From: Squalus acanthias
Lineage: Eukaryota
Reading direction: 5' to 3'
DNA: 64,000 bases
NCBI GenBank assembly: GCA_030390025.1
Contig: CM059431.1
Span: 134,542,001 to 134,606,000, forward strand
In this document: positions 1 to 64,000 of the stretch, in pieces
Layout of the letters: every line of letters starts with the position of its first letter
Position numbering within the stretch: position 1 is the stretch's first letter
The notes under the pieces: model-generated
What the model was told of the DNA's origin: nothing
Databases searched by the model: none
What the model saw: the letters and a program-made list of their open reading frames with translations, nothing else
Program-made: the position numbers and the translations under genes

Positions 1-324
1 CATGCAGAAGTATCATCAGGATTTATGATAAGTCAAATGTAATCATAAATTTTTAAGATGCTTTGGAAATGAATTCCACACTCTGTCTATTTTTACTTGA
101 AAGCCATAATTATTTAAGTATATGTTCTTTTACCTATATATTTGCTTTTTTAAGTATCTTAATTTTTGAACCCAGAAGGTTGTGGACAACATACAGCAGA
201 TTGGAGGTGGTATGATATTTTTGCTCAGTGGCAGCACGTTGCGGAAGCACTGGCGATGGATGTTTAGTATATGCCAGAACTGTAAAGGTAAGGTTCCTGA
301 GGCGTGCACGTACTGGGACATCGT

Positions 325-538
325 GTCAGTCTTGTGCTCCAGCTCTAGCCAAGCTGTTCCAGTACAGCTACAACACTGGCATCTATCCGACAATGTGGAA
401 AACTGCCCAGGTATGTCCTGTCCACAAAAAGCAGGACAAATCCAATCCGGCCAATTACCGCCCCATCAGTCTACTCTCAATCATCAGCAAAGTGATGGAA
501 GGTCTCACCAACAGTGCTATCAAGCAGCACTTACTCCC
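325..538 (+). mobile_element. Non-LTR retrotransposon (CR1/L2 group) RT fragment, 5' piece
   Basis: CAPALAKLFQYSYNTGIYPTMWKTAQVCPVHKKQDKSNPANYRPISLLS; interrupted by an LTR at 539. Confidence 0.85.
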
Positions 539-1525
539 TGTAGCCAGTTCCTGCAGCAAGATCGCATTCAACTTAAATAATACCAACATTAAAGGCTCAA
601 ACGGCTGGACTGCAAAGGCAGTTTTGTGAAATTGACCAATCATAACAAACTGACCAAACTTCGTATCCCAGCATAACATGAGGAACCAACGAGACTTTTA
701 AAAGGAATTTGTAATAAACGCTCTGGATTAAACAGCATAAGAACCACAGACACGACTCTTTTACTTCATGAATATGCTAACCAAGGAAGTGGCTGGAACA
801 ATCAAACACACAACGGCATGTGTTTGTGTAAATTCAACTGACTATCCTGTCCAGCGAAACTCCTTGGTCCAGCTGTTAACCAGACCTACAATTGGTTCCA
901 CCGAGTCTGGAACGGCTCCCTCATCTTTTGGAAATGTTAATGCCAGGATTGTCGTTGGATTGAAACCCTTTCACTAATCTTTCAAACTGCTGATAAGCAA
1001 GGAAGTGTCTAATCAAGACATTTCTGTGTGTGATAATGGTCGAACATCAAACAGGATGAAGACATTTCTTTGCGTATTGTATGGTTTGAAATCGAACAGA
1101 ATGACAGAAAGACGAGATTAAGATGGTACAATCAAAAGGGGAAGGGTTTGCGTCAATCTATTGTCACGGGTTTTGATCTTTTGTATTATAAAAGGGTGTG
1201 TTTAGAAACAGAGGGGTGCAACTTGCAAGAAAACTGCGGACGGATTTGATCACCCGTACAGATGGAAACATATTCCTCCACATGATCGCCGGGGTGAGTG
1301 GTGTTTGAAATTAAAGAGTTAAGGGGAACAGTGTATGTTCGTATTGTTTGGAGTTATAAGGGAACAGTGCATTGACGTTTGTATGTTATTCGTAGTACAA
1401 TAAATAGTTAAAAGCATACTGAGTTGTACTGAGTTTGTGAGCCTTGACCATTTTACTCCACCCGGAATGGGTTCAAGTGAGATTCTGGAATTATAAGACA
1501 GGAGGTGCGGGTTCACCTACCTACA
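539..1525 (+). mobile_element. 5' LTR of an LTR retroelement (Gypsy- or ERV-like)
   Basis: TGTAG...CTACA inverted termini, TATA-like tattataaaa ~1185, AATAAA ~1399, followed by a PBS. Confidence 0.8.
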
Positions 1526-1532
1526 GATTAAA

Positions 1533-1550
1533 TGGTGCCCGAACAGGGAC
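1533..1550 (+). promoter_or_regulatory. Primer-binding site complementary to tRNA-Lys(UUU)
   Basis: TGGTGCCCGAACAGGGAC(TTG), 1 mismatch to the canonical TGGCGCCCGAACAGGGAC. Confidence 0.85.
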
Positions 1551-1555
1551 TTGGT

Positions 1556-2174
1556 ATGGGAAAAATGGAAGATAGGGTAGAGCAGTATTTGGGTAAGAAA
1601 TTACCTTTGAAAGAGGGATGGGTACGAGTCATTGTGGCTGCGTCTGATCCTCTAATAGAAGCTGAGGAATGGGAGAAAACTCCTTGGCCAAGAGAATCCA
1701 AAGTGGGTATGCCGTGTGCGGTTGTTATCATATAGGTGAAAAACGCAACAGATCGTGCAGAAAAATCAGCAATATGAAGAAAGTTTGCAGGAAAAGGATG
1801 AAAGGCTGCAGGAAAAAGATGCAGCAATAGCGAGATTGATGAAAGAATTGTCGGAGGCTAGACAGGAGAGAGAAGAAGAAAGGAAAAAGATGGAGACAAG
1901 GTGCAGCTACCTAGAAGTACAGGCAGTTGATTTGCAAAACCAGTACGGACAATTGCGGGAAGAAGTGGATAGTGAACGGGAAGAAAATAGTCAAGTGTCT
2001 CAGGAGTGTAGTAACTTAAAGGCGGCATTCTGGGTCATGCAAGAGCAGCAAAAGGAACTCGAAACGGGTGCTGATCATTCAGCATGCGAGGAAGAAATCG
2101 AACGGCTCCAGCACAAGCTACAGAGACATCGAGGTATAGTCTGGCAGGGGCCGTGGAGGAAGGGAATGCGTTAG
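1556..2174 (+). pseudogene. Disrupted gag-like N-terminal ORF with coiled coil
   Basis: Starts directly after the PBS; E/K/Q-rich coiled-coil segment 1755-2174; stop and frame change between 1735 and 1755. Confidence 0.55.
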
Positions 2175-2235
2175 ACACGTGGTGGACGAAGGCAGAAAAG
2201 CAAATTGTGGAGGGTGAAGAGAAGGTGGTGGTAGG

Positions 2236-3153
2236 TCAGAAATAGGGATGTTCGCTGATGACTGCACAGTGTTCAGCGCCATCCACAACTCCTCAGATAA
2301 TGAAGCAGTCTATGCCCGCATGCAACAAGACCAGGATGACATTCAGGCTTGGGCTGATAAGTGGCAGGTAACATTCGTGCCACACAAATGCCAGGCAATG
2401 ACTATCTCCAACAAACGAGAGTCTAACCACTGCCCCTTGACATTCAACGGCATTACAATCGCCGAATCCCCCACCATCAACATCCTGGGGGGTCACCATT
2501 GACCAGAAATCTAACTGGAGCAACCACATAAATACTGTGGCAACAAGAGCAGGTCAGAGGCTGGGTATTCTGTGGGGAGTGTCTCACCTCCTGACTCTCC
2601 AAAGCCTTTCCACCATCTACAAGGCACAAGTAAGGAGTGTGATGGAATACTCTCCACTTGCCTGGATGAGTGCAGCTCCAACAACAATCAAGAAGCTCGA
2701 CACCATCCAGGACAAAGCAGCCCGCTTGATTGGCACCCCATCCACCACCTTAAACATTCACTCCCTCCACCACCAGCGTACCGTGGCTGCAGTGTATACC
2801 ATCTACAAGATGCACTGCAGCAACTCGCCAAGGCTTCTTCGGCAGCACCTCCCAAAACCGCGACCTCTTCCACCTAGAAGGAGAAGGGCAGCAGGCGCAT
2901 GGGAACACCACCACCTCCAAGTTCCCCTCCAAGTCACACACCATCTGAATTGGAAATATATTGCCATTCCTTCATCGTTGCTGGGTCAAAATCCTGGAAC
3001 TCCCTCCCTACCAGCACTGTGGGAGTACCTTCAGCACACGGACTGCAGCCGTTCAAGAAGGCGGCTCACCACCACCTTCTCAAGGGCAGTTAGGGATGGG
3101 CAATAAATGCTGGCCTTGCTAGCGACGCCCACATCCCAGGAATGAATAAAAAA
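2236..3153 (+). mobile_element. Non-LTR retrotransposon (CR1/L2 group) 3' piece
   Basis: MFADD RT motif, YKAQVRSVMEYSPLAW, 3' end ...cccaggaatgaataaaaaaa. Confidence 0.88.
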
Positions 3154-3463
3154 AGGTATGACAGTATAGGGGATGAGGTAAGGACTGGATCTGGGAGCGT
3201 TTGGGGAAGGAGACAGTGGATCTGAGGACACTGGACAGGGGCTTCCAAAGTCGGGGAGCATTCAGAAGGACATCATGCGGTCTGACAGAACTAATGAATT
3301 GGATACCAGAGTCTGGGAGCACATGTGAAAAGGAATTCCTGGGCCCACTGAGGGAGGTTGAAATCTGGCAGCAGTACTGGAGACTGGGATCTGGCATCAT
3401 TGCGGGGGGGTGGGTGTGGGGGAAGAAATTACTGGGGGAAAAATTGATAACTCTCCAACTTAC

Positions 3464-3622
3464 CAGATTAGCCATCACAATAGTGTCCATCATAACAGGG
3501 TTATGCTTCATGCCCAGGGTGAACTGTAATCCTCTGGGAGGTTGGCCAGTAGTGACATCAAAGCAGTGCCCTTCAAGTAGTATGTACTCCAGTTCGTATT
3601 CTGCTGACACAATTCCTTCAAC
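3464..3622 (-). CDS. UGGT2: UGGT internal coding exon (last in window)
   Basis: tag|GTTGAAG...AATCTG|gtaagt; 159 nt; VEGIVSAEYELEYILLEGHCFDVTTGQPPRGLQFTLGMKHNPVMMDTIVMANL, a hallmark UGGT sequence. Confidence 0.95.
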
Positions 3623-4319
3623 CTATCGGAATAGTCAGAACCAGTAAAATTAAATATAGAATTTACTTTTGTAAGCTTCAATTATATTCACCTCCACAAG
3701 GAGGCATACTACCATAAAGTTGCATTCACCAAGTAGGGCATCAGTTCTGGTATCATCATAAATACATTATTTGTGATATTTTGAAATATTGAGATTGCTA
3801 AACTTCTAACACAAAGCCTTATTATAATGCTTCCAATTGTTGATACCCTTCAGAGGACAAAAGGACTGTGAGGTTTTGTGATGCATGTATAATTCCTCTA
3901 TTCATGAAAACAATATTTATTTTATTTATGTTTCTTTCTACGGTCTGAAAGGAGTGACGAGTAAATTATCCCTGTTTAACTGTTCATACATTAACTTTGC
4001 TGTGCATCATATCTCTCAACAGGCAAACTTCAAAATCAGGGACTCTTTATTTTATATAGCATCATGGAAATTTAAATAACCTAACATTTTCATTCACATT
4101 ATTATTTGTGTTTCCAATATGTTTAATGCACCATTAAGCTTTCCATAAAGAGTTCAAGCTCAGAAAGCAAAAACAGATAACAAAATAATTTTAAAACAAA
4201 CACTTGCTGATTATTTTCCCAGTCATTTTACAAAAGGGGCTAGTGCAGCAACAAAACTCCCAATCCATCCCCAATCTGCTGGCCTCTCTGTTGAAACATT
4301 CTCGGTTGCGGGGGATGGG

Positions 4320-7080
4320 AGCCATTGTAGGTCAGTGAGCACAGGGGTGATGGGTGAATGGGACTTGGTGTGAGTTAGGTCACAGGCAGCAGAGTTTTAG
4401 ATGATATCAGGTTTATGTAGGGTAGAAAGTGGGAGGCTGCCAGGAGTGCGTTGGAATAGTCAAGTCTAGAGGTAACAAAGGCACGGACGAGGGTTTCAGC
4501 AGCAGATGAGCTGAGGCAGGGCGCAGTCGGGCAATGTTCCAGAACTGGTAATGGGCGGTCTTAGTGATGGCGCGCATATGTGGTCGGAAGTTCATCTCGG
4601 GGTCAAATATGACACCAAAGTTGCGAACAGTCTGGTTCAGCCTCAGACAGCTGCCAGGGAGAGGGATGGAGTTTGTGGCAGGGACTCAAGACAATGGCTT
4701 TGGTCTTCCAAATATTTAGTTGGAGGAAATTTCTGCTCATCCAATACTGGATGCCGAACAAGTAGTCTGACAATTTAGAGACAGTGAAGGGGTTGGGAGA
4801 AGTGGTGGTGAGGTAGAGCTGGGTGTCTTTAGCATACATGTGGAAACTGACGTTGTGTTTTTGGATGATGTCGCCGAGAGGCAGCATGTAGATGAGAAAT
4901 GGGGGCGGGTGGGGGGGGGGGGGTTGCAAGGATAGATCCTTGGGGGACACCAGAGGTAACAGTGCGGGAGCGGGAAGAGACGCCATTGCAGGTGATTCTC
5001 TGGCTACAATTAGATAGATATGAATGGAACCAGGCGAGTGCAGTCCCACCCAGCTGGACAACGGTGGAGAGGCATTGGAGGAAGATGGTGTGGTTAACCG
5101 CGTCAAAGGCTGCAGACAGGTCGAGAAGGACAAGGAAGGATAGTTTACCATGGTCACAGTCACATTGGATGTCATTTGTGACTTTGATAAGAGCCGTTTC
5201 GGAACTGTGACTGGGGCAGTAAGTTGATTGGAGGGATTCAAACATGGAGTTCCGGGAAAGTTGGGCTCGGATTTGGGAGGTGATGGTACATTCAAGGACT
5301 TGAGAGGAAAGGGAGGTTGGAGATGGGGCGCTCGTTTGCAAGGATGGCGGGGTCAAGGGTTGTTTTTTTGAGGAGAGGTGTGATGACGGGAGATTTAAAG
5401 GAGAGGGGGACAGTACCTGAGGAGAGAGAACCATTAACAATATCAGCTAACATGGGAGCCAGGAAGGGAAGTTGGGTGGTCAGCAATTTAGTGGGAATAG
5501 GGTCAAGCGAGCAGGAAGTGGGTCTCATGGACAAGATGAGCACGGAGAGGGCATGAGGGGAGATAGGAGAGAAATTAGAGAAAGATGTGAGTTCAGGGCT
5601 AGGGCAGGGAGGGAAGTAGCAGAGGCAGTTGATCGGATGGTCGCAATCTTAGCGATAAAGAAGTCCATGAGCTCCTCACACTTGTTGGAAGTGAGGGTGG
5701 AGGAGGCAGGGGAGAGGGGTTTAAGAAGGGGGTTTGCAGTCGAGAAAAGAAGCCGAAGGTTATCTTTGCATTCAAGGATGATCCTGGATTAGTGAGCAGT
5801 TTTGGCAAACGAGAGCAGGGCCCGTTAGTGCTTAATGTGGTCCAGCCAGATCTGACGGTGAATGGCTAAACCAGTTGTCCAACAAATCCGTTCAAGTCTG
5901 CGTCCCTTGGACTTAAGGGAGCGGAAATGAGGGCCGTACCAGGGGGAATGGCCAGGGTGCGAGAGCAATAGTTTTAGTGGCAACTAGGACATCAAAGGTG
6001 GAGGTGGGGGTGTGGTTGAACAGATCAGTAGTTGCAGAAATGTTGTGGTGATTGGAGGGCCAAAGGCTAGACAGTTGGGATTTTGAAAGTGCAGTTGTAA
6101 GCGAATTGGGAGAGTTTTTTCTGGGGGCGGACACAGAAGGAAGTAGTGTTGGGAGGGACGGGGGATGTGGGTGGAGAGCAATACAAGAAAGTGATCAAAG
6201 AGATGGCCTTATCTGTGATTGACACGATGGGAGTAGCGAGGCCATGTGAGATGGCAAGGTCAAGGGTGAATATGGGTAGGGGAGTTTACATGGAGGGATA
6301 GATTAAGGGAGGATAGGAGGGCAGTGAACTCAGAGAAGAGAGTGCATGATGAATTGAGAGGGAGGTTGAAATCACCAAGGATGCTCGGTGCAGAGGCTGA
6401 GGGAGGAAAGCAGTGAAGATACCTCGGTGGGAACATTTTTATGGTGCTTGGGTGTGAGGTAGAGAACGAGGATTTTAAATGAAAGGTGAGGGAGTGGAAC
6501 AAGGTGAGATGCTCAAAGAAGGATAAAGTTCCAGAGGAGTAGGGGGACAGAGAATTTGTTTTATTGCCTAATCTATTACTTTAAAAATGCCAGTTAATAA
6601 CCAAATAACTGTCTCTTATTGAATTGCCCTTGGAAATTGGTGTGATTTAGTGATAAGAGCCACACCACCACCACAACGGTCTGGGCGGGGCAAGTGGTGG
6701 AAGGAATAGCCAGGCGGGGAGGCTTCATTTAGGGGTGAGGTGTCATCACCCCTCAGCCAGGTTTCCGTCAAGGCCATGATGTTGATGCAATCACCCACAA
6801 TAAGCTCATGGATGGCAAGGGCCTTGTTCACAAGTGAATGGACATTCTGGAGGGAGGTGCGGAGAGGGGCGGTGATAGCTGAACTGCTGGCAAAGTCCAC
6901 ATGGTCAGCACTGGGAGGGGTGAGTTGGACGGGGAGGAGATTGGCAAGACTAGCCCCCAGCGGGTGCGCTGGGCGGGATGGCCAGCGAGAGAGTAGGATG
7001 GGGCAGTTGGGGTTGCTGCTCCTAAGGAGGCAGTGACGAGTGCCTCGATGGGTCCTTCGTAGGATGCCAAGCGAGGCACA
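4320..7080 (-). mobile_element. Degenerate L2-clade LINE (APE endonuclease + RT)
   Basis: LQNVHSLVNK...MALTETWL (APE), [27 protein letters not shown]; multiple frameshifts; boundaries approximate. Confidence 0.88.
6550..6641. repeat. 92-bp perfect inverted copy of 8349-8440
   Basis: Base-by-base reverse complement of 8349-8440, embedded in the L2 element. Confidence 0.95.
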
Positions 7081-8723
7081 GAGGGAAACTGTGGGCTTAT
7101 CTAAGATGAAGTTAAGCCTGGGATGGCGGCAGGAGAGTAGGAAGGTTGAAGAATTGGGGTAGGGATTTGGGAGGGCAGAGTACTCGAGAGGGGAGAAATG
7201 AAAGGAGGCATGACAACAGCAGAGAGGGGTTTAGGAGGGATAGAGAGAAAAGAAGTTAAAAAAAGGGGAGAAAAAAGCGGAAATAGAAGTGATGGGCTCG
7301 TGTCCGGAGTGGCAGCCAAAATGCACACGCGAATGGACACGGGGAAAACTCAAGTTACATAGCCCTGGTTACGAACCAATTATTAGGATACATATATCCT
7401 GGTAGTAACAGGGAATAGATAGGAGACAATAGGAGGGAGTCCAGGGTTGAAGTCAGAGGTCCTGTGGTGGGATAAAGTTGACGTAGGTAGGGTGGAGTCG
7501 GTATGCCATGGAGCATCAACAAACTGTTGTCCAAGTTCGGAGACAGGTGTAGCAGGCGCGTGAAATCCAGAAGCTATTTGAAGGGTAGAGATTGGAGGAT
7601 GGAGGTATTTCCGTGGGAATAAAGATCCAGGAGATGTGCAGAATCAATTGCGGGGCAGAAAGATGATGGCGAAGTTGGAGGTCACCATAAGATCCAGAAG
7701 CTGCGGAGAAATGTACTTTTGCCCAGGAGAGTGAAATGCTAGTCAGGAACCAGGCTGTAGCAAAACCTGAAAAACCAGTAGAACCAGTCACAGGCTCAGC
7801 AAGGAACAGTAGTCATGGGGGAAGGGCTCTAAGCTGATCAAAGTTACTTTAAAATTTAAGCACAGAGCAGCAGATCAGAGACACGGCAGATGAGTCTTAC
7901 AGTGTAATTCAGTGCAGAAGTGTAGTCTTGGTGTCCAGAGAAGTCCAGGAAATTGAAAGCCAAATGTGAGAAGAGATCCAGAAGCTCAATGAGAGAAGCA
8001 GCAAGCAGACATGGTTGGGGGTGGGCAGTGGCGGTTTAAACTAGCAGTTAACTTCTAGTTAGGGCTAAAATGCACCCACTATAAGAGCCAGCGGAACTTA
8101 AACAGTGGAAGAGAGGAGATTGGGAGAGAAAGGGCAAAGGATGGCAGCCGATGGCCAAGGATAGAGGTGCACAATGAGGAGCTCCCTAGGGAGCAGAATG
8201 CCCAGGAGACATTTTGACAAACATCAGAACTTCAATTATTTTAAAATTCTAAGTTGGTCAAAACTATCGGGCTTTTTTTTAAAAGGTTATTGAGATAATG
8301 TGTAACTTTTTGCAGAGGCACCAATGAGACACAGACAGTTCCAAGTCTACCAATTTCCAAGGGCAATTCAATAAGAGACAGTTATTTGGTTATTAACTGG
8401 CATTTTTAAAGTAATAGATTAGGCAATAAAACAAATTCTCACTCCTGCCAGAACTTCCAGTGAAGTAAAAGAAAGGAAAAGAAGAAATTAAAACATCTGA
8501 AAGACTACCTAAAAGTTGACTTTTAATTGGTGCTGAGGTCCTGTATACAATGCAAATTAATGTTTTGGTGGTTTATATTAACAAGGATGTTTGCAATTAT
8601 TTCCAAGTACATAAAGCAATAATCGCAATCAGCAAATTACTTGTTAAAGCAAATCCCCCATCATGCAAACTACCTTGCAGCACAATTTTATAATTTTATT
8701 TCAGTCCCTGAAAAGACACTTAC

Positions 8724-8913
8724 TTCTTCTAAGTGAATATTGTCCAAGTCATATGAGCTGTGTAAAGATTCTACCAACCAACTTTCAGGTGTAATCATGT
8801 TTAGGGTAAACAAGGGCATTTCTGGCATTTCAAGAAATTTGGCTACAGGTCCTGTTGATAAATAGTTGTCAGCTGTGAAGACCAGTTCAGGCTCCAGCAC
8901 AAAACGGTAAAAG
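8724..8913 (-). CDS. UGGT2: UGGT internal coding exon
   Basis: cag|CTTTTAC...GAAGAA|gtaagt; 190 nt; FYRFVLEPELVFTADNYLSTGPVAKFLEMPEMPLFTLNMITPESWLVESLHSSYDLDNIHLEE; FYRFVLEPEL, NMITPE and DNIHL fit UGGT2 better than UGGT1 (from memory of the paralogues). Confidence 0.93.
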
Positions 8914-9831
8914 CTGTGGGCAGAATACAGTAGATTGAGTTTCTGTGCACTGTCGACAGTCAAAAACTATTCATGCACCTTGTAAAAAAAACCTAAAATG
9001 CAAGTGGCACATCTTTGCAAATATACTGTGTTGAAAATGTAAGCCTAATAAGTACCATCTACCTAAGTGTTTATGTTCAGCTAAAAATCACCTACTCACA
9101 CTTTATGGGATTGATAATGAGCTTCCTGTCGTTTAAAGCACAGCTCACTGTAAATCACAGCGCAACTTATTATGCACTACAATCAAATGCCCCCTTTCTG
9201 ATACAAATCTTATGAGCAGGAGTTGGCATGAACTGGGGACTGAGCATGAATCAATCAAAACCAAACAAAATCATAGAATCCTCGAATGGTAACAGCACAG
9301 AAGGAGGCCATTCAGCCCGTCGAGCCTGTGCCGGCTCTCTGCAAGAGCACTTCAGCTAGACCCACTCCCCCGCCCTTTCCCTGTAGTCCCTTTTGAAAGC
9401 CACGATTGAGTTTGCCTCCACCACCCTCTCGCTGCGTAAAAAATCATTTCCTCATGTTGCCTTTGGTTCTTTTGCCAATCACCTTAAATCTATGTCCTCT
9501 GGTTCTCGACCCTTCCGCCAATGGAAATAGTTTTTCTCTATTTACTCTGTCTAGACCCCTCATGATTTTGAATACCACTATCAAATCTCCTCTCAACCGT
9601 TTCTGCTCTAAGGAGAACAACCCCAGCTTCTCTAGTCTATCCACGTAACTGAAGTCCCTCATCCCTGGAATCATTCTCGTAAATCTTTTCTGCACCCTCT
9701 CTAAGGCCTTCACATCCTTCCTAAAGTGCGGTGCCCAGAATTGGATACAATACTCCAGTTGAGGCCGAACCAGTGTTTTATACAGGTTCATCATAACTTC
9801 CTTGCTTTTGTACTCTATGCCTCTCTTAATG

Positions 9832-10413
9832 AAATTGAGAGGTCGCACAACACCAGGTTATAGTCCAACAGTTTTATTTGAAATCACAAGCTTTCGGAGC
9901 TATCGCTCCTTCCTCAGGTGAAGTAAATTGGATACAGAATCGCCAGAGCATATATAGATGGAAAAAAAAGCATGTGTACTTTACAATTGCAGACCAATAA
10001 ATTAAATCATCCTGACTATCTGCCGAGGTGTGATAAAGTTAATTAAGTCAGCCAGGAAGGTACCACATCAAAAGACATAGCAAGATACAACTGAGACAAT
10101 GAGGTGTAGTCGCAGGGGTTCTAACGTGTCAAAAGCTGCCGTCTGTATGTAAAACGAAAAGCTTTTAAAAAAAATTTACTTTTTTACTGGGAAAATTTTT
10201 ACTTTTTTACTGGGAATCACATCTGTGAACAAGCTAACGACGACTCGAGTCCGGATCACGTCATGTATCGTGACATAAACCCAAGATCCCGATTGAGACC
10301 GTCTTCATGAGTGCGGAACTTGGCTATCAGTTTCTGCTCGATGATTTTGCGTTGTCGTGTGTTTCTAAGGTTGCCTTGGAGAACGCTTACCCGCAGATCC
10401 GAGGCTGAATGTC
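9832..10413 (-). repeat. 3' pseudo-LTR of the Penelope-like element
   Basis: 582-bp direct repeat of 12970-13551 (offset 3138); only one mismatch noticed (10112 g vs 13250 a). Confidence 0.95.
9884..9921 (-). ncRNA. Minimal type I hammerhead ribozyme motif
   Basis: Minus strand TCAC-CTGAGGA-A-GGAGC gata GCTCC-GAAA-GC-TT-GTGA: core boxes, stem I, stem II and palindromic AAGCTT stem III. Confidence 0.82.
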
Positions 10414-12934
10414 CTTGACTGCTGAAGTGTTCCCCGACTGGGAGGTAACAATCCTGCCTGGCGATTGTTGCGCGGTGCTCGTTCATACGTTGTCTCAGTG
10501 TCTGCATGGTCTCGCCGATGTACCATGCCGCGGTGCATTCTTTCCTGCAACGTATGAGGTAGACAACGTTGGCCGAGTCACATGAGTATGTACCATGTAC
10601 CTGGTGGGTAGTGTCCTCACGTGTGATGGTGGTATCTGTGTTGATGATCTGGCATGTCTTGCAGAGTTTGCCATGGCAGGGTTGTGTGGTGTCGTGGTCG
10701 CTGTTATCCTGAAAGCTGGGTAATTTGCTGCGAACGATGGTACTTCTGAGGTTAGGCGGCTGTTTGAAGGCAAGTAGTGGAGGCGTGGGGATGGCCTTAG
10801 CGAGGTGTTTGTCGTCATCGATGACATGTTGAAGGCTGCGAAGAACATGTCGTAGTTTCTCCGCTCCGGGGAAGTACTGGACGACGTAGGGTACCCTGTT
10901 GGTTGTGTCCCGTGTTTGCCTTCTGAGGAGGTCTATGCGATTTTTCGCTGTGGCCCGTCGGAACTGTCGATCGATGAGTCGAGCGTCATATCCCGTTCTT
11001 ACGAGGGCGTTTTTCAGCGTCCGTAGGTGTCCATCGCGTTCCTCCTCGTCTGAGCAGATCCTGTGTATTCGCAGGGCTTGTCCATAGGGGATGGCTTCTT
11101 TAACATGGTTAGGGTGCAAGCTGGAGAAGTGGAGCATCGTGAGGTTGTCCGTGGGCTTGCGGTAGAGTGAAGTGCTGAGGTGTCCGTCTTTGATGGAGAT
11201 TCGTGTGTCCAGGAATGAGACCGATTCTGAGGAGTAGTCCATGGTGAGTTTGATGGTGGGATGGAACTTGTTTATGTTATCGTGTAGTCTTTTCAGTGAT
11301 CCTTCGCCATGGGTCCAAAGGAAGAAAATGTCGTCGATGTATCTGGTGTACAGCGTTGGCTGGAGGTCCTGTGCAGCGAAGAAGTCTTGCTCGAACTTGT
11401 GCATGAAGATGTTGGCGTATTGGGGTGCGAATTTGGTCCCCATGGCTGTTCCGTGTGTTTGGGTAAAAAAATGGTTGTCGAAGGTGAAGACATTGTGGTC
11501 AAGGATGAAGCGGATGAGTTGTAGGATGGCGTCTGGAGATTGGCTGTTGTTGATGTTGAGTACTGAGGCTGTTGCAGCGATGCCGTCATCGTGGGGGATA
11601 CTGGTGTAGAGTGCCGATACGTCCATCGTGGCAAGGAGTGTTCCTGGTTCAACTGGTCCGTGGGTGCTGAGTTTCTGTAAGAAGTCTGTAGTGTCGCGAC
11701 AGAAGCTGGGGGTTCCCTGTACGATGGGTTTCAGAATGCCCTCGACGTATCCAGAGAGGTTCTCACATAGGGTTCCATTGCCTGATACGATAGGACGTCC
11801 GGGTGTGTTGGCTTTGTGTATCTTTGGGAGGCAGTAGAAGTCTCCCACGCGGGGAGTACGTGGGATGAGAGCGCGTAGGATGTTTTGAAGGTCTGGATCG
11901 AAGGTCTTGATCAGTCTATTGAGTTGGCGGGTGTGTTCTTTGGTCGGATCTGCGGGTAGCTGTCTGTAGTGTTCCTGGTTGTCCAGTTGTCGGTATGCTT
12001 CTTTACAATAGTCCGTTCTGTTCTGTATGACGATGGCTCCTCCTTTGTCCGCTGGTTTGATGACAATGTTGCGGTTGGTCTCGAGAGCGTGGATGGCGTT
12101 GCGTTGTGCTCGGGTGACATTCTGGACTGTCTTGTGAGTGCGGCTGATGAATCTGGCGTTGATGCATTTCCTGATAGCTTGAGCATACATGTCAAGCTTG
12201 GGGCAGCGACCCTCCGGAGGGGTCCAGTTTGACTCTTTTTTCTTCGGTTGCTGCACTGCGAGTCCCTCTGTCTGCTGTTCTGGATCATTGATTGTCTCAT
12301 TGGGTTTGTTGCTGACATCTTGGGATTTGTGGAAGTATTCCCGGAGCCTCATTCTCCTGATGAATTCCTCCGTGTCTGCCGCGAGACCGATGGGGTCCAT
12401 TTTGGTGGTTGGGCAGAACTTGAGCCCTAGGGCGAGAACTTCGATTTCGTCTGGTTGAAGGGTATGGTCGGACAAGTTGACGATGGACTTCCCTGTGGTT
12501 GCAGCCGTGGTACCGGGGGAGGCTTGGTTGCTGCTGGTGGTGATGCCGAGTTTCTCAAGCTTCCTGTTCTTGATGCGCATGTAGGCAGCGTAGTTCCGTT
12601 GCCTCGTCTGTTTGGTGGTGTCTCGTAACTGGTCTGCTGTGTCCTGAGCACAGGCTGAGAGCATGGACTCTATCTTGGTTTCGAGGTTGTGGCGTTTGCT
12701 GTAGAGCTGGTGTACGAGATGGTTGAGGAGTGTGCGAGAGGTACGACGGCAGAGTCTCTCAGCGTAGTCTGTGTTGTATGTCGACTTGAGTGGGTTCGTG
12801 ATCTGTAGTCCTTTCGGGATCTTGTCTGCTTTCTTGCATCTCTGTAGATACTTGATGTCGGTGTCGATATGCGCGATCTTCTTGGCGATTCTCTCCACTT
12901 TGAGCCGGCAGTTTGTGGTGTCGATAGTGGTCAT
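10256..12934 (-). CDS. Penelope-like RT/GIY-YIG endonuclease polyprotein (892 aa from first ATG)
   Basis: Uninterrupted ORF; KPADKG, LPKIHK, GRPIVS, MDVSALYTSI, GTAMG, RYIDD, FLD; Cys linker CHGKLCKTC; NVVYLIRC...WYIGET...LRQRMNEH...GLN. Confidence 0.95.
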   Translation of the reverse strand: MTTIDTTNCRLKVERIAKKIAHIDTDIKYLQRCKKADKIPKGLQITNPLKSTYNTDYAERLCRRTSRTLLNHLVHQLYSKRHNLETKIESMLSACAQDTADQLRDTTKQTRQRNYAAYMRIKNRKLEKLGITTSSNQASPGTTAATTGKSIVNLSDHTLQPDEIEVLALGLKFCPTTKMDPIGLAADTEEFIRRMRLREYFHKSQDVSNKPNETINDPEQQTEGLAVQQPKKKESNWTPPEGRCPKLDMYAQAIRKCINARFISRTHKTVQNVTRAQRNAIHALETNRNIVIKPADKGGAIVIQNRTDYCKEAYRQLDNQEHYRQLPADPTKEHTRQLNRLIKTFDPDLQNILRALIPRTPRVGDFYCLPKIHKANTPGRPIVSGNGTLCENLSGYVEGILKPIVQGTPSFCRDTTDFLQKLSTHGPVEPGTLLATMDVSALYTSIPHDDGIAATASVLNINNSQSPDAILQLIRFILDHNVFTFDNHFFTQTHGTAMGTKFAPQYANIFMHKFEQDFFAAQDLQPTLYTRYIDDIFFLWTHGEGSLKRLHDNINKFHPTIKLTMDYSSESVSFLDTRISIKDGHLSTSLYRKPTDNLTMLHFSSLHPNHVKEAIPYGQALRIHRICSDEEERDGHLRTLKNALVRTGYDARLIDRQFRRATAKNRIDLLRRQTRDTTNRVPYVVQYFPGAEKLRHVLRSLQHVIDDDKHLAKAIPTPPLLAFKQPPNLRSTIVRSKLPSFQDNSDHDTTQPCHGKLCKTCQIINTDTTITREDTTHQVHGTYSCDSANVVYLIRCRKECTAAWYIGETMQTLRQRMNEHRATIARQDCYLPVGEHFSSQGHSASDLRVSVLQGNLRNTRQRKIIEQKLIAKFRTHEDGLNRDLGFMSRYMT

Positions 12935-12969
12935 GATGCGGAGATGCCGGTGTTGGACTGGGGTGGACA

Positions 12970-13551
12970 AAATTGAGAGGTCGCACAACACCAGGTTATA
13001 GTCCAACAGTTTTATTTGAAATCACAAGCTTTCGGAGCTATCGCTCCTTCCTCAGGTGAAGTAAATTGGATACAGAATCGCCAGAGCATATATAGATGGA
13101 AAAAAAAGCATGTGTACTTTACAATTGCAGACCAATAAATTAAATCATCCTGACTATCTGCCGAGGTGTGATAAAGTTAATTAAGTCAGCCAGGAAGGTA
13201 CCACATCAAAAGACATAGCAAGATACAACTGAGACAATGAGGTGTAGTCACAGGGGTTCTAACGTGTCAAAAGCTGCCGTCTGTATGTAAAACGAAAAGC
13301 TTTTAAAAAAAATTTACTTTTTTACTGGGAAAATTTTTACTTTTTTACTGGGAATCACATCTGTGAACAAGCTAACGACGACTCGAGTCCGGATCACGTC
13401 ATGTATCGTGACATAAACCCAAGATCCCGATTGAGACCGTCTTCATGAGTGCGGAACTTGGCTATCAGTTTCTGCTCGATGATTTTGCGTTGTCGTGTGT
13501 TTCTAAGGTTGCCTTGGAGAACGCTTACCCGCAGATCCGAGGCTGAATGTC
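12970..13551 (-). repeat. 5' pseudo-LTR of the Penelope-like element
   Basis: Copy of the ORF 3' end plus 3' UTR placed upstream of the ORF. Confidence 0.95.
13022..13059 (-). ncRNA. Minimal type I hammerhead ribozyme motif (second copy)
   Basis: Identical to 9884-9921. Confidence 0.82.
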
Positions 13552-16352
13552 TCTTAATGAAGCCCAGGATCCCGTATTCTTTTTTAACCGCTTTCTCAAC
13601 CTGCCCTGCCACCTTCAACGATTTGTGCACATATACCCCCAGGTCTCTCTTTTCATGCACCCCCTGTAGCATTATACCCTTTAGTTTATATTGCCTCTCC
13701 TCGTTCTTCCTACCAAAATGTATCACTTTGCACTTTTCTGCGTTAAATTTCATCTGCCATCTGTCCGCCCATTTCACCAGCCTGTCTATATCTTCTTGAA
13801 GTCTATCACTATCCTCCTCACCGTTGACTATACTTCCAAGTTTTGTGTCATCTGCAAATTTTGAAATTGTGCCCTGTATTCCCAAGTCCAAGCCATTAAT
13901 ATATATCAAGAAAAGCAGTGGTCCTAGTACCGACCCCTGGGGAACACCACTGTATACCTTCCTCCAGTCCGAAAATCAACTGTTCACCACTACTCTCTGT
14001 TTCCTATCACTTAGCCAATTTCGTATCCATGCTGCCACTGTCCCTTTTATTCCATGGGCTTCAACTTTGCTGGCAAGCTTATTATGTGGCACTTTATCAA
14101 GAGCCTTTTGGAAGTCCATGTACACCACATCAACCACATTGCCCTCATCAATCCTCTCTGTTACCTCATCAAAAAACTCGATCAAGTTAGTTAAACACGA
14201 TTTTCCTTTAACAAATCCGTGCTGGCTTTCCTTAATTAATCCACACTTGTCCAAGTGACTGTTAACTTTGTCCCTGATTATAGTTTCTAAAAGCTTCCCC
14301 ACTACCGAGGTTAAACAGACTGGCTTGTAGTTGCTGGGTTTATCTTTACACCCTTTTTTGAACAAGGGTGTAACATTTGTAATTCTCCATCCTCTGGCAA
14401 CACCCCCATATCCAAGGAGGATTGGAAGATTATGGCCAGTACCTCCGCGATTTCCTCCTTAGCCTCCCTCAGCATCCTAGGATGCATCCCATCCGGTCCT
14501 GCTGACTTATCAACTTTAAGTATAGACTGTCTTTCTAGTACCTCCTCTTTATCAATTTTTATCTCATCCAGTATCTCCACTACTTCCTCTTTCACTATGA
14601 CTTTGGTAGCATCTTCTTCCTTGGTAAAGACAGATGCAAAGTACTCATTTAGTACCTCAGCCATACCCTCTGTCTCCATGCGTAGAGCTCCTTTTTGGTC
14701 CCTAATCGGCTCCACCCCCTCCTCTTACTACCCGTTTATTATTTATATCCCTATAGAAGATGTTTTAATTCCCTTTTATGTTAGCTGCCAATCTATTCTC
14801 ATATTCTCTCTTTGCCCCTCTTATTTTCTTCTTCACTTCCCCTCTGAACTTTCTATATTCAGTCTGATTCTCACTTGTATTCTCAACCTGACATCTGTCA
14901 TATGCCCCTTTTTTTACTCTCTATCTCTTTCATCATCCAGGGAGCTCTGGCTTTACTTGCCCTACCTTTTCCTCTCATGGGAATGTACCTCGACTGCACC
15001 CGAACCACCTCTTCTTAAAGGCAGCCTTTTTTTGAGCCAGGTGTCCATTATCGCCATGACATCATATTTCTATGTGGCTATTTGCGCCTGCAGCTCACCA
15101 ACCTTATTTACCACACTTCATGCGTTTACACAGATGCATTGTAAACCTGTCTTAGACCTTCTTGTATTCTCTCTTAGTCTGACCCCATCTAATACAGTAC
15201 TATTTCTTTCTCTAGTGCTATCTGTCTCTCTCCATCCTTTGTGCACTTTGTTTCTCCTTTCTAATGCTACATCCTGGTGCCCATCCCCCTGCCAAATTAG
15301 TTTAAACCCTCCCAACAGCACTAGCAAACGCCCCCCCCACGAGGACATTGGTCCCGGCTCTGTTCAGGTGCAACCCGTCCGACCTGTACAGGTCCCACCT
15401 CCCCCAGAACTGGTCCCAATGTCCCAGGAATCTGAAGCCCTCCCTCTTGCACCATCTCTCCAGCCACGCATTCATCTGCTCTATCCTCCTGTTTCTATAC
15501 TCCGGCTCCCGTGCAACTGAGACTGTAAAGCGCCTTTTCCACAGCAAGCTTACATCGAAAGGCCCTTTCCCACAGCCTGCATGGAAACTTAGCAAAATCA
15601 AATCAAATTAGGAGAGTTGACAACATAATAAAAAGTACTTGTATTGATATAGCCCCTTATCATGCCCTTTGCCATACTGATATTTATCAAAATATTGGAG
15701 AACTAAACACCAGAGCTTTGACAGCAGACTGAGGCCAGCAAAAGAAGAAAGAGAACAGGTGATGCAATTGGAATGAAGAACTGGACAAAGTTCAATGGGG
15801 GAATGCCATTCAATGTGTAGGATACAAAAGTCTTAAACGCGAAATATTTCTAGGTGTCTTTTGTATGATTGTATGTGGAGAATGATGAATGGATAAGAAT
15901 ATAGGTTACAATTTCCTATCACCTGTTTGAAACAAAACATCTGTAGTGCTATAGTACTAACCCTTTATACCATACACCTTCTACTCCTATACAACACAGC
16001 CGGTCTATCATGCTCACTCATACACCTGGCCTGATTAAACAGAAAATCCATGGCTGCTGTAAGCAGGATCCTGACAAGACAGTCAGTAACCAAAACAGGG
16101 TCACAGGGCTTAACTCTTTTTGCAAAATAATACAAGTTCAGAGAGCTGGACCATTCCGCAAGTTCTCAGCAGCAGTTCATGAAATTAGTTGGGCTCAGCA
16201 ATAGTACTTAGGGGACAGACTCCCAGCCAGAATAGGAAATATGAATCTGTTTGCTTATTTAATGCTACAATGCAACTGAGAATTTTTTAAGTTTCTCCCC
16301 AAACTTTTGTAATTCTGCAGAAACAGTACAGCATTCTGGCCCTAACCATAGT

Positions 16353-17249
16353 GGCCCTGAGTTCGCAGTCGGTACTCTCAGAGTACGCCATCATACCGCC
16401 TTTGGCGCATGCTCTAAATCCCGAACTTGCGATCTGTCGAGTCCCGACTGTGCATTGGCTTTGCTGCAAGTTTCACTTACCCATTCAAATCAACATGCTG
16501 GCAAAAAGTTGGGCTAATTGCTCACCTACTGCCCATCAATTACCCTGAAATTTTTTACATCTGGTGCCTGTTGCACAGAGTAAGGGAGGGGGGGGGGAGT
16601 GATGAAGAAATTGTATTCGTTTATGCTACAGTGAGACACTGGTTTGTGTCTGAGCGGATACAAACTTTAAAAGAAACTGTTCGAGTTTGAAAACAGGGCC
16701 TTTTTGTGTCACCGTCTTTGCTGCCCAATAGCCTTTTGTAGTTTTGGTTTAATTACTGCCCAACTTCTATATAGATAGGATTTACTTCACATTTGTGATT
16801 TCCTCATGTTATCAGACATTTAAACTCTCGATTTTAGATTATTTAAATTAATCAAAAGTTAGTTAGTCTAATAGAGGAGACTGTAATTATAGGTTTGTGT
16901 ATTATAATCTTGGTTTGTGTATTAAATACTATTGCAATGATCACAATTTATTAATAAAATAGCATTTCTGGCTGCTAAATTATTTAAAATGAGTTGTGGG
17001 CGAATCAGAAATCAGCTGTTTCCTGACTGGCTAGGAGTCAGGAAGTAAAAGGAGCACCGCCCCATGTGATCCCAGGTTCGCATATGCACAACGGGGCGCC
17101 CCGGGATCCGTGGGCCAGTGCGCTGCGCACAACTCTGCAGCGTTTGAAAGCAACTTCATGAAGCTGGGTTCGCACGAAGTAAGTGCGGATTTTATTCGGA
17201 TGTCGGCGGTGTACTCCTTAGCTATGCTGCCGACCGCGAATTCAGGGCC
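16353..17249. mobile_element. Non-autonomous DNA transposon (PIF/Harbinger-like MITE)
   Basis: TIRs GGCCCTGAGTTCGCAGTCGG / CCGACCGCGAATTCAGGGCC; flanks agt/aat. Confidence 0.75.
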
Positions 17250-17714
17250 AATATATTCATATATAAGTGGAACAAGATATGCACAAACTAAATCAAATGC
17301 CTGTTATACTGCTGGTTGTTCTATAAAGCAAGCTTACACTGACTTTTATCAGAAGATAATCAGGATGGGAAAAATGGTCATGGTGGACCATAAGTACAGG
17401 TTGTGCTGTATCATTGTTATCCTTTACCTATGTCATTTCACTTCCATAATATTCATTATTCCATCCAGAAAATGATTGAAAAAAATATTAATTATAGCCC
17501 ATAGATCATAAAAAATAATAACCAAAACTTGACATTGAGTTTCAGTCAATAATTCAATTTGGGATCCCACTAATCCCCATAAACTACTTGAGCTTCATTC
17601 TGATGATTTATTACATCTTTGGAACTAATCACCAGAATTACTGCTTTGCAACTCATCACCAAGCTGCAGACTGTAAGTACATTTTACACAATACGATAAT
17701 ATTTACAGATCTCT

Positions 17715-17976
17715 TGGTGCCTGTCGGTGTTTTTGCCCGGTGATGCTGCAGGGAGCGGAACCGAAGTTCGGGTCCGGGGCACTGCGCACTGCGATGACGT
17801 CACGATCTCCGGGCGAAGGAGATCGGGGTGCAACGTCATACCGTCGCTGCAAACCTCCCGCTGAATATAGCGGGAGTTGATCCTCTCGCCGCGCCCGGTC
17901 AGTAAGTGCTTAGTGCCCCGTTAGCGCCCCCCGGAGGTGTTAACGGGAGGCGCTAAGGTGCCCAATTTCTCCCCCC
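17715..17976. mobile_element. Truncated Harbinger-like MITE (same family as 32301 and 48377)
   Basis: GC-rich, ends in caatttctcccccc; similar to 32800-33048. Confidence 0.65.
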
Positions 17977-17989
17977 AAATATCTAAAAA

Positions 17990-20900
17990 AAGGTAATGGA
18001 GAAAATAGTGAGACTTAAGATAGTTTCCACTCCACAGTATTAAAAGAAATAGGTGAAGAAATTGCAAATGTGTTACTCATAATTTTCCAAAGCTCTCTAG
18101 ATTCGGAGATTGTGCCTTTGGATTGGAAAATTGCAAATGCCACTACATTATTTAAGAAGGGAGGGAGAGAGAAATGAGGAAACTACAGACCCATCAATTT
18201 AACATGAATTGTGCGGAAGTACCTGGAATCTACCATCAGGGACAGAGTGACTGAACACTTTGACACGTATGAGCTGATCAAAGAGAGTCAGCATTGATTT
18301 ATGATGGGTCGGTCATATCTGAGTAATCTAGTTGAATGTTTCAACATGGTCATTAACATTTTGAATGGTGGAGTGTCCAGAAAGCATCTGATAAGGTTCT
18401 GCACAACCTTATCAGCAAACATAAAAGGGGCTGGTATTTGGTTGGGAGGTAGGAAACAGAGGTCGAAATTTTCCGGGGGGTCAGCGGGCGGGATCGCTGG
18501 CAGGTCGGGTGGGAAATTTGATTTTCTTTTGACAGCAGGTCGGGAACCCACTGTCATCCCGCCACAACGCGCCTTTCCCAGTGGCACGTCTGTGATCTCG
18601 GATCGGATCCGACTCACAGAGGCGAGCGATCCAATCAAAACAATTATTGGTTTGTTGACAGACCCTTAATAATGGTTTTAACCTTACCTTTTAACTTTAA
18701 CTGCTTGCCCACAGGGTCCACACTGCCCATGGACCATATCCGTTAACCTGAGGTGGCAGTTGAATGGCCATTGAATCAGCTGATTAGTTGACAGCTTGTG
18801 TTATAAAAGCTCCCACCTCACAGCTGTTCATTTTCCAAGCGCAGAAGCTGTTGCTTACTCCATTTGGAAGATAGATTGAGCTTTATGCAGGCTGCAAGTG
18901 TTTGAAGCAAACTCTTCATCCAGTGTCACCTCATTGGAACAACTGCTCTCACTATTGACAGATCGCTTCTGTCATCTCAACTTCACCTGGCATGTATTCC
19001 ATCAGCATGGGTGCCATTTATGCTGTCTCACCTTAGTCCTCAGAATCTGACCATGATCAGTCCCAACACCAGCAGCACCAGGCACACCAGCAGCACCAAC
19101 AACAACACCAAACTTCTCCGCAATTACCTGATGCTTCACAGGACTGAGAACATCAGTACCCGAGCACATTGCTGCCCAGGAGGCCAGGGATGGCCTCACC
19201 ATGGCCAGATTTACGTCACTTGACACTGTACACCCTGGCTGCCACATGATGCGCCAGGTTGGCACCACCCCACACCAACACCATAAAGCATCCCTACAAT
19301 GTCCAAGCCATTTCTTTCACACTCATCACCATTGTGGGGGGTACCGTTATGTCTCACCATTCATTGCAACTCACTAAGCCACTTCCAAAGGTGCACACAA
19401 ATCTGTCCCAGAATGTAAAGTGTTGAAAATAAAGGTTTCAATGTTTGACAACACAGTAACAGAAACTTTACATGAACATTGGATAAAACACCCAAGTGCC
19501 TACCCTTGTGTATTGTTAGTTGGTATGATTGCACGAGGATGAGGTTGAGTGTGAGGGGTGGCTAGTGAGATGGGGATGTGATAATGTAGCTAGAGAGAGA
19601 GGGATGGGTGGAAGTACAAGGGAAGTTGGTGTGAGTAAGGATGTGCAGGAGTAGGGTAGGAAGGCAGAGTGATGGGGATGTGATGAGAGGCACAGCAGGA
19701 TGAAGGTGAGTGTGGCTTTGTACTCACGTTTCCTGATCTAATGAGATCATTGAAAGGTTTGCGCCACTGCACCCAGGCCCTCCTGACGACATCCCTGTGA
19801 CCTCTTGTGCAATTTGCAACCAGGCTGTCTTGGTCCCCTGGGGAGGTCTCTTCTGCCTATTGGAAGGGAAGAGGACCTCCCTGCGTGCTCTGACTCCCTC
19901 CATAAGCAGTGGTTGCCAGTGTTTGCAGCACGCAAATGCTGTAGAACACTGATAGCATAAACGTCAAAAGTAAGGGCTCAAGATGCGTCGTGAATGGCGT
20001 CACCAGACCCGCTCCATCTAATTAGGCCGGGAAACGCACTGGGCGGGCTTAACAAGCCCCACTGAGCTAAGGTCATTTTAGGCAGCGGGATGGAGCCAGG
20101 ATCGGGGTCGCGACCTACCACCGGCTGCACCGGACCCGCTGAGGTGGGCAAAATCTCGGCCATAGATTCAGAATACAAGGGAGTTAACTTTAATTGGCGT
20201 GATGTGACAAGTGATGTTCCCCAGGGATCTGTACTGGGGCCTCAGCTTTTCACCACACATATCAATGACTTGGATGAACAGAGAGTTGTATATCCAAGTT
20301 TGCAGATGACACTATGTGAGGAAGCACAGTAAATTGTGTAGATGGGAGCAGGAAGTTACAAAGAGACAGAAGACAGATTAGGCGAGTGTGCAAAACTGTG
20401 GCAGATGGAGTTCAATGTGGGAAAGTGTGAGTCATCCAATGTAATCGTGGGAGACTATGAACTGTCCAGGAGCAAAGGGATTTGAGTGTCCATGTACATA
20501 AATCAGTAAAAGCTTTTGCACAGGTAAAAAACTTAATCAATAAAGGCTAATGGAATTTTGGCCTTTATCTCAAGGGGTTTAGAATTCGAAAGTAAGAAAG
20601 TAATGCTTTAGTTGAACAGAGCCTTGGTCAGATCCCATCCGAAATACTGTATTCAATTTTGGGCACCGAACCTCAGGAAAGATAACTGGCCTTCGAAGGG
20701 GTGCAACACAGATTCACCAGAATGACACCACAGCTTAAAGGATTAAATTATGAGGACAAGTTACATAAAATTGGCATGTATTCCCTTGAGTTTAGAAGGT
20801 TGAGGGTGTTCTAATCTAGGTGTTATCAGATAGATAGAGAAACTATTTCCTGTGTGGGGGAATCCAGAACAAGGGGGCATAATCTTAAAATTAGAGCTAG

Positions 20901-21020
20901 GCTATTTAGAAGCACTTTTTCACACAAAGGGTCGTACAAATCTAGAAGTCTCACCCCCAAAAGGCTGTGGATGCTGGGTCAATTGAAATTTTCAAAACTG
21001 AGATTGATATATTTTTGTTA
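17990..21020 (+). mobile_element. Old CR1 LINE ORF2, interrupted by 18461-20161
   Basis: Decayed IIFQSSLDSG...[13 protein letters not shown] and FADD-like segments on both sides of the insertion. Confidence 0.8.
18461..20161 (-). mobile_element. Harbinger-like element with decayed Myb/SANT exon
   Basis: TIRs ggtcgaaattt / aaatctcggcc; flanks aga/ata; minus-strand QWRKPFNDLIRSG(K/N)|gtgagt at ~19721-19772. Confidence 0.7.
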
Positions 21021-21616
21021 GATAAAGGTGTCAATGATATGGAACTAAGGAAGGTAAATGGAGTTGAAGTAAGATCAGCCAAGATGAGAGGTTTTGATAG
21101 AGTACATAGGGAAAAACTATTCCCTCTGGCGAATTGGTCAATAACTAGAGGTCATAGATTTCAAATCATTGGCAAAAGATCTAGAGGGGAGACGAGGAGA
21201 AATGTTTTCACTCAGAGTTGTCGGGATCTGGAATGCTGCACCTGAAAAGATAGTGGAAACTGATTGAATCAATAATTTTAAAAGGGAGTTGGACAGATAC
21301 TTAAGGATGAGGAACTTACAGGGTTATGGACAAAAAGCAGGGGTGAGTCAGCACAGGCACAGGCCAAATGACTTTCTTCTGTGCTGCAAGTTTCTATGAT
21401 TCAACGATTCTATCTGATAGAATGGCAGAACAGGCTTGTGGGGCTGAATGGCCCATTCTTGCTCCAATATGCCATGTGAATACAAATACTGAGATCACAT
21501 GCCTAATGACGGTTCTATTACTCATCTTTTACTTGCTAATGAGAAATGGAATGATCTACATCTGAATTTTTTTCATTAGTCACATATGGCTAGTGGCTAA
21601 TATATTCGATAACACT

Positions 21617-22040
21617 GGCTTAGTGGTAGAACTCTTGCCTCTGAATCAGAAGGTTGTGGACACAAAGCCCACTTGAGCACATAATCTAGGCTGATACAGT
21701 ACCTGAGGTACAGTACAGTATTTGAGGGAGTGCTGCACTGTCGGAGGTGGCACTTTTTTGGATGAGACGTTAAATTAAAGCCGTTTGCCTGTTCAGATGG
21801 ACATAAAAGATCCCATTGCACTATTCAAAGAAGAGCATGGGAGTTCTCCCAGTGTCCCGTCAAAATTTATCCCTCAACCAACACCACTGAAACAGACTAT
21901 CTGGTCATTTATCTCATTGTTGTTTGTGGGACTTTGAGATGCGCGTTGTCATAAACCTACACTTCAAAAGTACCTCATTGGCTGTGAAATGCTTGGGGAT
22001 GTCCTGAGGACATGAAATATGACGTATAAACACAAGTCCA
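21617..22040 (+). mobile_element. tRNA-derived SINE (DeuSINE/SacSINE1-like)
   Basis: tRNA-like head ggcttagtggtag..., core gagggagtgctgcactgtcggagg, L2-like tail. Confidence 0.75.
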
Positions 22041-22479
22041 TTGTCCATTTTATGCAGGCAAACTTAAGTCATAATGTATTCCTGCCAAGAGATATAGGAA
22101 ATTGCGTATGCACTAATATGCACCCCATTACAACAGATTTACATATTAAAATTAAGCTCTTGTCTGCTATTGATGTTTAGAAGTTACAGATCTGCCTTAG
22201 ATATTTTCTCAGTTACAGCAGTACTGGTCAGTCCCATAAGAGGGCCCAGCATCCTACAGTCAGGAGTGTGCTCATACTACCCAATATCTAATACCCAACC
22301 TAAACCATCTCTACTCCTCTGCCTTCATACTCTTTGGCTGCTATTCCAGGCTTGAATTCCCCTTGAATAAGCTTTGATGGGCCCACTGAGGCATTCAGTA
22401 CTTACAAGCAGCAACCCCAACTGTCCCATCCTTTTCTCTCACCGACTTTCCCACCCTGCACGCCTGCTGGGGCTAATCT

Positions 22480-22915
22480 CGTTGCTCTCACCTGAGTCAG
22501 ACGGTTGCGAGTTCAAGCCCAAGTCCAGAGACTTGAGCACATAATATAGGTTGCCACTCAGTGCAGTACTGTGGAAGTGCTGCACTGTCAGAGGTGCTGT
22601 CTTCTGGGCGAGATATTAAACCAAGGCCCTGTTCACCTATTCAGGTGGACTTTAACGATTCTGTGGCATTATTTGAAGAACAGCAGGGTGCTCTCTCAAA
22701 AACCTGGACAAAATTCTGTCCTTAACCAACACCACCAAATACCGACTAACTGGTCAGTCATCTAATTTTCTGTTTATTGGATCGTGCGATGCACAAATTG
22801 GCTGTTGCGTTTGCTCACAAAATACTACAGGCAATATTTCAAAAAGTAAATCATTGGGTGCGAGGTACTTTGGGATTTCCTGAGGATGTGATTAAAGAAC
22901 TTTACAAGTTCAATC
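22480..22915 (+). mobile_element. tRNA-derived SINE (DeuSINE/SacSINE1-like)
   Basis: B-box gttcaagccc, same core as the 21617 copy. Confidence 0.72.
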
Positions 22916-23644
22916 TTTACTGCTGAATTTAACTGTGATATAAAGGGTTTTTTATATCCAGATTTAAAAAGTAATCTGCAAAATACTATATTTTTGAACA
23001 CTTGTCTCCTAATTTCTAATACTGAACAAAATGATATGAATGTTGTCTCTGTACTAAAACAATGAAAATGCTGAATTTGCAGAAGTTTGATTTTGGTTTT
23101 GTACGTTTGTTGCTGATGAAATGACCATGCACTCCACATGTGAAGACTGGATGGCAGGTGCACACCAGATTCAGTTGACAAAATACTGATTTACATTTGG
23201 CTGATGTTAAACCAACTACATGAATGTAAATCAGTCTTTTGTTAACTAAATCTGGTGTTCAACTGCCCTACAATTGTCACATTTTGAATGTATGAACAGC
23301 ATGATTATGTTCTGATGTTGATTGTTGGCATTTTATCCACTTTATATTCGCTTAGGAACTGGCAAGTGAAGACAAATAGCAAGGCTTTAAAACAAGAGCT
23401 GAAAAGTCAAGACCATATCATTGTTTTGTCTTCCCTTCAGTTAAAAACAAAGGAACTTTCTTACCAAGGTAGAAGGTAAAACTACAGCAGGCTCAGTAAA
23501 TGTACTGACTCAGCACGATCTTATTTGCTGTGTGCTTGTTGTCAACATGCAGTTTATGAGTATGATGAATTAACTACTGAACACTGGGGATTAGCACAAT
23601 GCCATTCCATGTAGCGGCAGGAATGCCTTGCAACTGTTTCTCAC

Positions 23645-23724
23645 CTCTTCAAAGGCATCTCAGAGAGTTTGGATCTGCAGTTCATGAACACTTTCAGCTT
23701 CATATTGATCACCTGACGTAATAC
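23645..23724 (-). CDS. UGGT2: UGGT internal coding exon
   Basis: cag|GTATTAC...TTGAAGAG|gtgaga; 80 nt; VLRQVINMKLKVFMNCRSKLSEMPLK(S). Confidence 0.92.
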
Positions 23725-24029
23725 CTGAATGAAAATCAAATATTGTCATGTTTCATGAGGCTTATCTTATGGCAAGCATAATGGTTTATCACTTTAGAGT
23801 CTTCTCTTCACACTATGTACAGGAAATAGCAATAAAGTTGAACACTTGATTAAATTTTAATTAAAATTTGCAACGGGCTATCAGCTGCTGCATATCTAGC
23901 AAAAATCTTACATCTGGATGTATTTCTTATCAATTTTTTCCAATATAATTTCCTTGCAGCTGCATAGAGCTGACTTTGGAACAGACAGCATGAGGGCCTG
24001 TGAGACCACCAGGATATATTTGCCCTCAT

Positions 24030-24445
24030 TGACTTCATCCCATCCCCTGGCCACTGTCTGAAGCTGAACCAGACCGTCTGCAACCTTGGGTGTCGGATTT
24101 GACTTAGAGATGAGCTTCCGACCACAAATCCGCTCCATCACCAAAACCGCTTAGTTCCACCTCTGTAACATCACCCGTCTCTGCCACTACCTCAGCTCAT
24201 CTGATGCTGAAACCCTCATCCATTTGTTACCTCTAGACTTGACTATTCCAATGCTCTCCTGGCCGATCTTCCATCTTCCACCCTACGTAAACTGGAGCTC
24301 ATCCAAAACTCTGCTGCCTGTATCCTAACTCGCACCAAGTCCCATTCACCCATTACCTCTGTGCTCGCACTATGTACAGGACCTACATGGGTTCCGGCTT
24401 TGAGAACGCCTCGATTTTAAAATTCTCACCCTTGCTTTCCAATCG
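24030..24445 (+). mobile_element. L2 LINE fragment
   Basis: gctgaaaccctcatcc...acctctagacttgactattccaatgc, homologous to the other L2 copies. Confidence 0.8.
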
Positions 24446-25889
24446 CTGAGGAGGACCTGTCACTCAGAGGACTCCTCGGTGATAGTTGTAAGGGGCATCA
24501 AAACACGTTTTAGTGAAGTCCTTTCTTCTGTTTAACAATTTCCCTGTGTCACCACTGCCATTACATTTTATTCCCCACCATCACAAAAATTACATATCCT
24601 TCAATTCAGTTCGCATCTTAGAAAACAACATTGCATCAGACCTCTTTAGCCCTACAAGCCCATGAGTATGAATACTCTAGAGAGTATGAATGAATAACTG
24701 AGCACGAACTAGGTGCTCATCTTTATTACAAGGAACTCAAAAGTGAACATAAATCATCCTTTTCTTTCCTCACACCATGCTTCCTCTGGGTGTCTAAACG
24801 TGCGTTTTCTTTCTCCTCGCTGCCAATGGACATTTAAATTAATGTCAGTCTCAATGCTGGAAAGGACTTGCAGGCCAAATTCCTAGCTCCAGTGCAAAAT
24901 TAGGGCAAATGGCACTGGAATTTTTGGCCCCTTATCTCTGAGCACACTTCCTGTCTGATACCTTATTTTCTGTTGTCACTTTTTGTCGCCTTTTTGCGTC
25001 ACCTTTGCTTATTATAACTTCCTACGGACACTTTAATAATGGAAACTTGTGTATACTTTTCATTCTATAATTAAACTCTCTCACCAATGCTGGCGATATA
25101 GTCCCTCAGTTTTGCACATCCGAGCACCTCAGCCTGTACAGCTGTTCCAAAATTGTGGCAAGTTTGACTATTTAATTATAAATAATATAAAATCAAGGTA
25201 AACTGCATGAAAGTAGAACAAAATCGGGACTGAATTACTTCTGCATGCCATGGTCCAATTATCCACTGCCATCTAATGCTGCTTCACCTGGTCTTGACTA
25301 TTTGTGTGCAACACCATGCGACATTAACAAGTAAAAATATAAAATCAAAGTATTATATAAAAATGACAGAATATCTGACTTCAGAATGGAGAGTGAATTA
25401 CGTTGGCTCGCTCTGGTCCAATTATTCCCTGCCATCTAACCCCGCTTTACCTGAATACAATTGGTCTTGACTACTTATCAGATTTGAGGAAAGTAAAAAA
25501 AGATGAAGACATTTACAAAGTATTTATACACGAGGAAAATGTTTTAAAGAATGGTCAATGGATAATTTTAACTGTACTGGAAAATAGAAATACAAGTTGT
25601 CAGTATGAATCTATACGTAACATCTATGGAACTAGAAATATGCAAAACGGGAATTAGAATGAACAAATCACTCAAAAAGCAGTCACATTATGAGAAGAAA
25701 GGCTGTACAGAGATGCAAAAGGTTCCATTTACTGTAGTAGCATGATTATCCTTGAGACCTTGAATGCTCACTAAGATGAGGAGTCACGGAACACTGTATT
25801 GCCATTCCCATTTGCAACATTTTATCTTTCCTGCCTCTTACATAAGCACAGTATATTCCTTCAATTCCTTGCTCCCCTCCCACCCCCCC

Positions 25890-26072
25890 ACCCCCCGTCT
25901 CTGCACCTGCTTAAAATCTGTTACATCTCCAGCTTTTTCCAGTTCTGATGAAGGGTCCCAGACCTGAAACGTTAACTCTGTTTCTCTCTCCACGGATGCT
26001 GCCTGGCCTGCTGAGTGTTTCCAGCGTTTTCTGTTGTTATTTCAGATTTCCAGCATCCGCAGTATTTTGCTA
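25890..26072 (+). mobile_element. Short Penelope-derived non-coding element
   Basis: Contains a hammerhead motif and gatgctgcctggcctgctgagtgtttccagc, which is shared with the 3' end of the Penelope remnant at 62943-62975. Confidence 0.7.
25941..25977 (+). ncRNA. Minimal hammerhead ribozyme motif
   Basis: AGTT-CTGATGA-A-GGGTC cca GACCT-GAAA-CG-TT-AACT; palindromic AACGTT stem III. Confidence 0.75.
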
Positions 26073-26636
26073 TTGTATAATAAATTGTGTTCAGTTTGGA
26101 GTTGTGCACATTTTTCTGCTTAGAAGTGGCTTGACAGTGCTGCAACTTATTTTACATATATGGCATTTAAAGGGAATTTCCCCATCAGCCTTGATTAGAT
26201 TGAAATCTAGATAACAGATCTGAATGGTCAGTCTTGATACTAAGTGCCCTTGCCGGTCCCACCTGTCTCCAATTTAACATATTCTGGTCACGAAATGATT
26301 CTATTTCAGTGAACTATTTACTTCATACATATAGGTTATTTTTACCCCTTCATGCACCAAAGTTCCTCATAAGTCAGGGTAAAATCTAATGGAGGCTTTA
26401 ACTTAATAAAGTCATAGGTGGGCATTTATGATCACTTACGCATAGTCTCCAAGTTACCTGTTCTTGGAATGAACCAAGACAGATGATAGAAAATCCATTA
26501 TCAAGTTTAATAATAAAGTAACAGTTAAGTGTTCAAGAACCTACACCTAATGATTGAGAGGTTCTTGTATCACCCCATCAAAAAATATCCAGAGGGTGAT
26601 GAGACACATTTTATTAGCAAGTTCAGTGAAACTGTA

Positions 26637-27542
26637 TAAGAACATAAGAATTAGGAGCAGGAGTAGGCCAGGCGGCCCCTCGAGCCTGCTCCGCCATTCA
26701 AGAGATTATGGCTGATCTTCGACCTCAACTCCACTTTCTTGCCTGATTTCCATATCCCTTGATTCCCCTAGAATCCAAAAATCTATCTATCTCAGCCTTG
26801 AATATTCTCAACGACTCAGCATCCACAGTCCCAAAGATTCACAACCCTCTGAGTGAAGAATTTCCTCCTCATCTCAGTCTTAAATGGTCGACCCCTTATC
26901 CTGAGACTATGTCCCCTATTTTTAGACTCTCCAGCCAGGGGAAACAACCTCTCGGCATCTACCCTGTCCATCCCCCTCAGAATCTTATATGTTTCAATGA
27001 GATCACCTCTCATTCTTCTAAACTCCAGAGAGTATAGGCCTATTCTACTCAATCTCTCCTCATAGGACAACCCTCCCATCCCAGGAATCAATCTAGTGAA
27101 CCTTGTTGCATCGCCTCTAAGGCAAGTATATCCTTCCTCAGATAAGGAGACCAAAACTATGCACAGTACTCCAGGTGTGGTCTCACCAAAGCCCTGAACA
27201 ACTGCAGCAAAATTTCCTTACTCTTGTATTCCAAATCCCTTGCAATTAAGGCCAACTTTCCTAATTGCTTGCTGTACCTGCATGCTAACAACGGTGTTTC
27301 CTGTATGAGGACACCTAAATCTGAACACCAACATTTAATAGTTTCTCACCATTTAAAAAATATTCTGTTTTTCTATTCTTCCTAACAAAGTGAATAACCT
27401 CACATTTCCCCACATTATACTCAATCTGCCACCTTACTGCCCACTCACTTAACCTGTCTATATCCCTTTGCAGACTCTGTGTGGTCCTCCTCACAGCTTA
27501 CTTTCTCACCTAGTTTTGTATCGTCAGCAAACTTGGATACAT
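26637..27542 (-). mobile_element. CR1 LINE 3' fragment
   Basis: GLYSLEFRRMRGDLIETYK; (ttcttatg)n tail reverse-complemented at 26637. Confidence 0.9.
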
Positions 27543-27868
27543 TGCAGTGATGTTCCCCAGGGGTCTGTTCTAGGACCACTGCTTTTCTTGATGTATATTA
27601 ATGATTTGGATTTAGGTGTACAGGGCATTATTTCAAAATTTGCAGATGACACAAAACTTGTAAGTACAGTGAACAGTGAGGAGGATAGGGATAGACTTCA
27701 AGAGGACATAGACAGGCTGGTGGAATGGACGGTCATGTGGCAGATGAAGTTTAACGCACAAAAGTGTGAAGTGACACATTTTGGTAGGAAGAACGAGGAG
27801 AGGCAATATAAACTAAAGGGTACAATTCTAAAGGGGGTGCAGGAATAGAGAGACCTGGGGGTATATGT

Positions 27869-28175
27869 GCTATTGGGAGCAGCAGTGGGAGCGGACCGAC
27901 CTGTGAGGGAACTGGCGGAAGCAGAGTGAGTAAATAAAGCCCGAGGCTCGAGGCCCAGACCGAGCTATTGGGAGCAGCAGTGGGAGTGGACCGACCTGTG
28001 AGGGAACTGGCGGAAGCAGAGTGAGTAAATAAAGCCCGAGGCTCGAGGCCCAGACCGAGCTATTGGGAGCAGCGGGAGTGGACCGACCTGTGAGGGAACT
28101 GGCGGAAGCAGAGTGAGTAAATAAAGCCCGAGGCTCGAGGCCCAGACCGAGCTATTGGGAGCAGCGGGAGTGAAC
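27869..28175 (+). repeat. Tandem repeat, 95/95/92 bp plus a partial unit, at the CR1 5' end
   Basis: Units start at gctattgggagcagc at 27869, 27964, 28059 and 28151. Confidence 0.93.
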
Positions 28176-29692
28176 CACTTTCGAATAAGTTCGAAAAACA
28201 GGGGGAAAAAAAATCAAAGTGTGACATCACAGGGAAGCAGGTAAGTGATTGGTTGATGAGTATTTCTCTTTTTTCTCTCTCTACACTAGGGCATTGGTTT
28301 AACTAAGAGCCGGGAAATTAAAAATTTCAATCGGGTAAAACAGTAAGTGAATTAATAAGAGTATTAGTTAAAGTTAAACTAGGAATTGTGGGCTAAGTTA
28401 CAGTAAAGCCCTAAAGCATATAACTAAATTTAATAACTTAAACAAGGTTATTACCTAGATTAAAAACTATAAATAAACAATTGAGTGATAATTCAAAACT
28501 TGAAAATCTAATTAGTTAAACAAAATACAATAGAGCTGGCAGGGCAGGTGCTGTGTTGCAGTTGTAGCATGTGGGAGCTGGTGGACCCCAGTCTGATCCA
28601 CAGCAACCACATCTGCAGTAAGTGTCTGCAGCTCGAGGAACTTCGGCTCAGAGTTGATGAGCTGGAGTCCGAGCTTCGGACACTGCGATGCATCAGGAAG
28701 GGGGAGAGTCACCTGGACACTTTGTTCCAGGAGGCTGTCACACCCCTTAGATTAAGTACTTCAGATTTGGTCCGTGGTCAGGGACAGGAGGGTGTGACTA
28801 CGAGTGAGGCAGGTATGGGGATTCAGGAAGGTAGCATTGGAGGAACCTCAGCCCATGCACTTGTCCAACAGGTATGAGGTTCTTGCAGCCTGTGTGGACG
28901 AGACCAGGGACTGCAGGGAGGATGAGCAAACTGACCACAGCACCGTGGTACAGGGGGCCATTCAAGTTGTTGGAGTAAAAAGGAATGTAGTAGTGGTAGG
29001 GGACAGTATAGTTAGGGGGATAGATACTGTTCTCTGCAGCCGAGAGCGTGAGTCTTGAAAGCTGTGTTGCTTGCCCGGTGCCAGGGTTAAGGACATCTCC
29101 TCGGGGCTGGAGAGGAACTTGGAGTGGGAGGGGAAGGATTGAGTTGTGTCCATGTAGGTACCAATGACATAGGTAGGACTAAGAAAGAGGTTCTGCTGAG
29201 GGAGTATGAGCAGCTAGGGGCTAAATTAAAAAGCAGAACCACAAAGGTAATAATCTCTGGATTACTACCTGAGCCACGAGCAAATTGGCATAGAGTCAAT
29301 AAGATCAGAGAGATGAATGCGTGGCTCAAAGATTGGTGTGGGAGAAATGGGTTTCGATTCATGGGGCACTGGCACCAGTACTGGGGTAAGAGGGAGCTGT
29401 TCCTGTTGGGACGGGCTTCACTTGAACCATGCTGGGACCAGTGTCCTGGCAAATCGACTAACCTAGGGCTGTAGATAGGGCTTTAAACTAAATAGTAGAG
29501 GGAGGGTTCAGGTGAGAGGAAATTTAGGAAGTTAAAGAGAAAGGACAAGGCAATAGTGCAGGGTAGCCATAGGGGTAATGATAACCAGAGTCTGACAGGA
29601 AGGGACTTAGATGAAGGGACCGAGTGTACTGTTGCCAAATTTGCTGACGATACAAAAACAGGTGGGAAAGCAAATTGTGAGGAGGACACAAA

Positions 29693-30526
29693 GGGCTGGA
29701 TTTTACCAGACCTGAGGAGGCGGGTCTGCTGGGAAAGTCAAAAAGAATGGGAGCGGGTCCCGAACCTGCTCCCAACCCGCCTCCAGCCAATCTTCCCAGG
29801 AGTTGGGTCCCCAATTTGCGCAGGGACCAGACTCCTAGCGGCGGAAAGAGGATTATAGCCACTTAACTGCCTGTTAACAGGTAGTTAACAGGCAGTTAAG
29901 AGGCTTTTTCCAATTTTTCGACTGCTGCTGCGGGCTTCCCGATGTCGGGGAACCCCGCCAGGGTAAGTGAGGCGTGCTGTAGGTCTGTTGCTATGTTGGT
30001 GTTTGGATGACAGCTGCAGAAGTGGTGTGAAGGATGCAATGGGACAATGGTTAGTATCAGAGGTAAGGACATGTTGTGAAAGTAATTTTTTATGTGGTTA
30101 GATGTTTCTGCAGGTGACAAGCTTTGAAGTGTTTGTGTAGCCTCATCTCATCGGGAGAAGTGACAGATGGCTTCTGCAATCTCAGCTGCAGCTGCCATCT
30201 GTTTTATCCTAAGGAGAAGGTAATTGGAGAGCCTGGGTACAAGGGCTCACCTGTGTACAGTGATTGTCAATGTTTGACAGCACCTCAATGCTGTCAAACA
30301 CTGAAAATTCATCTGTCAAACAAGTGTGGTGCATATGCCTTTAAGAAAACCGGCAGATGAAGCGTCATCAACTTTCCCTTAATTGGCCGGCAAGCCTGCA
30401 GGGCGGCTTAACAAGGCCAATCAGGGCAAAATAGCGTCTGTTCGTCAGACGTCGCTGGGGGCGGGACTAGAACCTGGAAGGCAGCAGTCCCGCCCCCAAC
30501 TCGTCTCGATAAGTAAAATCCAGGCC
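29693..30526. mobile_element. Harbinger-like MITE
   Basis: TIRs GGGCTGGATTTTAC / GTAAAATCCAGGCC; TSD aaa; removal restores CR1 gacacaaagagtctg. Confidence 0.85.
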
Positions 30527-32160
30527 AAAGAGTCTGCAAAGGGATACAGATAGGTTAAGTGAGTGAGCAAAAATTTGGCAGATAGAGTATAATGTGAGAA
30601 AATGTGAGGTTATCCACATTAGTAGAAAGAATAAAAAACCAAAATATTATTTAAATGGAGAGAGACTACAGAATGCTGCGGTACAGAGGGATCTGGGTGT
30701 CCTCGTACATGAAACACAGATTCTGAGGGGGCATGACAGGGTAGATGCTGAGAGGATGTTTCCCCTAGTGGGGGAATCTGGAACTAGGGGGCATAGTTGC
30801 AGAATAAGGGGTTGCCCATTTAAAACGGAGATGAGGAGGAATTTCTTCTCTCAGAGGGTCGTGAATCTTTGGAATTCTCTACCCCAGAGAGCTGTGGAGG
30901 CTGAGTCATTGAATATATTCAAGGCGGAGATAGACAGATTTTTGAAAAACAGGGGAGTGAAGGGTTATGGGGAGCGGGCAGGAAAGTGGAGTTGAGGCCA
31001 AGATCAGATCAGCCACGATCTTATTGAATGGCGGAGCAGGCTCGAGGGGCCATATGGCCTACTCCTGCTCCTATGTCTTATGTTCTTATATCGTTGAAGA
31101 TGGCAGGACAGGTTGAGAAGCGGTAAAAAAGTATACTAGGCTTTATAAATAGAGGCATAGAGTACAAAAGCAAGGTAGTTATGATGTACCTTTATAAAAC
31201 ACTGGTTCGGCCTCAACTGGACTAGTGTATCCAATTCTGGGCACCACACTTTAGGAAGGATGTGAAGGCTTTAGAGAGGGTGCAGAATAGATTTACAAGA
31301 ATGGTTCCAGGGATGAGGGACTTCAGTTATGTGGATAGACTGGAGAAACTGAGGTTGTACTCAATAGAGCAGAGAATATTGAGAGGAGATTTGATAGAGG
31401 TGTTCAAAATCATGAGGGTCTAAACAGAGTAGATAGAGAGAAACTGTTCCCATTGGTGGAAGGGTCGAGAACCAGAGGACACAGATTTGAGGTGATTGGT
31501 AGAAGGTCCAAAGGCGACATGAGGAAAACCTTTTAAATGCAGCGAGTGGTTATGATCTGGAATGCACTGCCTGAAAGGATGGTGGAGGCAGATTCAATCG
31601 TGCTTTCAAAAGGAAATTGAAAGAAAAATTTTTGCAGGGCTACAGAGAAAGAACGTGGATTGGTACTAGCTGAAGTGCTCTTGCAGAGAGCTGGCGCGGG
31701 CTCGACGGGCCGAATGGCCTCCTACTGTGCTGTAACGATTCTATGATTCGACGTTTCTATGATTACACTCGGTCCCTTCATCAAAATCATTAATATAGAT
31801 TGTAAATAGCTGAGGCACAAGGACCAAAGTTATTGAAGTGACATTACTTTTCAAAATATGCAGTTTTATGTGACTATTTCTAAAAGGAAGCCACAGTCTA
31901 ATGAGGACGCATACTGAACTTGTTTAAACTCTGATAAAACACTTTTAAACTCTTGAGCTGATTTATTACTGTTCACAGGTAGATAAAATGTAACAATGTA
32001 TGTATGTGTTTTTCTTTTTCAGGGTGGTGTGGGGAGCAGGATAGGTTTAGAAATAGCTGTTGTTCTATTATCCAGAGTACACTCCAAGCCAATCTTGAAA
32101 GATTATTAAAAAATAAATAGAGAACAATGTACACAATTGAATAAAGGTTTACATTCTCAC

Positions 32161-32260
32161 CATTAATAAGGGGGTCATCTTCTGTGCTTCCCTGCTTAGT
32201 GGATCAAGAATGGCCACGACGTCATAATAAACTCCATCTTGAGGTTGTATCTTTACTACA
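32161..32260 (-). CDS. UGGT2: UGGT internal coding exon
   Basis: tag|TGTAGTA...TTAATG|gtgaga; 100 nt; VVKIQPQDGVYYDVVAILDPLSREAQKMTPLLM, with the UGGT2-like DPL-REAQKM motif. Confidence 0.92.
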
Positions 32261-32300
32261 CTATAGAATAAATAAAAAATATTTTCATTACAAAACACTA

Positions 32301-33048
32301 GGGGGGAGAAATTCACTATCGTCCCGTTTGGGGCACTAATTTTTAAAAGTCTGGAAAGTTAGCGCCAGGCGCTAATGATTTCAAACTTTTGAAAAATTCA
32401 CAATTTGCGCTCCAAGAAGGAAGTGGAGCGCTAAATCAAGCTTCCTCTTGGAGCACAATCAGCAACAAGTGGGGTAGAGACTTCAGCAGCGCTGCACACT
32501 GGGCCGTGCAACGCTACCTAGTTCAAAGGCTCCTTCCCTCCCTTAAAGGGAAGGGTCATCGCTGCAGACTCTGCAATATAAAAATTACCTACCTGGACCA
32601 CCAAGGCAGCTGTGATCCTGTGCGATCAGCCTGGTACTCAAGCAGAGTGCCGGTCTGATCGATCGCGGGCAGGAACACGCAAAAAAAAACTAGAACACGA
32701 AAGGTAAGTTTTTTTTTTACTTACCTCAGCCACCTCGACTTTAATCATCGCCCCCGAAGCGGCCGGCCGACCGATGCACGCCTCCTGCAGCTGTCGGTGT
32801 TTTCGACCGGCGCTGTTGCAGGGGGCGCAAGTCAATTTCGGGTCCGGGGCGCTACTGGGGCGATGTGCACAGCAATGACCCCACGATCTCGCAGCCAAAG
32901 GAGATCAGGGCGCAACACCGTAGCGCCGCCGCAAAACTCCTGCCGAATATGATGGGAGTCGATGTCAGCGCCGCGCCCGGTGGTAAAGCCATTTGCGCCC
33001 CGTTACGGGGGCGCTAACGAGAGGCACAAAGGCACCCAATTTTGCCGG
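32301..33048. mobile_element. Harbinger-like MITE
   Basis: ggggggagaaatt ... aattttgccgg; TSD cta/cta. Confidence 0.78.
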
Positions 33049-33233
33049 CTAGGAATACAATTTACAGTAGTTTTAAAAAAGTTCAGCTACACGTTTCCTA
33101 CATTACAACAGTGACTACACTTTAGAAGTATTTCATTGGCTGTAAAGCGCTTTGGGCTTCCGGCGGTTGTGAAAGGCGCTATATAAATGCAAGTCTTTCT
33201 TTCTTTTCTTTTAGCTGTTGAATTTGTTATTAC

Positions 33234-33329
33234 CTCAGCTGATCTTGAAGAAACTTGACATCCCTTCGAGATTCCACTTTCGGCATGGATGATAGAAGAG
33301 CATCTATCTTCATTAGTAGATCACTGCCA
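33234..33329 (-). CDS. UGGT2: UGGT internal coding exon
   Basis: aag|TGGCAGT...CAGCTGAG|gtaata; 96 nt; (S)GSDLLMKIDALLSSMPKVESRRDVKFLQDQL(S). Confidence 0.9.
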
Positions 33330-33616
33330 CTTCAGTACAGAAGGAAAAAATGTCAGTTGTTGTCCAATTTTATTCCAATTCAAAGAGTAATCATTATGTC
33401 TGGAATCAACGGCCATTTTGTGAAGCCTATATACAACCCTATATACAAGTGCACCTGCTTCCTCCAAGTGTACTTGCTGCTGCTCATATAGGTGATGTAT
33501 GTGGCAGAAATTCTGGAGAGCCCAGAAGCCCACCAGCCACACACCTAAAGGTGATATCAGGACAGAGGGGCTGCAGGCGAAAGAAACGCCTACCCCTCCT
33601 CCACTGAACATTGCTG

Positions 33617-34757
33617 TGTGAAGGAATAAGCCATATAACCTATTCAGAAAAATACACTATCTTATGAAAGAATTCTGGCCTTATTAAAACATGACAAACT
33701 GGGTTTTGAAATTTAGAAACCGAACTATGAAATAGCTATGAAAGAATTCTGGCTATTGAGATAAGGCAGTTGTTGACCCTGAATAAATAACCTTATTGAA
33801 ACAGAAGGTGCATGGCTCTGACAGGCTGACCTTTGGGAACAAAAACAATGGTTCACCCTGGATAAGGTGTTCTAATTTAAACTTCGTAAAGATGGCACAT
33901 AAGATAAGGAACATCTGCTCTCGTAAAGATGACATAAAATAAGGAACACCTGCCTTTCACGCCGTTCTATATGGTAACCCTAAAACACCTGGAGATGAGA
34001 TAAGATTCTGGCTGATGTAGCAGTAAGAATTGCAGAGGTCGGCAGAAAGATGAATAGGGATAATTAACGTGCATCAGCAGAAACTTTAAAGGAAATACCA
34101 CTGGAAAAGGGTATAAATATTGAAGTTTAAATGGGATATCAGACTCGCTTTAATCGGGCAAAGCGATTCTCGGCTACAGAGGCGGCTCTGTAGTCTACCA
34201 CTCTTTGTACCTCAGGGATCAAAGGTATTTGATATTGATGGATATCCTGTATAGAAACCTTTAAGAACTGTAATACTGTAGCGAAGTTAAGATTTAAAAG
34301 TAAGATTCTCTGTTAAAAAGATAGTATTTTTTCTCTTTTTAGAACTGTTAATGTTGTGATCGACTGATTCACCAACTGTAAATTGCATGTCGGTTCTTTT
34401 AATAAATCTCTATATATTTTTAGAATTGTCTCACATAAGTCTTCTGTATCAAAAACTCGCAAACTCAATCTCTGTGCACTCTTTGGTGAAGAGTTACAGA
34501 ATTCTGAGGGAGTTTTCCGGACCCTCATAATATCCGGGACATTACAGTCTAGCTAAACTTATTAAAAGCGCTATCTGGAGGACAGTAACATTCTCGGGTT
34601 GTTCCTTTCCTTTAGGGAGAGATAGCCCGGACCTTTAAACCCAATTAAGCGTCTTTAGGATTCGGCTACCTCAAGCTTTAGTTGAAAGTGAACGTCTGAG
34701 AAATACGCCTGATCCGGAGTAACCCTAAAGGGGCTAGGACTAGTAAATATCCCTTCA
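33617..34757 (+). mobile_element. Probable solo LTR
   Basis: tgaagg...ccttca termini, repeated ctatgaaagaattctggc motifs, TATAAA ~34112, AATAAA 34401; imperfect flanks gctg/gttg. Confidence 0.5.
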
Positions 34758-35049
34758 GTTGTAGGTCTGAGTAAGGAATGCAAACCCCTGCTCATACTTC
34801 CACTGCATAAAAGAGTATCATTTCTGGGCTCCTATATAAAATTAAAATTCTATGAAACCATAGTGGACTAAGGCTGCACCTGCTGAATAATGTGGCAAGT
34901 TGTTGTTTTGGGGTATCCAATTAAGTGATAGATTAATTGGCAGGAAATCTTATGGGCTTTTGCACTGTTATACACTAATTAAATGGCAAAACTATAGGGC
35001 AAAGTAAATAAATAGCTCAGTAGTCATTTAGTTGAGGACATCACACAAC

Positions 35050-35610
35050 AGCAAAAGCAAGGAAGTTACGATAAACCTTTATAAATCACTGGTTAGGCCT
35101 CAGCTGGAGTACTTTGTATAATTCTGGACACCACACTTTAGGAAGGATGTCAAGGCCTAAGAGAAGATGCAGAGGAGATTTACCAGAATGGTACCAGGGA
35201 TGGGTTGTGTGGAGAGACGAGAGAAGCTGGGATTGTTCTCCTTAGAGCAGAGAAGGTTAACGTGAGATTTAATACAGATGTTCAAAATTATGAGGGGTTT
35301 TGATAGAGTAGATGGGGAGAATCTGTTTCCACTGGCAGGAGAGTCAGTAACCAGAGGACACAGATTTAAGATCATTGACAAAAAATCCAGGGAGGAGATG
35401 AGGAGAATTTTTTTGCACAGCGAGTTGTAATGATCTGGAATGCATCACCTGAAAAGGTAGTGGAAGCAGATTCAATAGTAACGTTCAAAAGGGAATTAGA
35501 TATATACTTGAAAGGGGCTATGGTGAAGAGCAGGAGAGTGGGACTAACTGGATGGCTCTTTCAATGAGCCGGGACAGGCATGATGGGTCGAATGGCCTCC
35601 TTCTATGAAC
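35050..35610 (+). mobile_element. CR1 LINE 3' fragment
   Basis: LYKSLVRPQLEY-like sequence through gaatggcctccttctatg. Confidence 0.85.
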
Positions 35611-36935
35611 CAACACTGAAGCTATCACATAATTAATAAATATTAACATTTCAGAAACAGAAAACAAGAGCGCATAAATGGGGAAGCAGAAAACATTAAC
35701 TACTATGGAACCTGTGGTAAATTCACAACAGAAAACTTCATTGGAAAACTCAATGAAGGGCCATCTATAAGCAAGAATTTTTTGACACCATTTTCTCCAA
35801 CTTAACATTTTGCCACTTTTGCTGTCTTGCTACATTTGCACTGTCCTCTCCAGCAGGAATGGACAGCCTGCAACTTTCTTTATAGCTGTTATCAATTCCA
35901 CTCAGCACTGGCTGACAGGAGGAATGATTTGTAGGTTAGAATAGGTCTCGGTCAGTCTGCTCTCCCACTAAGCTATCAAAAGCCTTTCAATTTGTTAGCC
36001 TATTGGAAAACTAGAAACATTCACCCATTACTGACACAGAGGGGGTCATTTTAACCCCCAAAAACAGCTCGATTTGGGTCGGGTTGGAAGTTAAAATGTA
36101 AAAAATCTGAACAGGAACCCAAACCGCCTCAAACCCGCCCACTTCCAAGAAAGATGCAGAGTCAAATGTGCAGGAATGTTTCAGATCTAATGAATAAAAT
36201 GATCAATCTGACTTCACAACATCCCTAATGTATTTGTTTCATTTTGATTTGTTAGAGGTTATTCAAACTTTCTCTTATGATAGTATGAATTAGAAAATAT
36301 TTGGTTGCTGTGAATTTGACAGATATCATTTGTCACACGTGCATTCATACAATCAGTGGAATTGATTGCATGAGTACTGAAATCAGAAAGACACCATATC
36401 TGACTGGGTCTGTAGAGCATATAAATGTCAAATTGATATTATGTTTAAAAGTAGCTTATTTGTAGAATGAAAAAGGTATAATTTTCCAGTCATATCAATT
36501 TATTCTTGAGATATCTTGTAAAATGGTGGATTATTGCAAGTTGAGTTGACTCCCGCTGAAACAGAATGCGTAGTGTAATGGAATGGGATGGGGCGGGGGT
36601 AGGAATATTACCAAGTGAGATGTGTGGAGCTTCGTGGATGGAAGCAATGACAATAAGGGCCGCCTGACACATCAGGGATTGAAACAGCAGCTGTTGGAGG
36701 GCTGCAACAGTGAGGTACGGCAAATATTGCACAAAGTTTGAATAGAAACTCTAAGGGTGAGCAGCGAATTATAGCACCAGAAAGAGCAAGTGAAAAGGAA
36801 ACTAATTAAACATTTATTTTTGTAAAATTGGGAAACCGACAAATGGTGCTGCAAGCAGCAAGATAGAGGAGTCCGCTGGTCAGCTATTTAGGGAGAGCAG
36901 ACGAGCCTCTTTTTATGGTTCTCCTTATAAACTTC

Positions 36936-37470
36936 GGCTGGAATTTTCTCAAGGGAGGCGGGTTGGGGGCAGGCGGCCTCCGAGGCGGGCGGGAAATCCG
37001 GGAGGCCGGGTTTCCCGCAGGCCCTGTCGACTTTAACGGCCTCATCATCATCGTTGGAGGGGGGGGGGGGGCGCGGTGATTGGAGGCCTCGTGGGGGGGT
37101 CTCCCCCACGAGGGGTTGGTTAGATAGGGACCATGGATCCAGGAGGTGGTTATAAAGCCACTTACCTACTCGATGCAGCAGTCCCCGCCTCCGTTTAACT
37201 GCCAGGTTTCACGAATTGTGTGATACCCGCCCACAGGCAGTTAAACACAAAATGGACGGGAAAAAAGAGGCTTCCAGCCTCATTACAATATTTAAATTGA
37301 GGGAACGCCCTCTGGGAGTGGTTTGGTCACCTGCCCCCCTGTCCCGCCTCTGACAAAACCAAAAGTGGGCGGGTTGGAGGCGGGATCATGTTGGGAATCA
37401 CGTTTTTAACAATTTAACTGCCCCCACGCTCCAAAGCCACCTGTTTGATTTTAAGGGGAAAATTCCAGCC
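36936..37470. mobile_element. Harbinger-like MITE
   Basis: Perfect 13-bp TIR GGCTGGAATTTTC / GAAAATTCCAGCC. Confidence 0.78.
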
Positions 37471-37547
37471 TTTATCTTTTCAAACTTTTACTGAGTTATT
37501 TTGAAGTTGACCAAAGATTTGAAAAGAGATAGAATACAAGGAGTTAA

Positions 37548-39560
37548 GGCCTCGAAATGGGATAAGGCCTGAAAACGGGCGGGGGCACCGGCCAGCCCCA
37601 TTTGCTTGCAGCTCTTCTAAGTGGTGCAGGCAGCAGGCAAAATTCGTGCTGCCTCCTCATTAACAGGATTGGAGCGCTGATCTGAGCGCTATACACGCTG
37701 CTGCTTGGCTTAGCGCTGAACGGGGGGGCCAATATCGGGTGCAGTATTAATGGCCAATAAAGTTTGGCCTAGGCTCTCTCCATTACTTAAAGGGGAGGTG
37801 CTTTGTTGCAGTAGCACCTGGAGAAACAATGGCCCAACCACCTAGAGAACGAGCCAGACGATTTTCAGATGCAGCACTGGAGGTCTTGGTCCAGGGGTCC
37901 CAACAAAGGCGGGCTGTCCTTTACCCGCAGGGTGGCAAGAGGCCATTCAAAGTCATCAGCAGAAGGTTATGGGAAGAGATTGCACAATCCATCATGGCCA
38001 CTAGTGTTGTCCAAAGGACCTGAATCCAGAAAAGTTTAATGACTTCACACGGCAGGTCAAGGTGAGTGAAGGCTTCAGCAAATGCCATATCCCACCATCT
38101 GCACCACAGGCCTCACACACTGCTCAATGCACCACACCCCCAGCACTCACCTACCAACAATCTCCATCTATCACCACTCAGACCTCACAATCATAGCTTC
38201 GCTTAACCCTTACACGCTTACCACTGCTGCAACACTCACACCCACATCTCACACCTTGCATACACTGCCAGCTATTCAACCATGACAGGCACATCACCGA
38301 AACACATTGCACAACACTTGCTGACACACTTCCCTTTCTCCAGGCACAGAACAGACGTGAGCAACAACAGACGGGAGGCGACCAAACCACAACTGAGAAT
38401 CTGATGAACCTCGAGGACTCTGTCCTTGAAATTATTGGAGGGGCAGTGACAGAGTCCGTTGCCATGGAGAAATTGAAACCATTGCTGATGATAACGGTAT
38501 GGTCATACCTAATCCTTCTTCTCACATCCCACTTCCCCTTCATCCCACAATATCTTCTCACTTACAAGCTGCTGATGCTGTATGCATGGATATCTTGCTC
38601 CCCCCCTTCCCTCACCACAACCTGACCCTTGTGCCATTCTGCTTTCAGATCCCCAAGAAGTGTCACCAGCGCAGCCTGTCCCTCATCATCAGCAGCAAAC
38701 TGACGGAGGAGACGAAGAAGAGACACCCGCACTGCATCTGACACTCACAGACACCAGCTCAGAAAATGGCACTGCGCGTACTTTAGAGGGTAGTATAGAG
38801 GCGGTATTTGCATGTGGTGAGTCACTGGGCACGAGTGGGCTGCAGCATGGAGGAGTCTGACTCCAACACTGCACGGGCCTTTGCGCAGAGCTTGGATCCC
38901 ATGATTTCCAGGATGGAAATGATGGACAACTCCAGGAGAGACCTTGTGGACCCACGAATGATGCTGGGTGTGATAGGCGATCTTGCAGCTTCCATTGCAG
39001 CACAGGTGGAAGCGACCCAACATCTCACTGCTGTAGTGGAAGTGCAGACTGCTCTCCTGCAGGCTCAGCTTGCTGTCACACAAGCTCAGACTGCTGCCAT
39101 CATCGCTGGGTTTATGAGTGTTGAAAGTAGCTTGCAGGGTTTCACAGCAGGCCAGTAATCTGCCCTCCAACAGATTGCTAGGAATGCTGAGGAGCTGCCC
39201 CGGGGGAGTGGCAGTGGGTCTGTGGAGCAAGAACCTGCTGTCCTCTCTTAGGATGACAGCATTCCTACTCCAACCACTGCCACTCCGCCATTGCCCTTGC
39301 TGCTGCTTGTCAGCCAGCCAGACCAGACTGCTGCCACCTATGCCGAGGTGGTGCAGTCTACATCCGGGCCTTCCAGACCCAGAGCTGATCGAGGTCATCC
39401 TGCAAGGACATCTTCTGCCCCACTGAAAGTCAGCAGCCTTCCACCAGCCATGCTGCAGCCACGGCTGGAGCACTGCGTTGGAGCACTAGAGGTAGTACAG
39501 GCACATGAAAGACAGACACTAAGGGAATGCACAAGAGTGAATAGCTGAGATTGTCATTGA
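37548..39560 (+). mobile_element. Harbinger-like element with spliced Myb/SANT-like ORF (pseudogenised)
   Basis: Left TIR ggcctcgaaatgg; RARRFSDAALEVLVQ...LWEEIAQ...RT*IQ..KFND; donors 38062 and 38497, acceptors 38343 and 38648. Confidence 0.75.
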
Positions 39561-39579
39561 CTGCTGCCAGGATAGCGGG

Positions 39580-40173
39580 CATTCACCTGCCTCAGCTCAT
39601 CTGCTGCTGAAACCCTCATCCATGTCTTTGTTACCTCCAGACTTGACTATTCCAATGCTCCTCTGGCCGGCCTCCCATCTTCCACCCTCCCTAAACTTGA
39701 GCTCATCCGAAACTCTACTACCCGTATCCTAACTTGCACCAAGTCCCGTTCACCCATCACCCCCGTGCTTGCTGACCTACATTGGCTCCCGGTCCGGCAA
39801 TGCCTCATTTTAAAATTCTCATCATTGTTTTTAAATCCCTGCACGGCTACATCCTTTACCATCTCTATAACCTTCTCCAGCCCTACAACCCTCCGAGATA
39901 TCTGCGCTGCCCCTCCAATTCTGGCCTCTTGCGCATCTCCTATTTTAATCGCTCCACCATTGGTGGCTGTGCCTTCAGCTGCCTTGGCTGTAAACTTTGG
40001 AATTCCCTCCCTAAACCTCTCTGCCTCTCTCTCCTCCTTAAAACCTTCATCTGTCCTAATATCTCCTTATGTGACTCGGTGTCAAATTTTGTTTGATAAT
40101 CACTCCTGTGAAGCGCCTTGGGATGTTTTGCTGCATTAAAGGCGCTATATAAATGCAAGTTGTTGTTGTTGTT
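39580..40173 (+). mobile_element. L2 LINE 3' fragment
   Basis: LADLHWLPVRQ..FKIL, LWNSLP, tail ggcgctatataaatgcaag(ttg)n. Confidence 0.88.
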
Positions 40174-40214
40174 ATACTGGTCTCATTGAAGGCTGGGGTC
40201 AGGTGGTTTCCTCT

Positions 40215-40500
40215 TGTTTGAGATGGTAATTAACTGCCACTTGCCACTTGTCTGCCTAAGGCTTGTTATCATCAAGGTTTTGCTGCAGGCTTGCATGTGA
40301 TGTTTCATTATTAGAGGAGTTTTGAATGTAGTTAAACATTGTGCAATCATCAGCAAACAGCCTAACTCCCGACCTTATGATGGAGGGAAGGTTATTGATG
40401 AAGCAGCTGAAGATGGTTAGGCTGAGGACACTTCCTTGAGGAACTCCTGCAGCAATGTCCAGGAGGTTTGACAACCACTTTCCTTTGTGTAAGGTATGAC
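40215..40500 (-). mobile_element. LINE RT fragment (same family as 2236-3153)
   Basis: GVPQGSVLS...LFADDCTMF. Confidence 0.8.
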
Positions 40501-41076
40501 TTCAGCATTTTAGAAGTGTGGTCAAACATCATTTGTCTTTTAGAAATCTATGCTGACTGGTTCCGATTAATTTATGTCTCTCCAAGTGCTTAGTAATTTC
40601 ATCTTATATTATAGGCTCTAGTAGTTTACATCTGAGTAAGACTAACTGGCCTAGAATTTCCTGGCTTATCCCTGTCTACTTTTATGAAGGGGACAGGCAC
40701 AATTGGTATCCTCCAGCTCTTTCGCCACAAAATGTTGGAAAATAAATAGTCAGAGCTTCCATAATTTCGTCCCTAGCTTCCATTAGGATTGTGAGGCTTC
40801 ACTCATCTCACTGGCAGCATTAGATCTGCTTTCCTTAAAACAGTGGCAGAGACAGTACCCAGTACTAATCTCTCAAGATAGCAGCATATAGGCAAAAATG
40901 CCCATGAAGTCTCACAGAAGGCACAGCCTGCAGCAGGTCCATCTCGGGACGTAGCTGCAGTGAGAGGAAGGCCACCTCAGCCCCAAGAGGCTGCTATAGT
41001 AATGCAACAACCATCCATCTCAAGCACTCCTGCCATTCAGGTAGCACCTAGAAGAAGCACAAACTCTCACTTTACA

Positions 41077-41952
41077 CAACAACAACAACAACTTGTATTT
41101 ATATAGCACCTTTAACGTAGTAAAACATCCCAAGGCGCTTCACAGGAGTGTTATAAGACACATAAGAGGAAATTAGGGCGGATGACCAAAACCTAGGCCA
41201 TATGTGGTTGGAAGCTCATTTCAGGGTCAAATATGACACCGAGGTTGTGAACAGTTTGGTTGAGCAGCAGCCAGATGCTAGGGAGAGGGATGGAGTCGGT
41301 GTCTAGGGAATGGAGTTTGCGGCAGGGACCGAAGACCATGGCTTCGGTCTTCCCAATATTTAATTGGAGAAAATTTCTGCTCATCCAGTACTGGATGTCG
41401 GACAAGTACTCTGACAACTTAGAGACCATGGAGGAGTCGAGAGAAGTGGTGGTGAGGTAGAGCTGGGTGTCGTCAGCGTACATGTGGAAACTGACACCGT
41501 GTTTTTGGATGATGTCACCAAGGGGCAGCATGTACAGGAAACTCTTTATTAACCGGCACCGACGGGACCGGCGTGGTGCCGGTTTATCGAAAGTACCGGA
41601 TAACAGAGAGTTATATCTACCGAGGCTATTTTTAACAAAGAAAAATAAATAAATCAAGAAATGTGCAGTATACTTCCGACAGCGCCAGGAGGCCGAGTAG
41701 TGGCACTTTTGAAAACTACCCCTACTGACGAAATCGGCGTTCGCGGACTCGGACTCGGACTCGGGATCGGCAACATTGCCGGTTATTTGAGAGGAGTTTT
41801 CGGAGTACTCGGCGTTCGCGGAGACTCGACTGCGACTCGGCAACATTGCCGGTTATTTGAGAGGAGTTTTCGGAGGATGATTTTTGCCGGTTAAGCGAGA
41901 ATTCCGGATATTTGGGTGCCGGATAAACAAAAGTTTCCTGTAGATGAGAAAT
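41077..41952 (-). mobile_element. L2 LINE 3' fragment, interrupted by a TA-flanked MITE
   Basis: [10 protein letters not shown]; (caa)n tail at 41077-41092. Confidence 0.85.
41535..41940. mobile_element. Tc1/mariner (pogo/Tigger-like) MITE
   Basis: TIR CAGGAAACT...CCGGCACC / GGTGCCGG...AGTTTCCTG; TA TSD; removal restores L2 gcatgtagatgag. Confidence 0.88.
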
Positions 41953-42415
41953 AGACACTGGCAGAAAGGATGGAAAAAAGTACTAGATTTTACTAAAATT
42001 ATGGCGAGACTAAAGTTGAGCATGCAAACATTGGCCTAGAAATTGGATTGCTTACCGCCACCCATTTGCGCCGCTATCCTGGCGAAAAATGGCAGCCGTC
42101 ACTCTAGCACCCTTGTCTGGCATAGGGCTCAGCGGCCGCCATTTTGGTGAGGGCCTTAGCGCTGCACTGGCCCTGGTGATGTAAATGAAGACAGCGTGAC
42201 GATAGTCGGTGTGCAACGCCAACTTGACGCCATGTCTGCGAACTTCAACCTTCGCGCTGAATTCAGCACTGGGTCCTAAGCTTGCCGTGAAAAGCGAACG
42301 TTCAGCAGACTGACAGAGATGCTGTCAGCACTTCTTAAAAGGACACATGCATCTTTCAGGTAAGTTTGCATTAAAGCTTTTGGACTGGATTTTTAAAATT
42401 TTATTGAAGTAGTGG

Positions 42416-45400
42416 TGTAAAATTCGCAAATTATCGCGATTTTGAAATAACGAGAAAGAGAGACACAGATTCGTTAAAACAGTTTTATTTCAGCAAAATG
42501 CTGTCAGGTTTCAAAACGGACACAAGAAGCCTGTAAAATGGCCGCCGCGCCTCGTGGCAGAAGTTTCTAGACTTTCAGTAGGCAGACAAGATGGCGTTCC
42601 AATAAACTTTTCAGCAAGATCGGACAATGCTCAGCATATATTGATATAAGACAAGACGCGATCGTTTTGCATTTTGACACCTAAGCAAGAAATATAAGTG
42701 CTGGAATCGGTTTTCCATACACAAACGAGGGCTATTGTACTGAGCAATCAAGGGCCCATCCAAAGACATTGATATGCAAATTCCCCACGGCTCTACGATG
42801 AGAGAGCCGTTCGCGGGTACTCACAGCAAGAATTCGGAGGCCCCCAAAACCCCTCCAGGGAGACTCCTAGCCGGTTCCACAATGGGAGAAATATTAACGG
42901 GTACTTAGACAGTTACAGGGACTCAAGGCGGATAAATCACCTGGACCTGATGGCTTACATCCTAGAGTCTTGAAGGAAGTGGCGGTAGGGATTGTAGATG
43001 CATTGGTAATAATTTTTCAAAACTCCCTGGATTCCGCTAAGGTCCCGGCAGACTGGAAAACTGCTAATGTAACACCCTTATTTAAAAAGGGCAGTAGACA
43101 GAAGGCTGGTAACTATAGACCGGTTAGCCTAACATCTGTGGTAGGTAAAATTTTGGAGTCCATTATTAAGGAAACAGTAACAGGACATTTGGATAATCAT
43201 AATTTAATAGGACAAAGTCAGCATGGTTTTACGAAGGGGAAGTCATGTTTGACAAATTTGCTGGAGTTCTTTGAGGAAGTAACATATAGAGTGGATAAAG
43301 GGGAACCAGTGGACGTAGTGTATTTAGACTTCCAAAAGGCATTTGACAAGGTGCCACACAAAAGATTATTGCTTAAGGTAAAAAATCACGGGATTGGGGG
43401 TAATATTCTGGCATGGATAGAGGATTGGCTATCTAACAGAAAGCAAAGAGTTGGGATAAATGGTTCATTCTCAGACTGGCAATCAGTAACTAGTGGTGTT
43501 CCACAGGGGTCAGTGCTGGGTCCCCAACTCTTCACAATCTATATTAACGATTTGGAGGAAGGGACCAAGTGTAACATATCAAAATTTGCAGATGATACAA
43601 AGATGGGAGGGAAAGTAGTGAGTGAGGAGGACATAAAAAACCTGCAAGGGGACATAGACAGGCTAAGTAAGTGGGCAGAGATTTGGCAGATGGAATACAA
43701 CACTGGAAAGTGTGAGGTGATGCACTTTGGCAGGAAAAATCCTAGAGCAATTTATTATCTTAATGGCAAGAAACTGGAGAGTACTGAAGTGCAAAGGGAT
43801 CTGGGGGTCCTGGTGCACGAAACTCAAAAGGTTAGTATGCAGGTGCAGCAAGTGATTAAGAAGGCAAATGGAATGTTGGCTTTCATTGCTAGGGGGATAG
43901 AATATAAAAATAGGGAGGTATTGCTTCAGTTGTACAAGGTATTGGTGAGACCGCACCTGGAATACTGCATACAGTTTTGGTGTCCTTACTTAAGGAAAGA
44001 CATCCTTGCTCTCGAGGCAGTGCAAAAAAGGTTCACTCGGTTAATCCCGGGGATGAGGGGGTGGTCATATGAGGAGAGGTTGGGTAGATTGGGACTCTAC
44101 TCATTGGAGTTCAGAAGAATGAGAGGCGATCTTATTGAAACATATAAGATTGTGAAGGGGTTGGATCGGGTGGATGCGGGGAGGATGTTCCCGATGACGG
44201 GTGAGACGAGAACTAGGGGACATAGTCTTAGAATAAGGGGCTGCTCTTTCAAAACTGAGATGAGGAGGAACTACTTCACTCAGAGGGTGGTAGGTCCATG
44301 GAATATGCTGCCACAAAAAGCTGTAGAAGCTACAACATTAATTAAATTTAAAACAGAAATAGACAGTTTCCTAGAAGTAAAGGGCATTAAGGGTTACGGG
44401 GAGCGGGCAGGAATTTGGACATGAGTCTAGGTTCGGATCGGTCATGGCCCTGTGGGTAGTGGAGCGGGCCCAGGGACTGTGTAGGTGATTCTGCTCCTAT
44501 TTCGTGTGTGCAATTCTGTTAGATGCAGGAGATGGTTCTGTGATAGATAGTAGATTGGCGGTTAGGATCAGATCAGCCATGATCTTATTGAATGGCGGAG
44601 CAGGCTCGAGGGGCCGATTGGCCTACTCCTGCTCCTATTTCTTATGTTCTTATGTTCTTATGTTCTTACAAGTATCACCGAAACCCATTAACAACAAGAA
44701 CCACCCCATACAAGAAGTTTGAGCGCCAAAACATGACAAAAGATGAACATTAAGTTTGGGCGGGAGATAAGGAATTACAGTACTATAACTGTAGTGTCCA
44801 AACGTCCATCTTTCTCTTATCCTTTTCATTCGCTTGGAATCGACTCTTGGCTCTTATCCCGGACGACCGTTATTCTCTCTTGTTCCGCTGATCCCTTTTG
44901 GGGTCGACCTCGTGGCGCGCTGCGAAATCGGGTGCACCATCCCGAAGGTCGGTAAACGGTGTCTGGACCCAAAGGCTCGAGGAGATGAGATGAGAAGAGA
45001 AGAAGAAGAATCCACGTGCCGCCGCGGTCAGTAAACCCCGACCGCGCCCGAAATAAGTGAACTTTGTTAAGCTATATAGGTTTTGATCGGAAATCCGAGG
45101 TCAACACAGATCTTCATAACAGCAGACGATTTAGCCTGCTAGCCGGAGCAGAGCAAATAAACAAGTGGGGTACAGAGACCCCTGGTCAACACGTGAATGG
45201 TCAGGTGTTGCAGCGAAAACAGCCGAGCGCCGTTTTAGAATTCTCCGAGGTATTACGAGTGGTGAGCATGTTTCTCGATCCTACAGATCTAGATTAGAGC
45301 AGGCATTGATAGGGGAGGGGGGTTTTATTAAGGATAATTATAATGTGTGTCCCCTTTTTCGATGTGTCGTGCGCTCCTCGTTTCCCTAAACCTAGTTTAA

Positions 45401-45693
45401 TAAATGTATGTAAGCTTGTACTGTCATTAATCTGTGCTTATGACATGTATTTCGTAATTCTCAACAATATGCAATAAAGATTTCCATTTTGTACTATTCA
45501 ACCGGGTCTACCTGAGTTTTCTCTGCATTACTGCTCTCACACCTAAGTCCAGTGTCAGAACCGTAAGGGCGAGTGGGTCGAACCACTCACAGGTGCTTAT
45601 TGCAACAAGGCTGGCCGGAGACCAGAGCAAGCGATAGTATTAGGCAACGAAGGCCTAACCCCGCACAAGCACCCTGGACCGAAACCCCTTACA
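42416..45693. mobile_element. Solo LTR (~1.5 kb without the CR1 insert)
   Basis: TGTAA...TTACA termini with exact 4-bp TSD GTGG (42412-42415 and 45694-45697). Confidence 0.75.
42901..44668 (+). mobile_element. Young 5'-truncated CR1 with open RT frame
   Basis: Uninterrupted 484-aa ORF 42970-44424 ([26 protein letters not shown]); (ttcttatg)n tail. Confidence 0.95.
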
Positions 45694-45794
45694 GTGGCTT
45701 GGTGCAATACATGTTAAAAGTTTTTTTTAAGTGCGCAGTGAGTGCCGCTGGATGCTTGCAAGGCCTCGGATGGTAAAGGAAGGCCTCTGAGAAG

Positions 45795-45932
45795 ACAGAA
45801 AATGCTGGAAATACTCAGCAGGTCTGGCAGCATCTGTGGAGAGAGAAACAAAGTTCACGTCTCAGGTCAAAATGCTGCCTGACCTGCTGAGTATTTCCAG
45901 CAATTACGCTTTTATTTCAGATTTACAGCATC
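45795..45932. repeat. Penelope-derived inverted (palindromic) short element
   Basis: 31-bp inverted arms 45803-45833 and 45872-45902. Confidence 0.75.
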
Positions 45933-47903
45933 CACTCGCAGAGGGAAGAGGAGGAAGCAGAAGAGGAGGAAGCAGAAGGAAGGATGCCACCCAAATAGCC
46001 TCTTTCTGGCCAGGATATCTGGGATGGAATCATCCGCCTGAGGTACCAGTGACCACAACCCCAATTCCCCTTTCAATATTTGTCCCACACCTTACCTTCC
46101 CTCCATTATTGACCATCACAGGGTCCTCTTGGTCACAATGCTGAAATAAAAGCCACCACAAAACAAACTTTCCAATCCAACTTTAGGCATCTATCCATCC
46201 AATATGACATCAAGAAATCAACTCATCACCCTTATGCATTCCCTTAGTGACTGTCTTGTGTGTGCCTTTGCCTATCCTACTGATGTCACACAGTGCTACC
46301 TCAGTGGCTGCAGCATGGCTGATGGAAGGCTGCTGACTTTCAGCGGGGGACACTGCAGATGGCCTTGCTGGTCAACCTTGAGGTGCTGGTGGCTGGGAGT
46401 GTGAAATCGAGTATTTCTTTTTCTTCACTCTCCTCTCCCTCTTCTTGGTCAACCACTGGCTGGGCAGGCTGCATTTCTTGAATGTGTGAAATGAGGAAGG
46501 CACAAGGATGGAGTTGTGGTGAGGGGAGAGCGGGAAAGCATAAGGTACATGCCAGAAGGAGGATAATGTATGAGGATACCAGCATCTTGTATCCTTTCAG
46601 CCCCGCCGCTGGCGAAGGGCTCAGCCATGCCCCTGCCAAGAATGGCCTGCACCGTCTCCTCCAAGGGCGTGAGGTGAAGGTGAGGTGTGCCTCGTGTTTG
46701 GTACAGATTTTTGAAAGGTGAGTGCTAGGGGGTAGGTGCGAGTTGTGCATTGAGCAGTGTGTGAGGCTAGTGGTGCAGTTGCTAGGAGATGGCTTTTGAA
46801 GATGCATTCATTGACCTTGACCACTGGTTTGAGGTCATGATGCTTCTTTGGATACTGGAGCCAGGTCGTGGGGGCGACACTGTTGGCAGTGACAGCCTCG
46901 GTGATTTGGTCCCACATCCTTATTTCTGGAGAGCCTCCTGGCCCCTGTGGGTAGAGGACCTCTCTTGCAGTGTTAACCCCCTGCACAAAGTTGGAGTGCT
47001 GCTTGCGAGACCCTGGGTGACCCTTCGTTGGCTTGCTGAGCCATTTGTGTTTGTGCTGAAGCACATTTCCCATTTTTTTAGGTGCGGAAGGCAATTCAGA
47101 TTTAAGAACTGAAGACTCCCATTTGGGAATTCTTTTTAATAATTTTTTTTCAGAAGGCAGCTGAGCTGTAAGGGCTAAAAACGGACTCTTTTTACATTAT
47201 TTTTTTTTCATTTCAGAAGGCTGTTCCCCTTTAAGAGACCAAACTGCTTTCTGTATGACAGCCTCGCTTTCAGAGAAGCTGTTCTAGCTGCAATGACGCT
47301 ATGACCACACTACATTGGGGCCTCCTGCCGGGATGAACACCACCAGGACGGTGTTGCACAATGAGTTTAGCACTCGTCTAATGTTAATTAGTCCCCAGCG
47401 CCAATATTTTTGGTCCTGCCGAGGCCACCATTTTTAGCCCATTGTTTTTAAGATTTGGAACTGGCTTTGATCAGGTGGCATGAATGGGAGCGGTGTGATG
47501 TGATACGCATAGACAATTGACTGTAGGTAGAAAATGGTCTGCAGGTAGATAATGGTGTACAGGTGGTGGTGGGGAAGATATAGATAGGATTGTTCATCTT
47601 GTGGCCAGAAGTGGTAGCCAAGAGCAGCTCTCCCATATCAAATTGTCTCTTGCAGTCAGCAAAAGGTTGTCCTCCACATTTTTTTCGAGGCCGCTGTTCT
47701 TGTTGTTGGTGTCTGTGCTCCCAACGAAGCCTTCACTTTCTGGGGCTTCCATGACGAGGCCTTTTTGTGAGGCACAGCTGTGCAGCATATAGCGCACCGA
47801 TATTGTCTGGAGATCCTTATGGACAATACTCCAAACCCAATCCCCAATCGATTCAGGTATGTCTTCAATATGCCTAAGGCATGCTCAAGGTGTCAGCCTT
47901 GTG

Positions 47904-48170
47904 TCAGTGGTAGCACACTGAGTCAGAACGTTGTGGGTTCAAGTCCCATTCCAGGACTAGAGTACATAATCCAGGCGACACTCCAGTGCAGTACTGAGGG
48001 AGGGCTGAGGGGCCATCTTTCAGATGAGACATTAAACCAAGGCCCCATTTACCTTCTTGGGTAAAAGATTCCATGGCGTTATTTGAAGAAGAACAGGGAA
48101 ATTTTCCCAGTGTTATGCTCAAAATTTATCCTTCAACTTATGGTCAAAATTTATCCCTCAACCTATACCA
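47904..48170 (+). mobile_element. tRNA-derived SINE (DeuSINE/SacSINE1-like)
   Basis: tcagtggtagcac...gggttcaagtccc...cagtactgagggag. Confidence 0.75.
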
Positions 48171-48376
48171 TCAAAAACTGTGCACAGTGTGGCCTAACCG
48201 AGGTTCTATATAATTTCAAAATAACTTCTCTGCTTTTCAATTCTATTCCTCTAGAATTGAACCCCAGTGCTTTGTTTGCACTTTTTATGGCTTTGTTGAC
48301 CTGCATTGCTACTTTTAATGATTTGTGGATCTGTACCCCGAAATCCCATTGCACCTCTACCCCATTTAGAGTCTTA

Positions 48377-49025
48377 GGGGGAAAAATTGAGTCGCGTCCC
48401 CTTTGGGGCGCTAACTTCACTGGGGTGCTACTTTTAGCGGCCCAGAAAAATTAGCACTTCCGCGGCCAAAATTGAGTGGTAGCGCCACAAGAGCGAAGCA
48501 GGATGCTACTGGAAGCGCCCCGCCTCCCTCTTGGGGCGCTGCAAGGGAATATCGTGGCACTACGTGCCATGGTATTGCTGGCCTTCCTCCCCTTCTTAAA
48601 GGGGAGGGGCTTTGCGCAGCGTGACCCAGGGATCGGTGTACCGGCAAAAGAGCCCGGCACTCAAGTGAAGTGCCGGGCTCATGGAGCGCAGCCGGCACTC
48701 CGCGGGGGAGTAGGTCAGGAGGCCAGGGACTGGAGCGGAGGCAGGTGCTGGCAGGCGGCCAGCAACAAAAATGGCCGCCCGGCACCTCGCCTTTAAATAG
48801 CGCGCCCCGGCCGCAGGTAGGCCCCCCTGACCCCGTCAGACATAGCATCCAGTGGTAAGTCGGGAGCGCTACTGAAAATTGCGAGCGGGGCGCTAACGGT
48901 TAGCGCCGCCGCTGAATTTCGCGGGAGGTGCTGGCGGTGCCGCGCCTGGGCGCTAGTTGCTTTGCGCCCTGTTAGTGCCCTCTAGGGTGCTAACGGCAGG
49001 CGCAAAGCAACCAAATTTTTCCCCC
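48377..49025. mobile_element. Harbinger-like MITE inserted in a minus-strand CR1 fragment (48175-49115)
   Basis: TIRs GGGGGAAAAATT / AATTTTTCCCCC; TSD tta/tta. Confidence 0.88.
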
Positions 49026-49204
49026 TTATTTTTCAAGGAGCAGGTGGCCTCCTTATTCCTCCTACCAAAATGCACCACCTCACACTGATCTATAGTGAAA
49101 TTAACTTGCCATTTGTCAGCCGTGGCTAAGTGGTGGCACTCGCTCATCTGAGTCAGAATGTTGTGGGTTCAAATTCCACTCCAGGGACTTGAGCACTAAA
49201 TCTA

Positions 49205-51030
49205 CATAGGATTACATCGGATATACGGCACAGAAACAGGCCATTCGACCCAACCAGTCCATGCCCAACCAGCTTATGCTCCGCATGAGCCTCCTCCCAT
49301 CTTTCCTCATCTAAATCTATCAGCATAACCCTCTATTTCCTGCTCCCTCATCTGCTTGTCTAGCCTCCCCTTAAATGCATCTCTACTATTTGCTTCAACC
49401 ACTCCCTGTGGTAGCAAGTTCCACATTCTCACCACTCTTTGGGTAAAGAAGTTTCTTCTGAATTCACTATTGGATTTCTTGGTGACTATCTTATATTGAT
49501 GGCCTCTAGTTATGCTCTTCCCCACAAGTGGCAACATTCTCTCTGTATCCACTCTATCAAAACTTTTTTCATAATTTTAAAGACCTCTATTAGGTCACCC
49601 CTCAGCCTTTTTTCAAGAGAAAAGAGACCCAGCCTGTTGATCCTTTCCTGATATGTATACCCTCGCATTTCTGGTATCATCCTTGTAAATCTTCTCTGCA
49701 CCCTCTCCAGTGCTTCTATATCCTTTTTATAATATGGCGACCAGAATTGTACGCAGTACTCCAAGTGTGGTCTAACCAAGGTTCGATACAAGTTTAGTAT
49801 AACTTCTCTACTTTTCAATTCTATCCCTCTAGAAATAAACCCTAGTGCTTGGTTTGCTTTTTTAATGGCCTTGCTAACCTGTGTTGCAACTTTTAGTGAT
49901 TTGTGTATTTGTATTCCGAGATCCCTCTGTTCCTCTACCCCACCTAGACTCGCACCCTCCGAGTGATGTGACCTCCCTATTCTTCCTACCAAAATGTAAT
50001 GCCTCACATTTATCTGTGTTGAACTTCATTTGCCAATTATATGCCCATTCTGCAAGTTTATTAATGTTCTCCTGTAACTTGTTGCAGTCCCCCTCAGTAT
50101 TGACTATCCCCCCCCAATTTGGTGTCATCCGCAAATTTAGAAATTGTGCTTTTGATTCCTAAGTCTAAATCGTTAATGTAAATTGTGAACAGCAGATCTA
50201 GGCTGACATCCCAGTGCAGTCCTGAGGGAGTGCTGCACTGTTGGAGGTGCCGTCTTTCAGATGAGACATTAAACTGAGGCCCCGTCTGCCCTCTCAGGCG
50301 GACATAAAAGTCCCCATGGCACTATTTCGAAGAAGAGCAGGGGAGTTATTCCCAGTGTCCTGGCCAATATTTATCCCTCAACCTGTTTGTGGGACCTTGC
50401 TGTGCGCAGGTTGGCTGTCGTGTTTCCCACATTACACAGTGACCATACATCAAAAGTATTTCACTGGCTGTAAAGCGCTTTGGGACGTCCTGAAAGGCGC
50501 TATAGAAATGCAAGTCTTTTTTTTTAATTTGCACGCCAATTCTGTTCGTTTGTCCAAGTGCTCAGTCACTCTGTCACTAATAATAGATCCTAGTAACTTC
50601 CCCACAACTGTTATAAGACTAATAGGCCTATAATTTCCTAGTTTATCTCTCCTACCCTTCTTAAATAATGGAGTGACATTGACAATTCTCCAATCCAAGT
50701 GGACAATTCCTGAATCAAGAGAGCTTTGGAAGGTCACGACTAAAGCATCTACAATTTCCTCGCCTACTCTCAGTACCCTTGGGTTGAAACTATCACGTCA
50801 TGGAGATTTGTCTATCTACAGTCTAATTATTTTCACCATTACCATTCTTTTACTTACATTACATCTAGTAAGTTCCTCCCCCTGATTTATTTTTATTTTT
50901 CCTCGTAACTCTGGTACTTTATCCTCTACCTCTACTGTGAAGACCGATACAAAATAATTATTTAGCAAGTCCGCCATTTCCTTATTTTCAATACCATTAT
51001 CACCTGCGTCTGTCTTTAAGGGGTAATGGA
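49205..51030 (-). mobile_element. CR1 LINE fragment with a SINE inserted at ~50195-50525
   Basis: LVRPHLEYCVQFWSP and FQSSLDSG..NYRPISL segments. Confidence 0.85.
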
Positions 51031-51446
51031 TACTCACCCCACTTCCCAACATCACCCCAATTAGTGCCACAAAATTGGATAATGCTATTGGAACTCCAAG
51101 CTTTATGTCAAGGCTCTACATATCTCTGCATGTGCTGTGGGACTTTCTGTTACACTTTCTGTGTAACACTCTCCCTTGTGGAAAAGCACAATTTTAGAAT
51201 CAATGATTGCTTGCTGAACGGGGTATATGGGAACATACATTAGGACATGGAATAGCACTAAGCTTGGCATCTGAGCACAAATTCTCGAGATCCTTCTATA
51301 ATTTCAGTGACAATCAGCATGAGTTTTGAGAGATATCAATCCCTGCAACAGTTACATCTGCCTGTACCCTATTGCTGTGCCATCATCAAAATAAACTACT
51401 TTTAGGAGTCAGAAGAAATCAGCACTACAGTATTTTACAAACACAC

Positions 51447-51577
51447 CTTTTAGAATCCCCACCCATCTGTTTTATATGGACTTTAATCTTCTCTGATGAA
51501 GTGCTGAGGGTGATCTTTTCCAGGAGGTTGAAATCTTCAGGATGCAACTCTTCACTTCCATTGAAAGCACCCAGGAT
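51447..51577 (-). CDS. UGGT2: UGGT internal coding exon (first in window)
   Basis: cag|ATCCTGGGT...TCTAAAAG|gtgtgt; 131 nt; ILGAFNGSEELHPEDFNLLEKITLSTSSEKIKVHIKQMGGDSK; phase-compatible with the next exon. Confidence 0.88.
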
Positions 51578-52649
51578 CTGAGAGTGAATGTAACAAAATG
51601 CTATTAAATGAATAGTTAATAAAAATTTCTGAGGGCCTCACATTATTCACACTTAAAGGCAGCTTACTTTAACAAACATGGCAAGCTAAAGCTGCTCTAA
51701 TGTATAAAACAGACAAACTAAAATTATAATTTTCCTCCAAAGCACTGGGATGGAACAGCACGAACGTCTGGGGCCCATTCTTACCATAATACAGTATATT
51801 TTATTTTTAAATTGACTACTGTCTTGTAATTATTATAGATAAAAGCAATTTTGTCACTTCAATAAAAAAATTGCAGAGACATTACATCATACCTACAGCT
51901 CATGTGTGCACTAACTAGAATATAACATTCATGTGCTCAGCTACTCGGTAATTTACAATGATCCAGAGATTGCTGGAAATATGATGGTGGATTAACGGTG
52001 CTCGCCATTATTAGTTCATAAAAAATCCAGCAATTTGTGGCGAAGAAGAGATAGACCATGAGATCCGGTTCTCCACAAATTGCTGGACGATTTGCGAATC
52101 TCTGCCGTTAGCCTCGACAAAAAAAGGGATAGGGCATGGTTGAGGTACTAACTATGTACTTTGCATCTGTCTTCACTAGAGAAGAGGATGCTGCCAATGT
52201 AGCAGTAAAGGAGTAGCGATATTGGATAAGATAAAAATAGATAAAGAGGAGGTACTTAAAAGGTTGGCAGCACTCAAAGTAGAAAAGTTACCCAGTCCGG
52301 ATGGGATGCATCCTAGGTTACTGAGGGAATTAAGGATGGAAATTGTGGAGGCTCTGGCCACAATCTTATAATTTCATAGAATCATAGAATGGTAACAGCA
52401 CGGAAGAAGGCCATTCGGCCTGTTGAGCCCGTGCCGGCTCTCTGCAAGAGCACTTCAGCTAGTCCCACTCCCCCAACCTTTCCCTGTAGTCCTGCAAATT
52501 TCTTTCCTTCAGATACTTATCCAATTCCCTTTTGAAAGCCGTGATTGAATCTACCTGCACCACCCTTTCAGGCAGTGCATTCAGATCTTAACCACTCGCT
52601 GCGTAAAAAAGTTTTTTCTTCCATTCTTTTGCCAATCACCTTAAATCTG

Positions 52650-55600
52650 AGTGCGGTTTGAGCAGAGTGCTGGGAGTTGGGTGAGTCAGGGAGTCTTAAC
52701 TGTTTGCTAAAATCAAACTTTTGTTTGTTTCACTTTTACTGTTTAAAATCTAAATTTCCCAGCCTAAGCAGGGTTATAAAGGGATGGACAAGGCCTACAA
52801 TTCAGAGCAGCTGAAGGCAGTTAATTAGGGAAACTAGATTAAGCTGGTTTTCCTGTAGCAGGGCTCGGCAAGCTCCTTTGTTTCAGGGCCTATAAAAACA
52901 GGCTTTGCAGTGCGATTTGCACCGAGTGCGGTTTGAGCAGAGTGTTGAGAGTTGGGTGAGTTAGAGGAGGGGTTCCCTTGCTTCGCCTTTGCTTTTCCTA
53001 ACTTTTCACCCTGTAGGAATTGGTTCTTACTTTATACCAAGGAAAGAGTTCGAGAGCGGGAGCAATCCAACAACAACAATTGCAAAACCACTAAAGTGAC
53101 GTCACAACCAGGGAAGTAGCTGATTAGTAAGTAGGACCCGGTGAGTGTTTCTACAGTCCAGTTGTTAAAGTAAAAGTAAGGTTCTAGTTTAGAATAAGTA
53201 GTGTTTAAAGTGAAGTAAGGTCCCTAGTGTATTTAATATTCTTTAATTTAGAGGAAATAAAGGGAGTAAATTAACGGTAGGACATGGCAGGGCAGCTTGG
53301 CAGCGTGGAGTGCTCCTCCTGTGCTTTGTGGGAAGTCAGGGACACTTTTGGTGTCCAGGGCGAACACATGTGCAGGAAGTGTCTCCAGCTGCAGTTACTC
53401 GAAATCCGCGCTTTGGAGCTGGAGCTGCGGCTGGAGTCACTGTGGAGCATCCACGAGGCTGAGATCTTCGTGGATAGAAAGTTTAACGAGGTAGTCACAC
53501 CGCAGGTAAAGAGTGCACAGGCAGAAAGGGAATGGGTGACCGCCAGACAGAGTAAAAGAACTAGGAAGGTAGTGCAGGAGTTCCCTGGGTCCCTCTCCCT
53601 CTCCAACAGATTTTCCGTTTTGGATACTGCTGGGGGAGATGGTTTCTCAGGGGAATGCAGCAAGAGCCAAGTCCGTGGCACTACGAGTGGCTCAGCTGCA
53701 CAGGAGCGGAGGAAAAAGAGTGGGAGAGCAATAGTGATGGGGGATTCTATCGTAAGGGGAACAGATAGACGTTTCTGTGGCCGCAGACATGACTCCAGGA
53801 TGGTATGTTGCCTCCCTGGTGCCAGGGTCAAGGATGTCACTGAGCGGCTGCAGGACATTCTGAAGGGGGAGGGTGAACAGCCAGAGGTTGTGGTCCATAT
53901 CGGTACCAACGACATAGGTAGAAAGAGCGACGAGGTCCTGCAAGCAGAATATGGGGAGCTAGGAAATAAATAAAAAGCAGGACCTCAAAGGTAGTAATCT
54001 CAGGATTACTCCCAGTGCCACGTGCTAGCGAGAGCAGAAATAGGAGAATAGACCAGATGAATGCGTGGCTGGACAGATGGTGTAGGAGGGAGGGAATTAA
54101 ATTCCTGAGGCATTGAGACCAATTCTGGGGAAGGTGGGACCTGTACAAGCTGGACGGGTTACACCTCGGCTGAACCGGGACCAATGTCCTCGCAGGGGGG
54201 TTTGCTAGTGCAGTTGGGAAGGATTTAAACTAGTTTGTCAGGGGGCTGGGAACCTAAGTGTGGGCCCAGAACAGAGAGAAACAAAGCTGGAAGTGCAAGT
54301 TAGAAAAGTAGTCAGCAAAACTAGTAGGGAGCAGAAACAAAGACCAACAGTAAAGAGGGTCAAAGTGCAGAAAAATATTAAACAGGCAAAGTTGAAGGCA
54401 CTTTATCTAAATGCACGTAGCATTCGCAACAAGGTGGATGAATTAATGGCACAAATAGAAGTAAATGGGTATGATGTAATGCCATTACAGAGACATGGTT
54501 GCAGGGTAACCAAAGCTGGGAACTGAATGTTCAACATTTAGGAAGGACAGACAAAAAGGAAAAGGAGGTGGCGTAGCGCTGTTAAGGGATGAGCTCGGTA
54601 CAGTAGAGATAAAAGATTTTGGCTCGGCAGATCGTGATGTAGAACTGGAATCAGTTTGGGTGGAGTTAAGAAACAGCAATGGGCGGAAAACATTGGTGGG
54701 AGTTGTGTATAGGCCACCAAACAGTAGTGGTAATGTAGGGCACAGTATCAATTAAGAAATTAGAAGTGCATGTAACAAGGGCAATATGGTAACCATGGGG
54801 GACTTTAATCTACATATTGACTGGGCAAATCAAATTACCACTAATGGTGTGGAGGGCGAATTCTTGGAATGCATGCGTGAAGGTTTCCTGGATCAGTATG
54901 TGGAGGAACCAACCAGGGAACAGGCTATTCTGGATCTGGTACTGTGTAATGATAAAGGGCTAATCAATAATCTTGTGGTAAAGGGGCCTTTAGGGACAAG
55001 TGACCATAATATGACTGAATTTTACATTAAGTTTGAGAGTGATGTAGTCCAATCTGAAACTAAGGTCTTCAATCTAAACAGAGGATACTACAAGGGTATG
55101 AGGGACAAGTTGGCCATGGTAGATTGGGAGACTACATTAAAAGGTATGAAGGTGGACATACAATGGCTAACATTCAAGGAAATAATGCATAATTTGCAAC
55201 AAACATATATTCCTCTGGGGTATAAAAACCCAAAAGGAAAAGTGATCCAACCATGGCTAGCAAAAGAAATTAAAGCTAGTATTAAGTCAAAGGAGGAAGC
55301 TTATAAAGTTGCCAGAAAAAGCGGTCAGCCTGAGGATTGGGATCTTTTTAAAAATCAGCAAAGGGCGACCAAGAAATTGATAAAGAAAGGGAAAATGGAA
55401 TATGAGCACAAACTAGCGAAAAATATAAAAACCGACTGTAAAAGCTTCTATAGGTATGTGAAAAGGAAAAGACTGGCGAAGGTAAATGTAGGTCCTTTAC
55501 AGTCATAGACAGGAGAATTTATAATGGGGAATGAGGAAATGGCAGAGAAATTAAATAAATACTTTGTTTCTGTCTTCATGAAGGAAGACACAAAAAAATC

Positions 55601-57244
55601 CCAGAAATACGAGAAAACCAAAGGTGTGGCGAGAATGAGGAACTTAAAGAAATTATTATTAGTAAAAAAAACAGTACTAGCAAAATTAATGGGACTAAAA
55701 GTTGATCAATCCCAAGGACCGGATGACCTACATCCTAGGGTTTTGAAAGAGGTGGCCATTGGGATAGTGGACACATTGGTTGTCATCTTCCAAAATTCTA
55801 TAGATTCTGGAACGGTTCCTGCAGATTGGAGGATAGCAAGTGTAACCCCGCTATTTAAGAAAGGAGGGAGAGAGAAAACGGGGAACTACAGACCTGTTAG
55901 CCTCACATCAGTAGTTGGGAAAATGCTGGAATCTATTATAAAGGATGCAATAACTGGGCACTTAGAAACTAATAGTAAGATTGGGCAGAGTCAACATGGA
56001 TTTATGAAAGGGAAATCCTGTTTAACAAACCTATTGGAGTTCTTTGAGGATGTAACTAGTGGAGTAGACAAAGGGGAACCGTTAGATGTGGTGTATTTGG
56101 ATTTTCAGAAGACCTTCGATAAGGTCCCACATAAGAGGTTGGTAAACAAAATTAGGGTACATGGAATTTGGGGTAATATACTAGCATGGATTGAGAATTG
56201 GTTAACAGACAGAAAACAAAGAGTAGGGATAAACGGGTCTTTTTCAGGATGGCAGGCTGTGACTAGTGGGGTACCGCAAGGATTGATGCTTGGGCCCCAG
56301 CTATTCACAATCTATATCAATGATTTGGATGAGGGGACTAAATGTAACATTTCTAAATTTGCTGATGATACAAAGCTAGGTGTCAGTTGCGAAGAGGATG
56401 TGAAGAGGCTTCAAGGGGATCTCGACAGGCTCAGTGAGTGGGCGAGAACATGGCAGATGGAATATAATGTGGATAAATGTGAAGTTATCCACTTTGGTAG
56501 AAAAAACCGAAAGGCAGAGTATTTCCTAAATGGTGAAAGATTGGGGAATGCAGATTCTCAAAGGGACCTGGGTGTCCTTGTACAGGAGTCACTGAAAGTG
56601 AATGTGCAGGTGCAGCAAGCCATTAGGAAGGCAAATAGTATGCTGGCCTTCATTACAAGAGGATTTGAGTACAGGAGTAAAGAAGTCTTACTCCAATTAT
56701 ATAGAGCCTTGGTGAGACCACAACTGGAGTACAGTGTACAATTTTGGTCTCCTTACCTAAGGAAGGATATACTTGCCATAGAGGGAGTGCAACAAAGGGT
56801 CACGAGATTGATTCCTGGGATGGCGGGACTGTCGTATGAGAAGAGATTGAGTAAACTAGGCCTGTATTCTCTTGAATTCAGAAGAATGAGAGGGACTCTC
56901 ATTGAAGCATACAAAATGATTACAGGGCTTGATAGGGTGGATGCTGGGAAAATGTTTCCCTTGGCTGGGGAGTCTAGAACCAGGGCCATTCAGGACTGAG
57001 ATGAGAAGAAATTTCTTCACACAGAGGGTGGTGAATCTTTGGAATTCTCTACCCCAGAGGGCTCTGGAGGCTCAGTCATTGGGTATATTCAAAACAGAAG
57101 TCGATAGATTTCTGACTAGTAAGGGCATCAAGGGATATGGCGATAGGGCCGGTGAATGGAGTTGAGGCAGAAGATCAGCCATGATCTCATTGAATGGCAG
57201 AGCAGGCTCAAAGGCCTACTCCTGCTCCTATTTCTTATGTTCTT
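52650..57244 (+). mobile_element. Full-length CR1 LINE (5' UTR, ORF1 from 53284, ORF2 ~54260-57165) with disabling mutations
   Basis: ORF1 Zn finger + GDS esterase; ORF2 YLNARSIRNK, GDFN, SDH, FADD; TSD atctg at 52645-52649 and 57245-57249. Confidence 0.93.
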
Positions 57245-57575
57245 ATCTGTGTCCTTTGGTTCTTGACCCTTCTGCCAATGGGAACAGTTTCCCTCTATCT
57301 ACTCTGTCCAGACCCCTCATGATTTTGAACACTTCTATCAAATCTCCTCTCAATCTTCCCTGCTTCAAGGAGAACAACCTCAGCTTCTCCAGTCTATCAA
57401 CGTAACTGAAGTCCCTCATTCCTGGAATCATTCTTGTAAATCTTTTCTGCACCCTCTCTAAGGCCTTCACATCCTTCCTTCAGTGTGGTGCCCAGAATTG
57501 GACACAGTACTCCAGTTGGGGCCGAAACAGTGTTTTATACAGGTTCATCATAATTTCCACACTTTTGTACTCTAT

Positions 57576-58295
57576 GGGCTCGATTTTGCCAGGCCCGAGG
57601 AGGCGGGAATGGAGACGTGTGGGGTGTTAAAATTGCAAAAAAATGGCGGGTGGGCCCAATCCCGCCTCCAAGCAATTTTCCCAAATACGTGGTTTCTGAT
57701 CCCGTCTCCGTCCCGCCTCCAAGAGGCGGGATAGGCCCTTAAGGCCCTTAACAACCACTTAATTGCCTCTATAATCCCATTTTGAGGCCTTTCTGATTTT
57801 AACACTTTTCCAACGTGATGCACGCCTCCTCTGAAACATGACGGTGAAACCTGGCGGTAGCACACTTGGATTGCTGACTATCAGCTGCAGCTCCACCATT
57901 AAAAAGGAGATTTGATCAATCATCATTCTGGGGGCACTTTTAGCAGGCATAACCATTGTTGTGGAAGTTTCGACTCCTGGTGGTGGTGGTGGTGAAAATA
58001 ATTCTGGGAGCACACTTGGGTCTCCTGCTGCTCATTTTGCCTCCAGGTCCCTCTCACCGCAAAGGCCAAAAGGTTGGCAGTCGTTGCAGACCTTAAATGC
58101 TGCAGCAATGATGACATCATCAGAGGCGACTTTCAGACTGAAAAAACTAATTGGGTCATGGGTTCCCACATGCTGGAACTCAATTGCCCAATTAGGGGAA
58201 AATCGCATAATTCTCCCACATCCAATTAGAGTCGGGTGGCTAACACGAAAAGCAGATGACATGACCCCAGCCCGCCCCATGACAAAATCGAGCCC
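57576..58295. mobile_element. Harbinger-like MITE
   Basis: Perfect TIR GGGCTCGATTTTG / CAAAATCGAGCCC; TSD tat/tat. Confidence 0.9.
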
Positions 58296-58431
58296 TATAC
58301 CTCGGTTTATGAAGCCCAGGATCCTGTAAGCCTTTTTAACTGCTTTCTCAACCTGCCCTGCCACCTTCAACGATTTGTGCACACATACCCCCAGGACTCT
58401 CTGTTCGTGCATTCCCTTCAGGATTGTACTA

Positions 58432-58785
58432 CAGGAAACTCTCGTTTAAACGGCACCTAAATATCCGGAACACTCTAATAGCCGGCAGAATTCATACTCC
58501 GAAAACTACAGTATAAAGTCGTTTATAAGTTTTGTTTTACTGTTAAGTAATTAAAGAGTTATGATTACCCTCAACTGGCATTACTGTACTTAATCAAGCA
58601 TCTTCCACCATCCATTTAACACAACATTCTGTAGGGGAGTACCCAATTATACTGCACATTTCTTGACTTTTTTATTTTTGTTTGTTAAAAATAGCCTTGT
58701 TAGATATACCTCTCCGTTATCCGGAATTTTTAATCAACCGGCACCATCCCGGTCCCGTCGGTGCCGGATACCAAAGAGTTTCCTG
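58432..58785. mobile_element. Tc1/mariner-like MITE related to 41535-41940 (opposite orientation)
   Basis: ta|CAGGAAACTCT ... AGAGTTTCCTG|ta. Confidence 0.88.
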
Positions 58786-61700
58786 TATTTAGTTTTAATC
58801 TCCTCTCCTCATTCTGCCTACCAAAATGTATCACTCTCTCTTTTCCGCGTTAAATTTCATCTGCCACGTGTCCGCCCATTTCACCAGCCTGTCTATGTCT
58901 TCCTGAAGTTTATCACTCTCCTCCTCACTGTTCACTATACTTCTAAGTTTTGTGTCATCTGCAAATTTTGAAATTGTGCCCTGTACACCCACATCCAAGT
59001 CATTAATATATATCAAGAAAAGCAGTGGTCCTAGAACCGACCCCCGGGAAACACCACTGTATACCTTCCTCCAGTCCGAAAAACAACTGTTCACCACTAC
59101 TCTCTGTTTCCTATCACTTAGCCAATTTCGTATCCATGCTGCCACTGTCCCTTTTATTCCATGGGCTTCAACTTTGTTGACAAGCGTATTATGTGGCACT
59201 TCGTCAGATGCCTTTTGGAAATCCATATACACTACGTCAACTGTATTACCCTCATCAACCCACTCTGTTACCTCATCAAAGAACGCAATCAAGTTAGTTA
59301 AACACGATTTGCCCTTCAACATGCTGGCTTTCCTTAGTAAATCCACACTTCTCCAAGTGACTGTTAATATTTTCCCTGATTACTGTTTGTAAAAGCTTCC
59401 CCACTACAGAGGTCAAACTGACTGGCCTGTAGTTGCTGGGTTTATCTTTACACCCTTTTTTGAACAATGGTGTAACATTTGCAATTCTCTAGTCCTCTGT
59501 CACCACCCCCATATCCAAGGAGGTTATTGGAATATTATGGCAAGTACCTCCACGATTTCCTCCCTCAATTCCCTCAGCATCCTAGGATGCATCCCATCCG
59601 CTCCTGGTAATTTATCTACTTTAAGTACGGCCAGCCTTTCTAATACCTCCTCTTTATCAATTTTTATCCTAGCAAGTATCTCCACTACCGCCTCTTTCAC
59701 TATGTCTATGGCAGCATCCTCTTCCTTGGTGAAGACAGATGCAAAGTACTCGTTTAGTACCTCAGCCATACCCTCTGCCTCCATGCATAGGTCTCCTTTT
59801 TGGTTCCTAATCGGCCCCACCTTTCCTCTTACTACCCTTTTACTATTTACAGTATATGTCTATAGAAGACTCTTGGATTACCTTTTATGTTGGCTGCCAT
59901 TCTATTCTCATACCCTCTCTTTACCCCTCTTATTTTCTTTTTCACTTCTCCTCTTACCTTTCTATATATAGCCTGATTCTCAGGATGTATTTGCAACCTG
60001 ACATTTGTCATACGCGCTCTTTTTCTGCTTCATCATATTCTCTATGTCTTTTGTCATCCAGGGAGCCCTGACTTTAGTTGCCCTGCCTTTCCCCCTAGTG
60101 GGAATGTACCTGAACTATTTCCTCTTTAAAGGCAGCCCATTGTTCCATTACAGTTTTGCCTGCCAATGTTTGATTCCAGTTTACCCAGGCCAGATCCATT
60201 GTCATCCCACTGGCCTTCCCCCAGTTGAACATTTTTACTCTAGATTGCTCCCTATCCTTTTCCATAGCTAATGTAAACCTTATGATACTGTGATCATTGT
60301 TCTTTAAATGTTCACCCACTGACACTTCTCCACTTACCCACCTCATTCCCCAGAACCAGATCCAGCAATGCCTCCTCCCTCGTCGGTCCGGAAGCATACT
60401 GATCAAGAAGGTTCTCCTGAACACACTTCAGAAATTCTTCTCCTTCTCTGCCTTAACACTATTACGATCCCAGTCTATATTAGGATAGTTTAAGACCCCC
60501 ATTATTACTACTCTATAGTTCTTGCACCTCTCTGTAATTTCTCTGCAAATTTGCTTCTCCATATCTTTCCCACTATTTGGTGGCCTATAGAATACACCTA
60601 GTACTGTAATGGCACCTCTATTATTTCTTAACTCCAGCCATATAGATTCTGTCCTTGACCCCTCCAGGACATCCTCTCTCTCCAGCACTGTAACATTCTC
60701 CGTGACCAATACTGCCACACCACCTCCTATCTTTCCTCCCCTATCTTTCCTGAACACTTTATAACCAGGAATATTTAATACCCAATCCTGCCCTTTTTTG
60801 AGCCAGGTCTCAGTTATTGCCACAACATCATATTCCATGTGGCTACTTGTGCCTGCAGTTCACTTACCTTGTTTACTACGCTTCGTGTGTTCACATACAT
60901 ACACTGTAAACCCATCTTAGACCATCCTGTATTCTCTCTTAGTTTGACCCCACCTAATACCTTACTATTTCTTACTTTAGTGCTCTCTGCCTCTCCCAAT
61001 CCTTTGAGCACTTTATTTCCCCTTTCTAATGTTACATCCTGATGCCCATTCCCCTGCCAAATGAGTTTAAACCCTCCCCAACAGCGCTAGCAAACCTCCC
61101 CGTGAGGATATTGTTTCGGCCTGTTGAGGTGCAACCCGTCCGACCTGTACAGGTCCCCCCTCCCCCAGAACCGGTCCCAATGCCCCAGGAATCGGAAGCC
61201 CTCCCTCCTGCACCATCTCTCCAGCCACGCATTCATCTGCGCTATCCTCCTATTCCTGTACTCACTAGCGCGAGGTACCGGGAATAATCCGGAGATTACT
61301 ACCTTTGAGCTCCTGCTTTTTAATCTCTTTCCTAGCTCCCTGAAACCTGCCTGCAGGACCTCATCCCTCTTTCTACCTATGTCGTTGGAACCGATATGGA
61401 CCACGACCTCTGGCTGTTCACCCTCCCCCCTCAGAATATTCTGCAGCCGCTCGATGACATCCTTGACCCTGGCACCAGGAAGGCAACACATCATTCTGGA
61501 ATCACGTCTGCAGCTGCAGAAATGCCTGTCTGAATCATAGAAAGTTACAGCACGGAAGGAGGCCATTTCGGCCCATCGTGTCCGCGCCGGCCAACAAAGA
61601 GCTATCCAGCCTAATCCCACTTTTCCCAGCTCTTGGTCCGTAGCCCTGCAGGTCTGCTCCCCTAACTATCGAATCCCCTACCACTATTGCTTTTCCACTC

Positions 61701-61964
61701 TTCTTTCTCCACACCCCCCCCCCCCCCCCCCCATACAGCTGAGCCACCCGTGGAGCCGCAGACTTGGCTCCAGCTATATTCCCCAGAGGAACCATCGCCC
61801 TCAGCAGTACTCAGAACCGAATACTGGTTGGAGAGTGAGATGCACTCAGGGGACTCCTGCACTACCTGTCTGGTCCTCCTCTTCTGTCTGGTGGTCACCC
61901 TTTCCCTTTCTGCCTGCACACTCTTTATCTGTGGGGTGACCACCTCCTGAAACGTGCTATACAC

Positions 61965-62240
61965 GAATATAAATGGAAGACCAATTCAGTCACTGTAATA
62001 AAGCTTGTTATTATAAAAACCACTCGTGCGTGAAACATAAGCAGAGTTATTTTCGCCGGACTAACAACACTTTGTTGCGACGGTAACCACTAAGAATTCC
62101 GCTAATATTGGTGTCTCCTGAGTGGGCTCGAGTTAAAGGTTTGGCGATGACAGGTGTTAATAAATTGACTGGTTTCCGATGGGAGAAGGGATAAGCTGAA
62201 GCAGGAAGGGGAAGGAGGGGGCCTATTGGTTACGACCGAG
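61965..62240 (+). mobile_element. LTR 3' end + tRNA-Asn-like PBS fragment
   Basis: AATAAA 61997; TGGTGTCTCCTGAGTGGGCTCGA at 62109-62131 resembles TGGCGTCCCTGGGTGGGCTCGA. Confidence 0.55.
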
Positions 62241-62249
62241 TTATCGAAA

Positions 62250-62480
62250 GGTTGTTTCCCCTGGCTGGAGTGTCTAGAACTAGGGGGCATAGTCTCAGGG
62301 TAAGGGGTAGGCCATTTAAGACTGAGATGAAGAGGAATTTCTTCACCGAGGGTTGTGAATCTTTGGAATTCTCTGCCCCAGAGGGCTGTGCATGCTGAGT
62401 GTTTGAGTATATTCAAGACTGAGAGAGATAAAATTTTGGACTCTAGGGGAATCAAGGGATATGGAGATCGGGCGGGGCAA
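62250..62480 (+). mobile_element. CR1 3' ORF2 fragment
   Basis: FPLAGVSRTRGHSL...VNLWNSLPQRAV. Confidence 0.85.
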
Positions 62481-62990
62481 AAGGAGATGGTAATGGGACA
62501 AGTTAAGAAACAAAAGATGGCTCTAGATGAAGTGTAAATAGCGATGGCAGAATGAAAGACAGCTGCCATGTGAGAGAGAGGAGAAAAAAAAGATAGGGGC
62601 TTCATTGGAACAGTGTAAGAGGCCGAGGATGGTGAGGTCTGAGAGGGAGTGGAGCGGAGAATTAAAGTGACAGGCGACCGGGAGCTCGGGGTCACCCTTG
62701 CGGACTGAAGGCAGGTGTTCCACAAAGCGGTCACCCAATCTGCGTTTGGTCTCCCCAAAGTAGAGGAGACCGCATCGTGAGCACTGTTCCAATGAAGCTC
62801 AACGTAAGCTTGAGAAACAGCACCTCATCTTTCGATTAGGCACTTTACAGTCTTCTGAACTCAACATCGAATTCAACAATTTCAGACCATAACCTCTGCC
62901 CCTATCTTTTTTTTCCATTTTTTTTCTGTTTCTCTCTCCATAATGCTGCCTGACCTGCTGAGTATTTCCAGCATTTTCTGTTTTTATTTC
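62480..62990. mobile_element. Penelope-like remnant (second family) with internal inversion
   Basis: Minus strand CSRCGLLYFGETKRRLGDRFVEH...PVACHFN...HCSNEA; plus strand HCSNEAQRKLEKQHLIFRLGTLQ...LNIEFNNFRP*. Confidence 0.85.
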
Positions 62991-63582
62991 AATATTTCGA
63001 AGTTGCATGAAAGTGTGAATATGTTCAGTATGTTCATTTAAATTTAAGATTGTGCACCTAGAAGTCAGGAAAACTTTGTGATTTACATTAAGTTAAAGAC
63101 ACTGGTGTGGATTTATTTTGACGGGGGCAGCTTGTGCAATAGTACATCAGAGGCCATTTGTTTAAAAAAAAGACAAGATTTAGCCTTGGAGTTGCGGTTG
63201 TTATGGTGTCTGGTACTTAATTTGAACTTTCCAAAGCACTTTGATTTGGTTTGTGAAAATTAATTCAGTATTTTTACAGTCACTTGGAAAGGCTGAACGA
63301 TGGCAACAATGACGTAATTTACTGGATTTTTGTAAGCACGTACTAATTTGATTACTTTCTCTGTTATGTCATCTGAATTAAATTGGAACTATTGAGGTTA
63401 ATGAACCTATTAAATTGTGAAAACCCGACTTTCAGTGAAATTCTGGTTGTTATAAATTGTTAGCAGGTCTCTAATTCTCGACTTGAGACTATCACATAGA
63501 ATTGCCAGTTTTAAATTTCTTAAATATTTTATGATTTGAAGTCGAAATTGCTATCTCTATGGCAACAATATGGAGACACCTT

Positions 63583-63916
63583 GGCCTAGAAATTGGACAA
63601 GGCTTGAAAACGGGTGCGGGGATTGCGGTGCGTGACTAACCCGCATCCGTTCCTTCCGATGCAGGCAGCACGCAAACTTCGTCTCCTTAAGAGGTGTCAG
63701 CTGCAGGGTTGAGGTCGAAAATGGCAGCGCTGGCGTCCAATCAGCACTGAACGCTGAATGTCGTTACGATCCTTGTACTCTGCATACTTTCAGTGCTGCT
63801 CCAGCGCCACCGACCTCACCAAAATGGCATTCGGCGCAGCCCGCATCAGAAGTGTGGGCACAAAACGGCACCCATAGCACTGAAAAACCCGGCGCTACGG
63901 AGCCGAATTTCACGGC
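63583..63916. mobile_element. Harbinger-like non-autonomous element
   Basis: Starts ggcctagaaattggacaaggc (as at 37548 and 42033); ends gaatttcacggc. Confidence 0.6.
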
Positions 63917-64000
63917 ACTTGAAATTGGACTGTACTAACTAACCGAAGTTCATTCCTAAGGAAGTTTTGAAGGTAGAAAGACATTGGGGGGAAAAAAGTA

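Follow-up and report, generated by a model that had tools for sequence, protein, structure and literature searches.

Paired minimal hammerhead motifs in the pseudo-LTRs of a Neptune-like Penelope-like element from the shark Squalus acanthias

A 64,000-nt stretch of the Squalus acanthias genome (hereafter the window) carries on its minus strand a Penelope-like element (PLE) in which an identical 38-nt motif, with the anatomy of a minimal type-I hammerhead ribozyme (min-HHR), stands once in each of the two pseudo-LTRs (pLTRs). We consider it probable that the locus is a very young Neptune-like PLE, made of a partial and a full unit, whose hammerheads are genuine, dimerise through the palindrome AGCU and cut after U17. 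The presence of min-HHRs in the flanking repeats of PLEs is an arrangement described in 2014, and the shark motifs, as read from the sequence, match it feature by feature.

The element and its insertion

The locus holds one PLE of the Neptune-like kind, about 1.19 units long and inserted inside a LINE. Its features are listed below in window coordinates.

9822..9831, minus strand: target-site duplication CATTAAGAGA, downstream copy (sequence read)
9832..10413, minus strand: downstream pLTR, the corresponding 3′ portion of the full unit (repeat comparison)
9873..9878, minus strand: AAUAAA, a putative signal (sequence read)
9884..9921, minus strand: downstream minimal type-I hammerhead, belonging to the full unit's 3′ pLTR (exact 38-mer)
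10256..12934, minus strand: intact ORF of 892 aa, RT and GIY-YIG (ORF list and domain matches)
12970..13551, minus strand: upstream pLTR, a 5′-truncated copy with the last ~49 codons, the 3′ UTR, the hammerhead and the 3′ end (repeat comparison)
13011..13016, minus strand: AAUAAA twin (placed via the 3138-nt offset)
13022..13059, minus strand: upstream minimal type-I hammerhead, within the 5′ partial copy (exact 38-mer; architecture of the published min-HHR)
13550..13559, minus strand: target-site duplication, upstream copy (sequence read)

The 892-aa ORF matched RVT_1 (E 1.4e-8, 35.1 bits), while its match to GIY-YIG was borderline, slightly below the cutoff (E 1.9e-4, 22.1 bits vs 22.6); the string VVYLIRC...WYIGET is readable in the ORF and relatives carry PF01541, in agreement with the reverse transcriptase and nuclease that an earlier reading of the sequence only had assigned to the element. 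Before the endonuclease stands the linker P-C-HGKL-C-KT-C (C-x4-C-x2-C); according to Craig et al. (2021), a CX2-5CxxC linker occurs in Neptune and is missing from Penelope and Poseidon, and it is this single motif that suggests the placement of the element as Neptune-like. The nearest named proteins to the ORF were from sharks.

The two pLTRs (12970-13551 and 9832-10413) form a 582-nt direct repeat with 99.8% identity and 1 mismatch. The element terminates at 9832 (...CUCAAUUU), with neither poly(A) nor a ‘head’ extension, and is flanked by a target-site duplication of ~10 bp; the host sequence is a LINE reverse-transcriptase gene, pieces of which appear in the ORF list at 13394-13753 and 9444-9794. 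In the account that we favor, a single insertion would have laid down the 5′-truncated partial copy first and the full unit next, so that the 3′-UTR module would be present twice and form the pLTRs, each module bearing a genuine minimal type-I hammerhead such as PLEs carry. An identity as a non-LTR retrozyme (small, non-coding and non-autonomous) was ruled out by the 3138-nt unit and the intact 892-aa ORF.

Anatomy and variation of the hammerhead motif

Both copies of the motif, at 9884-9921 and at 13022-13059, agree at 0 mismatches with the string given by the sequence-only reading and lie where that reading had placed them. In standard numbering it reads UCAC (2.4-2.1), C3UGAGGA9, an extra A, GGAGC(GAUA)GCUCC, G12AA14, A15.1 G15.2 C16.2 U16.1 U17 and, past the predicted cut, G1.1UGA. 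Read from the sequence, the catalytic core is complete (C3-U-G-A-N-G-A9 ... G12-A-A14, U16.1, H17), helix I is of 4 bp, and the extra A previously noticed after the CUGANGA box fits the published min-HHR. There is no helix III hairpin, and the palindromic positions 15.1-16.1 (AGCU) could permit a dimer. The former description of stem III as AAGCUU was right about the palindrome, but pairing of helix III is restricted to AGCU, since the outer A is the core A14 and the outer U the cleavage-site U17, and AAGCUU cannot therefore pair whole. The predicted cuts fall between 9888 and 9887 and between 13026 and 13025, spaced by exactly 3138 nt, the upstream one 91 nt before the AUG of the ORF; this spacing and the ORF position agree with the earlier proposal of a 3138-nt unit that spans the whole ORF. 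The AAUAAA, reported before as closely following the motif, starts 9 nt past the predicted cut. The identification of minimal, dimer-type hammerheads in both pLTRs of a Penelope-like element proved correct.

The covariance-model search for hammerheads that had been suggested as a check failed to recover the motif: Rfam gave 0 matches at the gathering threshold, 0 at E≤10 over 4.2 kb, and at E≤10 on 91 nt no hammerhead and a single chance match to RybB. We attribute this to the models, which presumably expect helix III, and do not count it as evidence against the motif. The isolated RNA of 9884-9921 was predicted to fold with helices I and II (MFE -12.9 kcal/mol, z -2.36), and helix I was lost from the predicted fold in a 159-nt context. 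By energy estimate the AGCU duplex alone is weak (-2.5 kcal/mol), and two separate monomers have a small advantage over the helix-III dimer (-24.2 vs -22.5).

Genome-wide, the 38-mer with up to 3 mismatches gave 5649 matches vs 0 for the control, and a loose motif pattern gave 127,371 matches in the 3.7-Gb genome vs 755 for the reversed control, with two superfamilies. A second family (25941-25977, also L101) has the same hammerhead architecture; its RT is 35% identical and its UTRs defy alignment. We aligned 42 variants, hand-picked for distinctness out of 100 listed matches, in which paired cells amounted to 96.1%, vs 71.0% after shuffling (a value reached by 0 of 500 shuffles) and 15-47% in slid controls. 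Both-side changes were seen at 8 of the 11 pairs overall (helix I 4/4, helix II 3/5), and the covariation score was 0.70, vs 0.28 for the shuffles and ≤0.12 for the slid controls. The core positions were invariant in these variants, but this is imposed by the search pattern itself; the unpaired base between A9 and 10.1, which the pattern does not impose, was A in 40 of 42, U in one and absent in one. Of the 42 variants, 23 had GC and 19 had CG at the 15.2-16.2 centre, and a palindromic GC/CG centre was present in 99 of the first 100 loose matches, GG or CC being equally allowed and the chance level being half. Conservation or covariation among family copies, on which the sequence-only reading had staked its claim, was found in that the helices covary across the 42 variants. 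As judged from this alignment, compensatory changes have preserved the pairing of helices I and II, and that of the palindromic helix III, across two PLE lineages.

These counts bear on the idea of a chance resemblance carried by a recently amplified repeat, which we hold to be extremely improbable. Within the window the loose box pattern matched twice vs 0.05 expected, and the two copies are not independent, as both lie inside one duplicated stretch with 1 mismatch; most family-1 copies are, moreover, near-identical because they are young, and both facts would suit chance. Yet the second lineage keeps the core with different, compensating helices, and neither the palindromic centres nor the reversed-pattern control fit it. 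The 5649 vs 0 genome matches and the covariation argue that the motif is more than chance, and as far as sequence evidence reaches the loose-pattern counts and the covariation refute such a resemblance.

Possible roles in transposition

All 51 genomic ORF copies scored were full-length, 99-100% identical and free of stops, and an upstream hammerhead was present at 27 of the 30 loci with a full-length ORF, some of which overlap the same arrays. The insertions comprise partial tandem or inverted copies with 5′ truncation, a 30-40-bp ‘tail’ and a target-site duplication, and contig depth along the element runs from ~58,500 at the 3′ end to ~107 at the 5′ end. Where an insertion exceeds one unit in length, a single target-site duplication encloses it; arrays of at least 3 units occur, and genomic copies lack a poly(A) tail. 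Reverse transcription of the copies begins 53-107 nt downstream of the predicted cut, and many copies terminate 28-48 nt into the ‘head’ of the next unit, which implies templates that carried a head after the tail. The window copy shares with locus L035 a 5′ start at q2554, resembling a transcription start, and the target duplications of the two differ.

In the reading that we prefer, a lone motif could not form helix III, and AGCU pairing of two motifs, from the same read-through transcript or from two transcripts, would create two active sites. Cleavage after U17 would follow at each site, probably slowly and aided by the element's own protein. Two cuts in a transcript across both pLTRs would then free a 3138-nt RNA that starts with a 5′-OH G, contains a 91-nt leader and the entire ORF, and ends in a 2′,3′-cyclic phosphate. 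Dimerisation, unit-length excision and circularisation are not new, being a hypothesis already in print (Cervera & De la Pena 2014; PMC6765202). Against the scheme counts the start of reverse transcription past the cut, since a cutting 3′ hammerhead would sever a linear template. The same holds for the report that hammerhead core mutations left insertion of PAc, a Poseidon element of Anolis carolinensis, unchanged in vitro (Frangieh et al. 2024, PMC11167929) and for the description of Naiad-type PLEs that thrive without hammerheads (Craig et al. 2021).

We also looked for cleavage in the ends of genomic copies. At the sampled positions -6, 0 and +6 relative to the predicted cut, 80, 103 and 41 copies had their 5′ ends, part of the 103 being one recurrent composite, and after the flank filter and with recurrent composites considered the excess at the cut was at most about twofold, a weak effect. 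No 3′ ends of genomic copies were found at the cut site, nor any in the control, and genomic 5′ ends were rejected as a footprint of cleavage. One raw RNA run, which came from another organism, gave 0 reads on the element and does not bear on cleavage.

The structures of the copies can also be read as the product of circles: two cuts would free the 3138-nt unit, a host ligase would close it, and a reverse transcriptase running round more than once would leave partial tandems. The single target duplications around insertions longer than one unit, the arrays, and the ends within the next head fit such a template, although a head after a tail is equally supplied by a tandem transcript; the window copy, without a 3′ head, fits as well, since a linear read-through would lack a downstream start site that a circle would recreate, and the proposal has the same published precedent as the excision itself. 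Linear transcripts of tandem arrays, however, account for the same structures, circles are reported in the PLE and retrozyme literature compared only for small non-coding retrozymes, and PAc can insert in vitro from RNA that has not been cut (PMC11167929), so that we regard circles as rather unlikely. A comparably low probability is given to the view that the motif owes its retention chiefly to a role as an RNA fold or a protein-binding module, or else rides along as a selfish passenger of the element, with cleavage incidental to transposition. It draws on the PAc mutants that insert normally and on the lack of RNA-seq ends at the PAc cut as reported in that work, on the suggestion of Craig et al. 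(2021) that HHRs may ‘simply parasitize PLEs’, on the very low in vitro activity described by Cervera & De la Pena (2014, PMC4209133), and on the weak or absent cut-site ends among our genomic copies. What speaks against it is the invariance of the tested core positions, though pattern-imposed, the retention of catalytic needs that the pattern does not impose (paired helices I and II, the additional base following A9 and a palindrome at 15.2-16.2), and the cleavage of PAc RNA in the presence of protein, with compensatory C3/G8 rescue (PMC11167929).

Less probable still is a service of the 3′ hammerhead and AAUAAA in 3′-end formation or mRNA dosing, by poly(A) removal or termination, instead of template making. 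In the window family the AAUAAA does follow the cut, which would strip anything added downstream; but the bases just past helix I vary by subfamily among the 42 variants (uuuc, aauu, uuuu, cugu), so that AAUAAA is not a conserved ribozyme partner, and the genomic copies bear no poly(A) tail. Beside the preferred reading of dimerising ribozymes we place a tentative and rather unlikely extension, by which the helix-III palindrome would do double duty in RNA dimerisation and as the joining point of two converging reverse transcripts at integration. Acting in cDNA form, or within a dimer made by two template RNAs, the palindrome could in this way yield the inverted-repeat insertions that are peculiar to PLEs. 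Close inverted pairs numbered 145; in the first 50 examined, 26 were perfect palindromes joined exactly at AAGCTT, and six inverted pairs that were fetched all lay at different sites, with target duplications visible at three. If true, palindrome joining and a circular or dimeric template would tie the odd ribozyme architecture of the PLE class to its odd insertion architecture.

Comparison with known systems

What this locus contributes is a further host lineage together with very high counts of the motif, and no new mechanism. In published work, as far as the cited accounts describe it, PLE hammerhead cleavage is weak and dimer-dependent or protein-assisted in vitro, with no in-vivo ends. 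With its 51 of 51 full-length scored ORFs and thousands of near-identical hammerheads the shark family is well suited to asking what these ribozymes do, and the second lineage in the same genome is a source of natural compensatory variants.

The closest relatives are the min-HHRs of metazoan PLEs (Cervera & De la Pena 2014, PMC4209133), for which low, dimer-dependent activity in vitro is described. As presented there, both have a type-I topology that lacks a helix III hairpin, with 15.2-16.2 palindromic and one base left unpaired between positions 9 and 10.1. G10.1-C11.1 is common to both, helix I measures 4-5 bp and helix II is long. They further agree in having pairs ~3 kb apart around the RT ORF, close inverted pairs and thousands of solo copies. 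The host here is a shark, whereas the text of that paper lists fishes, coelacanth, frog and reptiles, its supplementary alignments possibly including cartilaginous-fish motifs. The 127,371 loose-pattern matches compare only roughly with the ~9,000 of Xenopus and ~4,000 of coelacanth given there, as the descriptors differ.

PAc, as characterised biochemically by Frangieh et al. (2024, PMC11167929), shows protein-assisted cleavage and a hammerhead dispensable for insertion in vitro, whereas the shark element is known here from sequence. Both are PLEs with RT and GIY-YIG in tandem or partial tandem, with a hammerhead close to where pLTR and ORF meet, copies ending within the AC-rich start of the next unit (‘tail’) and AT-rich target sites. 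They differ in that the PAc ORF starts inside the hammerhead, and the C-x4-C-x2-C linker sets the shark ORF apart from Penelope and Poseidon as described by Craig et al. (2021) and with Neptune. Animal non-LTR retrozymes (Cervera & De la Pena 2020, PMC7229834; Li et al. 2026 bioRxiv), which these sources consider to derive from PLE pLTRs, resemble it in type-I hammerheads often needing dimers, in tandem copies and in the proposed unit-length processing and circularisation; they are, however, non-coding RNAs of ~170-400 nt with demonstrated circular RNA, in contrast to the 3138-nt shark unit with its own RT and endonuclease. The retrotransposons R2 and L1Tc carry HDV-like ribozymes at their 5′ ends (PMC6765202), which offer a parallel in one respect, as self-cleavage upstream of the ORF could release the element RNA from a longer co-transcript; unlike the shark hammerhead these ribozymes belong to another class, not to its family, and have a monomeric fold and efficient cleavage.

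Hammerhead motifs and anatomy of the window element

The Penelope-like element (PLE) carries an identical motif at 9921-9884 and 13059-13022 of the minus strand, UCAC CUGAGGA A GGAGC GAUA GCUCC GAAA GC UU GUGA, once in each pseudo-LTR (pLTR). The sequence-only reading, which had claimed paired hammerheads in both pLTRs, was correct on this point, as the 38-nt motif is read at both places, and the coordinates bear out its spacing of 3138 nt between the predicted cuts (9888/9887 and 13026/13025).

Features of the window, with the motif in hammerhead numbering
Motif: helix I, UCAC/GUGA, 4 bp
Motif: box C3-A9, then one extra A
Motif: helix II, GGAGC/GCUCC, loop GAUA
Motif: G12-A14, then A15.1 G15.2 C16.2 U16.1
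Motif: U17, predicted cleavage-site nucleotide
9878-9873, minus strand: AAUAAA
12934-10256, minus strand: single intact ORF of 892 aa, from ORF reading
13551-12970, minus strand: 5'-truncated copy of 10413-9832, 1 mismatch in 582
13559-13550 and 9831-9822, minus strand: target duplication CATTAAGAGA flanking the insertion
9790-9831 and 13550-13600, with loci L031, L035, L054, L032, L036, L058 and L119 of the same genome: shared LINE RT target site
25941-25977, plus strand: second hammerhead motif, from a descriptor scan of the window

The 38-mer alone folds as helices I and II (MFE -12.9 kcal/mol, z -2.36; 5 of 200 shuffles equally good); in a 159-nt context helix II is kept and helix I is out-competed, and the AGCU duplex is energetically weak (-2.5 kcal/mol). 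Rfam, the kind of hammerhead model search that the sequence-only reading had called for, gave no match to the window motif. The ORF frame has no stop in the 29 codons before its AUG and is closed by the helix I UGA (GUGA, 13022-13024, minus strand), so that the open frame begins at the 3' edge of the ribozyme.

The 892-aa ORF matches RVT_1 (E 1.4e-8) and, in its last 181 residues, GIY-YIG (E 1.9e-4; 22.1 bits, below the 22.6 cutoff). It also contains a C-x4-C-x2-C linker, a type that the accessible portion of Craig et al. (2021) assigns to Neptune and describes as absent from Penelope/Poseidon PLEs. The nearest named proteins are from sharks (80-94% identity), with relatives at 35-45% in turtles, ticks and one crinoid. 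Since 13551-12970 is a truncated copy of 10413-9832, the insertion is about 1.19 units long; its host is a LINE RT gene. The site ...GGGCTTCAT[T/A]AA..AGAGGCATAGAG... in this gene is hit repeatedly, in both orientations, by the PLE of the window; the window copy and L035 have a common 5' truncation point, with different letters in the duplicated target. At 62628-62762 (minus strand) there is a dead remnant of another PLE endonuclease, 44% identical over 45 aa; no hammerhead lies near it.

Conservation of the motif and copies in the genome

The 3.7-Gb genome of S. acanthias contains 127,371 matches to a loose motif descriptor (box, 13-16 nt, GAAA, two G/C, U, H), a density of roughly one in 29 kb, and 755 matches to its reversed control; this genome is unusually rich in PLE minimal hammerheads. 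The first 100 of these matches all fall into two superfamilies, that of the 38-nt motif and that of the motif at 25941-25977 (about 65 and 35 by hand count), and 99 of them have a palindromic GC/CG centre, though GG/CC was equally allowed.

We aligned 40 distinct variants, fetched by hand, with the two different window motifs (the 38-nt motif and that at 25941-25977), after dropping duplicates and two degenerate rows; the core letters are imposed by the pattern and the rows are related and hand-selected. Conservation and covariation among copies, on which the sequence-only reading had staked the motif, are present: 96.1% of cells are paired in the hammerhead structure, compared to 71.0% for shuffles (none of the 500 gets this high) and 15-47% in partner-slid controls, and the covariation score is 0.70 (0.28 in shuffles, at most 0.12 in slid controls), with both sides changed in 8 of 11 pairs. 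Helix I in the first superfamily forms the series C-G, U.G, U-A (UCAC/GUGA, UUAC/GUGA, UUAC/GUAA), 23 rows have G-C at 10.1-11.1, 11 have G.U and 7 A-U, and the extra base after A9 occurs in 41 of the 42 rows.

Allowing up to 3 mismatches, the 38-mer has 5649 matches in the same assembly and its control none. All 51 protein matches scored, drawn from 70,816 first-look candidates, are full-length, 99-100% identical and stop-free, and of the 30 loci whose ORF is full-length, 27 carry the upstream hammerhead; some of these loci overlap the same arrays. A blastn map of 60 loci plus flanks gave the textbook PLE picture of heavy 5' truncation, together with inverted pairs joined 5'-to-5', arrays of three or more units, and target duplications of 10-12 bp flanking insertions of more than one unit. 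The 3' ends lie at ...CAAUUU or run 28-48 nt into the AC-rich "head" of the next unit, an extension that corresponds to the published "tail" and is missing from the window copy. In two runs of unknown kind, contig depth drops along the unit, being ~58,500 at its 3' end and ~107 near its 5' end. Sequencing runs X1-X8 and X18-X23, labelled as at least five different organisms, contain 48-72% of the unit's 31-mers, which indicates near-identical copies common to several species. A recurrent class, GGTG|AAGCTTGTGA..., occurs at ~35 places in the genome and looks like an amplified variant lacking most of the hammerhead.

The second motif of the window, AGUU CUGAUGA A GGGUC CCA GACCU GAAA CG UU AACU, has 6843 genome matches to its 37-mer at up to 3 mismatches (control 0). 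L101, a copy of this lineage fetched from elsewhere, is a frameshifted PLE whose RT is 35% identical to that of the window element (E 2e-77); their UTRs did not match significantly at the nucleotide level (best E 2.6). L101 has a long open frame from an AUG within its CUGAUGA box, and the later part of this frame looks similar to the N-terminus of the 892-aa ORF.

Genomic ends at the predicted cut and inverted pairs

As a test of excision, we looked for genomic copies with an end at the predicted cut. No copy in the genome has its 3' end there (the +6 control is also 0), and 103 have their 5' end there, versus 41 at +6 and 80 at -6 (~35 of the latter belong to a single recurrent class). Among twelve fetched cut-site junctions, one output showed the partner copy instead of the junction. 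The others were a recurrent composite and inverted arms that meet at the cut or beside it, separated by 0-8 filler bases, plus one plain flank and two insertions, one of AAA and one of a single base (G) at the cut. Counts and junctions thus give no clear cleaved-end footprint. Since the start of reverse transcription lies 53-107 nt downstream of the cut, 3' hammerhead cleavage would sever a linear template, a point in favour of cleavage that is slow or regulated, or of re-joining. In 12900-13060 (minus strand), GUUGGACU of the tail is able to base-pair across the tail-head junction with AGUCCAAC, which is part of the AC-rich head; such a stem needs a head after the tail (tandem or circle only) and is located where many copies end.

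A pattern count found 145 sites where two inverted arms extend to the cut and are separated by no more than 10 nt; this spacer is AAGCTT in 26 of the first 50, each a perfect palindrome through the helix III palindrome, and a control 6 nt downstream gave 69 sites with no dominant class. Six fetched palindrome-joined sites (e.g., L114-L119) have different flanks and are independent, with target duplications readable at three and the head extension often on one arm or the adjoining flank. Most simply, two cDNAs, with priming at both nicked strands, would be joined where their identical 3' ends pair with each other, and such pairing is possible only at a palindrome. The available text on the Poseidon PLE of Anolis carolinensis (PAc) reports extension of both strands (Frangieh et al., 2024, PMC11167929). 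A weaker joining hot spot was seen at the near-palindrome TTTCAAA.

Comparison with known PLE hammerheads

In the part consulted of Cervera and De la Peña (2014, PMC4209133), the PLE pLTR motif has a short helix I and a long helix II, an unpaired base after position 9, G10.1-C11.1 and a palindromic 15.2-16.2, and occurs in ~3-kb pairs, close inverted pairs and thousands of solo copies. The window motif is exactly this one, and its identification as a PLE minimal hammerhead was right. The same source reports no activity as monomer and low activity as dimer, and already proposed that the RNA is processed to unit length, ligated into circles and reverse transcribed over more than one unit, an account repeated in a 2019 review (PMC6765202), as far as its accessible text goes; the putative excision of a 3138-nt RNA put forward by the sequence-only reading is, on this comparison, a standing hypothesis and not new. 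Our loose count of 127,371 is far above the ~9,000 of Xenopus and ~4,000 of coelacanth in the 2014 excerpt, obtained with descriptors that are not the same.

For PAc, the excerpted report (Frangieh et al., 2024, PMC11167929) describes cleavage only with the element's protein present, C3/G8 rescue, no RNA-seq ends at the cut and a hammerhead dispensable for insertion in vitro. It also places the beginning of reverse transcription internally, at an AC-rich stem at the next unit's start, and the head extensions of the Squalus copies fit such an internal start.

Follow-up and report, generated by a model that had tools for sequence, protein, structure and literature searches.

Is the retroelement that interrupts a UGGT intron in this window (the whole 64-kb stretch of shark DNA that we analysed) an intact, very young and possibly still active Penelope-like element (PLE), as the initial annotation proposed, and by what route did the copy arrive? 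Our analysis indicates, with a probability of about 85%, that the element is a single recent copy from a Neptune-type PLE family, one that is autonomous, reaches very high abundance in this shark and has passed by vertical inheritance among sharks. Its orientation is sense with respect to UGGT, in the intron between the exons at 23724-23645 and 8913-8724. The features on which the argument draws are as follows.

9834..13549, minus strand: whole Penelope-like insertion, delimited by repeats and target-site duplication
10256..12934, minus strand: single ORF of 892 aa, with N-terminal helical region, RT, linker and putative GIY-YIG domain
Within 10256..12934, minus strand: ORF motifs GLKF (170), DKG (296), RT D438, GTAMG (495) and YIDD (532)
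10652..10678, minus strand: linker motif C753-x4-C758-xx-C761 (CX2-5CxxC, diagnostic of the Neptune/Nematis type)
10259..10567, minus strand: putative GIY-YIG endonuclease (Y792, C796, C800, Y805-G807, R814, H820, H836, H842, E866, N881)
12972..13549, minus strand: upstream pseudo-LTR, a 5'-truncated copy holding the ORF's last 51 codons (residues 842-892) and the 3' UTR
9834..10413, minus strand: downstream pseudo-LTR, holding the ORF end and 3' UTR and stopping without a tail
12935..12971, minus strand: 37-nt leader that separates the upstream repeat from the ATG, present once only
9822..9833, no strand: left target-site duplication, 12 bp, AT-rich; its last 2 nt are shared with the element's template
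13550..13561, no strand: right target-site duplication, 12 bp; its first 2 nt also match the element
9280..15610, minus strand: host CR1-type LINE, decayed and split by the insertion, its reading frame in phase across the site
8724..8913, minus strand: UGGT exon, 921 bp downstream of the element

The insertion measures 3716 bp, or 1.18 units of 3138 bp, and its previously annotated limits were exact, being bounded by a perfect 12-bp target-site duplication (the sole matching length among 5 to 19). The 582-bp direct repeats with one mismatch were likewise recovered, at 9832-10413 and 12970-13551. At each end of this match, two bases are shared with the flanks as microhomology, which leaves a repeat proper of 580 bp. 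The sole mismatch (10112 G vs. 13250 A) is a CpG/CpA pair, i.e., a CpG transition. The 37-nt leader matches the optional PLE 'tail' (PMC8557442, PMC11167929), which is absent from this copy's 3' end; other family copies end at 12931-12938, that is, with the tail included (contig joints whose shorter side has 20-27 letters). No joint indicative of a spliceosomal intron, as carried by some PLE members, was found among the 15 of 317 contig joints listed.

The ORF is uninterrupted from 12934 to 10256 on the minus strand (892 aa plus stop), as the initial annotation had it. RVT_1 was the sole Pfam match (E 1.4e-8), and a fold search with the protein placed telomerase RTs at ranks 1 to 9; a sequence search of solved structures gave a single match (E 0.91). 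No Pfam match to the GIY-YIG family was obtained in the 892-aa ORF, and the putative nuclease call rests on conserved residues and on PF01541 being listed for many homologues. Among these residues are those of the CCHH signature, with C796 and C800 between GIY and YIG and with H820, H836 and H842 all conserved. The predicted protein keeps 151/151 strongly conserved columns (>=90%), and the ORF still encodes every strongly conserved residue; G545 of this copy occurs in 0/23 homologues. The predicted structure suggests long N-terminal helices.

With its partial-tandem pseudo-LTRs, telomerase-related RT and GIY-YIG residues, the element fits the Penelope-like label that it had been given. Nematis is a nematode group. 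The CX2-5CxxC linker between the RT and the C-terminal endonuclease is a Neptune character that is shared with Nematis (PMC8557442). The choice between Poseidon and Neptune that the initial annotation left to be made falls on Neptune by this linker motif (C753, C758, C761), our protein tree being one without named Neptune or Poseidon references. Three other assignments were rejected: the Penelope/Poseidon clade lacks the linker Zn-finger that is present here; Naiad/Chlamys elements have an N-terminal endonuclease (with DKA in Naiads), whereas the nuclease here is C-terminal and DKG stands at 296; and the Hydra clade lacks CCHH and has DKT and a CxCX5C linker, in contrast to the CCHH and DKG seen here. 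Described Neptune elements (PMC8557442; killifish, PMC12602865) resemble the shark element in their single ORF with RT, CX2-5CxxC linker and C-terminal GIY-YIG with CCHH, in their DKG and GxKF motifs and partial-tandem pseudo-LTR, and in a hammerhead and a variable target-site duplication; they differ in that the shark copy sits in a CR1 coding region. Every feature of the element has already been described for PLEs. Our literature search, judged by title or abstract start, found no shark Penelope family matching this one, and the family may already be catalogued in Repbase or Dfam.

How the copy was made can be approached through two candidate ribozymes, which lie exactly one unit apart.

13023..13059, minus strand: upstream copy of the minimal type I hammerhead motif, with cleavage predicted 92 nt ahead of the ATG
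9885..9921, minus strand: downstream copy of the minimal type I hammerhead motif, with cleavage predicted 55 nt short of the insertion's 3' end

The hammerhead pattern gave two matches against none expected (100 shuffles), a result that speaks to location only, the pattern having been derived from the window itself. Folding yields helices I and II, the monomer fold being weak (z -1.81), and Rfam returned no match, hammerhead included, on 9500-14000 at E up to 5. The motif resembles the minimal type I hammerheads described for metazoan PLEs (PMC4209133) in its full core with an extra base between 9 and 10.1, its G10.1-C11.1 pair and palindromic 15.2-16.2, and its 4-bp helix I with no real helix III; the Schistosoma helix II has 7-8 bp (PMC4209133), compared with 5 bp in the motif predicted here. 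A 2020 account described the role of minimal hammerheads as a mystery (PMC7761336).

A further point of comparison is PAc, a Poseidon-type element of Anolis carolinensis (PMC11167929). It shares with the shark element an AT-rich target, two 3'-end classes ~35-40 nt apart (tail or no tail), a hammerhead near the pLTR-ORF junction and long N-terminal helices (those of the shark protein coming from the predicted model). PAc differs in belonging to the Penelope/Poseidon clade without linker cysteines, in a hammerhead cut 26 nt inside the ORF (vs. a predicted 92 nt upstream of the ATG here), and in RT starts 111-118 nt inside the ORF (PMC11167929), where the shark family has its ends either at the ATG or 37 nt before it. 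A 9-bp stem across the tail-less end that looks like the PAc stem-loop was rejected, the region folding no better than shuffles (z -0.01).

By analogy with PAc, the GIY-YIG domain would have nicked an AT-rich site in the CR1 copy, and the nicked end, through 2 nt of microhomology, would have primed reverse transcription inside the element RNA. This start point would leave out the 37-nt tail and lie 55 nt past the hammerhead cut. The RT would then have copied one full 3138-nt unit and 578 nt of the preceding unit before stopping, and a second nick, 12 bp away, would have completed the insertion. An RNA from a tandem donor, uncut and longer than one unit, is the most likely template. It is also possible, if doubtful, that the 1.18 units derive from a circular monomer RNA, produced by hammerhead cleavage and ligation, in which the RT passed the junction and began a second lap. 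Such a model has been proposed (PMC4209133), and it would agree with intact hammerhead motifs exactly one unit apart and with a 3' end 55 nt beyond the predicted cut, which means that a cut linear monomer cannot have been the template. However, uncut tandem RNA explains this geometry equally well, PAc with a dead hammerhead is described as inserting equally well (PMC11167929), and the same study found no RNA-seq ends at the PAc cut site.

For the family at large, we compared 4 of 24 read runs. The unit-to-unit junction was present in contigs of all four (25, 20, 2 and 10 contigs). The summed contig depth of the family was ~10^3.5-10^5 times that of the flank, a measure that is not a copy number. 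In run X1 it fell from ~9x10^4 times the flank at the 3' end of the ORF to 3.6x10^3 at the 5' end, with the same trend in X3, which is the pattern of 5' truncation. This copy differs from the majority form by 0.97%. Across the 21 of 22 listed ORF sites that we examined (12723, X3 only, was dropped; 107 further rows fell outside this set), 18 were common to other copies, 10 of them synonymous, and the copy can thus be placed in a sub-lineage. The three letters that look private to it (11117, 12082 and 12175) are all non-synonymous; the window letter at these sites reached <=0.1% of depth in both other DNA runs, in contigs that drop rare variants. No contig bridging the insertion junction was found in either other DNA run among the 32 of 158,398 pieces listed. 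Loose ends at 9824-9833 that continue as CR1 trace back to CR1 paralogues.

Had the copy decayed by 0.97%, ~11 repeat mismatches would be expected; only 1 was seen (P = 1.7e-4), and the copy therefore appears to be young. "Very young" would hold in sequence terms, corresponding at a shark mutation rate to roughly 0.02-7 million generations: repeat divergence gave ~0.7-1.2 million generations (95% range ~18,000-6.9 million) at the epaulette-shark rate. Allele differences in neighbouring unique DNA were 2/951 and 2/886, approximately the same divergence as between the element's repeats. The CpG richness pointed out earlier is real (observed/expected 0.89, vs. 0.35 and 0.42 in the flanks and 0.47 in the whole window) yet not unique in the window, values of 0.69-0.72 occurring in 4 other bins among the 32 of 2 kb. 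After this ORF, the longest transposon frames free of stops in the window measure 508 and 496 aa, both CR1-type, which fits the earlier remark that almost every other transposable element here is decayed.

Whether this is a brand-new copy that acts as a source element itself, as had been suggested, is a separate matter, and we consider it rather unlikely. The open ORF with all conserved residues, the perfect target-site duplication and the high CpG content would be in keeping with activity, and the single repeat mismatch could stem from an error of the RT, or from a difference already present in the donor, and not from age. ORF sequence was also present, in pieces with 2/206 and 1/384 differences, in run X11 from a close relative, which we treated as RNA because it covers the UGGT exon but no intron. 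In that run, however, the 5' part of the ORF was not enriched over background repeats (0.1-0.4% of DNA depth vs. 1.6-3.8% for neighbouring CR1 bins), the repeat mismatch is a CpG transition, and the private letters are as rare in the other DNA runs as given above. The description of the element as intact and young relative to its flanks is supported; it may, less probably, be active at present. Neutral drift has probably set in, and the copy is possibly, but not necessarily, transcribed.

The initial annotation also asked for a check on horizontal transfer, and the comparisons gave it no support. The protein tree, built from 25 of 29 rows (4 with <180 residues aligned were left out), groups by shark order. 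Identities of the element (Heptranchias 90.6-92.8%, S. torazame 84.2-86.4%, Mustelus 83.1%) can be set beside UGGT exon matches of 236/249 in Heptranchias, 210/249 in Scyliorhinus canicula and 212/249 in Mustelus. PLE-derived predicted proteins of the same lineage have 87-95% amino-acid identity in Heptranchias perlo and ~70-88% in Scyliorhinus torazame, Mustelus asterias, Chiloscyllium and Hemiscyllium. These shark proteins (including those of Heptranchias perlo) are fragments of <=728 aa annotated as uncharacterized, compared with 892 aa here, and the exact 892-aa sequence was not in the protein collection searched. Among the species-named homologues listed, all those at >=70% are sharks, and turtles, gecko and frog stand at ~50% or less. 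Since the element tree and identities follow the hosts, we found no sign of horizontal transfer. A recent entry into this shark, or passage from it to other organisms, is very unlikely. What might suggest it is a word comparison with a stretch about two-thirds of which is element: runs under four organism labels contain 0.42-0.83 of its words. Organisms D and E gave shares of 0.44 and 0.12-0.15. In addition, run X16 (organism C) has pieces of the element, differing at 22/2279, and neither flank nor exon. However, the UGGT exon of organism B is identical over 194 bp, marking a very close kin, and in X16 the host-type CR1 letters and the element letters both occur at 2e-5 to 2e-4 of the depth of X1, an equality that points to trace carry-over. 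For organisms B and C the transfer reading is largely refuted.

An LTR retrotransposon or an assembly duplication, as two near-identical direct repeats around an RT might suggest, is already refuted by repeats that hold the ORF's own last codons, by the lack of integrase, protease or RNase H in the Pfam scan, by the 12-bp duplication with the CR1 frame in phase, and by the unit-to-unit junction in all four runs.

For the single copy of a vertically inherited Neptune-type family that we favour, the significance by itself is small: its features are known PLE features throughout, active Neptune families are known in killifish (PMC12602865), and near-identical repeats in a shark are alone no proof of current activity. 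A further reading, which we hold to be improbable, is that working masters are copied via hammerhead-made circular RNA, with reverse transcription starting at two fixed points, at the ATG or upstream of it, and that copies land repeatedly at one AT-rich CR1 position as a preferred target. If the circle and the CR1 hot spot were true, the ~10^4-10^5 3' ends and the intact copies would form a strong natural data set on PLE tandems and tails, and a protein of Neptune type could be reconstituted alongside Poseidon-type PAc. In-vitro work on PLEs, as far as our search reached, has dealt with a Poseidon-type element (PMC11167929); an intact ORF of Neptune type, its ends mapped exactly, can serve directly as a test case. 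In practical terms, the copy offers a full-length, clean reference for a family that is seemingly among this shark's most abundant repeats and that shark annotations record only as fragments labelled 'uncharacterized protein'.

The element is flanked by a perfect 12-bp target-site duplication (9822-9833 and 13550-13561), and its bounds are therefore 9834-13549, exactly as placed by the initial annotation. Sequence comparison also bears out the uninterrupted ORF of 892 aa (12934 to 10256, minus strand) noted there between 582-bp direct repeats (9832-10413 and 12970-13551), which are alike except for one mismatch (10112 G vs. 13250 A, in a CpG context). Because the ORF's own last 51 codons are contained in the upstream repeat, this repeat is a truncated tandem copy, and its reading as an LTR is ruled out. 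The unit length is 3138 bp, so that the insertion comprises 1.18 units; its 3' end is tail-less and each of its two junctions has a microhomology of 2 nt. The CpG contrast holds against the flanks (observed/expected 0.89 in the element vs. 0.35 and 0.42), but four other bins among the 32 bins of 2 kb in the window reach 0.69–0.72.

The insertion interrupts the coding region of a decayed CR1-type LINE; on either side of it, the LINE's frame stays in phase. Both are sense-oriented within an intron of UGGT, where 921 bp separate the element from the next exon downstream (8913-8724).

UGGT exons in the window
51577-51447, minus strand, UGGT exon
33329-33234, minus strand, UGGT exon
32260-32161, minus strand, UGGT exon
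23724-23645, minus strand, UGGT exon
8913-8724, minus strand, UGGT exon
3622-3464, minus strand, UGGT exon

The UGGT orthologue is labelled UGGT1 or UGGT2 inconsistently across shark records. Elsewhere in the window are an old, diverged PLE GIY-YIG fragment (62628-62762; 44% identity over 45 aa) and two CR1-type copies (42898-44424 and 53281-56999) with open stretches of 508 and 496 aa, the latter retaining pieces of ORF1 and endonuclease.

Compared with the majority form (the commonest letters among family copies), the copy departs at 22 of 2279 letters (0.97%). As a proxy for that form we used contigs of X16, an organism-C run whose letter is the majority one at 18 of the 21 sites examined. 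Had the repeats decayed to this extent, they should show ~11 mismatches, and one was observed (P = 1.7e-4). At 18 of the 21 ORF sites examined the window letter was seen in other copies, 10 of these 18 being synonymous, so most of the distance reflects sub-lineage history. Three of the 21 sites, all non-synonymous, look private to the copy among the rows listed (107 more exist), with contigs dropping rare variants. At the rate given in the available text of PMC10587355 (7x10^-10 per generation, interval 1.4–14.1x10^-10), one mismatch in 580 bp corresponds to 1.2 million generations, or 0.7 million with CpG sites weighted tenfold (95% range ~18,000 to 6.9 million). Alternatively, the mismatch may stem from an RT error or from a difference in the donor, in which case the copy would be younger. 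Neighbouring unique DNA differs at 2/951 letters from X1 and 2/886 from X3 (DNA runs of organism A), and the insertion is therefore about as old as local allelic variation. It could be polymorphic in the species; no contig bridging an insertion junction was found among the 32 of 158,398 pieces listed. The open frame argues only weakly for youth: at 1% divergence it would stay intact about one third of the time (point mutations only).

Each repeat contains a minimal type I hammerhead motif (9921-9885 and 13059-13023, minus strand) that shares traits described in the available part of PMC4209133: an additional base following position 9, a helix II with a G-C pair at its base, a short helix I and a palindromic 15.2-16.2. 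No Rfam family matched the motif region, and the monomer is predicted to fold weakly (z -1.81). Cleavage is predicted 92 nt upstream of the ATG and 55 nt upstream of the insertion's 3' end. The element's only two AATAAA motifs (9878 and 13016, minus strand) fall ~10 nt after each predicted cut. Both hammerhead motifs are sense-oriented inside the UGGT pre-mRNA intron; cleavage of the host transcript is conceivable if they are active.

The 37 nt immediately 5' of the ATG are present only once in the element. In 4 of the 15 joints listed (of 317), contigs of X1 and X3 join CR1 9824-9832 to element 12931-12938 (short sides 20–27 letters, depths 15–560), so other copies end with these 37 nt, which are the optional 30-40-bp tail of PLEs as defined in the available text of PMC8557442. 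In PAc, a Poseidon-type PLE of Anolis carolinensis, RT starts at two internal points, and the tail is what lies between them (PMC11167929). These short-sided joints, from the 15 of 317 listed, suggest repeated targeting of the AT-rich CR1 position, a possible insertion hot spot. The tailed copies there carry different CR1 flank letters at the same CR1 position in X1 and X3. A joint of 9866 to 12934 (X1 and X3) suggests that copies have landed in the 3' end of the element itself, and one of 9855 to 11311 (X3 only) suggests an internally deleted derivative.

On the model of PAc and of target-primed reverse transcription in general, the AT-rich target site would be nicked, reverse transcription primed internally at the tail-less start, 1.18 units synthesised by the RT and a second nick made 12 bp from the first. 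Uncut tandem RNA is the favoured template, because PAc can dispense with its hammerhead in vitro (PMC11167929); the alternative is circle RNA, as proposed in the available part of PMC4209133. A cut linear monomer is rejected since the 3' end of the insertion extends past the predicted cut.

Depth was compared in 4 of 24 runs over window 8200-12969. Unique flank had depths of 17–22 (X1) and 7–32 (X3); element depth fell from 1.7 million at the ORF 3' end to 69,000 at the 5' end in X1, and from 0.87–1.26 million to 54,000 in X3. The element/flank ratio (~9x10^4 falling to 3.6x10^3) is used only for its order of magnitude and its fall from 3' to 5', as summed contig depth is not copy number. This fall is the pattern produced by 5' truncation. 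The ORF sequence is also present in X11, an RNA-like run that covers the UGGT exon with 0 differences but not the intron, and is therefore RNA of a very close relative. Its 5' ORF bins reach 0.1–0.4% of DNA depth and CR1 bins 1.6–3.8%, which fits passive read-through; this one run, where contig depth is a poor expression measure, gave no sign of element-driven full-length RNA.

With regard to horizontal transfer, raised in the initial annotation, we found no support. Over residues 437-798, element identity was 90.6–92.8% for four Heptranchias copies, 84.2–86.4% for three of S. torazame and 83.1% for one of Mustelus. These identities parallel those of UGGT, whose six exons encode 249 residues, matching at 236 in Heptranchias perlo, 224 in Cetorhinus, 223 in Heterodontus, 213 in Chiloscyllium, 212 in Mustelus, 210 in Scyliorhinus canicula and 194 in Callorhinchus. 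By this measure Heptranchias is the closest of the taxa compared, though the host shark, putatively a squalomorph, is probably a different species. The protein tree (25 of 29 rows) likewise parallels the hosts, grouping the window with Heptranchias (95/94), Scyliorhinus with Mustelus (95/91) and Chiloscyllium with Hemiscyllium (100/100). Among the species-named matches listed, all at ≥70% were sharks, with many EukProt matches bearing no species name. In X16, element contigs are close to the majority form and come with neither flank nor UGGT exon, but host-type CR1 letters and element letters occur there at the same fraction of X1 depth (2e-5 to 2e-4). The element there is likely trace carry-over mimicking horizontal transfer. 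High-copy repeats of this shark are present in X16 at ~1e-4 of their depth in X1, and single-copy DNA is absent.

Pfam found RVT_1 as the sole family in the ORF protein, and the alignment of 24 sequences showed the consensus kept in all 151 columns conserved at ≥90% among the other 23. Structure prediction was confident (mean pLDDT 86.3), and telomerase RTs made up the top nine structural matches. Under the clade definitions in the available text of PMC8557442, Penelope/Poseidon is excluded by the linker, Naiad and Chlamys by the order of the domains and Hydra by CCHH + DKG, so that Neptune or Nematis remain. Of the Poseidon and Neptune options posed initially, we call the element a putative Neptune type, an assignment by motif definitions. 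Two Heptranchias gene models, epn2 (P0014) and divergent protein kinase domain 2Ab (P0129), include long stretches of the element ORF and are probably annotation fusions.

Our literature search found no paper on this shark PLE family, which Repbase, Dfam or paper supplements may nevertheless list. As far as the available texts go, PMC4350176 reports PLEs across vertebrates, PMC12602865 describes active Neptune families in killifish, and a 2026 preprint (10.64898/2026.07.22.740005) found retrozymes in its sole chondrichthyan. All those features of a canonical EN+ Penelope-like element of Neptune type that could be tested are present in the shark element, which would work in the same way; it is a real, well preserved and ordinary example of an already known kind.
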